A DNA stretch of 12,682 nucleotides from a virus. The stretch is from the UHGV virus genome UHGV-0126489; one strand, given 5' to 3'. Shown here one piece after another: positions 1 through 12,682 of the stretch. How positions within the stretch are numbered: the first letter of the stretch is position 1; every line of letters starts with the position of its first letter. The notes beneath the pieces are model-generated. The model saw nothing but the letters and a program-made list of their open reading frames with translations. It ran no database searches and was not told the origin of the DNA. The position numbers were made by a program, and so were the translations under genes.

Positions 1-59
1 AACGAGTGAAGGGAAAGAAGCTGGTTATAGCGCTGAGTCGCAAAAGTTGCGTAGTGCAC

Positions 60-90
60 AAAAAAGGCCGCCCACAGGCAGCCTCTTTTT
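60..90. terminator. Candidate bidirectional rho-independent terminator (imperfect 7-bp GC stem, CACA loop, A-run upstream and T-run downstream)
   Basis: GGCCGCC (66-72) / GGCAGCC (77-83) with one mismatch, flanked by AAAAAA (60-65) and TCTTTTT (84-90). Lies downstream of the minus-strand 80-aa gene. Confidence 0.45.
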
Positions 91-103
91 ATAATTCATT
101 GAG

Positions 104-346
104 TTAACAACATTTAAATGCTGGTGGTATAGAAGGTTTTTCACCAGAACGACAAGCCGGACACCATGACTGAACGATATGCCTTCCGTCTCCCATATCC
201 CTATAACCAAAGTCTATTGTTTTATAAAAAACGTGCACTCCGGCATCAGCAGAACATTTTGGGCAAGATTTATATTCAACGCCATCTTGTTCAACTTCTC
301 GTGAATAACTTAATGACTGCTCACAAACAGAACAACGATCCACCAT
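104..346 (-). CDS. Hypothetical small Cys-rich (zinc-ribbon-like) protein, 80 aa
   Basis: ATG at 346-344 preceded by AGGAGA with 6-nt spacing; CxxC...CxxC...CxxC pattern in the translation. No transmembrane-like stretch, so not an obvious holin. Confidence 0.4.
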   Translation of the reverse strand: MVDRCSVCEQSLSYSREVEQDGVEYKSCPKCSADAGVHVFYKTIDFGYRDMGDGRHIVQSWCPACRSGEKPSIPPAFKCC

Positions 347-505
347 ATATGCTCTCCTGTTTTTGATAGAGATTTATGGGTAGCAATTCCATTCAAAAGA
401 AACATTGAAGGGTGTCACTTTTTCAAAATGAGCGTAGCTGGCTGCCAGTTTTTTGTACAACACACTTTAAGGAAGGAGAGCCTTAAAAACACAATTGACA
501 TCAAT

Positions 506-530
506 AAAAAACCGCTCGGTGGCGGTTTCT
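506..530 (-). terminator. Rho-independent terminator downstream of the Q-like gene (candidate tR'-like)
   Basis: Stem AAACCGC (509-515) / GCGGTTT (522-528), 6-nt loop. On the minus strand the stem is followed by TTTTTTATT; the plus-strand U-tract is weak. Confidence 0.5.
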
Positions 531-559
531 TGAAGATTATCAACGGTAGACACACAAAG

Positions 560-605
560 CCCATCGTTAGGAGAATCCTAACCAAATTTTTTGAAAAATG
601 CAAGA
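560..605 (-). promoter_or_regulatory. Candidate late promoter region (pR'-like) between Q stop and the terminator, with an inverted repeat TTAGGA-gaa-TCCTAA
   Basis: Minus strand reads TTGCAT (603-598) - 17 nt - TAGGAT (580-575). A perfect 6-bp-arm inverted repeat at 567-581 overlaps the -10. Assignment is positional, by analogy to lambda Q/pR'/tR'; the promoter match is weak. Confidence 0.25.
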
Positions 606-634
606 ATCATGTCGCCATCTTCGGCGAAAATCAT

Positions 635-1387
635 TTATCTCGTCACTTTTCTTAATTGCGCCTCAGCATATGCTTCTTCCTGCCAGCACTTTGTCACCAG
701 TTTATCAATGACATCTGCATATCCTTTGTACCACTGATAATCCGTCAGGTCTGGTACCAGCTTCTGGACATGATGCCGCGCCAGTGTGGTTGGTAAACGG
801 CTAAACCGATTTCCATTGCAACGCCCACAAATCTTATAAACAGGCGTGCCATGAAGCCGGGTCCTTTTTTCATCCAGGACAATACCTTTACCCTTACACC
901 CTCTGCACGCTGTGCTGACTTCTCCCTTACCATGACAATGCTGACATAGTTCCTTCACCCACTCTTCCTTGATAACAGATTCCCCGCTTCTGGAGTGTTT
1001 CACCACTTCGCGCAATACATTATGAAATCCAGTACCAGCACAATGCTCACAGCGAGCCTTACTTGCCGCAGACCTGGAATAATCAGCAAAGGCAAAATTC
1101 ACAAGGTAAGGGATGATCTGTAACCGGGTTTCTTCACTCAATTTGTTCAATGTCGGGTTATCCAGTGCCATCGCGTAATTGAGCAGACCTTCAATCGCAA
1201 ATTGAGGATCCTGAACACCAACTTTTGCCAGGAATAAGGCAAACCCAAGCGGTGCTTTCGACTGCACCATCCCCTGCGCAGCCATCACATCCGTAATCGT
1301 TAAACCACCTGAGCCTGTCGCCGGTGCGTCATCGCTCAATTTTGGAGATTTTGGGGAGTAATATTTTGGTAAGGCTTCAAGGTTCAT
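635..1387 (-). CDS. Q-like late antitermination protein (QuuQ-like, 250 aa) with four CxxCxGxG zinc-finger repeats
   Basis: ATG at 1387-1385. Translation contains CEHCAGTG, CQHCHGKG, CRGCKGKG and CGRCNGN. Sits at the distal end of the nin-like block, followed by a promoter-like sequence and terminator. Recalled length match to E. coli Qin QuuQ (250 aa), from memory only. Confidence 0.55.
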   Translation of the reverse strand: MNLEALPKYYSPKSPKLSDDAPATGSGGLTITDVMAAQGMVQSKAPLGFALFLAKVGVQDPQFAIEGLLNYAMALDNPTLNKLSEETRLQIIPYLVNFAFADYSRSAASKARCEHCAGTGFHNVLREVVKHSRSGESVIKEEWVKELCQHCHGKGEVSTACRGCKGKGIVLDEKRTRLHGTPVYKICGRCNGNRFSRLPTTLARHHVQKLVPDLTDYQWYKGYADVIDKLVTKCWQEEAYAEAQLRKVTR

Positions 1388-1400
1388 GCTCGTTCTCCAC

Positions 1401-2367
1401 TTACGCCAGTACGCCTATTGCCAGCGCACGATCGATAAAACGAAATATCAGCTCCAGCTGGGAACCATACATCTCTTCAAATGCCACGGTATCCGCATGC
1501 AGCTCGTCGTGATGCTTTCTGCACAAAGGCAACACAAAGAGATCATGTGCTTTTGTACCCATTCCCCCCTGACCGTGGCCTACCACAACATGCACACGGC
1601 TGTGTCTTAACCCAGCGCGTGTACTTTTCATTAACCCAGCGGCGACGTTTTGGGCGTAACATAAAAGACTCCGGCGACTCTGGATCCACTTTCAGCGCCA
1701 GCACCTTTTTCGCTTTATCCTGGATAATGCTGGTGGCAGGAACCGAAGGAACAAGGTCACTCTCCCGGGTGACAGACGGCACAACAGGCTTCGGTAATCT
1801 CAGTGCCTTACGGGCTGCACTTTCCGGTAAGGCATCAGCCAGGTCATTACGAACCAGCCACCAGCACAGTTCCGGCATTGTCACAACGTGACTATCATCA
1901 AAACCGAGATCACGGCGCACAACAGATAACACCCAGCGGGCACAGTTATCCGTTGCCATTGATTCCAGCCGTTCCGTGAACTGATCGCGCAGCTGGTTAT
2001 CGCAGTGCCAGCACAGACGGATTGCACCCGGAGCGTGTCGCATTGTGGTCATGTTCTCGCTGTGCCAGTCGGAATGAGGCCACTGGCAGCCTTTTTCACG
2101 AAGTAACCAGCTTTCAAGACATTCCACTCCACCAGCACGACGGATCACTGCCTCATTGCGGAACACGGCCCGAACGGCAGGATCATCCGCCAGCGGTTGT
2201 GATGCCGCCGGAACGGCACCACTGGCGAAAGATGAATAACGTTCCGGCTCAGGCTCCAGCAGGACACGCCCCTGCATAAACAGGGGCATCAGCTCTGAAC
2301 CTGGTCTGAACAATACGATCCCCATACGCGGGGCAATTTCAGGGGTCAGTAGTGCTCTCACAGTCAC
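1401..2367 (-). pseudogene. DUF968 (YdfU-like) gene interrupted by a frameshift: 274-aa ORF (1543..2367) plus 76-aa ORF (1401..1631) in another frame
   Basis: The two protein-like ORFs overlap by 89 nt and the span is 967 nt (3n+1). Upstream frame ends ...QPCACCGRP; downstream frame carries GHGQGGMGTKAHD...LCRKHHDELH (HNH-like). A run of six C (about 1563-1568) lies in the overlap. Could be a true pseudogene or a homopolymer sequencing error. Confidence 0.5.
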
Positions 2368-2368
2368 C

Positions 2369-3178
2369 TCAATGAACGGTATCGAGCAGCTTTAACAGCT
2401 CAGGGAATCGGGATTCGAAGAAATGCGGCTGCGTCTCACGCGGATTTGCGGGACTGGTGATGTTCTTGCCGAACATGCAGCCTTTCGCTGTCAGCGACCA
2501 GAATTTTTTGATGTTGTTAATCGCGGTACGGCTGTATCGTTCGCGCTGCTCGACGATCCCCAGCTTCACCATCTGGTGATATGCCTGATTAGCCGTCAGG
2601 CGGATACCATACTGTTTCAGCAGTGCACTCAGTGACAGTGTCGGGCGACTTGAGCCATCGTGTGCATCAGCAGGAGCATCAATGGCATAGCGCGGTGCCA
2701 GATTCGGTAAGCCAACAGCCTCCTGGAGTTTCTGACAGGCACCAAGCACTGAAGAGTTAGACAGGTTTAACTCCCGGCGCATAAAGTCCAGCAGAATCAC
2801 ACCAGCCTGCATCTTGTCAGCAGCCTGTCCGGATAATTTTTCCGGTGCGCTGGTTACCATATCGAAAGTACGGATCACCTTCAGATGGAATGACGGGCTG
2901 ATCCACATTGCATAGGCATACACCAGTTCCTTGCAGACATAAGTTCCCCGTTCATTTCCCCCATGAATCACACTCACCGGGTCAACACCCAAATTCTGGG
3001 TGTTGGTCAATTCATGAACAAGCTCAACAGTTTGTTGGCTGGAAAGAAACTTCCCCGGCTCCTTGGTTCTGGCATTTGCACCAGATGCTACTGCTGCGCG
3101 ATGCAGATCGTTCAGGCTGTAACGCCCATAAGCATCACGACGAACTTCAATACCATCAATGACCATCAGATTATTCAT
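2369..3178 (-). CDS. KilA-N domain protein with C-terminal extension (putative antirepressor-like), 269 aa
   Basis: Start taken as ATG at 3178-3176 (MNNLMVIDG...) preceded by GAGGAGAAACGAAGT; the ORF-track start at 3211 reads through this RBS. N-terminal region resembles KilA-N (MVIDGIEVRRDAYGRYSLNDLHRAA...). Confidence 0.6.
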   Translation of the reverse strand: MNNLMVIDGIEVRRDAYGRYSLNDLHRAAVASGANARTKEPGKFLSSQQTVELVHELTNTQNLGVDPVSVIHGGNERGTYVCKELVYAYAMWISPSFHLKVIRTFDMVTSAPEKLSGQAADKMQAGVILLDFMRRELNLSNSSVLGACQKLQEAVGLPNLAPRYAIDAPADAHDGSSRPTLSLSALLKQYGIRLTANQAYHQMVKLGIVEQRERYSRTAINNIKKFWSLTAKGCMFGKNITSPANPRETQPHFFESRFPELLKLLDTVH

Positions 3179-3197
3179 ACTTCGTTTCTCCTCTTGA

Positions 3198-3587
3198 TCA
3201 GGCGGCTGCACCCGCCGTTTTCTCGTACTTACTGATAGTGATCTCGACCTTCCCTTCCGGGATAACCGGTCCCCACTCCACCAGCATTCTTTTCACCTGA
3301 CTGTCGTCTTCCCACACACCCGCGTGGGTCAGGGCGTCAAACAGCGCCTTGTTATAGTTGTCCAGATCGCGGATCCGGTTATCCGGAGGAAACAACACGA
3401 TCTCCACTGAAGCAGGTGCCGACGTTGGTTTCGGCAGACGACGTAACTGCTCAACTATTGCTGCGCACGCCGCGCTCTGGAATTTTCGCCCCGCCGCGCT
3501 TATCAGGCTCTTACCAGCAAACGCCCCTTTGTTGGGGTGTCTCCAGTACGTGTTCACGCTGGGCGGAAAAGGCAGGATCAGCTTCAT
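3198..3587 (-). CDS. rusA: RusA-family Holliday junction resolvase, 129 aa
   Basis: MKLILPFPPSVNTYWRH... plus conserved RDLDN and DAL motifs. Start ATG overlaps the upstream stop (ATGA). Confidence 0.8.
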   Translation of the reverse strand: MKLILPFPPSVNTYWRHPNKGAFAGKSLISAAGRKFQSAACAAIVEQLRRLPKPTSAPASVEIVLFPPDNRIRDLDNYNKALFDALTHAGVWEDDSQVKRMLVEWGPVIPEGKVEITISKYEKTAGAAA

Positions 3588-3910
3588 ACTTTCAGGTCCC
3601 TCTCATGTAACCAGTGGGTTGCACGCAGCCTTGCGTTTTCCTCACCGGCAAGCAGTGCGCGGATAATCCCGACCGCCTCGCTGTCGTCGTCCTTCACCGC
3701 GGTATGAAGCGTTATCCCCCGGGCCACGCCACGCTTTATCGTGATGACGCCTTTTTTCTCCAGTGCGCGAAGATGCTCCACCGCTGCATTCACTGAACGG
3801 TATCCCAGCATGGTTGCCACCTCCTGATTAGTTGGCGGGAAGCCACGTTCTTGCTGGTAAGAAATCAGCATATCCAGCACCTGCTGCTGGCATTGAGTTA
3901 ACGTCGTCAT
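3584..3910 (-). CDS. LexA N-terminal DNA-binding-domain-only protein (winged helix), 108 aa, no S24 peptidase domain
   Basis: LTQCQQQVLDMLISYQQERGFPPTNQEVATMLGYRSVNAAVEHLRALEKKGVITIKRGVARGITL aligns with LexA residues 1-70 (from memory: [55 protein letters not shown]). Protein ends after about 40 more residues with no Ser/Lys dyad. ATGA overlap with the upstream gene. Confidence 0.6.
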   Translation of the reverse strand: MTTLTQCQQQVLDMLISYQQERGFPPTNQEVATMLGYRSVNAAVEHLRALEKKGVITIKRGVARGITLHTAVKDDDSEAVGIIRALLAGEENARLRATHWLHERDLKV

Positions 3911-4560
3911 GCCGCCATCTCCCTGACCAGTTTTTCCGCCTGCTGGCGAACCTGCGCCAGAAACGCCTCACCACATGCCTCAAGTTCATCGCGCCCGATG
4001 TAGCTAATTGCCGGTCCCTTCCAGGTCTTGTCGAAAACAGCAATAGCACCAGCGAAGAAAGCGCCTGTCGGCACCTGCTTCTCATCCTTCGGGATAAACC
4101 AGGCAGGCAGTTCAAAACCAATACGCCCGCGAATAAAAGCAATATGGTCCGCATCTTCCGGCCACCACACTTCGCTGGTGGCAGCTTTGATCAGGAAAAC
4201 ATAGCGCCCACCCTTATCACGCATGGCACTGGCATGTTTCATGATGTAACGCATGCCGGTGATGTATTGCCCCTCATGCTGACTGGCGCGGCTGTATGGG
4301 GGATTACCAAAGGCAGCCCCTTTAAGCTCCGCAAGACGTTCTGACCAGTCATGCGCCAGCGCGTTGTCTTCCGCCGTGTAATACGCAGCACATTTGGCGT
4401 TATCACCGTCAGTGAACAGATCCAGAACAAACGGGCCAAACAGGGTGTTAATTCCCCAGAAAATGTTGTCCGGCGTGCGCCACTGATCACCCACTTCCTT
4501 CAGTTCATGGGCTGGTTTGTTCCGCAGTTCCACCAACTCCTGGCAATATTTATTACTCAT
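3907..4560 (-). CDS. Phage Dam-type DNA N6-adenine methyltransferase, 217 aa
   Basis: FGNPPYS motif (N/D-PP-Y catalytic motif IV). Start set to ATG at 4560-4558 (MSNKYCQ...), overlapping the upstream stop as TAATG; the ORF track's longer start is at 4593. Confidence 0.7.
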   Translation of the reverse strand: MSNKYCQELVELRNKPAHELKEVGDQWRTPDNIFWGINTLFGPFVLDLFTDGDNAKCAAYYTAEDNALAHDWSERLAELKGAAFGNPPYSRASQHEGQYITGMRYIMKHASAMRDKGGRYVFLIKAATSEVWWPEDADHIAFIRGRIGFELPAWFIPKDEKQVPTGAFFAGAIAVFDKTWKGPAISYIGRDELEACGEAFLAQVRQQAEKLVREMAA

Positions 4561-5054
4561 TAAGCCCCCACGTAATTCCCTGACAGATACCACTCATCAC
4601 CCGATACAGCGCGCTTGCTGCTTTTCCGTAAACACTGCTCACGACGCGCCAGAAAATTGTTTCGTTCTGGCTGGGAGTGGCTTTCACGGAATGCCGCCAT
4701 CCACACCGTTGCAGCACGACGGTATAAGCCCCTGGACTCCAGTTCTTCCGCCTGGCGGGTCAGGCACAAAATCACCCGGGGATCGTTAGTGCCGACATAG
4801 AAATTGCGCACAGGTCTGGTTTCACGAACTGGTTGTGGTTCCGGCTCCTGCGCTCTCTCAGTCAGGCGTGGGAAATGTCTGCGTGTATCTCCTTCACAAC
4901 GGTGAGCCACACGCCCACTCTGACGTAACTTGCTTGCTGACTGCAGAACGCGCTGCCGTGAGTAACCTGCAAAAGCATCCGCAATGTCTCCGGAAGTACA
5001 CCCCGGATGGGCTTCAATGAATTTCTGAACGTCATTTAACAGACTCATGATCAC
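4560..5054 (-). CDS. yfdN: YfdN-like protein (164 aa) with PerC-like C-terminal motif
   Basis: Length equals recalled K-12 CPS-53 YfdN (164 aa). C-terminal LESRGLYRRAATVWMAAF resembles the PerC/Pch GL-x-RRAA-x-W motif. GTG at 5054 or ATG at 5048 with GGGGG 5 nt upstream. Symbol from memory, not alignment. Confidence 0.45.
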   Translation of the reverse strand: MIMSLLNDVQKFIEAHPGCTSGDIADAFAGYSRQRVLQSASKLRQSGRVAHRCEGDTRRHFPRLTERAQEPEPQPVRETRPVRNFYVGTNDPRVILCLTRQAEELESRGLYRRAATVWMAAFRESHSQPERNNFLARREQCLRKSSKRAVSGDEWYLSGNYVGA

Positions 5055-6043
5055 CCCCTGAATCCTGCCGGGATCTGGCTGTAGTCCACGTTGTCGTAAC
5101 TGGATTTGAAGTACGGGTCTTCGCGTTTTTCGGTGTACGTGCTTACGGACGGCGATAAGCGCAGGGAAAGCTCATCCCATTTTTCCCGCAGCTTCGACGG
5201 GCTGAGCACGTTACGGCACCAGAACGGATCGCGGCTGACGCGGCTGTACATCTCGCAGATTTGTTTGTGAGTACGACCATCCTGCACACACATCAGGCGA
5301 ATTTCGTTTGCCCAGGCTGTCCAGTTCGGTTCTTTGGGACGAACCACCTCGCCGTCACATTCGGCGGCTTGCTCGTACAGGGCGATGATTTTTTTCCAGA
5401 GCCACTGTGCGCAGGTCAAATCATCCTGCGTTCCCCACTGGCGCTTTTTAGGGCTGAATACAACCGCATCAGGATGGCGAGTTAAAAACTCCTGTTCAGC
5501 CGTTTGCGTGTCCGGTTGCGAAGCGTCCGGACGAGAAGAGGTTTTATTCTCTGTAGTAATCTCTGTTGTATTCTCTGTAAGATCATTGGGCCATTTTGAC
5601 CCGATGACAGCGTGTCGTTTTGAACCAATGGATCGTGTCATTTTGCGCCCATCCATCAGGTCACTTTGACCAGATGGAGAAGTGCATTTTGACCTGATGG
5701 ATTCGTTCACTTTGACCTCTTCTAAAAGCTCACTTTCATAGTTGATCGTGTAGAAGTTGGTCATGTCACGCTTCGATTTATTGAGTTGCTCGCGACGCAA
5801 AACCCCAAGTGATTTCAGGCTTGCAAATGTGCGTTTCAGAGTGGACTCTGACCAGAACGGAAACTGCTCCAGCCACTGTTCTGTCGTGTTATAAACCCAG
5901 CGAATTCCGCCATGCTCAGTGCCTGAATTCGTTTCATTCAGCCAGTAATGAAGCTGCTGCAACACAATTGCCTCATTCAGACCAATACGGCATGCAAGAT
6001 CACGATTTATCACAATGGGCTGGGATGTCATTAACAGGCTCAT
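5051..6043 (-). CDS. Replication initiator (lambda O-like architecture, origin iterons inside the gene), 330 aa
   Basis: ATG at 6043 with AGAGG 6 nt upstream. Six 23-bp iterons and an AT-richer tandem-repeat tract lie in the part encoding about aa 109-165, the linker position where lambda ori sits in O. K-12 yfdO is recalled as a 122-aa defective O fragment. Confidence 0.6.
   Translation of the reverse strand: MSLLMTSQPIVINRDLACRIGLNEAIVLQQLHYWLNETNSGTEHGGIRWVYNTTEQWLEQFPFWSESTLKRTFASLKSLGVLRREQLNKSKRDMTNFYTINYESELLEEVKVNESIRSKCTSPSGQSDLMDGRKMTRSIGSKRHAVIGSKWPNDLTENTTEITTENKTSSRPDASQPDTQTAEQEFLTRHPDAVVFSPKKRQWGTQDDLTCAQWLWKKIIALYEQAAECDGEVVRPKEPNWTAWANEIRLMCVQDGRTHKQICEMYSRVSRDPFWCRNVLSPSKLREKWDELSLRLSPSVSTYTEKREDPYFKSSYDNVDYSQIPAGFRG
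5548..5583. repeat. Three tandem 12-bp repeats TCTCTGTnGTAn adjacent to the iterons (AT-richer tract, candidate unwinding/accessory element)
   Basis: tctctgtagtaa / tctctgttgtat / tctctgtaaga read directly; they encode TENTTEITTENK on the coding strand. Confidence 0.4.
5592..5720. repeat. Candidate replication origin: six direct iterons with 23-bp periodicity, consensus about TCAyTTTGACCnGATGG
   Basis: TTTGAC/TTTGAA/TTTGCG cores start at 5595, 5619, 5642, 5665, 5688 and 5711 (spacing 24, 23, 23, 23, 23), each preceded by CA(T/C) and followed by a (G/A)ATGG-like element. Confidence 0.6.
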
Positions 6044-6212
6044 GACCGACCTCTATTTCCCTGAATTTACGACGAAACTGTTCGACCGGACTGAAGCATT
6101 CATGTTCATAGCCTTCACGGAGGTAGATAACCCGTTGTGTTTCCGGCTCCCAACGAATGACTCTGACGGGCACTCCGTAGTGATCTTTGAACCAGCGGTT
6201 AACTTGTCGCAA
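6000..6212 (-). CDS. Hypothetical small protein (70 aa, TTG start), or the C-terminal part of a frameshifted gene
   Basis: TTG at 6212-6210 preceded by AAGGAGA with 8-nt spacing; protein-like translation ([28 protein letters not shown]...). Overlaps the initiator start by 44 nt and the 112-aa ORF in another frame. Confidence 0.3.
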
Positions 6213-6391
6213 AGGACTGTCTCCTTCTGCCGGTTGAAATCACCCACAGCCCACTCTGCAAAGCTGTGGGTTACAATTTCCCTGTCACCTGGTACATTCA
6301 CTGCATAGCAATACTCCACCTTCGCTTTTCCACCCGGTACAGGAAGTGCAATCAGTTGCGAGCGACGGTAGTGTGTTGTTAAACTGTTCAT
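6053..6391 (-). CDS. Hypothetical protein (112-aa ORF); N-terminal about 55 aa look genuine, the remainder may be out of frame
   Basis: ATG at 6391 overlaps the upstream stop (ATGA), with GGAGA 9 nt upstream. After about codon 55 the translation becomes Ser-rich and low-complexity while the overlapping frame becomes protein-like. Confidence 0.3.
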
Positions 6392-6972
6392 GCGTTAGTT
6401 TCTCCACAACCAGAAGCAATCGACGCCACGACGCCCGGAGCTGCACACTCGCGGGCGTTACTCTTTTCCGGCGCACAAAAAACACGAAATAACAGTGTTA
6501 AATGCTCCTGCCACTTCGCCATTACTTGGTAGCTGTTCTCTTCGATTTGCTCACGCTCAGCCTGGTCAATAACTCCATCAGCAGTTGCCTTGCGTAAGTA
6601 CTGGGAATGCTTGCCAATCCATTCTATTGACTCCATCAGCCGCTGATTAATGTCACCATTGTCAATGTCATCAATGACCACCAGCGGCACAAACACCCCA
6701 TTACTACGACGGGCTATTGCATCTGTTACATGCCTGGTACCACTGGCATCCTGTAAAACCATGGCCCACTCAAGTGGAAAAATTTGATCCCCACCGCTAC
6801 GCAGTCTGTTATGCAATTGATCTTTTGCTGGGGTGATATCATCAGATTTATACAAACCAAGAATTTCTGCTGCTTCCTCATAGCCATGAGGTAAATCAGC
6901 AATCGTTCTTCGTATTGCTGCCACCAGCCATGCTGGTTGTTTATCAACTTTCCATTCAGGTTCTTTACCCAC
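6388..6972 (-). CDS. Hypothetical regulatory protein in the CII position (194 aa, GTG start 5 nt after the cro stop)
   Basis: Protein-like throughout ([27 protein letters not shown]...). Functional assignment is by gene order only. Confidence 0.35.
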
Positions 6973-6977
6973 GGTTT

Positions 6978-7175
6978 TTATGCCGCAGCACTGTTAGTCT
7001 TTTGATATAAAGACACGTCAACTTTCAGTTTCCCGTTAGTAATTTTTTCTAACTGGTACGCTCGGCCTTCAGGAATAATCTCAGGCCACTCTGAAACAGA
7101 CGGATGCTTAATACCTAGGGCTTCGGCGGTTTTACAAACTCCGCCGAAATAATTAATCACGTCGGATTTCCGCAT
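6978..7175 (-). CDS. cro: Cro-like repressor, 65 aa
   Basis: ATG at 7175 with GGGAGA 6 nt upstream; divergent from the repressor gene across the operator region; size and sequence pattern like lambda Cro. Confidence 0.7.
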   Translation of the reverse strand: MRKSDVINYFGGVCKTAEALGIKHPSVSEWPEIIPEGRAYQLEKITNGKLKVDVSLYQKTNSAAA

Positions 7176-7207
7176 TTCTGTCTCCCGTTAAATTACGTTA
7201 AGCAGAA

Positions 7208-7272
7208 ATGTAGGATATCCAACATGCCAATGTCAAGAATCCTACATGGGCATGTGGTAGGATTGCCTACAT
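7208..7272. promoter_or_regulatory. OR-like tripartite operator with divergent promoters (pR on minus strand; pRM region on plus)
   Basis: Three 18-bp sites: 7208-7225 ATGTAGGATATCCAACAT, 7230-7247 ATGTCAAGAATCCTACAT, 7255-7272 TGGTAGGATTGCCTACAT. Minus-strand TTGACA (7236-7231) - 17 nt - CTACAT (7213-7208). Site 3 overlaps the repressor ATG at 7271. Confidence 0.6.
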
Positions 7273-7915
7273 GATGAACATGAGTGATCGTATTCGCCAA
7301 AGGCGAAAAAAACTGAACCTGACACAACAAGCACTGGCTGATTTGACTGGTGTGAACCGTGTCACGGTTACTGGATGGGAAAAGGACGACTACCAACCAA
7401 ATGGAGCCAACCTTCAAGCCCTAGCCAACGCACTTAAATGCGATCCTCTGTGGCTTGTTAGCGGAAAAGGCTCGCCTGAACCAAAGATAAATCTAAAACC
7501 TGAAATATTCGCAGTTAAAAAAGTCCCCCTCATCTCGTGGGTTCAGGCGGGTTCATGGACAATGACGGAGCCTGGTGTCAGGAAAGAAGATGCTGAAGAG
7601 TGGGTTTATACTACCGCCCTTGTATCAGAAATGGCATTTGCACTACGGGTCCGTGGTGATTCAATGACCAATCCCCTCGGCTCACCATCGATACCAGAAG
7701 GTTCTATCGTTATCGTAGAGCCAGATATTATTGATACAGAGTGTATTAACGGAAAAATCGTTGTTGCCCATATCAATGGTGGGCAAGAAGCGACACTCAA
7801 AAAATTTGTTGAGGACTGGCCGAACAGGTATCTCGTCCCACTAAATCCTAACTATAAAACTATTGAATGCGGTGAGAACTGCAGAATAGTTGGTCTTGTC
7901 ATAATGGATTTTTGA
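7271..7915 (+). CDS. Prophage repressor, P22 C2 / lambda CI type (XRE HTH N-terminal domain plus S24 LexA-like autopeptidase), 214 aa
   Basis: N-terminal HTH (IRQRRKKLNLTQQALADLTGVNRVTVTGWE); C-terminal GDSM Ser nucleophile motif and downstream Lys; collinear with recalled P22 C2. Start could be any of the ATGs at 7271/7274/7280. Confidence 0.85.
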   Translation: MMNMSDRIRQRRKKLNLTQQALADLTGVNRVTVTGWEKDDYQPNGANLQALANALKCDPLWLVSGKGSPEPKINLKPEIFAVKKVPLISWVQAGSWTMTEPGVRKEDAEEWVYTTALVSEMAFALRVRGDSMTNPLGSPSIPEGSIVIVEPDIIDTECINGKIVVAHINGGQEATLKKFVEDWPNRYLVPLNPNYKTIECGENCRIVGLVIMDF

Positions 7916-7935
7916 CACATCTTCCTCACTATCGC

Positions 7936-7961
7936 AAAACCGGGGTATCCCCGGTTTTTTT
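7936..7961 (+). terminator. Rho-independent terminator after the repressor gene
   Basis: AAAACCGGGG - TAT - CCCCGG followed by TTTTTTT (7955-7961). Confidence 0.7.
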
Positions 7962-7977
7962 ATGAGCCTATCTTTTC

Positions 7978-8031
7978 ATGTAGGATAACCAACATAAACT
8001 CTTGACACTTGCATGTTGGATATCCTACATT
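7978..8031 (+). promoter_or_regulatory. OL-like operator pair with pL-like promoter directed rightward
   Basis: Sites 7978-7995 ATGTAGGATAACCAACAT and 8013-8030 ATGTTGGATATCCTACAT. TTGACA (8002-8007) - 17 nt - CTACAT (8025-8030). The segment 8002-8030 is nearly identical to the pR segment on the other strand. Confidence 0.55.
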
Positions 8032-8148
8032 TGTTTTTAGAGTTGTGGTGAATGCGCAGGCTGATTCGCGAAAGACATTGCAGCTATTGCGGAAAAGAGC
8101 TGTTCGGCGGGGCAATTAAACGCCCGTATCTGGAGGTTAAAGAACAAA

Positions 8149-8424
8149 ATGAAAGTCCAGATTTTAAACAATAACTGTGAAGTCGTTTGGTCATACGACA
8201 TAGCCGCCCCTGTAGATCAGAGCGGCGATAGCTGGACCAATGGGAAACATCAGATTATGGCTGGAGTTGTGTTCTCTTTACGCCGTGCTTTGGAACAGGC
8301 TGAAGTATTTCCATCAGACCCTGAATGGAAATGGCCTTTTTCTATTTGTCCAAATTCGGAGAGTACATTTCAGAAAATTGGTCAGAAAGTCGCACTCGAA
8401 GAGCATCAGCCAACTGTTTCCTGA
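8149..8424 (+). CDS. Hypothetical protein, first ORF after pL (91 aa); no arginine-rich N-like motif
   Basis: ATG at 8149 with GGAGG 11 nt upstream; Trp-rich, protein-like. Overlaps the convergent 81-aa ORF by 83 nt. Confidence 0.35.
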   Translation: MKVQILNNNCEVVWSYDIAAPVDQSGDSWTNGKHQIMAGVVFSLRRALEQAEVFPSDPEWKWPFSICPNSESTFQKIGQKVALEEHQPTVS

Positions 8425-8587
8425 TTTTTTCAGGTAACTCGTCGGCATCGCAGAAACAACAACGCTCGATCATGTTGAAAGCCGATTCGTAGAACTGTTT
8501 CTGCTGAGTGTCGCTGAGACAGGAAAAGAGCGACGTTACGATGATTTTATTAATTGCATTATCAAGTTCTTTTTCATCAAAAGTCAT
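8342..8587 (-). CDS. Hypothetical small protein (81 aa), transcribed against the pL operon
   Basis: ATG at 8587 with AAGGA 7 nt upstream; helical-looking translation containing CCFC. Confidence 0.35.
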   Translation of the reverse strand: MTFDEKELDNAINKIIVTSLFSCLSDTQQKQFYESAFNMIERCCFCDADELPEKIRKQLADALRVRLSDQFSEMYSPNLDK

Positions 8588-8840
8588 TTGATTTTCCTTT
8601 TATGTATACGGGCTTAAAAGGATACCACCGAGCCTGAAGTGGTGAAAAGACAGGCACATAACAGCTAAGTATTTTCAACCAGAGAGAATCCTTAGCGTTG
8701 TGGTGAATGCGGCTCAGCGCACGCGGGTTAAGGTTGAGGCTGACAGTCGACCTTCTGTGGATACCCACCCGTCTGGTGTGCAACCTTCGCCAGGCACCGG
8801 GAGGCACCCGGCACCACAACTTTATGCTGTGTGTAGTCCT

Positions 8841-8887
8841 GGCGGTACCAGTTTGTACCCTTGCTTCAGGCTGGTACCGTCCTTTTT
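8841..8887 (+). terminator. Candidate intrinsic terminator / structured RNA 3' end
   Basis: GGCGGTACC(AG) pairs with (CT)GGTACCGTCC around a 19-23 nt loop, followed by TTTTT at 8883-8887. Orientation matches pL transcription. Confidence 0.4.
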
Positions 8888-9024
8888 ACAAAACAGAGAA
8901 GAGCATCACCGGACGACGGGCTCATAACCCAATCCATCCGGGCGGCTGCCGCCGCAGGTGTTCTTCTCTGTTTTGTGGAGAAACTAATCGGCCTTGCAGG
9001 GTCGATATGATGAGGAGCAGCAAA

Positions 9025-9387
9025 ATGGCTAGCGAACGCAGTACTGATGTGCAGGCATTTATTGGGGAGCTGGACGGCGGCGTATTTGAAACCAAAATCG
9101 GCGCAGTTCTCAGTGAAGTCGCTTCCGGTGTGATGAACACGAAAACCAAAGGTAAGGTCTCGCTCAACCTGGAAATCGAACCATTTGATGAGAACCGTGT
9201 GAAAATCAAACACAAACTCTCATATGTTCGCCCGACTAACCGCGGGAAAATTTCCGAAGAAGACACCACCGAAACGCCGATGTATGTCAATCGCGGTGGT
9301 CGCCTGACTATTCTGCAGGAAGACCAGGGACAATTACTGACTCTTGCCGGTGAACCTGACGGAAAACTCCGCGCAGCAGGTCGTTAA
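9025..9387 (+). CDS. yfdP: YfdP-like protein of unknown function, 120 aa
   Basis: ATG at 9025 with GAGGAG 7 nt upstream. The ORF track's 226-aa version includes a non-coding, structured upstream part. Length equals recalled K-12 YfdP (120 aa); gene order yfdP-Q-R-S matches. Confidence 0.5.
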   Translation: MASERSTDVQAFIGELDGGVFETKIGAVLSEVASGVMNTKTKGKVSLNLEIEPFDENRVKIKHKLSYVRPTNRGKISEEDTTETPMYVNRGGRLTILQEDQGQLLTLAGEPDGKLRAAGR

Positions 9388-9452
9388 TATCGCTTTTAAT
9401 AAACTGATTATTTATCTCATCACTGAATATCTTTATATAGTGAGGACTTATT

Positions 9453-10277
9453 ATGTCTCAGAACTTAGACGCAACCGCAATTAATCAAATCCATGCCCTT
9501 ATTTCTGCTCAGGGTGTTAATGAAATTATCAATAATATTGGTGCCGATGCTGTGGCATTGCCTGAGAATTTCCGCATTCATGATCTGGAAAAATTTAATT
9601 TAAATCGCTTCCGTTTCCGTGGTGCACTTTCCACTGCCAGCATCGATGACTTTACCCGTTATTCTAAAGATCTTGCAGATGAAGGCACCCGCTGCTTTAT
9701 CGATGCCGATAATATGCGAGCAGTCAGTGTGCTTAACCTGGGTACTATTGATGAACCAGGTCACGCAGATAACACCGCCACTCTCAAACTGAAAAAGACA
9801 GCACCGTTCTCTGCTCTGTTGTCTGTTAATGGCGAGCGTAACTCCCAGAAGTCACTGGCAGAATGGATTGAAGACTGGGCCGACTACCTTGTGGGCTTTG
9901 ATGCTAATGGTGACGCCATTCAGGCAACCAAAGCGGCTGCGGCGATCCGTAAAATCACAATTGAAGCGAACCAGACCGCTGATTTTGAAGACAATGACTT
10001 CAGCGGCAAACGCTCCCTGATGGAGTCTGTCGAAGCGAAGACCAAAGACATTATGCCAGTGGCATTTGAATTTAAATGCGTTCCGTTTGAAGGTCTGAAA
10101 GAACGTCCGTTTAAATTACGCCTCAGCATTATCACTGGCGATCGTCCTGTACTGGTTCTGCGCATTATTCAGCTGGAGGCGGTGCAGGAAGAAATGGCTA
10201 ACGAATTTCGTGATCTGCTTGTTGAGAAATTCAAGGACAGCAAAGTAGAAACCTTTATTGGTACTTTCACCGCCTGA
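9453..10277 (+). CDS. yfdQ: YfdQ-like protein (DUF2303 family), 274 aa
   Basis: ATG at 9453 with GAGGA 6 nt upstream; length equals recalled K-12 YfdQ (274 aa). Family assignment from memory of gene order and length, not alignment. Confidence 0.55.
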
Positions 10278-10289
10278 TTTCATTACTGC

Positions 10290-10311
10290 AAATGCCCCTG
10301 CGGGGGCATTT
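10290..10311 (+). terminator. Hairpin AAATGCCCC-TGCG-GGGGCATTT after the yfdQ-like gene (candidate terminator)
   Basis: 9-bp stem with GC core and A/U-rich ends; no separate U-tract beyond the stem. Confidence 0.35.
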
Positions 10312-10404
10312 ATGGAAACGTAATTTACTCAATAATCGCCGGATGGTGAGGGATTCTTTTTACCAGAATTCAGCGCGGTGCAGCGCATATACGTGGAGAA
10401 CAAA

Positions 10405-10941
10405 ATGTCATTTATCAAAACTTTTTCTGGGAAGCATTTTTATTATGACAGGATAAATAAAGACGACATCGATATTAACGATATCGCGGTTTCCCTTTCA
10501 AATATCTGTCGCTTTGCCGGTCATCTTTCGCACTTCTACAGCGTCGCCCAACATGCGGTTCTTTGCAGCCAGTTGGTGCCGCAGGAATTTGCTTTTGAAG
10601 CGTTAATGCATGATGCAACAGAAGCGTATTGCCAGGACATTCCCGCACCACTGAAACGCCTTCTTCCTGACTATAAACAAATGGAAGAAAAAATAGACGC
10701 CGTAATCCGTGAGAAATACGGGTTACCCCCAGTTATGAGTACGCCCGTGAAATATGCCGATCTCATCATGCTGGCAACCGAACGCCGCGATCTCGGGCTT
10801 GATGATGGCTCTTTCTGGCCTGTACTGGAAGGTATCCCGGCAACAGAGATGTTCAACGTGATTCCACTGGCTCCAGGCCATGCCTACGGGATGTTTATGG
10901 AACGCTTTAACGAATTATCGGAGTTACGAAAATGCGCATGA
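10405..10941 (+). CDS. yfdR: HD-domain phosphohydrolase, YfdR-like 5'-deoxynucleotidase, 178 aa
   Basis: ATG at 10405 with GGAG 6 nt upstream (ORF-track GTG at 10378 is less likely). His ... HD motif (AQHAVL ... LMHDATEAY) typical of HD hydrolases; length equals recalled K-12 YfdR (178 aa). Confidence 0.6.
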   Translation: MSFIKTFSGKHFYYDRINKDDIDINDIAVSLSNICRFAGHLSHFYSVAQHAVLCSQLVPQEFAFEALMHDATEAYCQDIPAPLKRLLPDYKQMEEKIDAVIREKYGLPPVMSTPVKYADLIMLATERRDLGLDDGSFWPVLEGIPATEMFNVIPLAPGHAYGMFMERFNELSELRKCA

Positions 10942-11294
10942 ATGTTTTCGAAATGGAAGGATTTCTTCGCGGGAAATGTGTACCGCGAGATCTGAAAGTG
11001 AATGAAACGGATGCTGAATACCTGGTGCGTAAATTTGATGCGCTTGAAGCTAAATGTGCAGCACTGGAAAACAAAGTAATACCAGTGTCAGCTGAACTGC
11101 CGCCAGCGAATGAAAGTGTTCTGTTATTTGATGCTAATGGAGAAGGCTGGCTGATTGGCTGGCGTTCTCTCTGGTATACATGGGGGCAAAAAGAAACCGG
11201 AGAATGGCAGTGGACATTTCAGGTCGGGGACCTTGAAAACGTCAACATCACTCACTGGGCAGTAATGCCAAAAGCACCGGAGGCTGGAGCATAA
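10932..11294 (+). CDS. yfdS: YfdS-like protein of unknown function (possibly DUF551), 120 aa
   Basis: Start overlaps the end of the yfdR-like gene; Trp-rich C-terminal half; length equals recalled K-12 YfdS (120 aa). Confidence 0.45.
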   Translation: MRMNVFEMEGFLRGKCVPRDLKVNETDAEYLVRKFDALEAKCAALENKVIPVSAELPPANESVLLFDANGEGWLIGWRSLWYTWGQKETGEWQWTFQVGDLENVNITHWAVMPKAPEAGA

Positions 11295-12103
11295 TGACCA
11301 CATTTACCGATAAAGAACTGATTAAAGAAATCAAAGAACGAATCAGCAGCATGGACGTGCGAGACAATGTTGAGCGCCGTGCTTATGAAATTGCTCTGGC
11401 ATCGCTGGAAGAGGATCCGGTGGCATGGCTGCATTCAGACAATGGCTTAGGTATTCCGGCAATAACCAGGAGTAAAAACATTGCTGACAGTTGGTTATCA
11501 AAGGGCTGGTATGTTCAGCCGCTATATATAGCCAAGCCAGTGCCGGTGGTGCCAGATGCTCGTCCGTCTTTAAATAATGGCATAGTCGGTTTTGATGAAG
11601 GCTGGAACGCCTGCCGCGCTGCCATGCTCTATGGTGCCGTACCTGCAAGCCAGGCTTACAAGTTGCCACAAACGCAGTTTAAACAGGTTGCTGACCTCTA
11701 CGAAATGCAATTTGATGACGGTCGCACTTGTGCCTTTCACACTGATGCGCAAAAGGCTGTGCAATGGCTTCAGGCGTGCGACGGAAACAGGGTTCAGGAA
11801 TACGTTAAGCTGGAACGATTGCAGAACGCACTGTCTGGCAACTCTCCGGTAACTCCGGATGGTTGGGTTATGGTGCCGAAGAGACTAACAGCCGAGAACG
11901 GCGCTAAGGGGGCGCTATCCGGTGAATTTTCAGAAACTACGTTTATAAGCTGCCTGGAATGCTTTGGCGATGATGATTGCGATACCTGTGACGGGAGCGG
12001 ACGTATTGAAATTAAAGTGCCAGTCACGTGGTCGACCATAAAATCTATCTGGGATAAAGGTATCGAGTATTTTGCAGCAAAACCATCACAAGAGGTGAAG
12101 TGA
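11294..12103 (+). CDS. Hypothetical protein, 269 aa, with C-terminal Cys/Asp cluster (CLECFGDDDCDTCDGSG)
   Basis: ATG overlaps the upstream stop (TAATG); long protein-like ORF. The CxxC...CxxC cluster suggests a metal-binding knuckle. Confidence 0.5.
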   Translation: MTTFTDKELIKEIKERISSMDVRDNVERRAYEIALASLEEDPVAWLHSDNGLGIPAITRSKNIADSWLSKGWYVQPLYIAKPVPVVPDARPSLNNGIVGFDEGWNACRAAMLYGAVPASQAYKLPQTQFKQVADLYEMQFDDGRTCAFHTDAQKAVQWLQACDGNRVQEYVKLERLQNALSGNSPVTPDGWVMVPKRLTAENGAKGALSGEFSETTFISCLECFGDDDCDTCDGSGRIEIKVPVTWSTIKSIWDKGIEYFAAKPSQEVK

Positions 12104-12675
12104 TGAACAACTTAATGATCGACCTTGAGACGATGGGGAAAAATAAGGATGCACCGATCGTTTCCATTGGCGCGGTGTTCTTCACTCCAGAAACCGGAGA
12201 CATCGGACAAGAATTCTATACGGTTGTTAGCCTGGAAAGTGCTATGGGGCAAGGAGCTACACCTGACGGCGATACCATCCTGTGGTGGTTGAAACAAAGC
12301 CCTGAAGCACGAGCTGCAATCTGTATTGATGATACTTTGTCGATCAGCGATGCTCTCTCAGAACTAAATCATTTCATTAACCGGCACGCAGACAATACGA
12401 AATATTTAAAAGTCTGGGGTAACGGAGCCACCTTCGACAACGTAATTTTACGTGGAGCTTATGAGCGAGCAGGACAAATCTGCCCGTGGGCATACTGGAA
12501 TGACCACGATGTACGCACGATCGTTACGCTTGGGCGTTCCATCGGATTCGACCCCAAAATGGACATGCCTTTCGATGGCGAACGGCACAACGCCCTGGCT
12601 GATGCCCGTCATCAGGCAAAATATGTTTCCGCTATCTGGCAGAAATTAATTCCTGCCACCAGCACAGAATTATGA
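12103..12675 (+). CDS. DEDD-type 3'-5' exonuclease (DnaQ-like fold), about 190 aa
   Basis: N-terminal MIDLETMG (D-x-E motif), central WGNGATFD, C-terminal H-x4-D (HNALAD). ATG at 12103 overlaps the upstream TGA, with AGAGGTGA upstream. Confidence 0.6.
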   Translation: MNNLMIDLETMGKNKDAPIVSIGAVFFTPETGDIGQEFYTVVSLESAMGQGATPDGDTILWWLKQSPEARAAICIDDTLSISDALSELNHFINRHADNTKYLKVWGNGATFDNVILRGAYERAGQICPWAYWNDHDVRTIVTLGRSIGFDPKMDMPFDGERHNALADARHQAKYVSAIWQKLIPATSTEL

Positions 12676-12682
12676 TTTTCCC

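What the first reader, a model, noticed from the sequence alone, without database searches (positions are those of the whole stretch)
3584..3910. LexA DNA-binding domain without the autocleavage domain, encoded in the nin-like block
The first 70 or so residues track the LexA winged-helix domain closely, but the protein stops at 108 aa with no S24 peptidase. An uncleavable LexA-like DNA binder expressed from a prophage could occupy SOS boxes or phage operators and decouple some promoters from RecA-mediated induction. The main repressor of this phage is itself LexA-type autocleavable.
Basis: partly seen in the sequence, partly recalled or inferred. Interest (0 to 1): 0.45.

Follow-up and report, generated by a model that had tools for sequence, protein, structure and literature searches.

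The report
Phage-borne LexA DNA-binding domain, uncleavable
A conserved prophage gene encodes the DNA-binding half of the bacterial SOS repressor LexA joined to a short helical tail but with no self-cleaving half. The family is common and already annotated, yet nobody has tested what it does, and its DNA target could not be determined here.

Summary
Window 3584-3910 (minus strand) is a real 108-aa gene. Residues 1-69 are a LexA-type winged helix (Pfam PF01726, E=2.6e-19; 49-51% identity and 0.9-1.3 A rmsd to the E. coli LexA DNA-binding domain). There is no S24 peptidase domain and no cleavage site. Residues 74-103 form a family-specific two-helix hairpin, probably a dimerisation module.

The gene is under purifying selection (pN/pS 0.10). 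Its start and stop are coupled by ATGA overlaps to a phage Dam methylase and to RusA, in the delayed-early block between the replication genes and Q. It occurs in 2233 of 5426 complete E. coli genomes and in phages SfV, SfII, cdtI, mEp460 and Stx2c, annotated as "LexA family transcriptional regulator".

Four of the five LexA base-contact residues are kept, but Glu44 is lost in the tailed phage family members examined. The prophage has no SOS boxes. The gene's position implies expression in lytic growth, not in the lysogen. Immunity regions vary around a near-identical protein, so phage operators are unlikely targets.

The closest studied analogue is GIL01 gp6, an independently truncated LexA homologue. 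I found no functional study of this family. It is a new member of a known kind, of modest interest.

The parts
3584..3910 (-). Whole gene: 108-aa LexA-N-terminal-domain protein (stop codon included)
   Evidence: ORF list. Full-length match to PHROG 362 at E=6e-59. pN/pS 0.10 among 54 distinct alleles.
3704..3910 (-). Residues 1-69: LexA-type winged-helix DNA-binding domain
3755..3793 (-). Residues 40-52, recognition helix VNAAVEHLRALEK. N41, A42 and E45 are kept from LexA, E44 is Val. S39 lies just before the helix.
   Evidence: Helix 40-52 in the model. Translation. Alignment to LexA. Contact residues from PMC3091678.
3707..3745 (-). Residues 56-68: beta-hairpin wing containing the invariant R64-G65-I66
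   Evidence: Strands 56-58 and 66-68. Invariant columns in the alignments.
3602..3691 (-). Residues 74-103: family-specific two-helix C-terminal hairpin (helices 74-88 and 93-103), proposed dimerisation module
   Evidence: AF2 secondary structure. A97 and L101 are invariant and A79 and A93 nearly invariant across 30 relatives down to 38% identity. No significant similarity to LexA. pN/pS 0.23. Translation.
3907..3910 (-). ATGA overlap: stop of the Dam methylase gene and start of the LexA-like gene
   Evidence: Read from the sequence and ORF coordinates.
3584..3587 (-). ATGA overlap: stop of the LexA-like gene and start of rusA
   Evidence: Read from the sequence and ORF coordinates.
3907..4593 (-). 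Upstream neighbour: phage N-6-adenine methyltransferase (Dam)
   Evidence: Pfam PF05869, E=1.1e-45. RefSeq annotation of an identical locus.
3198..3587 (-). Downstream neighbour: RusA Holliday-junction resolvase
   Evidence: Pfam PF05866. Annotation.
635..1387 (-). Antiterminator Q, marking the end of the delayed-early (nin-like) block
   Evidence: Pfam PF03589, E=9.5e-54.
7207..7236 (-). PR-like promoter flanked by the CI/Cro operator palindromes. It is the presumed source of the transcript that reaches the gene.
   Evidence: Promoter scan, 10 of 12 matches. Palindromes at 7208-7225 and 7222-7255.
7271..7915 (+). CI-type main repressor (HTH_3 + Peptidase_S24). It is the only S24 sequence in the window.
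   Evidence: Pfam. tblastn with the LexA C-terminal domain.

Best explanation
The gene encodes a phage transcription factor derived from the N-terminal half of a proteobacterial LexA. It has a LexA-type winged helix (residues 1-69) fused to a conserved two-helix tail (74-103). It has no S24 peptidase domain and no cleavage site, so RecA* cannot switch it off. It is transcribed and translated together with the delayed-early genes (PerC-like, Dam, RusA, KilA-N, DUF968, Q) from PR. It is therefore made once the CI repressor is gone, during lytic growth. Most probably it dimerises through the tail and binds CTGT-type half-sites that lie outside its own phage. The obvious candidates are host SOS-box-like operators, where it would act as a RecA-insensitive stand-in for the cleaved LexA. 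Shown here: fold, domain loss, conservation, selection, synteny, operon position, and the absence of SOS boxes in the phage. Inferred: dimerisation, the DNA target, and whether it represses or activates. I put about 0.9 on 'uncleavable LexA-fold DNA-binding regulator of the lytic programme' and about 0.3 on canonical SOS boxes being the target. The score given is for the combined statement.
For: The fold and sequence are specifically those of the LexA N-terminal domain. S39, N41, A42 and E45 of the five LexA contact residues are kept. No S24 domain or remnant is present. The 'LLAGE' that aligns with the LexA Ala84-Gly85 site lies at the end of helix 4. Its AG is not conserved in the family, and the tail alone has no significant similarity to LexA. 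The tail is conserved down to 38% identity, with A97 and L101 invariant. In the LexA-based bacterial two-hybrid system, the LexA DNA-binding domain alone does not repress sulA-lacZ but does so when fused to any homodimerising partner (PMC7160566). A conserved extra module is therefore what a functional LexA-domain repressor needs. Selection is purifying: pN/pS 0.10 overall and 0.03 in the DNA-binding domain. ATGA overlaps occur at both ends, there is no promoter-like site just upstream, and PR lies about 3.3 kb upstream. The order LexA-like gene - (RusA) - DUF968 - Q-type antiterminator, in the delayed-early operon, is shared with relatives of 42-50% identity in Cronobacter, Klebsiella and Salmonella prophages; in the Klebsiella locus the gene in the antiterminator position has no Pfam hit. 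The E. coli module keeps a 97-100% identical protein next to varying Cro and replication genes, which argues for a target outside the immunity region. There is also a link to the SOS system in relatives. In 72 of 80 Klebsiella viral contigs and in one Salmonella prophage, the gene sits 440-616 bp downstream of a near-consensus SOS box. In Klebsiella it lies in an apparent operon with a phage dinI.
Against: Glu44, one of the five LexA contact residues, is Val here and is never Glu in the tailed family. It is Glu in 12 of 13 full-length LexAs from the same search and in the full-length LexA genes of the genome loci, nearly all of the 78 loci other than L006/L007. Specificity may therefore have shifted. 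The relatives that sit behind an SOS box have lost both Glu44 and Glu45 (LL or FI), so in them the box more likely reports control by host LexA than self-binding. Dimerisation is only inferred. The model's pTM is 0.57, and no solved structure matched the tail. No binding site was found. The only studied phage LexA-domain protein, GIL01 gp6, recognises a non-LexA sequence and activates transcription (PMC6182141).
Confidence: 0.45

Rival explanations
1. It is a regulator with diverged specificity. It binds a sequence that is not an SOS box, in this or another mobile element or in the host, and represses or activates a specific promoter. This is what GIL01 gp6 does at the tectivirus late promoter.
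For: gp6 is a truncated LexA homologue that binds GaCACAn-nTGTGaC and activates P3 (PMC6182141). Glu44 is lost across the tailed family, and positions 44 and 45 vary between subfamilies: VE, AE, TD, FE, LL, ND, FI. No SOS boxes occur in the phage.
Against: No candidate operator was found. The conserved module has almost no intergenic DNA. A cross-subfamily search for shared inverted repeats found only terminator-like hairpins and a repeat inside the replication gene. Immunity and Q types vary around an unchanged protein. The protein is not related to gp6 beyond the common LexA fold (no BLASTP alignment), and it has LexA's Asn41 where gp6 has its key Lys38.
Confidence: 0.35
2. It works mainly through protein contacts made by the conserved tail or the winged helix, for example with a neighbouring gene product such as DUF968 or KilA-N, or with a host protein. 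DNA binding would be secondary.
For: The conserved tail has no known counterpart. The gene is tightly linked to DUF968 in the prophage contexts examined in all four genera.
Against: The strongest constraint is on the DNA-binding domain (pN/pS 0.03, against 0.23 for the tail). S39, N41 and R64-G65-I66 are invariant. That pattern is what a DNA-binding protein would show.
Confidence: 0.1
3. It is a substrate or decoy for RecA*/LexA-type cleavage. The 'LLAGE' at residues 86-90 would be a retained Ala-Gly site cut in trans.
For: HMMER and BLASTP extend the alignment with LexA through 'VAAGE' at the Ala84-Gly85 site.
Against: The segment is helical in the model (helix 74-88). AG is present in roughly a third of 30 family members. 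The tail alone shows no significant similarity to LexA (best E=0.11, and to a different region).
Confidence: 0.03
4. It is a decaying fragment of a captured lexA gene with no function.
For: It is a truncated homologue of a host gene.
Against: pN/pS is 0.10 among 54 alleles. The protein is kept full-length in thousands of database members. The tail and the synteny are conserved across four genera. The gene is translationally coupled to its neighbours.
Confidence: 0.02

Closest known systems
E. coli LexA, N-terminal DNA-binding domain (residues 1-69; PDB 1lea, 3jso)
   Different: No linker with a cleavage site and no S24 catalytic/dimerisation domain. E44 is Val and R28 is Asn. It has its own two-helix tail. 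It scores 70 bits against the lexA equivalog cutoff of 111. It has no SOS box upstream, so no LexA-style autoregulation (0 of 80 loci).
GIL01 gp6 (Bacillus tectivirus), a truncated LexA homologue that activates the late promoter P3 (PMC6182141)
   Same: A phage-encoded protein that consists of a LexA DNA-binding domain without the autocleavage domain and is expressed with early lytic genes.
   Different: gp6 is 66 aa with no tail. It derives from a Bacillus-type LexA (44% identity to B. thuringiensis LexA). It shows no significant BLASTP alignment to this protein and uses Lys38 where this protein keeps LexA's Asn41. This looks like an independent capture in a different phage and host lineage. 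The function of this protein is untested.
Engineered LexA-DNA-binding-domain fusions used in the bacterial two-hybrid system (Dmitrova et al. 1998, as used in PMC7160566)
   Same: The architecture is a LexA DNA-binding domain plus a heterologous dimerising module. Such fusions repress an SOS-box promoter (sulA-lacZ), whereas the domain alone does not.
   Different: Those are artificial and use the wild-type LexA recognition helix. Here the tail is natural, its dimerisation is only inferred, and the recognition helix differs at positions 40 and 44.
Non-inducible LexA mutants (LexA3/G85D, S119A; PDB 1jhf, 1jhh)
   Same: Both would be LexA-type DNA binders that RecA* cannot inactivate (structures listed).
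   Different: Those are full-length host repressors with point mutations. That they block SOS induction is established knowledge recalled from memory, not something tested here. This protein is a separate phage gene that lacks the whole C-terminal domain.
Phage-encoded DinI homologues
   Same: They are small SOS-related modulators carried in the same early block. In Klebsiella prophages a dinI homologue sits two genes upstream of the LexA-like gene, behind one SOS box.
   Different: The protein is unrelated and acts on RecA rather than DNA (known function recalled from memory). No dinI is present in this window.

Membership tests
LexA SOS repressor (NCBIfam TIGR00498 equivalog) | N-terminal LexA-type winged-helix domain (PF01726) | tested here: met
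LexA SOS repressor (NCBIfam TIGR00498 equivalog) | C-terminal S24 peptidase / dimerisation domain with a Ser-Lys dyad | tested here: not met
   No Peptidase_S24 hit. The protein ends at residue 108, and rusA starts at its stop codon. The LexA C-terminal domain finds only CI at 7523-7864.
LexA SOS repressor (NCBIfam TIGR00498 equivalog) | Ala-Gly self-cleavage site in the linker | tested here: not met
   A88-G89 lies at the end of a predicted helix. AG is not conserved in the family. The tail is not significantly similar to LexA.
LexA SOS repressor (NCBIfam TIGR00498 equivalog) | Whole-protein score above the curated cutoff | tested here: not met
   70.3 bits against a cutoff of 110.95.
LexA SOS repressor (NCBIfam TIGR00498 equivalog) | Binds CTGT-N8-ACAG through helix-3 residues S39, N41, A42, E44 and E45 | tested here: inconclusive
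   Four of five residues are kept and E44 is Val. E44 is kept in 12 of 13 full-length LexAs but never in the tailed family. Binding itself cannot be tested with these tools.
LexA SOS repressor (NCBIfam TIGR00498 equivalog) | Autoregulation through an SOS box at its own promoter | tested here: not met
   0 of 80 E. coli-type loci have a box of 14 bits or more within 1.5 kb upstream. Most full-length lexA loci in the same scan, and the host lexA in L001, do have one.
Prophage LexA_DNA_bind-only proteins with a C-terminal helical tail (PHROG 362; NCBI 'LexA family transcriptional regulator', about 105-135 aa) | Full-length match to the family profile | tested here: met
   PHROG 362 at E=6e-59, residues 1-108 on profile positions 1-106 of 106. 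94-100% identity to annotated E. coli and phage proteins.
Prophage LexA_DNA_bind-only proteins with a C-terminal helical tail (PHROG 362; NCBI 'LexA family transcriptional regulator', about 105-135 aa) | Conserved tail motif (A79, A93, A97, L101) after the wing | tested here: met
   Alignments A1 and A2.
Prophage LexA_DNA_bind-only proteins with a C-terminal helical tail (PHROG 362; NCBI 'LexA family transcriptional regulator', about 105-135 aa) | Position in the delayed-early block upstream of (RusA)-DUF968-Q | tested here: met
   Window. L001. Cronobacter, Klebsiella and Salmonella loci (the Klebsiella gene in the Q position has no Pfam hit). RusA, KilA-N and DUF968 follow in 59-62 of 63 viral contigs, and a Q like this one in 31 of 63.
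GIL01 gp6-type truncated LexA activators (Betatectivirus) | Sequence relatedness to gp6 and the conserved Lys38 in the recognition helix | tested here: not met
   No BLASTP alignment with E<=100. Asn41 aligns with gp6 Lys38.
GIL01 gp6-type truncated LexA activators (Betatectivirus) | Binds a palindrome overlapping the -35 element of the late promoter and activates it | not testable with these tools
   Late transcription here depends on a Q antiterminator. No shared palindrome was found.

The most novel reading that the evidence does not exclude
The protein is a RecA-insensitive surrogate for LexA. Once the prophage has been induced and host LexA has been cleaved, it would re-occupy SOS-box operators. 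That would shut down part of the SOS regulon during lytic growth: division inhibition, mutagenic polymerases, SOS-induced toxins, colicins, and the LexA-controlled antirepressors of rival prophages. In Klebsiella and Salmonella relatives the gene sits behind an SOS box, in Klebsiella together with dinI. That arrangement would make a phage-borne negative-feedback module on the host DNA-damage response. With the gene present in about 41% of complete E. coli genomes, it would be a common hidden modifier of SOS dynamics.
Probability: 0.25. Interest if true: 0.6.

Novelty: new member of a known kind. Interest (0 to 1): 0.33.

Why it matters
If the protein binds SOS boxes, many E. coli, Shigella, Klebsiella and Salmonella strains, including Stx2c- and cdt-converting phage lysogens, carry a second LexA-like repressor that DNA damage cannot remove. 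It would appear exactly when a prophage is induced. That could change how long SOS genes, mutagenesis, toxins and competing prophages stay on after antibiotics that trigger SOS. If it binds something else, it is a second, independent case, after GIL01 gp6, of a phage re-using the LexA DNA-binding domain as its own regulator. That would be a modest addition to what is known. Either way the question can be settled with a reporter assay and an EMSA.

Tried and rejected
1. SOS-box searches. CTGT-N8-ACAG with up to 1 mismatch gave 7 matches in the window against 4.6 expected, and 15 in L001 against 12.3 expected. The only convincing ones are the host lexA boxes.

2. PWM scan. A matrix built from 29 SOS boxes recalled from the literature scored nothing above 10.5 bits in the window or the prophage. 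The lowest training score was 12.9, and the host lexA controls scored 19.7 and 20.6.

3. Variable spacing. Exact CTGT-N(0-20)-ACAG gave 3 matches against 3.6 expected in the window and 6 against 7.6 in the prophage.

4. Shared inverted repeats across nine loci from different subfamilies. This found only a terminator-like AAACC(CCGC)...GGTTT hairpin, lying just downstream of the Q-position gene in the two annotated loci that have it, and a GGTTGC-N3-GCAACC repeat that lies inside the replication gene in the Cronobacter locus (L002). No candidate operator emerged.

5. Cleavage-site vestige ('LLAGE' against LexA 'VAAGE'). Rejected because the segment is helical, not conserved, and not significant on its own.

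6. S24 remnant or frameshifted full-length lexA. Rejected.

7. Defence-system membership (PADLOC). Only a sub-threshold HTH similarity was found.

8. The genome-contig scan with the family alignment returned almost only host lexA genes. It was useful as a control but gave only two family loci, L006 and L007. The viral scan with P0262 found nothing usable.

9. Literature. Eight full-text searches found no functional study of this enterobacterial phage family. They found only GIL01 gp6 and papers in which 'LexA family transcriptional regulator' refers to CI-type repressors. The LexA-DNA structure paper (PMC2921665) is not held.

10. Homodimer prediction. The structure tool takes one chain, and only window or database sequences, so this could not be run.

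Full report

No S24 peptidase domain is detected. The protein scores 70 bits against the lexA equivalog cutoff of 111. A tblastn with the LexA C-terminal domain finds only the separate CI repressor at 7523-7864. That includes the 'nin-like' position and the S24-type main repressor at 7271-7915, which is HTH_3 + Peptidase_S24.

**It is a real, selected gene.** Its ATG overlaps the stop of the upstream Dam methylase gene (ATGA at 3907-3910). Its stop overlaps the start of rusA (ATGA at 3584-3587). Among 81 copies (54 distinct DNA alleles, 18 protein variants) pN/pS is 0.10: 0.03 in residues 1-70 and 0.23 in residues 71-108. The same DNA occurs in 2233 of 5426 complete E. coli genomes, with up to four copies per genome. 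It is annotated 'LexA family transcriptional regulator', 'LexA family protein' or 'LexA repressor', between a phage N-6-adenine methyltransferase (or, in some genomes, a PerC-family gene) and RusA. It is also present in sequenced phages SfV (orf42), SfII, SfIV, cdtI, mEp460, Ayreon and many Stx2c/Stx2a phages. It matches PHROG 362 ('transcriptional repressor') end to end at E=6e-59.

**The C-terminal part.** Residues 74-88 and 93-103 are predicted as two helices. HMMER and BLASTP extend the LexA alignment to 'LLAGE', which falls opposite the LexA cleavage site 'VAAGE'. That suggested a retained Ala-Gly site, and I tested the idea. The segment is helical in the model. AG is present in roughly a third of 30 family members. 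The tail alone has no significant similarity to LexA (best E=0.11, and to another region). It is therefore not a cleavage site.

The tail is nevertheless conserved in relatives down to 38% identity, with A97 and L101 invariant and A79 and A93 nearly so. No solved structure matches it specifically. In the LexA-based bacterial two-hybrid system, the LexA DNA-binding domain alone fails to repress sulA-lacZ but represses once fused to any homodimerising partner (PMC7160566). I therefore infer that the tail supplies dimerisation. This inference is not shown here.

**Context and timing.** The gene lies in the rightward early operon, in this order:
- PR-like promoter at 7236->7207, flanked by 18-bp operator palindromes
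- Cro (6978-7175)
- a CII/YmfL-like gene
- DUF4222
- a 330-aa replication-region protein
- PerC/YfdN-like gene (4560-5054)
- Dam
- the LexA-like gene
- RusA
- KilA-N
- DUF968
- antiterminator Q (635-1387)

No promoter-like site lies just upstream of the gene. It should therefore be expressed as a delayed-early lytic gene, after CI has been inactivated, and not in the repressed prophage.

The order LexA-like gene - (RusA) - DUF968 - antiterminator recurs around relatives of 42-50% identity in Cronobacter, Klebsiella and Salmonella prophages. In 63 E. coli-type viral contigs the protein stays 97-100% identical. PerC, RusA, KilA-N and DUF968 accompany it in 59-62 contigs. A Cro like this phage's is found in only 14, and the replication protein is found in 39, mostly at about 67% identity. 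The gene therefore belongs to a mobile early module that combines with different immunity regions. That argues against the phage's own operators as its target.

**What it might bind.** The published LexA contact residues are Ser39, Asn41, Ala42, Glu44 and Glu45 (PMC3091678). Here S39, N41, A42 and E45 are kept and position 44 is Val. Across the data the difference is systematic. Full-length LexAs have E at 44 in 12 of 13 proteins, and so do the full-length LexA genes in the genome loci (nearly all of the 78 loci other than L006/L007). Tailed phage proteins have V, A, T, F, L or N and never E. The short 'EE' proteins I inspected (for example P0147) are truncated fragments of ordinary lexA genes. 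From memory, the altered-specificity LexA408 changes residues 40-42. Keeping N41 and A42 therefore favours retention of the CTGT-type half-site, but this is a lead and not a test.

I searched for sites in several ways, and none gave a candidate:
- Exact or one-mismatch CTGT-N8-ACAG is at chance level in the window and in the full prophage.
- A PWM built from 29 recalled SOS boxes scores nothing above 10.5 bits in the phage, while it recovers the two host lexA boxes in the same locus at 19.7 and 20.6 bits.
- CTGT...ACAG at spacings 0-20 is not enriched.
- A cross-subfamily search for shared inverted repeats found only terminator-like hairpins and a repeat that, where annotated (Cronobacter L002), lies inside the replication gene.

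If the protein recognises SOS-type sites, they therefore lie in the host or in other elements, not in its own genome.

**A link to SOS in relatives.** In Klebsiella prophages the 130-aa homologue lies 616 bp downstream of a near-consensus SOS box (TACTGTTTATTTATACAGTA, 26.8 bits). The box overlaps the -10 of a promoter that drives a phage dinI, a 96-aa ORF and then the LexA-like gene. This arrangement is seen in 72 of 80 viral contigs. A Salmonella homologue has a 26.4-bit box 440 bp upstream. None of the 80 E. coli-type loci has such a box. The two box-linked subfamilies have replaced both Glu44 and Glu45 (LL and FI). The box therefore more probably means control by host LexA than self-recognition. 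It does tie the family functionally to the DNA-damage response.

**Comparison with known systems.** The closest characterised analogue is gp6 of the Bacillus tectivirus GIL01. It is a truncated LexA homologue, 44% identical to the host LexA domain. It binds a non-LexA palindrome overlapping the -35 of the late promoter P3 and activates it (PMC6182141). gp6 is 66 aa, has no tail, and gives no significant BLASTP alignment with the present protein. It also carries its key Lys38 where this protein keeps LexA's Asn41. The two are therefore independent captures of the LexA domain in different phage and host lineages.

The protein is not a LexA. It fails the S24 domain, cleavage site, score cutoff and autoregulation criteria. 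It is a clear member of the annotated but unstudied prophage family PHROG 362. Eight full-text searches found no functional study of that family.

**Verdict.** The best-supported reading is an uncleavable, probably dimeric, LexA-fold DNA-binding regulator of the lytic programme (about 0.9). Its target is likely outside the phage. Canonical SOS boxes are plausible but unproven (about 0.3), and a diverged site is about equally likely. The thing itself is already annotated and has a characterised analogue, so novelty is 'new member of a known kind' and interest is modest. What keeps it worth a simple experiment is its prevalence (41% of complete E. coli genomes), its link to SOS boxes and dinI in relatives, and the absence of any functional data.

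Noticed in passing
window 1401-2367 (minus strand): The DUF968 gene is split into a 274-aa ORF (1543..2367) and a 76-aa ORF (1401..1631). In the otherwise 99.7-99.8% identical prophage L001 it is one intact 329-aa gene (17789-18778). BLAST shows a deletion of about 29 bp in the window near position 1577-1582, so the gene is probably a frameshifted pseudogene here.
   Followed up: partly
L003/L004 7385-8393 (Klebsiella prophages); also 72 of 80 viral contigs L166-L245: A near-consensus SOS box (TACTGTTTATTTATACAGTA) overlaps the -10 of a promoter driving a phage dinI homologue, a 96-aa ORF of unknown family, and then the 130-aa LexA-domain gene. This looks like an SOS-controlled operon inside the prophage early region.
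   Followed up: partly
L005 7561 and 10739 (Salmonella prophage, GCA_022846635.1): Two strong SOS boxes lie in one prophage. One is 440 bp upstream of the LexA-domain gene. The other (CACTGTAAAAATAAACAGTG, 21 bits) is just upstream of an N6_N4 methyltransferase gene downstream of Q. The same prophage carries a solitary Cas1-domain gene (12593-13390) next to an AcrVA2-like gene (11794-12666).
   Followed up: no
window 7208-7255 and 7978-8030: Three copies of an 18-bp palindrome (ATGTAGGATATCCAACAT and variants), plus a separate 12-nt inverted repeat at 7222-7255, flank divergent PR-like (7236->7207) and PL-like (8002->8031) promoters. They are presumably the CI/Cro operators. Their form is ATGT-N10-ACAT, not the SOS-box form.
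   Followed up: partly
window 4560-5054 (minus strand): A 164-aa protein has a C-terminal PerC domain and is annotated yfdN / PerC family transcriptional regulator in L001. It travels with the LexA-like gene in 61 of 63 viral contigs. PerC homologues on prophages are known virulence-gene activators in EPEC and EHEC (from memory).
   Followed up: no
protein list (e.g. P0126, P0133, P0144, P0149, P0154, P0157, P0162, P0163): Many proteins of 140-350 aa contain two LexA_DNA_bind stretches in tandem. They may be single-chain 'dimers' of the LexA domain. Their origin and context are unknown.
   Followed up: no
L249-L256 (viral contigs), gene at 4001-4474: Another LexA_DNA_bind-only group of 157-158 aa has the recognition helix PNAAASHLKAL (E44 to Ala, E45 to Ser) and no SOS box within 1.5 kb upstream. 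Its C-terminal region differs from the tail described here.
   Followed up: no
L001 30944-35620 (NZ_AP022098.1): The near-identical prophage ends next to a truncated tRNA-dihydrouridine synthase gene, about 4 kb from the host dinF-lexA operon. The phage LexA-like gene and host lexA therefore lie within about 15 kb of each other. This is probably a coincidence of the attachment site. A Panacea-domain gene sits at the prophage end (30118-30690).
   Followed up: no
proteins P0121, P0253, P0272, P0026, P0092: Some database entries fuse Dam (PF05869) and LexA_DNA_bind in one product of 180-243 aa. Given the ATGA overlap between the two genes, these are most likely frameshifts or gene-calling merges rather than true fusions.
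   Followed up: no
window 8707-9387 and L001 25148-25835: The 226-aa ORF listed at 8707..9387 corresponds in the RefSeq record to a frameshifted hypothetical gene followed by yfdP. The leftward operon (yfdP, yfdQ, yfdR 5'-deoxynucleotidase, a 3'-5' exonuclease) matches genes of the K-12 cryptic prophage CPS-53 (K-12 assignment from memory).
   Followed up: no

Follow-up and report, generated by a model that had tools for sequence, protein, structure and literature searches.

Gene content of the prophage replication region

The window, meaning the entire 12,682-nucleotide stretch of virus genome UHGV-0126489 analyzed here, comes from an SfII/mEp460-like lambdoid prophage of Escherichia coli, and its nearest phage record is mEp460_4F5. 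In a census of 5,426 complete E. coli genomes, with at least 80% of a 2-kb region required to be present, the region was carried by 134 (about 2.5%). Its central feature is a gene encoding a 330-residue initiator, in which two folded domains flank a long linker whose codons contain a repeat array (Table 1). The gene following the initiator (4560 to 5054) encodes YfdN, with a PerC domain (PF06069, 1e-09).

Table 1. Features of the initiator locus, with coordinates in the window
Feature	Position	Strand	Remarks
Initiator gene, 330 aa	5051–6043	−	N-domain, disordered linker bearing the candidate origin, lambda-O-type C-domain, tail
Putative N-terminal DNA-binding domain	5723–6043	−	Codons 1–107; folded over about 14–101
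Six contiguous 23-bp iterons	5584–5722	.	Codons 108–154 of the initiator
Iteron units	5584–5606, 5608–5630, 5631–5653, 5654–5676, 5677–5699, 5700–5722		
Three tandem 12-bp repeats	5545–5580	.	Codons 155–167; proposed DNA-unwinding element
GC-rich segment beyond the 12-mers	5500–5544	.	Palindrome and inverted repeat
Helical C-terminal domain	5153–5497	−	Codons 183–297; homologue of the lambda O C-domain
Flexible tail	5054–5152	−	Codons 298–330; ends ...DYSQIPAGFRG
pR-like promoter	7207–7236	−	TTGACA-18-TACATT, consensus match only; upstream of cro-like gene

Only PHROGs named a family for the initiator, which matched phrog_391 ("replication initiation O-like") over residues 1 to 330 and profile positions 1 to 298 (1e-101). 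Pfam and NCBIfam gave no match to the protein, in the case of Pfam even at E values up to 10, and searches of PDB chain sequences with the whole protein, the C-terminal half, or a C-domain profile were also negative. AlphaFold2 predicted residues 103 to 183 to be disordered (pLDDT 23 to 33). Because of this linker, the whole-protein model has a mean pLDDT of only 53.9 and is usable only domain by domain.

The N-terminal domain was modeled at a pLDDT of 60 to 77, with the helix/strand order of a winged helix. Its best PDB matches were weak (E = 0.01 to 0.05, TM 0.51 to 0.56, 16 to 18% identity) and fell on the RepA_N initiator domains 4pql and 5kbj, and PHROG "DnaD-like helicase loader" families matched residues 2 to 170 of the initiator. 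No Pfam Phage_rep_O or RepA_N match was found in this domain, and the N-terminal halves of the initiator and lambda O gave no convincing alignment. In RepA_N plasmid initiators, such as pSK41 RepA, a winged-helix N-domain binds the iterons, and the iterons of these plasmids sit inside the initiator's own coding sequence, as they do here; the plasmid proteins differ from the present initiator in host range and in the C-terminal domain.

The C-terminal domain shares 38% identity with lambda O over residues 183 to 294 (E = 2e-17) and belongs to an O-type C-domain family of 2,363 clusters at 50% identity. The model of this domain (pLDDT 72.6) had no significant fold match in the PDB. Some annotations name the initiator gene DnaT (primosomal protein I). 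Profile and structure searches found no similarity between its C-domain and the C-terminal domain of DnaT; the three-helix single-stranded-DNA-binding C-terminal domain of DnaT and the DnaT N-terminal domain are both absent from the initiator.

Iterons and an unstable AT-rich tract within the linker codons

A preliminary description of this DNA had reported six 23-bp iterons and three 12-bp repeats inside the linker codons, and a repeat search together with the AlphaFold2 linker prediction confirmed that arrangement. Five iterons begin head to tail at 5584, 5608, 5631, 5654, and 5677, with spacings of 24, 23, 23, and 23 bp, and are followed by a sixth in which the GATG half is degenerate. The plus-strand consensus is cATcgGGTCATTTTGACCcgATG, and the TCAyTTTGACCnGATGG unit recognized earlier corresponds to its positions 8 to 23 plus the next base. 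In gene sense the core reads CATCnGGTCAAA(A/G)TG, with an A-tract in its center. Dyad symmetry within each iteron is partial, covering 5 to 9 of 10 positions, and is best in units 1 and 4. Across the array, self-identity at a lag of 23 was 0.58, compared with a maximum of 0.46 among 12,144 other 139-nt segments of the same sequence examined at lags of 10 to 40, which confirms the repeats as genuine and far outside what chance would give.

The three tandem 12-mers (TATTCTCTGTAG, TAATCTCTGTTG, and TATTCTCTGTAA; ACAGAGAATACA-like in gene sense), which TRF placed at 5548 to 5579, have a GC content of 0.31 to 0.33, versus about 0.50 in the surroundings. They form the least stable 36-mer of the initiator gene (dG, −40.3, versus a window mean of −49.3 with a standard deviation of 3.6; 99th percentile). 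Their sense strand is rich in purines and A, the same strand bias as in the lambda AT-rich tract. Copy number is variable, with four copies in one relative (L336). The iteron number also varies, L335 being a natural variant with two.

Beyond the 12-mers, the GC-rich segment contains the palindrome CGTCCGGACG at 5524 to 5533 and the inverted repeat GTCCGG-N11-CCGGAC at 5510 to 5532; at the equivalent place, lambda has an inverted repeat with 12-bp arms. Identity at third codon positions was 0.79 to 0.93 in this segment versus 0.4 to 0.55 in the domains, and the segment may be the promoter-distal edge of an origin. The limits of 5548 to 5720 originally given for the repeats proved correct to within 3 bp, but the constrained DNA runs further, to about 5500.

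Constraint on the DNA rather than the peptide

An alternative reading is that the periodicity belongs only to a low-complexity peptide linker, with no cis-acting role for the DNA. The predicted disorder of the region fits such a reading, as do the 12-mers, which lie in frame and encode TENT-TEIT-TENK, and the 15-bp repeats of SfII-type initiators, which are also in frame and encode SDPSK-like repeats. The iteron core GGTCAAAATG, however, is translated in all three frames (2, 1, 0, 2, 1, and 1 in successive units), yielding the peptides EVKV, RSKC, GQSD, GRKM, GSKR, and GSKW, which makes a peptide-repeat origin impossible for the 23-bp array. Synonymous sites also argue against a linker-only role. 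When codons were compared among four orthologs, counting the fraction of identical codons at conserved residues, this fraction was 0.89 in the iterons and 1.00 in the 12-mers, compared to 0.55 in one folded domain and 0.50 in the other, even though protein identity in the iteron part (0.66) was below that of the folded domains. [quoted passage not shown] The three-frame core and the near-frozen synonymous sites together mark the repeats as DNA elements rather than peptide repeats, and we consider the linker-only explanation scarcely credible. Recent recombination tracts, rather than selection, could account for part of the near-freezing at synonymous sites; the region nevertheless shows nonsynonymous differences.

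The arrangement extends to orthologs that share 71 to 80% of their protein sequence with the initiator, from phage HannyBb, a Citrobacter prophage, and a metagenomic relative. All retain six units in this 24/23-bp register together with the same 12-mers, and absence of the repeats from homologous initiators, named earlier as grounds for refutation, was not borne out.

A probable lambda-type origin with a different specificity

The order of promoter, N-domain, iterons, AT-rich tract, and C-domain is the same as at lambda ori, and residue positions are similar, with iterons at 108 to 154 and 12-mers at 155 to 167 here and iterons at 116 to 144 followed by the AT-rich tract in lambda. Each iteron contains an A-tract in both systems. 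Transcription from a pR-type promoter crosses the lambda origin, and a putative transcript from the pR-like consensus match would likewise cross the repeats here. The differences lie in the parts. Lambda has four iterons of another sequence, an AT-rich tract unlike the three tandem 12-mers, an N-domain unrelated in sequence, a C-terminus reading TDWIYGVDL rather than IPAGFRG, and an O-P initiator/loader pair in place of an initiator without P. The preliminary description, which had this locus mirroring lambda ori with more and longer iterons, was apt for the layout, but an unusual number or length of iterons is not supported. Lambda iterons are annotated as 18 bp but spaced 20 to 24 bp, so their period is about equal to the 23 to 24 bp found here and "longer" is only partly apt. 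Six iterons have already been reported in the Stx phages 933W and P27, in which the four closest to the AT-rich tract matter most (PMC7466680); these phages share the iteron number with the present array but have lambda-type O, P, and iterons.

The lambda-like layout and the C-domain 38% identical to that of lambda O support reading the DNA from about 5500 to 5722 as the vegetative replication origin of the prophage, embedded in the linker codons of its initiator, and this is very probably what it is. Iterons of plasmids also act in copy control and incompatibility, and the present array could analogously provide initiator sites for autoregulation, copy control, or exclusion of related phages, with the origin located elsewhere or replication depending on recombination. 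That alternative appears very unlikely. Next to the iterons is a conserved AT-rich tract of maximal instability; the layout is exactly that of lambda and lies within the gene for a lambda O homolog. A tandem-repeat scan of the whole window found no other repeat array, and no DnaA-box cluster was found near the repeats. GATC sites were not enriched (three in 5400 to 5900), and an Rfam scan of the whole window returned no family.

Comparison of relatives suggested which part of the protein recognizes the array. Each of four N-domain classes has its own iteron family at the same position in the gene, whatever the C-domain. The N-domain type of the window always occurs with the 23-bp iterons, on three C-domain/tail backgrounds. 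The SfII type has 15-bp CCGTCAAAATCTG iterons, and the mEp460 type, which occurs on two C-domains unrelated to each other, retains its GTGCAGGAnATTCACCA iterons on both. The N-domain type of L046 and L177 has the fourth iteron family, and the 12-mers of the window are shared by this third N-domain/iteron class. This pattern, drawn from sequence comparison, points to the N-domain as the probable reader of the iterons and supports the origin as a new specificity type built on a known architecture. An origin of this kind is itself routine for lambdoid phages; the value here lies in a precise map of an uncharacterized specificity type.

An initiator without a loader gene

The preliminary description had noted that no P, DnaC, or DnaB-like gene follows the initiator and that a PerC-like gene comes next. 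The PF06069 match upholds the second point, and tblastn upholds the first, with no homologue of lambda P, DnaC, or DnaB detected in the window or in 30.8 kb of phage mEp460_4F5, which is 98% identical (all E > 0.1). The locus thus resembles O-only lambdoid phages such as LLS, in which the replication module is an O homolog alone. Such phages made up 34 of the 314 in a 2025 survey, which says that how lambdoid phages replicate when they have an O homolog and no loader is "not yet understood," offers neither origin anatomy nor a helicase-recruitment mechanism for them, and names mEp460_4F5 as the closest relative of LLS with respect to repressor and Cro (PMC12315714).

Of special interest for helicase recruitment is the C-terminus of the initiator. 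Its last nine residues (5054 to 5080), SQIPAGFRG, equal the SQIPPGFRG of E. coli DnaT at eight of nine positions, and both peptides are at the extreme C-terminus. The same ending, ...[IV]PxGFRG, is shared by the E. coli dnaT-dnaC operon and by ydaU-ydaV-type pairs of the Rac prophage (a 285-residue DUF1376-like class is presumably YdaU). In relatives of the window, a DnaC homolog begins 2 to 7 nt after the tail-bearing gene, just as dnaC follows dnaT, whereas no dnaC follows the tail-bearing gene in the window itself. In all 80 viral loci that include a DnaC homolog, the gene preceding it ended in [IV]PPGF[RK]G, and the tail-bearing proteins found upstream of DnaC comprised at least nine unrelated N-terminal classes and at least four C-terminal classes. 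At loci linked to lambda P, in contrast, a DnaT-type tail was found in 0 of 79, and the upstream protein ended in TDWIYGV[DE]L in every one. An ortholog 80% identical to the initiator but with a non-DnaT tail has a P gene downstream.

Two points weigh against a role of the tail in recruitment. Its co-occurrence with dnaC could partly reflect block inheritance of adjacent DNA in mosaic genomes, and its final two codons (AGG/AGA GGG/GGA) also resemble a ribosome-binding site for the gene that follows. The DnaT-type tail is also retained in about 150 loader-less loci and is kept on initiators whose N- and C-domains are unrelated, and its Gly, Pro, and Ile/Val codons vary while the peptide is unchanged. 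A strict version of the idea, in which the tail replaces the loader, was dropped, as 11 of 80 HannyBb-type loci have both the tail and a phage dnaC; these loci led to the revised reading that the tail specifies a DnaC-type loader, whether that of the phage or that of the host. A literature search found neither the PGFRG motif in this context nor a link between ydaU/ydaV and DnaT.

Sharing a tail with DnaT, a preprimosome component that acts with PriA and PriB (PMC13377028, PMC5778457), could instead mean that the tail links the origin-bound initiator to the restart machinery, replacing DnaT and making no direct contact with DnaC-DnaB. We regard this as improbable. In cryo-EM models, DnaT contacts PriA with its C-terminal domain (built from residues 84 to 153) and PriB with its linker; the DnaT tail is outside those models, and the initiator has neither that domain nor that linker. 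The strict genomic partner of the tail is, moreover, dnaC and not priA or priB. Against docking of DnaC by the tail, on the other hand, no DnaT-DnaC contact is documented (PMC5778457, PMC11087952), and a 2026 cryo-EM study proposes that DnaB/DnaC are recruited via the DnaT N-terminal domain instead (PMC13377028).

The tail might also be irrelevant, with the C-domain binding DnaB directly in the manner of plasmid Rep proteins, possibly together with DnaA, or with an unrecognized loader such as the PerC-like YfdN at work. The gene yfdN lies directly downstream in 80 of 80 loci with an SfII-type C-domain, and no function is assigned to the first 100 residues of YfdN. But in loader-less phages of the HannyBb type a Ren-like gene takes the place of yfdN, yfdN is truncated in L335, and YfdN-family proteins are annotated as transcriptional activators, all of which make YfdN unlikely as a hidden loader. 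The tail peptide is itself conserved in loader-less phages, and an irrelevant tail, though the least improbable of the alternatives, is rather unlikely.

Proposed route to initiation

In the mechanism we favor, the winged-helix-like N-terminal domain would bind the six phased iterons, probably as dimers on the partly palindromic sites, and the bound iterons would be wrapped into an O-some-like complex. This complex, together with transcription from the pR-like promoter, would strain the triple 12-mer until it opens, and the lambda-O-type C-domain and the flexible tail would then recruit the replicative helicase of the host. The most likely route for this last step, to which we give roughly even chances, is that the tail docks host DnaB-DnaC onto the opened origin; in relatives encoding a DnaC, the tail would dock the phage protein in the same way. 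A broader proposal, somewhat less likely to be right than wrong, is that ...[IV]PxGFRG is a portable adaptor joining origin- or fork-bound proteins to DnaC-type loaders, and that O-only phages keep the adaptor, drop the loader, and recruit host DnaB-DnaC directly.

If the adaptor proposal is true, it explains how O-only lambdoid phages replicate, and it predicts that the restart preprimosome makes its missing contact with DnaB-DnaC through the so far unassigned tail of DnaT. In the replication-restart field, no contact of DnaT with DnaB or DnaC is documented (PMC5778457, PMC11087952, PMC13377028). The pairing of the tail with DnaC, and its exclusion from P-type loaders on the same C-domain family, make both the loader-less replication question and the DnaT contact question testable, with only simple mutants and peptide-binding assays.

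The putative origin and constraint on its DNA

Comparative evidence gives good support to the 5500-5722 region, lying within the initiator gene, as the probable replication origin of this virus, and it is a new specificity type within a well-known architecture. The six 23-bp units and three 12-bp repeats reported in the preliminary description are both present. The 23-bp units are contiguous, with start-to-start steps of 24, 23, 23, 23, and 23 bp, a plus-strand consensus of cATcgGGTCATTTTGACCcgATG, and a degenerate outer half in the sixth unit. Self-identity of this array at lag 23 is 0.58, whereas the highest value reached by any of 12,144 other equally long segments, over all lags between 10 and 40, is 0.46. 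Dyad symmetry is partial in every unit (CATCnGGTCA-yTT-TGACCnGATG; 5 to 9 of 10 positions match). The iterons encode initiator residues 108 to 154 and the 12-mers residues 155 to 167. No 36-mer of the gene is less stable than the 12-mer tract (dG of −40.3 kcal/mol versus a window mean of −49.3, SD 3.6), and the tract's sense strand is rich in purines and A, as is the lambda AT-rich tract.

Three results show that constraint on the repeat region acts on DNA. A period of 23 bp is not divisible by 3, so the reading frame of the gene-sense invariant core GGTCAAAATG changes among the six iterons (2, 1, 0, 2, 1, and 1), with the translations EVKV, RSKC, GQSD, GRKM, GSKR, and GSKW. Among four orthologs with 71 to 80% protein identity (the window, phage HannyBb, a Citrobacter prophage, and a metagenomic relative), the fraction of conserved residues using identical codons was 0.89 in the iterons (protein identity, 0.66) and 1.00 in the 12-mers (0.96), versus 0.55 in the N-terminal domain (0.78) and 0.50 in the C-terminal domain (0.74). 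Third-position identity was 0.88 to 1.00 over approximately 5520-5670, 0.69 to 0.72 in the two distal iterons, and 0.4 to 0.55 elsewhere. All four orthologs keep the six-unit register, including the lone 24-bp step.

In lambda, the annotated 18-bp iterons (39034, 39054, 39078, and 39101; O residues 116 to 144) are followed by an AT-rich tract and then an inverted repeat. The window has iterons, 12-mers, and then a conserved GC-rich segment with a palindrome, CGTCCGGACG, placed like the lambda ori inverted repeat. This segment, directly past the 12-mers, also contains GTCCGG-N11-CCGGAC, and its synonymous sites are almost frozen (third-position identity, 0.79 to 0.93). Stx phages were already known to carry six iterons, with binding best at the four closest to the AT-rich tract (PMC7466680), and the window's constraint profile shows the same pattern, favoring the four proximal iterons. 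The whole initiator matches phrog_391, "replication initiation O-like" (1e-101), and residues 183 to 294 share 38% identity with lambda O (E = 2e-17). The N-terminal domain is not lambda type: a Pfam search gave no match. Its structure model resembles winged-helix domains; the best structural matches, to iteron-binding RepA_N (4pql and 5kbj), are weak (E = 0.01).

Iterons and N-terminal domain as a specificity module

The preliminary description had named absence of the repeats from homologous initiator genes as evidence against an origin; the repeats are present in the homologs. Across the sequences compared, repeats and N-terminal domain appear to behave together as a specificity module. Window-type N-terminal domains always occur with 23-bp iterons, on three C-domain/tail backgrounds. 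Initiators of the SfII/SKA5 type have a C-terminal domain 99% identical to that of the window, a different N-terminal domain, and 15-bp iterons (CCGTCAAAATCTG) in the same place in the gene, with protein lengths (308, 313, 318, and 323 amino acids) that track iteron copy number. The mEp460-type N-terminal domain keeps its GTGCAGGAnATTCACCA repeats with either its own or an O-type C-terminal domain; in the pair compared, N-terminal domains were 81% identical and C-terminal domains unrelated.

A fourth N-domain type (initiator genes of L046 and L177) has its own 23-bp repeats yet the same 12-mers as the window, the triple 12-mer (ACAGAGAATACA-like) coming after a wholly different N-domain/iteron class. 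Iteron specificity therefore does not dictate which 12-mers are present, and the 12-mer module is exchanged on its own, as one would predict for a generic unwinding element.

Repeat copy number in the origin varies naturally, as seen in loci L335 (1501-2400; protein P0013), L336 (3001-3996; P0120), L071, and L076. L335 has an exact in-frame loss of 93 nt that leaves two iterons, in a short-read contig where assembly collapse is possible, and L336 has an extra, fourth 12-mer. SfII-type genes vary in 15-bp steps, from 3.3 to 6.3 iterons.

A DnaT-like tail and no loader gene

The replication module is a variant without a loader gene and with a DnaT-type tail. The preliminary description had noted that no P, DnaC, or DnaB-like loader gene follows the initiator; homologs of these proteins were found neither in the window nor in 30.8 kb of mEp460_4F5. 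Of 314 lambdoid phages, 34 encode an O homolog alone, and their replication "is not yet understood" (2025 study, PMC12315714), so the earlier puzzle over helicase loading is a recognized open question.

The initiator ends in ...DYSQIPAGFRG and Escherichia coli K-12 DnaT in ...DSQIPPGFRG, with 8 of 9 residues matching (initiator codons 322 to 330) at the extreme C terminus of both. Beyond this tail, no resemblance to DnaT was found in the initiator. Initiators with unrelated N- and C-terminal domains retain the tail.

Tails and loaders were counted in four sets of IMG/VR loci. All 80 loci with SfII-type C-terminal domains had DnaT-like tails and none had a loader gene. Tails were also DnaT-like in 80/80 loci with HannyBb-type C-terminal domains, 11 of which encode a full-length DnaC homolog (49% identity to the E. 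coli protein) whose start lies 7 nt past the initiator stop, the dnaT-dnaC layout. In 80 loci selected for a DnaC homolog, the upstream gene always ended in [IV]PPGF[RK]G (once with three extra residues), on proteins of at least nine unrelated N-terminal and at least four C-terminal classes. In 79 loci selected for lambda P, the initiator tail was TDWIYGV[DE]L, and GFRG occurred in none. An ortholog 80% identical to the window initiator ends differently (...DWNSADGWEDVL), and the gene after it is P. Relatives in which a tail-bearing gene precedes a DnaC homolog by a few nucleotides, like dnaT-dnaC, include L144 (4473-6149) and L007 (2476-3018).

The simplest reading is that the initiator's extreme C terminus would specify which loader is used: DnaT-type tails would call on DnaC-type loaders, phage or host, lambda-type tails on P, and loader-less phages on host DnaB-DnaC. 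This gives loader-less replication a concrete, testable hypothesis, at a little below even odds. One caveat to the loader-specifying reading is that the tail sits directly beside dnaC in the DNA, so the two may have traveled jointly. No DnaT-DnaC contact is documented (PMC5778457, PMC11087952), and 2026 preprimosome structures point to the DnaT N-terminal domain as recruiter (PMC13377028). Because the C-terminal domain in those structures was built from DnaT residues 84 to 153, the tail lies outside the model and has no role assigned there (PMC13377028). Brezellec et al. drew the O-P/DnaT-DnaC parallel at the level of gene organization (PMC5509034); a literature search found no description of the tail motif.

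The tail peptide is constant while its Gly, Pro, and Ile/Val codons vary. Its final two codons are always AGR GGR (AGG/AGA, then GGG/GGA), so that Arg is encoded by rare codons rather than by CGN (window 5051-5062; loci L012-L253), followed by a stop and, 2 to 9 nt on, the next gene's start. These codons probably double as the next gene's Shine-Dalgarno sequence, and their resemblance to a ribosome binding site is a confound for the last two tail residues.

In the O-type C-domain family, 150 representatives had tails that were DnaT-like (16), lambda-like NTDW..G[LIV] (about 25), of a WNS.E.WE..L class (about 12), or of other kinds. Recurring C termini in these representatives (P0121-P0270, compared as protein sequences alone) are P.GFRG, NTDW..G[LIV].., and HWNS.EAWE..L, a pattern suggesting that adaptor tails can be swapped throughout this initiator family.

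Prophage context and gene layout

Early-region DNA of a lambdoid E. coli prophage makes up the window. Several complete genomes hold prophages 100% identical to it, phage mEp460_4F5 is 98% identical, and its flanks are common to SfII, SfIV, and SKA5. All genes of the rightward operon are on the minus strand.

Features of the early region, in order of the rightward operon
Feature	Position	Strand
pR-like promoter	7236-7207	minus
cro-like gene	6978-7175	minus
CII/YmfL-like gene	6388-6972	minus
YmfM-like ORF, 112 aa	6053-6391	minus
DUF4222 ORF, 70 aa	6000-6212	minus
Initiator gene, 330 aa	5051-6043	minus
23-bp iterons (6)	5584-5722	
12-bp repeats (3)	5545-5580	
GC-rich segment	5500-5544	
DnaT-like tail	5054-5080	minus
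PerC-like YfdN gene	4560-5054	minus
Dam		minus
LexA-DNA-binding-domain protein, 108 aa	3584-3910	minus
RusA		minus
KilA-N		minus
DUF968		minus
Q		minus

The two small ORFs between the CII/YmfL-like gene and the initiator overlap by 160 nt in different frames, and the DUF4222 ORF shares another 44 nt with the start of the initiator gene. Both match known families strongly (DUF4222, phrog_1343, 1e-33; YmfM-like, phrog_1170, 1e-69), and public annotations choose one of the two. The LexA-domain protein consists of the DNA-binding domain alone (PF01726, 2.6e-19), without a peptidase domain, and its position between Dam and RusA is kept across this phage group.

Follow-up and report, generated by a model that had tools for sequence, protein, structure and literature searches.

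A probable lambdoid immunity switch with P22-type operator geometry and a hybrid repressor in virus genome UHGV-0126489

The best described counterparts of the locus considered here are the immunity regions of phages P22, lambda and 933W. The immC region of P22, represented in this work by coliphage mEp235, comprises c2, cro and the operators OR1-3 and OL1-3. The site of the P22 repressor is 18 bp long; the protein contacts its bases 2-7 and 12-17 and favours A/T at the four central positions (PMC4267663). The cI mRNA of lambda is leaderless (PMC10491246), as is the repressor mRNA of PaaR2 (PMC8630535). In the passage of a paper that cites Tyler et al. 2004, the Stx2 phage 933W is described as having two OL and three OR sites (PMC8065619). 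A published description of Lys8385Vzw, a phage carrying a module of the kind analyzed here, reported that CI and Cro were absent (PMC7946995). The window, i.e. the whole 12,682-nt stretch analyzed from virus genome UHGV-0126489, very probably contains a lambdoid immunity (lysis-lysogeny) switch of P22-type geometry from an E. coli prophage, in which a hybrid repressor acts on 18-bp operators.

The repressor gene (7271-7915, + strand) encodes 214 amino acids with matches to Pfam HTH_3 (57.9 bits) and Peptidase_S24 (89.4 bits). This protein is a variant of WP_000981537.1, and its gene carries a 9-bp deletion. Its N-terminal domain resembles that of P22 c2 (PDB 1ADR and 2R1J, E ~1e-15, residues 4-66), with P22 Asn46 conserved as Asn44, and its C-terminal domain resembles that of lambda cI (PDB match, E ~1e-23). 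When aligned with lambda cI in PDB 3BDN, the repressor motifs VQAG, GDSMT and TLKKF fall on A111-G112, S149 and K192, and Ala93-Gly94, Ser131 and Lys177/178 are the predicted cleavage site and catalytic dyad, as in lambda cI. By these homologies the repressor is a natural hybrid of a P22 c2-type HTH domain and a lambda cI-type, RecA-sensitive oligomerization and autocleavage domain. The divergent cro gene (6978-7175, - strand; 65 amino acids) encodes an all-alpha Cro of P22 type (Pfam P22_Cro, 77.3 bits, cutoff 30.2; P22 Cro, PDB 1RZS, E 7e-12 over residues 1-59) and has the Shine-Dalgarno sequence GGGAGA 7 nt 5' of its ATG. The second gene of the pR operon (6388-6972, - strand) encodes a CII-like activator of the YmfL family (Pfam Phage_CP76, 28.8 bits against a cutoff of 26; PHROG 101 'CII-like transcriptional activator', E 3e-62), the RefSeq relatives of which carry the label 'YmfL family putative regulatory protein'. 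In the window this gene has lost its Shine-Dalgarno sequence through a 22-bp deletion. The Pfam, PHROG and PDB matches bear out the gene identities and layout assumed in a preliminary description of this DNA, and a repressor of HTH plus S24 type divergent from cro is a defining arrangement of lambdoid immunity regions.

Five matches to the reference 18-bp palindrome ATGTAGGATATCCTACAT were found, three between cro and the repressor gene (OR1, OR2 and OR3, sites 1-3) and two past the repressor terminator (OL2 and OL1, sites 4 and 5), all where the preliminary description had placed them. OR1 (7208-7225, ATGTAGGATATCCAACAT) and OL1 (8013-8030, ATGTTGGATATCCTACAT) are strong sites with one mismatch each; they are exact reverse complements of one another and cover the spacer and -10 of pR and pL, respectively. 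OL2 (7978-7995, ATGTAGGATAACCAACAT) has two mismatches and lies 5' of the pL -35. OR3 (7255-7272, TGGTAGGATTGCCTACAT) is of moderate quality with four mismatches and overlaps the start codon of the repressor gene as well as the putative pRM -10. OR2 (7230-7247, ATGTCAAGAATCCTACAT) is weak with five mismatches: its right half-site is perfect over 9 bp, and its left half, which holds the pR -35 hexamer, retains the outer ATGT alone. The earlier count of five copies thus stands, but the copies are not uniform, with three strong sites, one moderate site and one half-degenerate site. The distance from the OR2 half-site is 22 bp to OR1 and 25 bp to OR3, the OR3 centre lies 7.5 bp upstream of the repressor ATG, and OL1 and OL2 are 35 bp apart centre to centre. 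The central four bases of sites 1 to 5 are ATAT, ATAT, ATAA, GAAT and ATTG, so that the repeats are 18-bp dyads with an A/T-rich centre, as in P22-type operators. As a set they lie far above shuffled chance. Dinucleotide shuffles (n = 200) gave zero matches at three or fewer mismatches, and mononucleotide shuffles (n = 100) gave on average 0.05 sites at four or fewer mismatches, against 4 observed, and 0.49 at five or fewer, against 5 observed. No further paired half-sites occur in the whole 12.7-kb window; a weak third candidate lying between the two OL sites was rejected, the stretch at 7991-8008 matching by eye at 5/18 positions only.

The sites overlap predicted early promoters that point outward from the repressor gene, so that repeated dyads flank this gene on both sides and coincide with pR (OR1 and OR2) and pL (OL1). 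The predicted pR (7236->7207, - strand) consists of the -35 TTGACA (7236-7231), an 18-nt spacer and the -10 TACATT (7212-7207), and the predicted pL (8002-8031, + strand) of TTGACA (8002-8007), an 18-nt spacer and TACATT (8026-8031); both score 10/12 in a consensus scan. The two belong to an outward-pointing promoter-operator cassette, TCTTGACA...CTACATTT, present in two copies of 33 bp that are identical at 31/33 positions, slightly longer than the near-identical 29 bp originally claimed. Between the repressor gene and OL lies an intrinsic terminator (7936-7961, + strand), a G+C-rich 10-bp hairpin AAAACCGGGG/CCCCGGTTTT followed by T7. It had also been proposed earlier and is real by folding (-17 kcal/mol, z = -4.4), although a simple terminator scan did not report it.

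Of 5426 complete E. coli genomes, 140 (~2.6%) carry the module, including those of ETEC H10407 and of O157:H7 (e.g. FRIK944), O103 and O111 strains. It also occurs in several Stx phages, among them Stx1- and Stx2c-converting phages, and the phages vB_EcoM-720R4 and SKA5 have these operators. Across ten module copies, 2/88 operator columns vary compared with 12/132 columns in other intergenic DNA (one-sided Fisher p = 0.035, a weak result from closely related sequences that are not independent). OR1, OL1 and OL2 are invariant in all ten copies, and the variable positions fall in the spacers abutting the 18-bp sites; the last base of OR2 (7247) varies in one copy.

Two other accounts of the repeats can be weighed against this evidence. 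The repeats might not be repressor operators at all, but duplicated promoter elements, with TACAT serving as -10, or binding sites for some other factor, their palindromy being incidental. The outer ...TACAT(T) of the sites does double as the -10 of pR and pL, so part of the repeat can be explained by promoter function alone; sites 3 and 4, however, lie away from these -10 positions, and the 18-bp dyad symmetry with its P22-like length and A/T centre, the confinement of variation to the spacers and the occurrence of other repeats at equivalent positions in relatives whose recognition helices differ together indicate a dimeric HTH protein. This account is highly improbable. It is less far-fetched, though still unlikely, that the true operators number only four and that site 2, beside the pR -35, is either an isolated half-site or a coincidental match, in which case OR would work with two full sites (OR1 and OR3) and at most a monomer-like contact. 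All five mismatches of site 2 are in one half, its last base varies in one of the ten copies, and taken alone it is near chance level, since ~0.5 sites of this quality are expected in 12.7 kb. Site 2 is nevertheless credible because of its location and the equivalent site in relatives. Its perfect half-site sits exactly at the two OR distances given above; the OR2 of P22-type regions takes the same position; and a Klebsiella relative with a 51%-identical repressor has the same OR2 design, with a good distal half and the -35 in the proximal half, at the same distances. The lambda-like C-terminal domain could also allow a weak site to be filled cooperatively.

With OR2 retained as a weak operator, the start of the repressor message can be considered. 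The repressor ORF has its first in-frame ATG at 7271-7273, with later ATGs at 7274 and 7280, and site 3, which ends at 7272, does overlap this start codon as predicted. A putative pRM core can be read here (7255-7271, + strand), with an extended -10 TGgTAGGAT (7255-7263), a 7-nt discriminator and a +1 at A7271. Transcription probably begins at that A, the first base of the ATG, and on this analysis a leaderless repressor mRNA starting at A7271 is plausible. The putative promoter has no recognizable -35, and the consensus scan, which requires one, did not list it. An alternative pRM with the -10 TACATG (7268-7273) and +1 at 7280 would place OR2 at -41.5 but is without the conserved final T, and is at most a very faint prospect. 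A more serious contender, though the less likely one, is that the maintenance mRNA is not leaderless: it might start 5' of 7259 and use AGGA (7259-7262) as Shine-Dalgarno, or be translated from 7274 or 7280. The AGGA inside OR3 is well placed, 8 nt before the ATG at 7271, one phage record puts the repressor start at the second ATG, and the leaderless promoter is the one that lacks a nameable -35. A promoter far enough upstream would, however, have OR2 and OR1 over its -10 and -35, and the repressor that it should maintain would shut it off. The arrangement TAnnAT-7 nt-ATG mirrors lambda pRM and recurs, but without the TG of the extended -10, in the same Klebsiella phage, ST13-OXA48phi12.2 (L003). 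The first ATG is also favoured by P22 c2, which has a short N-terminal extension ahead of the conserved M-x-E/D-R-I-R (PDB numbering). The overlap of OR3 with the start codon would act on DNA, bound repressor blocking RNA polymerase at pRM, and would not control the initiation of translation. Relative to a +1 at A7271, the centre of OR2 lies at -32.5. In lambda, OR2 is centred at -42. OR2 is thus a full helical turn closer than its lambda equivalent, and lambda-style activation is therefore not simply to be assumed.

Comparison with relatives supports the proposal that these sites define immunity specificity, as judged from sequence, since relatives with different recognition helices have different repeats at the same positions. 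The recognition helix reads NRVTVTGW in the window, SRVSVTKW in L003 and SNVAISQW in P22 and mEp235. Where the second helix residue is Arg, in the window and in L003, operator position 3 is G; in P22 it is T. Half-sites read ATGTAGGAT in the window and ATTTAAGAT in P22 and mEp235, with differences at positions 3 and 6, and the module and P22-immunity phages should therefore be heteroimmune. With both helix and half-site different from those of P22, the module falls outside the P22 immunity group.

From the observed sequences, geometry, homologies and conservation, a scheme of binding, occupancy order, cooperativity, pRM activity and transcription starts can be proposed. A repressor dimer would bind 18-bp pseudo-palindromes with the consensus ATGTAGGAT-ATCCTACAT and, by analogy with P22, would touch the outer bases but not the A/T-rich central four. 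In the lysogenic state, repressor bound at OR1 (pR spacer and -10) and, cooperatively, on the weak OR2 (-35) would turn off pR and with it cro, the CII-like gene and replication, and repressor on OL1 (pL spacer and -10) and OL2 (5' of the -35) would turn off pL. The 35-bp OL spacing is ~3.3 helical turns and not obviously suited to same-face cooperative binding. The weak maintenance promoter, with its extended -10 inside OR3, would keep the repressor gene on through a probably leaderless transcript, and abundant repressor would fill OR3 and turn pRM down (negative autoregulation). Transcripts from further upstream, e.g. from a CII-dependent establishment promoter, would carry the OR3 AGGA as a Shine-Dalgarno. 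SOS-induced cleavage at Ala93-Gly94 would free both early promoters, and Cro would then work on the same sites. In this scheme the 18 bp of OR3 would carry four overlapping signals (repressor/Cro operator, extended -10 of a leaderless promoter, establishment Shine-Dalgarno and start codon), and there is a slim chance that this, together with a hybrid repressor on an OL of two sites that are out of helical phase, makes the switch differ quantitatively from those of lambda and P22, e.g. by having no OR2-mediated activation or a different OL-OR looping. If so, its presence in Stx-converting phages means that the inducibility of toxin phages could be affected.

N seems to be missing from the early-left operon. 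Neither an N-like ORF nor a boxA (CGCTCTTTA) of the kind present in L003, mEp235 and phage L occurs downstream of pL, and the description of Lys8385Vzw likewise notes the lack of N (PMC7946995). An 86-bp block at 8042-8127 was considered as a nut/put site; its fold is not unusually stable (z = +0.6). Small ORFs in this block, encoding a 25-aa CxxC peptide or, in another frame, a 23-aa Arg-rich peptide with GTG/ATG start variation, were also considered. More probably, the block represents the 5' portion of a variant form of the structured leader/sRNA region found upstream of yfdP in other prophages. Rfam gave no matches in the window at the gathering threshold; below it, a downstream structured RNA at 8667-8889 (+ strand) has a full-length match to the STnc100 sRNA (41.2 bits, gathering score 47, E 2.8e-7). 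The overlapping ORFs at 8149-8424 (+ strand) and 8342-8587 (- strand) both have PHROG matches, so that either may be the true gene.

The switch is a conventional lambdoid one, and its operator sequence and immunity specificity seem to be uncharacterized. A literature search found no description of an immunity type with these operators; the operator half-sites matched unrelated primers and constructs only, and the operator sequence was in no paper found. The operator sequence and layout make this immunity type recognizable and typable in genomes. Compared with the well-studied P22 repressor-operator pair, the module is also a natural variant in specificity (Asn32 to Arg with T3 to G, plus A6 to G), on which rules of HTH recognition can conveniently be tested. 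The understanding of lambdoid switches is unchanged by these findings.

The window shares with P22 immC, as represented by mEp235, a homologous repressor DNA-binding domain, a P22-family Cro and 18-bp operators with A/T-rich centres. OR spacings are 22/25 bp in the window and 23/25 bp in mEp235, the OR centres lie 55.5/32.5/7.5 bp and 57.5/34.5/9.5 bp from the repressor ATG, and in both the last site abuts or overlaps this ATG. In both, 35 bp separate OL1 from OL2, with the -35 lying between them. The window differs in that pR is shifted, OR1 lying over the spacer and -10 instead of downstream of the -10; mEp235 shows a third OL site; the C-terminal domain of the window repressor is closer to lambda cI; and the window has no N gene or boxA downstream of pL, unlike P22 and mEp235.

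Lambda shares the overall logic and gene order, and the window repressor retains the Ala-Gly site and Ser/Lys dyad of the homologous (E ~1e-23) cI C-terminal domain. Lambda also has a terminator after cI and before OL/pL. Its maintenance mRNA is leaderless, with the -10 inside OR3 (PMC10491246), and the putative pRM of the window would probably act in the same way. The operators are 17 bp in lambda and 18 bp in the window, the HTH domains are unrelated in specificity, OL has three sites in lambda and two in the window, and OR2 is ~10 bp nearer the repressor start in the window. In contrast to lambda, the window has a Cro of the all-alpha P22 fold family and a CII-like protein of YmfL/CP76 type. 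Phage 933W resembles the window in having three OR and two OL sites, and the window module also occurs in Stx-converting phages; the operator sequence and repressor DNA-binding domain of 933W are unrelated to those of the window, and 933W has N/nut antitermination. The closest architecture found is that of L003, the immunity region of which is unstudied. The L003 operator is AGGTAACTAAAGGTACAT-like, unlike that of the window, and L003 has a boxA-like CGCTCTTTAAC downstream of pL that the window lacks. Its repressor is 50.7% identical, it shares the TACATT -10 inside OL1 and the half-degenerate OR2, and its OR centres (55.5/32.5/7.5 bp from the repressor ATG) and OL spacing (35 bp) are identical to those of the window.

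Operator sites were sought by reading positions 6800-8400 and by scanning the whole window, with ATGTAGGATATCCTACAT as the reference palindrome. All five 18-bp palindromic operator sites claimed in the preliminary description were confirmed at their positions. Site 1 (OR1, 7208-7225, ATGTAGGATATCCAACAT) and site 5 (OL1, 8013-8030, ATGTTGGATATCCTACAT) each have one mismatch to the reference and are exact reverse complements of each other. Site 4 (OL2, 7978-7995, ATGTAGGATAACCAACAT) has two mismatches, site 3 (OR3, 7255-7272, TGGTAGGATTGCCTACAT) four and site 2 (OR2, 7230-7247, ATGTCAAGAATCCTACAT) five. Shuffled versions of the window never matched with three or fewer mismatches; at up to four mismatches 4 sites are observed versus 0.05 in shuffles, and at up to five, 5 versus 0.49. 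The whole-window scan found no further comparable site in the rest of the 12.7 kb. Site 2 is the sole site of the five that is unconvincing taken alone.

A consensus promoter scan places the predicted early promoters pR (minus strand, 7236 to 7207) and pL (plus strand, 8002-8031) so that they overlap these sites, both scoring 10/12 as TTGACA-18-TACATT. The promoter-operator cassette is indeed duplicated, the pR and pL copies from TCTTGACA through CTACATTT being identical at 31 of 33 positions. The terminator described between the repressor gene and sites 4 and 5 was likewise found, as a strong terminator-like hairpin with a T-run at 7936-7961, 3' of the repressor ORF.

The repressor gene (7271-7915, plus strand) encodes 214 aa with HTH_3 and Peptidase_S24 domains. 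The N-terminal 66 residues match the DNA-binding domain of P22 c2 (PDB 1ADR/2R1J, E ~1e-15) and residues 84-212 the C-terminal domain of lambda cI (E ~1e-23), where VQAG, GDSMT and TLKKF align to lambda's cleavage site and its Ser/Lys dyad. On the minus strand lie a P22-family Cro (6978-7175; Pfam 77 bits; PDB 1RZS, E 7e-12) and a CII-like/YmfL protein (6388-6972). Two small deletions set the window apart from its relatives. Near its C-terminus the repressor gene lacks the 9 bp AAACAAGTA (Lys-Gln-Val) at 7900/7901, which are present in 30 of 30 sampled E. coli copies and in every fetched phage copy, so that the protein ends in VGLVIMDF versus VGLVKQVIMDF in relatives. At 6972-6978 (minus strand), where cro stops and the CII-like gene begins with GTG, 22 bp kept by all relatives are missing. 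They include the GAGGAA Shine-Dalgarno of the CII-like gene, whose GTG now stands 5 nt beyond the cro stop codon. This deletion could reduce CII-like expression and alter the decision for or against lysogeny, or it could be a sign of prophage decay.

A tblastn search with the repressor gave a graded set of relatives, four of which were fetched and their intergenic regions read. The repressor of Klebsiella phage ST13-OXA48phi12.2 is 50.7% identical to that of the window. The repeat is ATGTAGGATATCCTACAT in the window, AGGTAACTAAAGGTACAT in the Klebsiella phage and ATTTAAGAnnTCTTAAAT in mEp235, a coliphage of P22 immunity. Measured upstream from the repressor's first in-frame ATG, the OR centres lie at 54.5, 32.5 and 7.5 bp in the window, at 55.5, 32.5 and 7.5 bp in the Klebsiella phage and at 57.5, 34.5 and 9.5 bp in mEp235. 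The OL sites are spaced 35 bp centre to centre in all three, with a third site added in mEp235. In the window and the Klebsiella phage alike, both OL sites flank the pL -35, and only one half of the middle OR site is good, the other being taken up by the pR -35 hexamer (TTGACA in the window, TTGCTA in the Klebsiella phage). Because the same design recurs in the Klebsiella phage, site 2 is best read as a predicted operator that is weak by design and no chance match.

The recognition helices (NRVTVTGW in the window, SRVSVTKW in the Klebsiella phage, SNVAISQW in P22 and mEp235) change in step with the operator sequence. That relatives with other helices carry other repeats at nearly the same positions argues for the sites being immunity operators. 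Operator position 3 is G where helix position 2 is Arg (window, Klebsiella phage) and T in P22 (Asn32), from which we infer an Arg-G correspondence. P22 repressor recognises an 18-bp site through bases 2-7 and 12-17 and prefers A/T at the central four, which it does not contact (PMC4267663). The central four bases of the window's sites are ATAT, ATAT, ATAA, GAAT and ATTG, and P22 Asn46, which organises a minor-groove water network, is kept as Asn44.

Conservation was compared over the intergenic stretches 7176-7270 and 7916-8040 in an alignment of ten module copies (the window, two phages, one Stx phage and six RefSeq chromosomes). Variable columns number 2/88 in operators versus 12/132 in other intergenic sequence (one-sided Fisher p = 0.035). 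Variable positions fall in short spacers adjoining the sites (7226-7227, 7248-7249, 8009-8011) and just beyond them (7206, 7977), and the two in-site changes affect site 2 at its outermost base and site 3 at a central one. The pattern appears to outline 18-bp units, which is modest evidence since the ten sequences are close relatives. Non-operator intergenic columns vary about 20 times as often as cro/cI coding columns (12/132 versus 4/843, p = 3e-8), and all six sampled RefSeq genomes encode an identical Cro and an identical CI.

In the proposed switch, OR1 covers the pR spacer and -10 and OR2 the pR -35; OL1 covers the pL spacer and -10, and OL2 lies directly upstream of the pL -35. Repressor dimers occupying the operators would shut off pR and pL, and the C-terminal domain, being lambda-like, probably aids the filling of weak OR2. 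In its left half, OR3 deviates from the consensus (ATGTAGGAT to TGGTAGGAT), yielding a putative extended -10 (TGnTAnnAT, 7255-7263) followed by 7 nt and then A7271 of the first ATG. The arrangement resembles lambda pRM, the repressor maintenance promoter, and the Klebsiella phage has TAACAT-7 nt-ATG at the equivalent position. Any activation of pRM by repressor on OR2 would act from a centre at -32.5 relative to the putative pRM start, the P22-type equivalent being -34.5. In lambda, the OR2 centre lies at -42. The two OL sites are 35 bp (~3.3 helical turns) apart, a spacing that any cooperative binding would have to accommodate, and any OL-OR looping would span ~800 bp. The cI mRNA from lambda pRM is leaderless (PMC10491246), and PaaR2, from a cryptic lambdoid prophage, is a demonstrated case of a leaderless repressor gene (PMC8630535). 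Overlap of site 3 with the start codon had been taken to suggest a leaderless message or autoregulation at initiation. Our analysis favours regulation at the DNA, with repressor on OR3 spanning -16 to +2 of pRM and switching the promoter off at transcription, and not control of translation initiation. Only transcripts begun farther upstream, for example at an establishment promoter dependent on CII, would use AGGA at 7259-7262 as their Shine-Dalgarno. The favoured start is the first ATG (7271), as P22 c2 too has a short extension before the conserved M-x-E/D-R-I-R (PDB numbering).

Neither an N gene nor boxA was found downstream of pL in the window. Immediately 3' of pL lies an unannotated 86-bp block (8042-8127, plus strand), 95-100% conserved, with 947 occurrences across 841 of 5426 E. 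coli genomes. In prophages with various immunity types it lies between repressor gene and yfdP, and on P1-like phage-plasmids it lies downstream of tRNA-Thr; it contains two overlapping mini-ORFs (25-aa CxxC; 23-aa Arg-rich). The block opens with GTTGTGGTGAATGCG, as does the structured leader at 8697, and appears to be the 5' portion of another version of the structured leader preceding yfdP in other prophages, truncated at a mosaic junction. Such a junction, at ~8127-8147, ends the immunity module common to phages 720R4, SKA5 and the Stx phages, and 8147-9012 is 99% identical to the orf33 region of Shigella phage SfV, whose cI is of a different type. Overlapping opposite-strand ORFs occur at 8149-8424 (plus, PHROG 3195) and 8342-8587 (minus, PHROG 3311); RefSeq annotates only the latter, although the region belongs to the plus-strand pL transcription unit. 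The plus strand from 8684 to 9006-9012 has a very stable predicted fold of -147 kcal/mol (z = -5.4), comprising a multibranch domain closed by GTTGTGGTG/CACCACAAC, a terminator-like 15-bp hairpin with T5 (phage LLS has another stem there) and a ~25-bp hairpin. Positions 8667-8889 (plus), flanked by hairpins up to 9006, give a full-length, sub-threshold Rfam match to the prophage sRNA STnc100 (41.2 versus 47 bits, E 2.8e-7), which has been connected with PasD sRNAs (2026 preprint). Given this structured RNA at 8667-9006, the 226-aa ORF at 8707-9387 (plus) was rejected as an artefactual upstream extension running through it; yfdP proper (9025-9387, plus) encodes 120 aa, as in RefSeq, with a Shine-Dalgarno GAGGAG at 9012-9017.

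The cro/repressor/CII-like module is 97% identical in coliphages vB_EcoM-720R4 and SKA5, occurs in the Stx1 phage Lys8385Vzw and three Stx2c-converting phages, and is carried by 140 of 5426 complete E. coli genomes, including ETEC H10407 and O157:H7, O103 and O111 strains. RefSeq gives its products only the names 'LexA family protein' and 'Cro/CI family transcriptional regulator'. The published description of Lys8385Vzw reports that the phage lacks CI, Cro, CII and N (PMC7946995); contrary to that description, the phage genome (MT225100) has the module at 2601-3547, with its genes labelled 'hypothetical', 'LexA family repressor' and 'DNA-binding protein'. A literature search gave no paper containing the operator sequence.

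The module should serve chiefly to type prophage immunity and to provide a natural specificity variant of the P22 repressor. It is predicted to switch in the manner of P22 immC and lambda imm, and its elements follow the order seen in both phages (cro, pR/OR/pRM, cI, terminator, OL/pL). The two-site OL is shared with 933W (PMC8065619). Compared with known immunity groups, the operators have P22-type geometry but not P22 specificity itself: recognition helix and operator both differ, and the window is therefore not of P22 immunity. The module is a lambdoid switch of P22-type geometry and uncharacterised specificity.

Follow-up and report, generated by a model that had tools for sequence, protein, structure and literature searches.

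The closest described relatives of the RNA considered here are STnc100, EcOnc27/sRNA103, PasD1 and PasD2 of Salmonella and pathogenic E. coli, which, like the copy that we studied, are encoded by prophages. STnc100, EcOnc27 and PasD were reported to be bound by Hfq, and PasD was detected by northern blot and assigned a fold with a 3′ terminator stem-loop and a U tract (PMC12711010; bioRxiv 10.64898/2026.05.13.724894). The published consensus of PasD and STnc100 was made with RNAalifold, with no pseudoknots modelled. At the start of the early left operon, lambda and P22 have the arginine-rich N as the first pL gene and boxA/boxB in the leader. HK022 has put, an RNA of ~70 nt with two stem-loops that binds the zinc-binding domain of the RNA polymerase (RNAP) β′ subunit (PMC9378689).

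The window, the whole stretch of 12,682 nt from virus genome UHGV-0126489 that was analyzed, contains cI (7271-7915), then its terminator, and then a promoter of the pL type (Table 1) with a predicted transcription start at ~8038/8039. Neither an N-like protein nor a nut site was found between this promoter and yfdP, boxA-like matches were at chance level (4 observed versus 4.9 expected), and the N-nut arrangement of lambda and P22 is not seen here. No arginine-rich motif was found in the first pL ORF, whose product had no match in a Pfam search and matched only the PHROG listed in Table 1. These results agree with a preliminary description of this DNA, which had noted the lack of an N-like antiterminator after pL and of such a motif in the first ORF. 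The P6 hairpin of the RNA core resembles a boxB in its 5-bp stem and 5-nt loop, but this identity was rejected: boxB loops generally begin with G, the P6 loop is AGGCA, and P6 is invariant across unrelated phages. Further downstream, the minus-strand ORF just 5′ of the element has positional analogues in e14 (ymfI) and SfIV (minus-strand ORFs), and the conserved 5′ flank is common to SfIV and e14, with its 5′ part also present in phiES15. No promoter was detected just 5′ of the full RNA copy (8692 on), so this copy depends on read-through from pL across the antisense ORF.

Table 1. Coordinates of features between cI and the end of yfdP, including the helices of the RNA core.
Feature	Position	Strand	Details
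Operator-like inverted repeats flanking pL	7978-7995 and 8013-8030		
pL-type sigma70 promoter	8002-8031	+	TTGACA at 8002, 18-nt spacer, TACATT ending at 8031; 10/12 matches
Truncated RNA-element copy, mEp460 sub-type	8043-8127	+	Two substitutions relative to the 5′ ~88 nt of the mEp460 element
Small ORF, 91 aa	8149-8424	+	PHROG 3195 (family of unknown function), as for SfV orf33-type ORFs
Small ORF, 81 aa	8342-8587	-	PGAP WP_000141753; PHROG 3311; overlaps 3′ end of ORF 8149-8424
Conserved 5′ flank of module	8624-8691	+	Hairpin ACCACCGAGCCTGAAGTGGT (8624-8643) and spacer
Structured RNA core, 124 nt	8697-8820	+	Model match 8692-8827; Rfam, own model, covariation, pseudoknot test
Core P1	8697-8705 with 8812-8820		
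Core AAU joiner	8706-8708		
Core P2	8709-8724		
Core P3	8725-8727 with 8768-8770		GGG with CCC
Core pseudoknot	8730-8735 with 8782-8787		AAGGUU with AACCUU
Core P5	8771-8776 with 8790-8795		Followed by A8796
Core P6	8797-8811		CCGGG-AGGCA-CCCGG = CCGGGAGGCACCCGG
Single-stranded stretch GCUGUGUGUAGUC	8826-8838	+	Between core and terminator; sequence inspection
Intrinsic-terminator-like hairpin and T5	8841-8887	+	Stem 8841-8855 (GGTACCAG) with 8867-8881 (CTGGTACC); T5 8883-8887
Long hairpin	8888-8976	+	25-nt arms, 84% complementary; conserved with module
yfdP, 120 aa	9025-9387	+	True start 9025

At gathering thresholds, Rfam gave no match anywhere in the window. A permissive Rfam scan identified a full-length match to STnc100 (RF02076) at 8667-8889, with 41.2 bits and E = 3e-7, which does not reach the gathering threshold of 47 bits for that family; the copies of P1, ST64B, phiES15 and mEp460 were also below this cut-off. 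Our own covariance model, R1, built from 103 non-redundant relatives with Rfam-positive copies included, scored the window copy at 81.5 bits (E ~1e-23), and copies of the commoner sub-type within the R1 set pass the Rfam cut-off with 50-104 bits. The family relationship is thereby demonstrated, and the core belongs to the STnc100/PasD/EcOnc27 class of prophage Hfq-binding sRNAs, in a sub-type that Rfam misses. The region had been proposed as the most likely site of an undescribed regulatory element; the class to which it belongs is already known, and the element is a divergent relative of Rfam STnc100. The remaining permissive Rfam matches were judged to be due to chance: Termite-leu (the cI terminator), MIR1094 (the long hairpin), mir-645, ftsZ-DE (opposite strand) and Sphinx_2. 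Further R1 matches in the window were rejected as the yfdQ terminator hairpin (10277-10394, 14.9 bits) and a simple hairpin (111-155). With R1, neither the minus strand nor the pR operon of the window yielded an element, and the full copy, ~650 nt 3′ of the pL start, is the sole full copy in the window.

The core folds as a five-helix junction with a covarying pseudoknot. Covariation analysis of the core across 134 distinct copies demonstrated a conserved structure in which 96.5% of 3247 cells pair, versus 80.8% in shuffles and 41-48% when partners were slid. Changes on both sides of the pair (compensatory) were present in 21 of the 25 pairs, and covariation supports every helix. The evidence for the pseudoknot comes from a register-free test with permuted controls, in which at least 5 weighted base pairs formed in 87% of copies versus 26% of permuted pairings, with 97 distinct helix types; examples are AAGGUU/AACCUU in the window, AAGGCU/AGCCUU in phiES15 and UGGUUAU/AUAACCA in P1. 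A column-wise count on the model alignment, where the loop partner falls into two different registers, gave at most 57% paired, and a test with a wide window was confounded by P3. The strand is demonstrated by abundant G-U pairs (e.g., 45 at one position) and by the element always having the same orientation as flanking tRNAs and genes. The invariant parts are the AAU joiner, the P2 loop UNNGC and P6, while the inner hairpins and the pseudoknot sequences vary. Otherwise invariant P6 bases are lost in the copy of K-12 e14, a defective prophage.

These data bear directly on annotation, as the sub-type escapes Rfam and has repeatedly been annotated as protein: ymfH in K-12, the long SfIV gp34 (YfdP), and PGAP frameshifted pseudogenes, including one here. 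Open frames do cross the RNA (8700-8927 and 8707-9387), and a coding reading would have a longer YfdP of 226 aa from 8707, or a YmfH-like protein. We consider this reading to have next to no likelihood. The indels between ST64B and the window are 3, 1, 1, 19, 1 and 1 nt, the sum of which is not a multiple of 3, so ST64B reads the homologous nucleotides in another frame. The product of 8700-8927 had no PHROG or Pfam match, the module is also found without yfdP behind it, the same core is intergenic in P1 and in tRNA arrays, and the substitutions are explained by base-pair covariation and not by codon conservation. Region 8692-8889 is a non-coding structured RNA, and the 226-aa ORF is an artifact of a frame that happens to be open across it. 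The preliminary description had regarded 8690-8890 as non-coding, which the covariation, the ST64B frame shift and the yfdP-less copies confirmed; its proviso, that the structure might prove unconserved and the segment the 5′ part of a longer gene, failed when tested, so the RNA reading stands.

The pL leader contains a second, incomplete copy of the element. Segment 8043-8127 aligns with the mEp460 element, the match starting at the AG immediately before P1 and running to CCCGT at 8127, after which the similarity breaks. It retains the P1 5′ strand GUUGUGGUG, the AAU joiner, P2 and the inner hairpins, i.e., the 5′ two-thirds of the element, and is without the 3′ ~49 nt, which hold P6 and the 3′ strand of P1, so that P1 cannot close; the family model gave it 3 bits versus 23.5 bits for the complete mEp460 copy. 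A 20-nt direct repeat occurs at 8037 and 8692, and we propose that 8043-8127 would be a dead second copy left by recombination at this shared 5′ end. The two leader hairpins of the preliminary description do form in the minimum-free-energy fold (near 8080-8103 and 8110-8125), but they are a remnant of the truncated copy and not an independent element. By thermodynamics alone the leader (8039-8148) is at chance, its fold being no more stable than those of shuffled sequences (z = +0.83), and the hairpins owe their significance to homology with the mEp460 element. That description had overlooked the 20-nt repeat, as well as the minus-strand ORF, the long hairpin and the relationship to STnc100.

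The element is very common: among 5426 complete E. coli genomes, 2043 carried near-identical copies. The range of relatives extends to prophages throughout the Enterobacterales, to phage P1 and to plasmids; among them are those of SfV, ST64B, the ban operon of P1, and e14 of K-12, in which the element is annotated as ymfH. A promoter-like -10 hexamer ends 8-11 nt before GGUGAA in 13 of 103 copies, a spacing at which the RNA would start at P1. In one three-copy array ahead of a holin gene, every copy has a terminator of its own behind it, and a clear promoter-like site precedes the first. A terminator lies within 100 nt in about half of all copies and is lacking in the other half, so terminator and seed are not universal features. 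Some copies are directly 5′ of an ORF (P1 tciA) or 9-12 nt 5′ of a tRNA.

The complete module (8692-8976) has four parts: the core, a single-stranded stretch, an intrinsic terminator and a long hairpin. The stretch GCUGUGUGUAGUC is kept in ST64B and phiES15 even though the terminators there differ, which makes it a candidate base-pairing seed from its sequence; inside the window, no complementary target beyond chance was found. The terminator hairpin was overlooked by a consensus scan because its loop exceeds 8 nt. The fold of region 8826-9030 is much more stable than those of shuffled sequences (z = -7.3). The preliminary description had seen a GC-rich segment with inverted repeats ending in T5, and P6, the terminator stem and the T5 account for it. 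In ST64B the long hairpin shows a compensatory exchange of G-C for A-U, and the hairpin is kept where yfdP is absent; it is a candidate RNase III site or 5′-UTR element.

Our preferred explanation, for which we would put the chances at about even, is that the module produces an early-expressed sRNA freed by termination or processing, with the terminator also attenuating pL. Upon induction, transcription from pL would pass through the two small ORFs into the module, where most polymerases would stop at the hairpin and T5 and a stable RNA would be released. Its 3′ hairpin and U tail would bind Hfq, as in characterized relatives, and the exposed GCUGUGUGUAGUC would pair with target mRNAs in trans. 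Transcripts that read through would be cleaved within the 25-bp hairpin, RNase III being the probable enzyme, and this cleavage would liberate the sRNA and leave the yfdPQRS message with a 5′ end of its own. The terminator would double as a tL1-like attenuator of the left operon, for which no pL antiterminator is known, and the constant core would most likely be a stabilizing or protein-binding scaffold. An sRNA and a tL1-like terminator had both been suggested in the preliminary description, and both are compatible with the behavior of the relatives.

Some properties of the element sit uneasily with an sRNA. A junction of five helices with a pseudoknot and invariant paired bases is far more than base pairing by an sRNA would call for, and one may ask what this constant core binds. 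The full copy has no detected promoter just 5′ of it and needs the pL read-through noted above, the terminator combines a large loop with just five U, terminator and seed are not universal in the family, and the window holds no complementary target.

We hold it rather unlikely that the core is instead excised from polycistronic phage transcripts by RNase P, E or III, much as a tRNA is, its constant fold serving as a decoy or platform, or as punctuation or stabilization of the message, with the seed secondary. Of 279 copies, about 30 are found within tRNA arrays on the same strand, three have a tRNA 9-12 nt after P1, and the phage P1 copy belongs to the C1-controlled ban operon with three tRNAs and a dicF-like region. 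P6 runs straight into the P1 3′ strand, like a T arm into an acceptor stem, up to five tandem copies suggest a dosage effect, and the division into invariant joiner, P2 loop and P6 and variable inner parts would also suit a scaffold. Over-expression of a clone of e14 ‘ymfH’ triggers a retron toxin (bioRxiv 10.1101/2020.06.22.160242), and this clone is essentially this RNA; the phenotype could, however, stem from a peptide. P1 is 6, 7 or 9 bp long in most copies (range 6-10), not the 7+5 measure of a tRNA, there is no NCCA after P1, and no partner protein gene co-occurs consistently. With ARAGORN also negative in the window, a tRNA-like RNA was rejected. A core that stays on its polymerase and reads through its own and later terminators, replacing N in the manner of HK022 put or Bacillus EAR, appears to us decidedly unlikely. 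It would fit the lack of N, nut and boxA, the recurrence of the family right after major phage promoters (with a copy fused to the pL start at ~+5), the promoter-like starts, the array between promoter and lysis genes, and the copy in the P1 ban operon. EAR is a ~120-nt pseudoknotted element, and a complex pseudoknotted core with invariant paired bases is as expected of a protein- or RNAP-binding RNA. However, direct reading of putL and putR in the HK022 genome showed neither sequence nor architecture in common with the element, and an R1 search of that genome found nothing. This prophage has no pR-operon copy although pR must reach Q, and the promoter-proximal copy is the one that cannot close P1. 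Arrays with a terminator after each copy would make little sense, late-operon copies lie behind Q, where antitermination is already provided, and relatives accumulate as discrete sRNAs, PasD with a 3′ terminator stem-loop (bioRxiv 10.64898/2026.05.13.724894). The HK022 put-like identity raised in the preliminary description was therefore rejected.

A riboswitch-like arrangement, in which the core is a ligand aptamer and the terminator, or a hairpin sequestering the Shine-Dalgarno sequence of P1 tciA, the expression platform, seems very improbable. The order of structured core, terminator and ORF and the complexity of the core are riboswitch-like, and in phage P1 AACCUUAUU...AAUGAGGUU after the P1 helix can sequester the tciA Shine-Dalgarno and overlaps the P1 3′ strand. 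Against this, many copies have their own terminator and no gene behind them, lie 5′ of tRNAs, or form arrays with as many as five members; the downstream genes (yfdP, kil, tciA, holin) are unrelated; and inspection found no convincing alternative core-terminator pairing here. Somewhat apart from these models, there is a modest chance that the core is a functional RNA domain in its own right, either an RNAP-binding antiterminator of a new type or a host-factor decoy or scaffold. If so, enterobacterial temperate phages would place this core behind pL, pR′ and the P1 ban promoter, and the base-pairing sRNA activity of STnc100 and PasD would be secondary.

Whichever reading of its function is correct, the corrected annotation removes a y-gene (ymfH) from K-12, and the retron-trigger phenotype of ymfH is possibly RNA-mediated. 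The covariation-supported junction and pseudoknot provide a testable three-dimensional architecture for the whole STnc100/PasD class, and the element marks a likely gating point of pL transcription in N-less phages of the SfV/e14 type.

As in HK022, an N-less lambdoid phage has a structured RNA within a few nt of the pL start (here the truncated copy) and terminators downstream. In contrast to put, the element has ~124 nt folded into a five-helix, pseudoknotted junction, and its relatives terminate right after it; while HK022 has one put copy after pL and one in the pR operon, this prophage has the truncated copy at pL and none in pR. DicF of the Qin prophage (dicB operon) is likewise an sRNA inside a repressor-controlled early prophage operon, and is produced via an RNase III route. 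It resembles the window copy in the terminator 5′ arm UGGCGGUACCAGUUUGUAC, in a shared 3′ module (UGGCGGUAYCAGUUUNUAC) and in having a terminator followed by a long dsRNA hairpin, a possible RNase III site. The DicF model (RF00039) gave 15.7 bits (E = 2.3) at 8828-8882, below its cut-off of 48; DicF is without the large 5′ core, and by our own reading its ftsZ-pairing bases are not conserved here. Lambda 6S RNA and StxS, which end at tR′, share with the window a promoter-proximal leader and an intrinsic terminator that a modified polymerase would read through, and their position ahead of the lysis genes is also occupied by family members, but their operon is pR′ instead of pL and the RNA folds are unrelated. 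Nearest is the STnc100 class. The window copy lies in the early left (pL) operon 5′ of yfdP, whereas published members are 3′ of stx2B or near Q; its P2 belongs to the GCGGC/GCACGC type and differs from CCCCC/GGGG by three compensatory swaps, and its pseudoknot and P3 are absent from the Rfam consensus structure shown in the match. Both have a closing stem with the invariant GGUG...CACC, the AAU joiner, P2 with the UNNGC loop, P5 and P6, and in both a terminator follows the element.

The GC-rich segment ahead of yfdP carries a structured RNA of a catalogued class. In a permissive Rfam scan, STnc100 (RF02076) matched window 8667-8889 over its full length (41.2 bits, E = 3e-7). Because this score is below the curated cut-off of 47 bits, Rfam at gathering thresholds reported nothing for the window. 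STnc100, EcOnc27/sRNA103 and PasD1/2 are prophage-encoded sRNAs reported to be Hfq-bound, and their usual described sites are downstream of stx2B or near Q (PMC12711010; PMC12370729; bioRxiv 10.64898/2026.05.13.724894). BLAST identified near-identical copies in SfV, SfII and SfIV, and copies 88% and 77% identical to the window in ST64B and Cronobacter phiES15, respectively. Phage P1 and P1-like phages also had a copy, which was unexpected. Public genomes and viral contigs were scanned with the invariant 20-mer ACCGGGARGCACCCGGCACC; almost all of the matches listed in both collections were from Enterobacterales, and the matches gave at least 197 distinct cores and at least 107 non-redundant representatives. 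Near-identical copies of 8692-8890 are carried by 2043 of 5426 complete E. coli genomes.

The fold was determined from an alignment of 103 cores (A1), from which a covariance model, R1, was made; 139 matches from 100 sources were then realigned with R1 (A2), and statistics were taken on the 134 distinct rows. Standard pairs occupied 96.5% of cells, compared to 80.8% in shuffles and 41-48% with slid partners, and both sides had changed at 21 of the 25 pairs. The G-U pairs common in the family alignment indicated that the RNA is the plus strand in the window. Helix P2 comes in two sub-types, three compensatory swaps apart: most copies have CCCCC/GGGG and the window has GCGGC/GCACGC. Rfam's own model gave the CCCCC-type copies 50-104 bits and missed both the GCGGC type (window, phage P1, ST64B, phiES15 and others) and the mEp460 type; this places the window copy in a branch of the STnc100/PasD class that is not catalogued.

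The pseudoknot strands vary among copies with complementarity kept: AAGGUU/AACCUU in the window and ST64B, AAGGCU/AGCCUU in phiES15, UGGUUAU/AUAACCA in phage P1, and CUGGAU/AUCCAG or CCAGUC/GACUGG in other copies. A column-wise count of this helix failed because the loop partner was aligned in two registers. A register-free test identified at least five weighted base pairs in 87% of copies, versus 26% when the halves came from different copies, and 97 distinct helix types. The window copy has a local alternative, AAGGUU with GACCUU, which on inspection is weaker in ST64B and phiES15. Together, these data indicated that a pseudoknotted RNA is conserved on the plus strand of the window.

Features of the pL region and the RNA module (window positions)
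Feature	Position	Strand	Remarks
Q antiterminator	635-1387	leftward	PF03589; end of pR operon run
cII-like gene	6388-6972	leftward	pR operon
cro	6978-7175	leftward	pR operon
cI	7271-7915	+	LexA-family; own terminator next
Operator-like inverted repeats	7978-7995 and 8013-8030		flank pL
pL	TTGACA at 8002, TACATT end at 8031		sigma70-like promoter, between the repeats
First pL ORF	8149-8424	+	PHROG 3195, small protein
Opposite-strand ORF	8342-8587	-	PHROG 3311, small protein
P1	8697-8705 with 8812-8820		closing stem, 6-10 bp across family
AAU joiner	8706-8708		invariant
P2	8709-8724		5 bp, one-base bulge, UNNGC loop
P3	8725-8727 with 8768-8770		3 bp, abuts P2, encloses variable hairpin region
Pseudoknot	8730-8735 with 8782-8787		bases just 3' of P3 5' strand with P5 loop
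P5	8771-8776 with 8790-8795		hairpin, abuts P3; single A next
P6	8797-8811		invariant CCGGG-AGGCA-CCCGG, runs straight into P1 3' strand
GCUGUGUGUAGUC	8826-8838		single-stranded-type stretch, 3' of P1
Terminator-like hairpin	8841-8855 with 8867-8881		15 bp, then T5 at 8883-8887
Long hairpin	8888-8912 with 8952-8976		25-nt arms, imperfect, directly 3' of T5
yfdP	start 9025		followed by yfdQ, yfdR

Prophages nearly identical to the window, an SfV/CPS-53/e14-type lambdoid prophage of E. coli, are present in many sequenced strains. No N protein was found between pL and yfdP, both small ORFs there being without an arginine-rich motif, and boxA-like matches were at chance level only. The two ORFs overlap by 83 nt; PGAP annotates only the one on the minus strand, and SfV has a plus-strand ORF (orf33) annotated at the position matching the pair. 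The minus-strand gene would be read antisense by pL transcription, and its 5' region (hairpin 8624-8643) is conserved jointly with the RNA module. On the pR side of its immunity region, ST64B has adjacent C4 antisense RNA (79.7 bits) and isrK (64.3 bits) matches (L003 409-597, minus strand in the locus), a pair to which nothing in the window corresponded in the Rfam searches.

A 20-nt repeat, TTAG(A/C)GTTGTGGTGAATGCG, occurs at 8037 and at 8692. Aligned with mEp460, 8043-8127 proved to be the 5' two-thirds of an element of a third sub-type; two substitutions fall between 8039-8040 (AG) and 8127, after which homology breaks, and pL is therefore fused to a truncated element copy. The same P1 closes the complete mEp460 copy, which scored 23.5 bits with R1 compared to 3 bits for the window fragment. 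P1 of the truncated copy starts approximately 5 nt past the predicted transcription start, and the common 5' end of the two copies looks like a recombination joint. The 5' strand of the truncated copy could in principle pair with 8812-8820; we see no reason for such a pairing to be functional. At this location e14 (L250 1690-1790), SfIV (L249 1150-1240) and ST64B (L003 2655-2740) have another conserved RNA-like leader, consisting of ACAGGCAGGACGCCCACGAAGUAGCC..., a covarying stem (CCGGU/ACCGG versus CCUGG/CUAGG) and GGAUGAUUCG, which faintly recalls the GGAUGA of HK022 putL/putR. In ST64B the leader continues as a GC-rich stretch of about 300 nt ending in a terminator.

Downstream of the core, 8826-9030 folds far better than shuffles (z = -7.3). 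The stretch GCUGUGUGUAGUC is kept in ST64B and phiES15 though the terminators there differ in sequence, which is how an sRNA seed would be expected to behave. The terminator 5' arm, UGGCGGUACCAGUUUGUAC (8841-8860), shares about 16 of 18 bases with UGGCGGUAUCAGUUUUAC, which we take to be the DicF sequence; the DicF model gave this arm only 15.7 bits. Phage P1 has an annotated "dicF-like region" in the operon of its element copy. The long hairpin shows a compensatory G-C to A-U exchange in ST64B, is retained with the module where yfdP and yfdQ are missing or replaced, and is likely an RNase III site. A strong hairpin, AAAUGCCCCUGCGGGGGCAUUU, in the yfdQ-yfdR spacer (10277-10394) gave a weak, spurious R1 match (14.9 bits) and was rejected as an element copy; it lies directly 3' of the module in some relatives because yfdP and yfdQ are deleted there.

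Contexts in the wider family were diverse. An intrinsic terminator lies within 100 nt in about half of the representatives, and other representatives lead into a reading frame that has a Shine-Dalgarno sequence. In 13 of 103 representatives a promoter-like -10 hexamer ends 8-11 nt before GGUGAA, so that the RNA would start at P1. Among the matches listed, about 30 of 279 copies were in same-strand tRNA arrays; in three (L089 4615-4825; L099 4787-4975; L125 about 440-635) a tRNA-Met-type gene lies 9-12 nt 3' of P1, and RNase P cleavage of that tRNA would fix the element's 3' end. Up to five copies stand in tandem, the arrays of L047 (6320-7020), L037 (3100-4500), L048 (940-2000) and L090 (4130-5930) having three to five; L037 and L048 come from a Pantoea plasmid. 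In L047 every copy has a terminator of its own, a clear promoter-like site precedes the first copy, and the array lies immediately upstream of holin and endolysin. The phage P1 copy (L002 2497-2660; AF234172 about 70073-70236) lies in the ban operon, which C1 controls, with tRNA-Thr/upl on one side and tciA on the other. Immediately 3' of its helix P1, AACCUUAUU...AAUGAGGUU can sequester the tciA Shine-Dalgarno and overlaps the P1 3' strand, a possible translational switch.

That the segment is coding sequence, which the preliminary description had doubted, was rejected and has next to no probability. Indels between the window and ST64B (3, 1, 1, 19, 1 and 1 nt) shift the frame, and the open frames of the core are therefore different frames of homologous nucleotides; the 75-aa product over the core had no PHROG or Pfam family match, and the core is intergenic in phage P1 and in tRNA arrays. 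PGAP treats 8700-9010 as a frameshifted pseudogene. SfIV gp34 (L249 2082-2762), a "hypothetical protein", is a 226-aa YfdP begun at an upstream ATG and spanning the whole module; this long form is an annotation artefact. Similarly, ymfH ("protein YmfH" in the K-12 annotation of e14) is a reading frame that overlies a decayed module copy (L250 2501-2820, homologous to window 8692-9010). This copy scored 65.5 bits; one base of its P6 loop is missing and its P6 stem carries a G-to-A substitution, in keeping with decay in e14, a defective prophage. A published screen lists ymfH over-expression as a trigger of the retron-Sen2 toxin RcaT, and the active agent could be the RNA.

In this N-less phage, the pL operon carries the RNA, next to it a terminator-like hairpin and, after that, the long hairpin. 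We propose that upon induction pL transcripts would end at 8887 or be cut in the long hairpin, giving a stable sRNA that would act through Hfq and 8826-8838, as its relatives appear to do, and the terminator would also restrict entry into yfdPQRS; we give this mechanism as a whole an even chance. A processed scaffold or decoy RNA would fit the location of some copies in tRNA arrays, the tandem repeats of the element, its invariant core and possibly the retron trigger, but P1 is variable in length and no partner is known, and we consider it unlikely. Placement near a promoter and the complexity of the core speak for a put/EAR-like cis antiterminator; however, the R1 scan found no copy in the pR operon, the pL copy is truncated and relatives terminate directly after the element, making this decidedly improbable. 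A riboswitch is more improbable still.

These results bear out the preliminary description in finding no N-like antiterminator, in its placement of the inverted repeats and T5 tract and in pointing to a real regulatory RNA. The checks it suggested gave the STnc100 match, in the permissive scan only, and covariation in every helix. The element is neither put-like nor undescribed as a class. Its leader hairpins were borne out in part: folding of the leader alone does not exceed that of shuffles (z = +0.83), but the leader is homologous to the mEp460 element.

Compared to known systems, the long hairpin takes a position like that of the RNase III hairpin of the lambda N leader. In Superficieibacter, a promoter on one side and the holin and endolysin genes on the other flank three copies, each with a terminator of its own, at the position held by lambda 6S RNA; the window has a single full copy. 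The element is a variant within the STnc100/PasD class, its operon context is new, and its structure, with a pseudoknot and P3 that the Rfam consensus shown in the STnc100 match does not have, is richer than earlier drawings of the class.

Follow-up and report, generated by a model that had tools for sequence, protein, structure and literature searches.

A 15-nt sequence, GTTGTGGTGAATGCG, repeated in the 12,682-nt viral DNA analysed here (the window), appears, with a probability that we put at about 70%, to form the 5' edge of a modular RNA of the STnc100 type, present as one complete copy (copy 2) and one truncated relic (copy 1), and not an autonomous site. A search of the whole window finds it at two sites, both on the plus strand, 8042-8056 and 8697-8711: the repeat described in the earlier note is real and its copies have the same orientation, at coordinates one base below the 8043-8057 and 8698-8712 assigned there. 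No third site is seen elsewhere in the window at up to 3 mismatches, and no other 15-mer of the window is repeated; identity between the copies widens to 19 of 20 nt (TTAGnGTTGTGGTGAATGCG; 8037-8056 and 8692-8711). By itself the repeat is only marginally non-random: some exact 15-mer direct repeat is present in 76 of 1000 first-order Markov simulations (7.6%), so the statistics alone are weak, and it is the comparative data that make the repeat real.

Copy 2 opens a complete structured RNA, the B-type element (8697-8820, plus strand). Its 15 nt are made up of 9 nt of a closing helix, P1 (5' strand GUUGUGGUG, 8697-8705), an invariant AAU junction (8706-8708) and the first 3 nt of a hairpin, H1; there follow three variable inner hairpins (8730-8795), a 3' hairpin, H3 (CCGGGAGGCACCCGG), and the 3' strand of P1, CACCACAAC (8812-8820, plus strand), which forms a perfect 9-nt inverted repeat with 8697-8705 and covaries with it in the family. 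The Rfam STnc100 model (RF02076) matches 8667-8889 over its full length at 41.2 bits (E 3.2e-6), below the gathering score of 47; homologues in SfV and phage P1 score 39.5 and 33.4 bits. The thermodynamic fold of the element agrees with the Rfam architecture in P1, H1, the three hairpins and H3. That copy 2 lies at the opening of a G+C-rich structured segment, as had been noticed, is thus borne out, the segment being a real RNA, and the short hairpin drawn after it (TGCG-GCTCAG-CGCA) is H1. The single-sequence folding energy of the element is unremarkable (z = -1.0); judged from sequence, the structure is backed by comparison, not by energy. B-type elements are also found in SfV, SfII, SfIV, ST64B, phiES15 and phage P1, the last with closing-helix strands GUUGCGGUG/CACCGCAAC.

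The comparison that carries this reading is an alignment of more than 100 phage contigs anchored on H1 only. In it 8 of the 9 pairs of P1 have changed on both sides, and pairing holds at 94-99% in the inner 7, a percentage somewhat inflated by choosing the 3'-strand offset (0-2 nt) for maximal pairing; the covariation score is 0.293, as against 0.093 after shuffling (0 of 500 shuffles reach 0.293) and 0.04-0.09 with a slid partner. When the 5' motif is the anchor, a conserved 3' end is recovered, and with the 3' end as anchor, a conserved 5' end. The 9-nt helix strand within the motif varies freely in relatives provided that its 3' partner varies with it, and since its changes track those of the partner we read it as structure, not sequence. 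With the closing helix covarying so strongly across these contigs, the 15-mer is, as far as sequences can tell, a structural strand inherited twice and not a sequence-specific site. The strand of the RNA follows from promoters, terminators and the Rfam orientation, and not from the excess of G:U over A:C pairs (19 vs 12), which is weak and biased by the pairing rule.

The earlier note had proposed that the motif is a shared protein- or RNA-binding site, boxA/nut-like or put-like, or else a recombination junction. We do find a functional RNA segment, shared by both copies, on the strand transcribed from pL; a protein site of the boxA/nut type, on which NusB/NusE or an N-like protein would bind the 15-mer or its flank and build an antitermination complex, we consider very improbable. 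The case for it comes from relatives: 42 of 177 leaders, including those of phage P1 and HK620, carry UGCUCUUU, an 8-mer identical to the start of the rrn boxA consensus, 2-3 nt upstream of the motif, with a GC-stemmed hairpin after it (GCGC-stemmed in some), and like lambda and P22 nut and rrn boxA these elements stand early in an antiterminated operon. The window, however, has this 8-mer at neither copy, copy 1 lying right after the promoter and copy 2 being preceded by AAUCCUUAGC, and neither has an 8-mer matching the boxA consensus (CGCUCUUA / UGCUCUUUA) in the 16 nt before it. In the relatives, moreover, the 8-mer forms the 3' arm of a hairpin that covaries (AAGGACAUU/AGUGUCCUU or AAGCUGCCUG/CAGGCGGCUU, with GCUAAGUAUU/AAUCCUUAGC in the window) and would therefore be selected for pairing, not for sequence, so that we rejected it as a Nus site. 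The 15-mer's own helix strand covaries as well; the loop of the family's hairpin appears unlike the boxB pentaloop, and, in contrast to lambda and P22, an N gene is absent.

The hairpin in question adjoins copy 2 upstream: P0, GCUAAGUAUU / AAUCCUUAGC with a 13-nt loop (8664-8696, plus strand), occupies the place of the leader hairpin that covaries in relatives, AAGAGCAUU/AGUGCUCUU. Just before it lies an anti-arm, CACAUAAC (8655-8662, plus strand), whose sequence complements the outer portion of the copy 2 5' helix strand; the minimum-energy fold joins it to GUUGUG(G) on the far side of the leader hairpin. In the family, a perfect 9-bp hairpin candidate is present in 78 of 177 leaders (15 in shuffled controls), and an exact anti-arm 6-mer complement, which covaries with the 5' strand, in 50 of 154 (about 4-5 expected). 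Downstream of the element comes an intrinsic-terminator-like hairpin with a 15-bp stem and 11-nt loop followed by CUUUUUAC (8841-8887, plus strand), seen in the fold and in the STnc100 model, to positions 170-206 of which it aligns; the hairpin (8841-8881) plus U run folds at -24.4 kcal/mol (z = -5.3), and a consensus terminator scan missed it because its loop exceeds 8 nt. The terminator hairpin is kept downstream of A-type (see below) and B-type elements alike. Next, before yfdP, is a long hairpin (8886-8978, plus strand; -51.3 kcal/mol, z = -7.3), an inverted repeat of the form ACAAAAC-AGAG-AAGAGCAUC...GGUGUUCUU-CUCU-GUUUUGU, built like the family leader and with an inner arm that ends in a 7-nt CUCAUAA loop; its loop motif, GGGCUCAUAACCCAAUCCA, recurs in the leader-hairpin loops of other phages. 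ARAGORN reports no tRNA or tmRNA gene in the window, 8886-8978 included, and no Rfam tRNA or tmRNA family matches the window at E<=1.

Copy 1 has a different setting. A cI-like repressor gene (7271-7915; PHROG phrog_4) is followed by a terminator hairpin (7936-7958, plus strand; a perfect 10-bp inverted repeat, AAAACCGGGG/CCCCGGTTTT, then a T run) and by a pL-like early promoter with operator-like inverted repeats at 7978-7995 and 8013-8030 (7978-8031 in all, plus strand; promoter scan and inverted-repeat search). The promoter, TTGACA at 8002-8007 and TACATT at 8026-8031 with an 18-nt spacer, scores 10 of 12 in the scan, and the operator sequence is found again near the cro/cI divergent region (reverse matches of 8000-8032 to 7206-7238). 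Copy 1 (8042-8056, plus strand) begins 2-3 nt 3' of the expected transcript start, close to it as had been observed. It opens a truncated element, the A-type (8042-8127, plus strand), with the 5' helix strand, the AAU, H1 and part of a variable core, and without the 3' hairpin or the 3' helix strand. The counterpart of the copy 2 hairpin claimed for copy 1 is present, one of its pairs broken by T8066, at a position that is G in the family, a change of the pattern expected under relaxed constraint. The remnant shows no excess folding energy (z = +0.6), the copy 1 region has no STnc100 match, and the A-type element has no match to any Rfam family, nor to RF02076 at E<=1 or at E<=5.

What the A-type element looked like when whole is seen in mEp460 (L001, 1501-1635) and Lys8385Vzw (L002, 1852-1986), which carry a complete element of 135 nt ending in ...GCCGGAGAUCAGCACCGGUCACCACAAC; the 86 nt of 8042-8127 are 97.8-98.4% identical to its start. 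Homology of the mEp460 type runs in the window from 8039 to 8127 and again from 8840; upstream of the 8039 boundary the window has the promoter and mEp460 a leader hairpin. BLAST finds DNA of the SfV type from 8147 onwards (8147-9500, 99.1%), and SfV itself has only the B copy of the element. These comparisons make copy 1 the cut-off 5' portion of another allele of the RNA rather than a further working site. The A-type allele, complete in Lys8385Vzw-type phages and starting there 2-3 nt past the pL start, would have been cut by a recombination that swapped everything past its nucleotide 86 for an SfV-type block (orf33, antisense ORF and B-type RNA), leaving 8042-8127 as a non-folding relic that may now serve as a 5' untranslated region. 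The identity of the two 15-mers would come from the version of helix P1 that both alleles have, the commonest one. The truncated junction, GCCCGTATCTGGAGGTTAAAG, is also present in other contigs with a different upstream module and, again, a complete B element downstream, and the whole arrangement is shared by 395 of 5426 complete E. coli genomes; the roughly 98% identity of the truncated copy across several mosaic contexts could reflect recent spread, or else function.

Function for copy 1 could take the form of riboregulation between the two copies, the copy 1 5' strand competing for 8655-8662 or 8812-8820 and so tuning the folding or processing of the downstream RNA. The region does hold two GUUGUGGUG strands and two segments complementary to them; copy 1 with its flank is complementary to 8812-8824 at 12 of 13 positions, slightly more than copy 2's own flank, and the truncated copy has been kept in the several mosaic contexts and 395 genomes just mentioned. 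But recent spread of one mosaic block explains that retention equally well, the partners lie 600-770 nt apart while local pairings form earlier in transcription, and the H1-breaking T8066 is in the window copy; all 80 single-locus rows among the matches listed have one match each, as SfV has its B copy only. We regard such an interplay as improbable. The recombination junction is partly true, since the 5' edge of the motif coincides with a mosaic boundary. A DNA-level element such as a recombination or integration core could draw on the mosaic boundaries at element edges and on the direct repeats that the 3' strand and upstream anti-arm form around the unit, and coincidence on the 7.6% of simulated windows with such a repeat. 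Against both, the two copies run on into recognisable homologues of one RNA scaffold, and the covariation of paired strands has no DNA-level explanation short of a cruciform; nor is there an associated recombinase gene, and the elements sit in operon leaders in the transcribed orientation. Either would surprise us greatly.

Several ORFs lie between and beyond the copies. The SfV orf33-like ORF (8149-8424, plus strand, 91 aa; phrog_3195, E 4e-65) lacks a RefSeq (PGAP) annotation in a near-identical E. coli genome; it shares 83 nt with an 81-aa ORF on the minus strand (8342-8587; phrog_3311, E 3e-55; PGAP WP_000141753.1) that has a good ribosome-binding site. RefSeq annotation labels the window RNA as a frameshifted protein pseudogene. 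The first gene of the operon past the RNA region is yfdP-like (9025-9387, plus strand; phrog_204; PGAP name yfdP), with yfdQ, yfdR and others next. In K-12 the pL and RNA region upstream of yfdP is deleted from CPS-53, and data from that strain therefore do not bear on the window. Between pL and the first terminator there is no N-like gene, the first ORFs of pL being those of phrog_3195 and phrog_204, of unassigned function.

This last observation favours, by analogy with HK022, a put-like cis antiterminator: the folded RNA would bind RNA polymerase and bring about read-through of 8841-8887 and later terminators, replacing N. Early-left expression logically needs some antitermination or leakiness; in Lys8385Vzw-type phages only the RNA separates pL from the terminator, and the window and HK620 share a layout of promoter, structured RNA, strong terminator and long operon. 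HK022 putL likewise lies just downstream of pL, a cis-encoded structured RNA of an N-less lambdoid phage with terminators next (PMC9378689). The elements themselves are nevertheless unlike: put, which counters termination in cis through the zinc-binding domain of RNA polymerase beta', is about 70 nt, two stem-loops without a closing helix, whereas the family in the window has a variable core and many contexts. A distant-mode blastn search of 50,697 phage records gave no HK022 match to 8690-8900, and putL and putR, read directly, have no motif in common with the element and no similarity to the 15-mer, so that homology to put was rejected and the put-like label of the earlier note dropped. Family members also occur in virulent phages, in ncRNA and tRNA clusters and in Q-dependent late operons that are already antiterminated, only about 40% are followed by a terminator, and a hypervariable core of 30-150 nt is odd for docking on a conserved polymerase domain. 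Antitermination by this RNA is in our estimate unlikely, if less so than riboregulation between the copies.

The reading that we prefer, an STnc100-kind RNA bounded by the motif, has its closest known parallel in STnc100 itself. STnc100 and PasD are prophage-encoded small RNAs for which shared ancestry has been proposed; PasD was discovered by Hfq RIL-seq, and discrete Hfq-associated expression is reported for canonical STnc100/PasD only (bioRxiv 10.64898/2026.05.13.724894). The copy 2 RNA resembles STnc100 of Salmonella and E. coli in its closing helix (UGGUG/CACCA), AAU, first and inner hairpins, near-identical 3' segment CACCGGGAGGCACCCGGCACCA, terminator hairpin and prophage location; its H3 abuts the 3' strand of the closing helix as in STnc100, a feature of copy 2 only, copy 1 having no 3' half. 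It differs in its location, a pL leader instead of a site downstream of stx2 or Q, and in its 41.2 bits against a gathering score of 47; the A-type sister element shares the scaffold only. IpeX of DLP12 was considered as a relative and discarded, the K-12 quuD-essD region being without the element.

If the parallel holds, the B-type RNA would be transcribed from pL within the early-left leader, the P0 flank could sequester the 5' strand of P1, and cleavage at or near the leader hairpin together with termination would release a small RNA of about 190 nt, while polymerase passing the terminator would express yfdP and later genes. The constant scaffold (P1, H1 and H3) would provide folding, processing and stability, and the variable core would hold the specific activity, most likely base pairing of the Hfq type by analogy with STnc100 and PasD. 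On this model the B-type RNA is most likely a processed or terminated small RNA; beyond the fold and the truncation of copy 1, we infer this small-RNA account of the region. Repression of pL in a lysogen is hard to square with constitutive expression of a small RNA.

Excision from a longer transcript recalls other systems. The C4 antisense RNA of P1/P7 (immI) is likewise a small RNA with a helix closing its 5' and 3' ends, excised from an operon transcript and associated with short repeats; Hartmann and colleagues are said to have found in 1995 that it is cut out by RNase P. The window's 15-mers, though, are identical and not complementary to the 5' strand of the RNA, and there is no icd/ant-type target gene. 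C4 (RF01695) has no match in the window at E<=1, and the phage P1 match to the element is in the ban operon, not immI, the c4 sequence being unrelated; identity with C4 was rejected. RNase III processing hairpins in T7 and the stable RNAs of the T4 tRNA cluster punctuate phage polycistronic transcripts. The long covarying hairpins that separate RNA modules and precede the first mRNA resemble them, and some inner arms are T-loop-like or anticodon-loop-like, a resemblance of layout only, cleavage being putative here.

Searching related phages, as had been suggested, shows that the motif recurs at equivalent positions. The scaffold, constant around a variable core of 30-150 nt, is present in at least 209 deposited phage genomes, temperate and virulent (N4-like and Vi01-like among the latter), in pL leaders, late-operon leaders, the phage P1 ban operon, tRNA clusters and non-coding RNA clusters, and downstream of Q-dependent late promoters; the HK620 element has pR'/qut on one side and tQ, annotated as the late terminator, on the other, and some elements lie directly 3' of real tRNA genes. 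Of 179 unique elements, 72 (~40%) have a terminator-like hairpin in the 150 nt that follow, as against 23 control windows. Most members have no Rfam match, and outside the STnc100 branch there is neither Rfam model nor annotation; a full-text literature search for the motif returned unrelated primers only.

A broader and more tentative proposal takes the 15-mer as the hallmark of a large superfamily of modular phage RNAs, essentially uncatalogued, with STnc100 as just one branch. Its members would be cut from long transcripts by the covarying leader hairpin, which would first sequester the 5' helix strand and so act as a maturation switch; they would be tied to tmRNA-like modules and belong to a system manipulating translation or RNA processing, rather than being ordinary base-pairing small RNAs. 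This is a possibility that we would not favour at present. 

Modules resembling tmRNA lie near elements in phage P1 (68.88-68.98 kb), HK620 (15.83-15.92 kb), N4-like phages and others, with encoded peptides like degradation tags, e.g. ANDDLMMVAA*, the predicted tag endings being ...LMMVAA and ...YLAVA; the window has none of them. ARAGORN at default thresholds calls no tmRNA, and at 80% thresholds gives permuted candidates with the same tags alongside obvious false positives; the phage tmRNA-like reports found in the literature concern only mycobacteriophages and Bacillus phage G. An alanine-identity G3:U70 in the leader hairpin, read as a permuted acceptor stem, was set aside as speculative: the commonest variant has the wobble, but variants that covary lose it, and the leader hairpin's inner arms, T-loop-like and anticodon-like, favour the ordinary strand order.

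On this reading the region runs from pL through a dead RNA allele and a mosaic insert to a live STnc100-like RNA, which a terminator and a hairpin of processing type separate from the operon. Followed outwards, the motif points to a scaffold found very commonly among enterobacterial phages, one with strongly covarying helices and mostly uncatalogued. Its design of constant frame and variable cargo, its leader hairpin competing for the 5' strand and its tmRNA-like neighbours are testable leads on the non-coding RNAs of phages, and bear on how N-less lambdoid phages pass the terminator after pL.

The exact 15-mer GTTGTGGTGAATGCG occurs at two + strand sites, 8042-8056 (copy 1) and 8697-8711 (copy 2), confirming an identical repeat in one orientation; the positions that the earlier note gave (8043-8057 and 8698-8712) were one base too high. 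No third site was found in the window with up to 3 mismatches allowed, no other 15-mer is repeated in it, and identity around the two copies reaches 19/20 nt. Because 7.6% of composition-matched simulated windows hold some exact 15-mer repeat, the repeat is by statistics alone suggestive, not decisive.

The window is an E. coli prophage, lambdoid and of SfV/CPS-53 type. The - strand carries a cII-like (6388-6972) and a cro-like gene (6978-7175), the + strand a cI-like repressor gene (7271-7915) with a terminator hairpin after it (7936-7958) and then the pL equivalent, a strong promoter inside operator-like inverted repeats (TTGACA at 8002-8007, 18-nt spacer, TACATT at 8026-8031) that drives yfdP, yfdQ, yfdR and other genes; the expected transcript start lies 2-3 nt before copy 1. 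Between the copies lie two ORFs sharing 83 nt, an orf33-like one (8149-8424, +; phrog_3195) and one on the opposite strand (8342-8587, -; phrog_3311), each matching a PHROG family of unknown function at very low E-value. The latter runs against pL, has its own promoter-like site (8587-8558) and is annotated by PGAP (RefSeq); the former is not. A 19-nt inverted repeat, 89% complementary, has one arm just upstream of pL (7960-7978, TTATGAGCCTATCTTTTCA) and the other immediately before copy 2's leader (8643-8661, TGAAAAGACAGGCACATAA); GGCTCATAA at 8919-8927 is likewise complementary to 7960-7968.

Scanned in full against Rfam at a permissive threshold, the window gave only one meaningful match, to STnc100 (RF02076) at 8667-8889, covering the full model length (41.2 bits, E 3e-6; gathering score of 47 not reached). 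In the RF02076 alignment the motif is the closing-helix 5' strand (UGGUG), the AAU junction and the start of the first hairpin, H1. The helix 3' strand, CACCACAAC at 8812-8820, is a perfect 9-nt inverted repeat of 8697-8705, and 8697-8818 folded alone gives the closing helix, H1, three inner hairpins and a 3' hairpin abutting the 3' strand. This B-type RNA is a divergent member of the known STnc100 family. Directly downstream are a hairpin with a 15-bp stem and a U run after it (8841-8887; -24.4 kcal/mol, z -5.3) and, between this terminator and the yfdP start at 9025, a long, very stable hairpin (8886-8978; -51.3 kcal/mol, z -7.3). In the near-identical genome L307 RefSeq annotates no RNA at the locus; the PGAP 'frameshifted hypothetical protein' pseudogene spanning the B-type RNA, terminator and long hairpin (L307 5241-5551, window 8700-9010) is almost certainly a mis-annotated non-coding RNA. 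A second, weak STnc100 match between yfdQ and yfdR (10269-10448; 20 bits, E 0.85), with a GC hairpin (CCCUGCGGGG), a terminator-like 3' end and an equivalent in SfV (L003 4123-4302), is probably chance or mere terminator resemblance.

Copy 1 lies in a segment (8039-8127) that matches phages Lys8385Vzw and mEp460 at about 98% identity. Both phages continue for 49 nt beyond the 8127 point, ending ...AAGCCGGAGAUCAGCACCGGUCACCACAAC, and so contain a complete 135-nt element, the A-type, with closing helix and AAU as in copy 2, its own H1 (GCGCA-GGCUGA-UGCGC) and a 3' hairpin. In the window the element ends at 8127; from 8147 on the DNA is 99% SfV (orf33, opposite-strand ORF and B-type RNA), and homology to the two phages picks up again at 8840, at the terminator. 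Copy 1 is therefore what mosaic recombination left of a second allele of the same RNA: its first 86 nt. Its folding energy is not in excess (z +0.6), and T8066, a G in the family, breaks one H1 pair. The identical truncation junction recurs in other contigs, where the upstream module differs and a B element again follows, and the whole arrangement is found in 395/5426 complete E. coli genomes. The suggestion of a recombination junction was partly right, since the motif's edge is a mosaic junction.

The exact 15-mer is present in at least 120 IMG/VR contigs. Sought in related phages, it was found again in its structural setting: among the matches listed, 104 of 130 occurrences have the conserved 3' hairpin and complementary strand 70-200 nt downstream, and about a dozen are unrelated coding sequence. 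A search anchored on the 3' end (CAGCACCGGNCACCACA) recovers GUGGUGAAUGCGCAGGCUGAUGCGC at the 5' end. Anchoring on H1 alone keeps both helix strands free to vary; the 5' strand is then highly variable (GAUUGGAUG, UGGAGCCGG, AGCGGUCUG, UCUAGUCGG and others) and the 3' strand shifts in step. Across 77 distinct scaffold sequences, with the 3'-strand offset (0-2 nt) set to whichever paired best, double-sided changes occur at 8 of the 9 closing-helix pairs, and each of the inner seven pairs in 94-99%. Covariation scores 0.293, versus 0.093 when shuffled (0/500 shuffles reach the real value) and 0.04-0.09 for slid partners. The helix of phage P1 is likewise matched (GUUGCGGUG/CACCGCAAC). Because the 3' strand covaries with a variable 5' strand, the motif's nine helix nucleotides are selected for pairing, not identity, which argues against a sequence-specific protein site; the two copies are identical since both alleles have the commonest helix.

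In most family members (C)AGUGCUCUUUCC stands before the element; its UGCUCUUU resembles boxA. As a boxA this string is out: it is one strand of a leader hairpin, paired with AAGAGCAUU 35-55 nt upstream, and the hairpin covaries (AAGGACAUU/AGUGUCCUU, AAUGACACU/AGUGUCAUU, AAGCUGCCUG/CAGGCGGCUU). The window's counterpart of the hairpin is at 8664-8696 (GCUAAGUAUU/AAUCCUUAGC). Perfect 9-bp candidates occur in 78/177 leaders versus 15 shuffled controls. Just 5' of the leader hairpin sits an anti-arm that is complementary to the 5' helix strand of the element; it reads CACAAC in most members and CACAUAAC (8655-8662) in the window. It changes with the helix (CACCACAGG with CCUGUGGUG, CAGCUUAU with AUAAGCUG), and an exact 6-mer complement is present in 50/154 leaders versus about 4-5 expected. 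The 5' strand can therefore pair in either of two ways, with the anti-arm upstream or with the 3' strand downstream. Some leader loops carry T-loop-like or anticodon-loop-like arms, some leaders terminate in tRNA-like T arms, and in some contigs real tRNA genes lie a few hundred nt upstream of the element. The 8886-8978 hairpin is leader-like (ACAAAAC-AGAG-AAGAGCAUC...GGUGUUCUU-CUCU-GUUUUGU, inner CUCAUAA loop) and precedes mRNA instead; it may signal processing or mimic a tRNA. Its 7-nt loop resembles an anticodon loop with CAU, leader loops in unrelated phages share the motif GGGCUCAUAACCCAAUCCA with it, and ARAGORN and Rfam found no tRNA there. Leader-type hairpins would serve as processing or punctuation signals, cleavage freeing the 5' strand for the closing helix. 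Lys8385Vzw and copy 1 would need no leader because transcription starts 2-3 nt before the helix strand, which is consistent with a mature 5' end at that position.

A 41-nt leader-plus-motif query matches 209 phage records, none with an RNA annotated at the site, including lambdoid HK620, HK629 and HK633, P1/P7-like, N15-like, N4-like and Vi01-like phages and numerous siphoviruses of Klebsiella and E. coli. In HK620 the element has pR'/qut on one side and the annotated late terminator, tQ, on the other, and in HK629 it is flanked by HNH and holin genes; the P1 ban operon leader has two, one A-like and one B-like, with tRNA genes. Terminator-like hairpins follow within 150 nt at 72/179 unique elements versus 23 control windows. 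In P1 the operon strand for about 1.5 kb after Pban is rich in RNA modules (DicF-like, tmRNA-like, two tRNAs, two elements); opposite it are annotated plp and upl (L005 1896-2465 and 2243-2340), plp overlapping a tRNA-Thr gene and the A-like element with its leader, and the status of both ORFs may deserve a second look.

At 22 of 308 fetched loci a conserved tmRNA-like module, absent from the window, lies 150-1000 nt upstream of the element, as in HK620 (L214 1545-1635), the P1 ban operon (L005 1306-1400), the N4-like phage nithesis (L217 1768-1860) and Bas79 (L216 1607-1700). It comprises GAUGGUUUUCGUAAGCGACUUUGCGG...AUAAAU, then a 10-codon frame that opens with GCA AAC and closes with one or two stop codons, encoding ANEEMYLAVA, ANDDLMMVAA, ANDDVVLMAA, ANDEQFLAVA and similar peptides; the E. 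coli tmRNA tag is ANDENYALAA. Rfam tmRNA_permuted matches are weak (20-29 bits, gathering score 47), and ARAGORN reports tmRNA-like loci at 80% thresholds only. In a 2014 census the only phages listed with tmRNAs were mycobacteriophages and Bacillus phage G.

The earlier note's shared RNA element on the pL-transcribed strand is borne out: the 15-mer is the 5' start of one RNA scaffold in both copies, copy 1 being a relic. The literature describes STnc100 as a small RNA of prophages whose function is unknown, and as a relative of PasD, which associates with Hfq. The window's element is best read as a small RNA of about 120-190 nt that would be freed from the pL transcript and have its 3' end at the terminator. 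The main rival is put-like antitermination in cis by the folded RNA, since a promoter-RNA-terminator-operon layout with no N gene calls for some way past the terminator; against it stand the lack of similarity to put, the family's wide range of contexts and the variable core. The binding-site part of the earlier proposal does not hold, whether as boxA, nut or put. The A-type scaffold, the leader/anti-arm switch and the breadth of the family have no coverage in Rfam 15 and no description in the literature searched. Two IMG/VR contigs have tRNA-like variable cores: in L181 the scaffold encloses a canonical D arm (GCUCAAUCGGUAGAGC) plus a T arm (CUGGUUCGAUUCCAG), and L083 has two T-arm-like hairpins. 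This suggests that different RNA cargos can be carried by the scaffold. The family would combine this constant scaffold with a variable core, and the core would carry specificity.

Follow-up and report, generated by a model that had tools for sequence, protein, structure and literature searches.

The superinfection exclusion B system of phage P22, reportedly described by Ranade and Poteete in 1993, consists of sieB, esc and sas and is said to work through an antisense switch. In P22, sas is an antisense RNA of about 105-127 nt that switches the translation of sieB and has been sequenced in a small-RNA study (PMC12197685, PMC13397905). The sequence lies on the pL strand and begins at the start codon of sieB, and its 3′ part is exactly a hairpin and a pseudoknot. 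On the P22 sequence AF217253 this RNA runs from 11513 to 11387 and contains UUCUCG...CGAGAA, followed by CCACCGAGCCUGACGUGGUUAAAAGACAGGC. The P22 RefSeq record NC_002371 places P_sieB and the start of the sieB RNA between this element and the ATG, so that the sieB RNA starts downstream of the pseudoknot and the element, in P22, forms part of sas but is absent from the sieB message. In lambda (NC_001416, with N at 35037-35438 and sieB at 34482-35036) the genes are ordered pL, nutL, N (plus strand), sieB (minus strand), the same element and ral. The order in P22 is pL, gene 24 (plus), sieB (minus), the element and ral.

Convergent transcripts that overlap at their 3′ ends are also a property of type I toxin–antitoxin loci and excludons, of which txpA/RatA is an example. 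A further locus of this kind lies in the e14 prophage of E. coli K-12, in which the repressor gene ymfK is followed by ymfJ (plus) and ymfI (minus), with a 3′ overlap of 63 nt. An RNA-seq study lists ymfI–ymfJ among convergent excludons, and both ymfJ products, the mRNA and the YmfJ protein, are induced in the late SOS response, the mRNA by a log2 fold change of up to 4.8, with ymfI being less changed (PMC12288877, PMC11002266).

The window, by which we mean the whole stretch of 12,682 nucleotides of virus genome UHGV-0126489 analysed here, contains the early region of a lambdoid E. coli prophage that resembles SfV, e14 and CPS-53. Its plus strand encodes a cI-type prophage repressor of the LexA family at 7271-7915 (Pfam Peptidase_S24, 1.7e-25, and HTH_3, 1.1e-15; phrog_4), 3′ of which a hairpin with a T-run can be read from the sequence at about 7938-7960. 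The pL promoter (TTGACA-18-TACATT, 8002-8031, plus strand) agrees with the consensus at 10 of 12 positions and mirrors pR (7236-7207); it lies inside an inverted repeat of 40 nt, with three copies of an operator-like 18-mer flanking it, those beside it at 7978-7995 and 8013-8030. The leader that follows (8037-8148, plus strand) is shared with mEp460-type phages, and its initial 20 nt (8037-8056) recur at 8692-8711. We also considered whether the conserved SfV-type pL leader might be HK022 put; HK022 was absent among the 40 of 51 matching phage records listed by blastn.

Directly after the leader comes ORF A (8149-8424, plus strand, 91 aa, ATG start, phrog_3195), the first gene of the pL operon, a position that it has in common with lambda N. 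It is faced by ORF B (8342-8587, minus strand, 81 aa, ATG start, phrog_3311), and the two share 83 nt at their 3′ ends (8342-8424); the original prediction had described just this pair, and its coordinates match the list of open reading frames exactly. A plausible ribosome-binding site had been claimed for each. For ORF B this holds, the Shine-Dalgarno sequence AAGGAAAA (8599-8592, minus strand) standing 7 nt from the ATG and being kept in all clades; for ORF A a GGAGG is present (8132-8136, plus strand) but lies rather far from the start, 12 nt before the ATG, the spacing in its relatives being 4-6 nt (GAGGA, AGGTG or AAGGAA). That transcription from pL is antisense to the minus-strand gene, as had been predicted, is required by the geometry, and because the coding regions share 83 nt, the two transcripts, should both be produced, would necessarily overlap.

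Upstream of ORF B lies an element (8624-8658) that is identical at 33 of 35 nt to lambda 34394-34428 and to P22, and that blastn detects in 149 phage records, lambda and P22 among them, just upstream of sieB. The order in the window is pL, ORF A (plus), ORF B (minus), the element, an STnc100-like RNA and yfdP, with a terminator-like hairpin and U-run at 8843-8885 between the module and yfdP. Because the upstream element is shared and the gene order is identical, and not because of any protein similarity, we place ORF A in the ‘N slot’ and ORF B, as a convergent cargo gene, in the ‘sieB slot’. The proposal that this is the position of rex/sieB-type accessory genes is thereby upheld as regards sieB.

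Existing annotation of the locus is contradictory. SfV calls the plus ORF alone (orf33), vB_EcoM-720R4 and RefSeq PGAP call the minus ORF alone, and PHROGs includes both as families of unknown function, 3195 for ORF A and 3311 for ORF B. The original prediction had itself allowed that one ORF might be the gene and the other an antisense shadow, a reading favoured by the fact that each public annotation examined calls a single ORF and that long antisense ORFs are common. To set against this, the accumulation of stops in one of the two, which the prediction had named as the sign of such a case, was not seen: the window together with 100 loci, 101 sequences in all, includes 39 distinct DNA variants having the complete 439-nt core, and both ORFs are intact in all 39. 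The distance from the ATG of ORF A to that of ORF B is exactly 439 nt in every complete core, and no gaps are needed to align the cores even where DNA identity is 65-70%. In five clade representatives at this level of identity, core positions 1-207 vary in the frame of ORF A, most at third, less at first and least at second codon positions, with a pN/pS of 0.36, and positions 277-439 follow the frame of ORF B with a pN/pS of 0.25-0.32, as against 0.9-1.8 in wrong-frame controls. Homologues of both proteins are found at 27-60% identity, with conservative replacements. Since each ORF displays a coding signature in its own frame, these comparisons establish ORF A and ORF B as genuine genes under purifying selection and settle the conflict between the annotations. 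A lone gene with an antisense shadow is extremely improbable, given the own-frame third-position bias in each non-overlapping part, where the opposite frame resembles non-coding controls, and the conservative divergence of both proteins.

The overlap is another matter. In the shared stretch (core positions 208-276) the sequence evolves under the frame of ORF B, with a pN/pS of 0.58 for B versus 1.09 for A and codon-position variability in the order B3>B1>B2. The conserved functional core of ORF A corresponds to 8149-8355 (aa 1-69), and the tail past this core is unconstrained, behaving as non-coding sequence in its own frame (pN/pS 1.1-1.4). The position of the ORF A stop varies, giving proteins of 91, 93, 122 or 162 aa, and when the synonymous codons of ORF B were randomised, the openness of the ORF A frame inside it proved to be at chance level (P = 0.27-0.79). 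We also considered whether the long open tail of the 122-aa forms might be a selected extension and rejected this, its pN/pS being that of non-coding sequence (1.38) and its length as by chance. Of 30 loci compared at this slot, 27 have a 3′ overlap, of 4-308 nt; the remaining three are lambda, whose genes abut, and P22 and another locus, each with a short gap. These results do not sustain a view of the 83-nt overlap as a designed feature of the pair: the conserved cores abut end to end, and the overlap is an unselected by-product of tight packing.

Turning to the proteins themselves, a likeness to toxin–antitoxin or exclusion modules had been suggested, but neither ORF A nor ORF B shows similarity to SieB, Rex, N, toxin–antitoxin or defence families in Pfam, PHROGs, PADLOC or NCBIfam. 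The proposed check by homology and structure prediction thus delivered homologues of both proteins and no match to a functional family or fold. ORF B, with homologues in Klebsiella, Salmonella and Yersinia, is predicted to be a soluble three-helix protein (AF2 pLDDT 74). It has no match at or above the curated cutoff in Pfam and none to the SieB family at E ≤ 0.1; PADLOC and NCBIfam give one weak sub-threshold match each (SspC, E 0.035, and a methionine adenosyltransferase subfamily, E 0.19). The model is a generic three-helix bundle, for which the best PDB match by Foldseek has E 2.5. A transmembrane-like segment is absent, the maximum Kyte–Doolittle value over 19 aa being 0.80 versus 1.73 for lambda SieB and 3.01 for P22 SieB, and the protein clusters apart from both of these. 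Because it has neither similarity to SieB nor a hydrophobic segment, ORF B is, as judged from its sequence, not a SieB. By eye, ORF B contains no Esc-like internal start preceded by a Shine-Dalgarno sequence, Met39 having no AGGA upstream. Patterns back-translated from ORF B and run against genome contigs found nothing. Viral contigs were sampled through divergent queries, a first scan having been saturated by near-identical copies.

Homologues of ORF A span 35-68% identity, those at 58-68% coming from Salmonella and metagenome assemblies. An exhaustive profile search with the core of the protein recovered family members and low-complexity noise, together with fused and remote forms. No informative family emerged, with only weak Pfam matches that fall far short of the curated cutoffs and nothing in PADLOC or NCBIfam, and the structure model is unreliable and unusable (pLDDT 45). 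The N-terminal arginine-rich motif is absent, there being no Arg in the first 25 aa, and the protein is net acidic (K+R 7 versus D+E 11); boxA, searched as CGCTCTTTA with at most one mismatch, has no plus-strand match from pL to ORF A. On account of the missing arginine-rich motif, the acidic composition and a leader devoid of boxA, ORF A does not qualify as an N-type antiterminator. Taken as a whole, the family and fold searches of the two proteins yielded no hint of function.

Homology between clades stops about 70 nt past the ORF B start, and this stretch, just upstream of ORF B, is conserved more strongly than the coding sequence. It comprises a hairpin, S3 (8595-8622), in which 8595-8602 pairs with 8615-8622 in the MFE fold and one arm is the complement of the ORF B Shine-Dalgarno sequence, and an H-type pseudoknot (8624-8655) with stems S1 (CCAC, 8625-8628, with GTGG, 8639-8642) and S2 (GCCTG, 8632-8636, with CAGGC, 8651-8655), a loop 1 of 3 nt and an A-rich loop 3 of 7-8 nt (here 8643-8650). 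S3 forms in each of the 42 distinct variants that were folded; its stem occurs in several different sequences, and one stem position shows all four Watson–Crick combinations. For the pseudoknot, 99.2% of cells are paired across 27 distinct sequences, as against at most 34% in slid controls with the partners moved by 1-3 columns, and three pairs have changed on both sides versus 0.3 in shuffles. The z-scores from single-sequence folding are weak (-1.2 and -1.5), and because these energies are unremarkable the structural evidence is comparative; on that evidence, the hairpin and pseudoknot are conserved with compensatory changes. Rfam gave no gathering-level matches in the window and, at E ≤ 10, none over the hairpin or pseudoknot. 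The S1 stem-loop (8624-8643), flagged by a scan as a minus-strand terminator, was rejected as such, its U-run being unconserved, and a convincing hairpin is absent where SfV's annotated ‘rho-independent terminator’ maps (8575-8607 of the window).

By homology and position to P22 sas, a putative sas-like antisense RNA would occupy about 8585-8660 on the pL (plus) strand, covering the start codon and Shine-Dalgarno sequence of ORF B and ending in S3 and the pseudoknot. A promoter or defined 5′ end for this RNA was not seen, nor was a terminator 3′ of the pseudoknot. The structures might instead act on the minus strand, in the leader of the ORF B mRNA, sequestering the Shine-Dalgarno sequence or stabilising the message, for example as a thermosensor or protein operator. 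In most variants one arm of the hairpin does pair with ORF B's own Shine-Dalgarno sequence, the element always lies 31-39 nt from the cargo ATG, and several variants (L129, L156, L158 and L003) have minus-strand G-U pairs that correspond to A-C mismatches on the opposite strand. The plus strand gives the more stable structure in 33 of 42 cases, with several such G-U/A-C cases favouring the minus strand. Against an mRNA-leader structure stand the mapping of the P22 sieB start downstream of the element and the presence of the element in sas RNA, together with the loop geometry, which is canonical on the plus strand only. Moreover, the sequence upstream of the pseudoknot is unconserved between clades, so that a promoter situated there would not travel with the cassette. 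We therefore find a role in the ORF B leader unlikely and retain the sas-like RNA as our working assignment.

The cassette in the window is compact, with 36 nt between the ATG and the pseudoknot, compared with 74 nt in P22; the lambda and P22 cassettes have 38 extra bases, which contain the mapped P_sieB. The promoter of ORF B consequently cannot occupy the place of P_sieB. A candidate promoter overlapping the pseudoknot can be drawn at 8646-8619 on the minus strand, with a -35 TTCACC (8646-8641), a 16-nt spacer, a TGg (8627-8625) and a -10 TATCCT (8624-8619). It agrees with the consensus at 8 of 12 positions, and a consensus promoter scan returned none for ORF B. The pattern TAT-N2-T is kept in all compact-type cassettes (as TATCCT, TATCTT or TATGCT) and is absent from lambda and P22.

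Searching with a degenerate pseudoknot pattern gave matches in about 25 Enterobacterales genomes. The cargo gene beside the pseudoknot varies between loci, with products of 63-163 aa that are all of unknown function, and the spacing of 31-39 nt between the element and the cargo ATG is fixed. The 30 loci fall into 15 cargo clusters, which include sieB and e14 ymfI and 14 of which are unrelated to ORF B, and their first pL genes into 12 unrelated N-slot clusters of unknown function. Across these loci, the sas/sieB cassette is a portable element that is not specific to sieB and serves many cargo genes.

Within this mosaic the pairing of ORF A with ORF B is constant. Every contig with a 58-68%-identity homologue of ORF A has an intact convergent homologue of ORF B, the ORF B homologues of Klebsiella, Salmonella and Yersinia face an intact ORF A, and both genes are intact in the E. 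coli, Salmonella, Klebsiella and Yersinia lineages. In one remote but intact pair (L184) the A protein has fallen to about 35% identity and B is far more divergent, with its CCxC motif lost; in another locus (L183) the A domain forms the C-terminal half of a fusion with an ‘MEFKDLP’ N-slot domain, and B is intact. The family of ORF B (cargo cluster C11) is paired with an A-domain protein in 8 of 8 loci, and cargo clusters C1 and C7 are each found with several kinds of partner. Only the initial 73 nt of ORF A survive in SfII, where another pair has replaced the remainder of A jointly with B. At a query coverage of at least 80%, the A/B module is present in 404 of 5,426 complete E. coli genomes (about 7%). 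A and B are thus strictly co-inherited in every lineage examined. The persistence of the pair over deep divergence, while other slot pairs reshuffle, suggests that A is the functional partner of B; since no intergenic space separates the two genes, their co-inheritance could in part reflect physical linkage.

Such linkage is the premise of an alternative in which ORF A regulates the pL operon, standing in for N or another early regulator, and ORF B is an unrelated moron that travels with it only because the genes abut without a spacer. ORF A does occupy the same place as N and gene 24, its e14 counterpart ymfJ is SOS-induced, and the hairpin with a U-run ahead of yfdP implies that some read-through mechanism is needed. 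This alternative is nevertheless improbable in our estimation: besides the missing arginine-rich motif and the lack of boxA on the plus strand of the leader, the proteins of the N slot belong to 12 unrelated clusters, and the pairing of the A domain with B persists both in its fusion to a second N-slot domain and at 35% identity, while other N-slot/cargo combinations have been reshuffled.

Two small co-inherited genes at a fixed spacing, convergently transcribed with an antisense RNA element and located in a prophage, could also describe a strict toxin–antitoxin pair for addiction or abortive infection, in which one protein is growth-inhibitory, the other is its direct antidote and antisense control comes from the overlap, after the manner of type I systems whose transcripts overlap at their 3′ ends. 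We give this reading little credence. The overlap region carries no special constraint, the searches of Pfam, PADLOC and NCBIfam matched no toxin–antitoxin or defence family, and the opposed, differently regulated promoters are not what an autoregulated operon would have; furthermore, the cassette is common to many unrelated cargo genes including sieB, which makes it a property of the slot and not of the pair.

Our preferred model is of a co-inherited pair in the N and sieB positions that is governed by a sas-type switch, B being an exclusion or host-modifying protein that A neutralises or replaces, and we assign it as a whole a probability of about one half. ORF B would be a prophage accessory (‘moron’) gene, probably read in the lysogen from the weak candidate promoter overlapping the pseudoknot. 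ORF A would be produced only upon inactivation of the repressor, or by a related phage that enters the cell. When pL fires, transcripts would cross ORF A and then the whole of ORF B in antisense, and by homology with P22 sas the segment ending in the hairpin and pseudoknot may persist as a stable sas-like RNA that masks the Shine-Dalgarno sequence and start codon of ORF B. From the antisense pL transcription together with this RNA, it would follow that expression of A and of B is most likely mutually exclusive, as in an excludon equipped with a sas-type switch. Following the analogy with SieB, Esc and sas, ORF B may be a lysogen-expressed exclusion or host-modifying protein, and ORF A may neutralise or replace it during the phage's own lytic growth; this exclusion and self-protection function is one that we only infer.

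A broader reading is offered tentatively, as a possibility that we consider somewhat doubtful. A and B may constitute a previously unrecognised two-protein exclusion/self-immunity (or toxin–antidote-like) system and, more generally, the sas cassette may mark a variable hotspot in lambdoid prophages of Enterobacterales, at which unrelated lysogen-expressed cargo is in each case matched to a first-pL-gene domain that neutralises it in the lytic cycle.

The sieB-slot accessory module and the sas cassette were already known; what is new here are the ORF A and ORF B proteins and the portability of the cassette. The P22 sieB/sas cassette precedes 15 cargo clusters, from the sieB of lambda and P22 to the ymfI of K-12 e14, and so offers a compact and recognisable place in which to seek prophage exclusion or host-modifying proteins and their phage-encoded counter-partners. 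It also yields a model, open to test, of the way in which prophage induction shuts such genes off.

The closest counterpart is the sieB/sas locus of P22: in both, an accessory gene on the minus strand converges with the first gene of the pL operon, and the element, read on the pL strand, is antisense to the 5′ end of that accessory gene, its Shine-Dalgarno sequence and start codon included. Expression of the accessory gene in the lysogen and of the pL-side RNA in the lytic phase is known for P22. The two loci differ in that ORF B is a predicted soluble, helical protein of 81 aa, whereas the unrelated SieB is a membrane protein of 192 aa, and in that ORF A does not have the features of an N-type antiterminator. 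With lambda N/sieB the locus has in common the gene order and the end-to-end packing without a spacer; however, N and sieB abut exactly (0 nt) in place of the 83-nt overlap seen here, and both proteins are unrelated to their lambda counterparts. The e14 locus resembles the window in its compact cassette, its hairpin and identical pseudoknot followed by the same STnc100-like sequence, and the LexA-family repressor upstream, although YmfJ and YmfI have no detectable similarity to ORF A and ORF B. As in excludons and type I toxin–antitoxin loci, the units are convergent; their transcripts, if both are produced, would overlap, from which mutual interference is predicted. The locus here differs from those in that each partner codes for a conserved protein and the conserved RNA element is situated at the 5′ end of the minus-strand gene, outside the 3′ overlap.

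Downstream of the A/B module, which consists of ORF A (8149-8424, plus strand, the first gene of the pL operon) and the convergent ORF B (8342-8587, minus strand), lies a structured RNA (8667-8889, plus strand) that resembles the prophage sRNA family STnc100/PasD (Rfam RF02076). The match scores 41.2 bits (E 3e-7), which is under the gathering score of 47, and the 3′ end of the RNA is formed by a hairpin followed by a U-run (8843-8885). The 5′-most 20 nt of this STnc100-like RNA (8692-8711) have a second copy at the pL transcription start (8037-8056), and because of this repeat the A/B module looks, from the sequence, like an insertion between duplicated 5′ ends of an STnc100-like leader. In the K-12 prophage e14, the same sequence is covered by an annotated CDS, ‘ymfH’, and a RefSeq entry over it reads ‘frameshifted hypothetical protein’; in each case an RNA has probably been mis-annotated. 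A long inverted repeat follows at 8888-8976, with 25-nt arms that are 84% complementary and a 39-nt loop, directly 5′ of yfdP (9025-9387), and may represent an additional leader or attenuator structure.

The immunity region of the window is unusually symmetric. Both pR and pL sit within a 40-nt inverted repeat (7199-7238 and 8000-8039, 88% complementary), and 18-nt operator-like palindromic repeats, ATGTAGGATATCCAACAT, occur at 7208, 7978 and 8013. Beyond pL, a 40-aa plus-strand ORF (8052-8174, …RHCSYCGKE…) overlaps the start of ORF A. Many E. coli relatives carry an intact ‘ClpX C4-type zinc finger protein’ gene upstream of ORF A, of which this ORF looks like a remnant.

The ORF A domain forms the C-terminal half of proteins of 192-198 aa, P0064 (2489-3079 of its locus, L183) and P0065, whose N-terminal half is a ‘MEFKDLP’ domain (phrog_9419/33007) that is also found at the head of the first pL gene beside other cargo genes, i.e., other minus-strand genes in the position of ORF B. 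First pL genes therefore appear to be modular, with a common N-domain and a C-domain that would be matched to the cargo. In the Yersinia locus L178, a second convergent small-gene pair (reverse complement 3418-3908; 86 aa on the pL strand and 65-77 aa opposite) directly adjoins the A/B module on its downstream side, and tandem stacking of such modules is therefore possible.

Most relatives carry another conserved leader of ~65 nt between pL and the first gene, with the pattern AACAGGCAGGACGCCCACGAAGTAGCCGCC.GGGGCATA.GAAG.CC.GGATGATTCG, which is absent from the window. Since HK022 is not among the matches listed (40 of 51 phage records), this leader is not obviously put. It is found in SfV (L082), in e14 (L186, 1080-1150) and in many more loci, and the 51 records include ST64B and mEp237 as well as phages of Yersinia, Pantoea and Pectobacterium.
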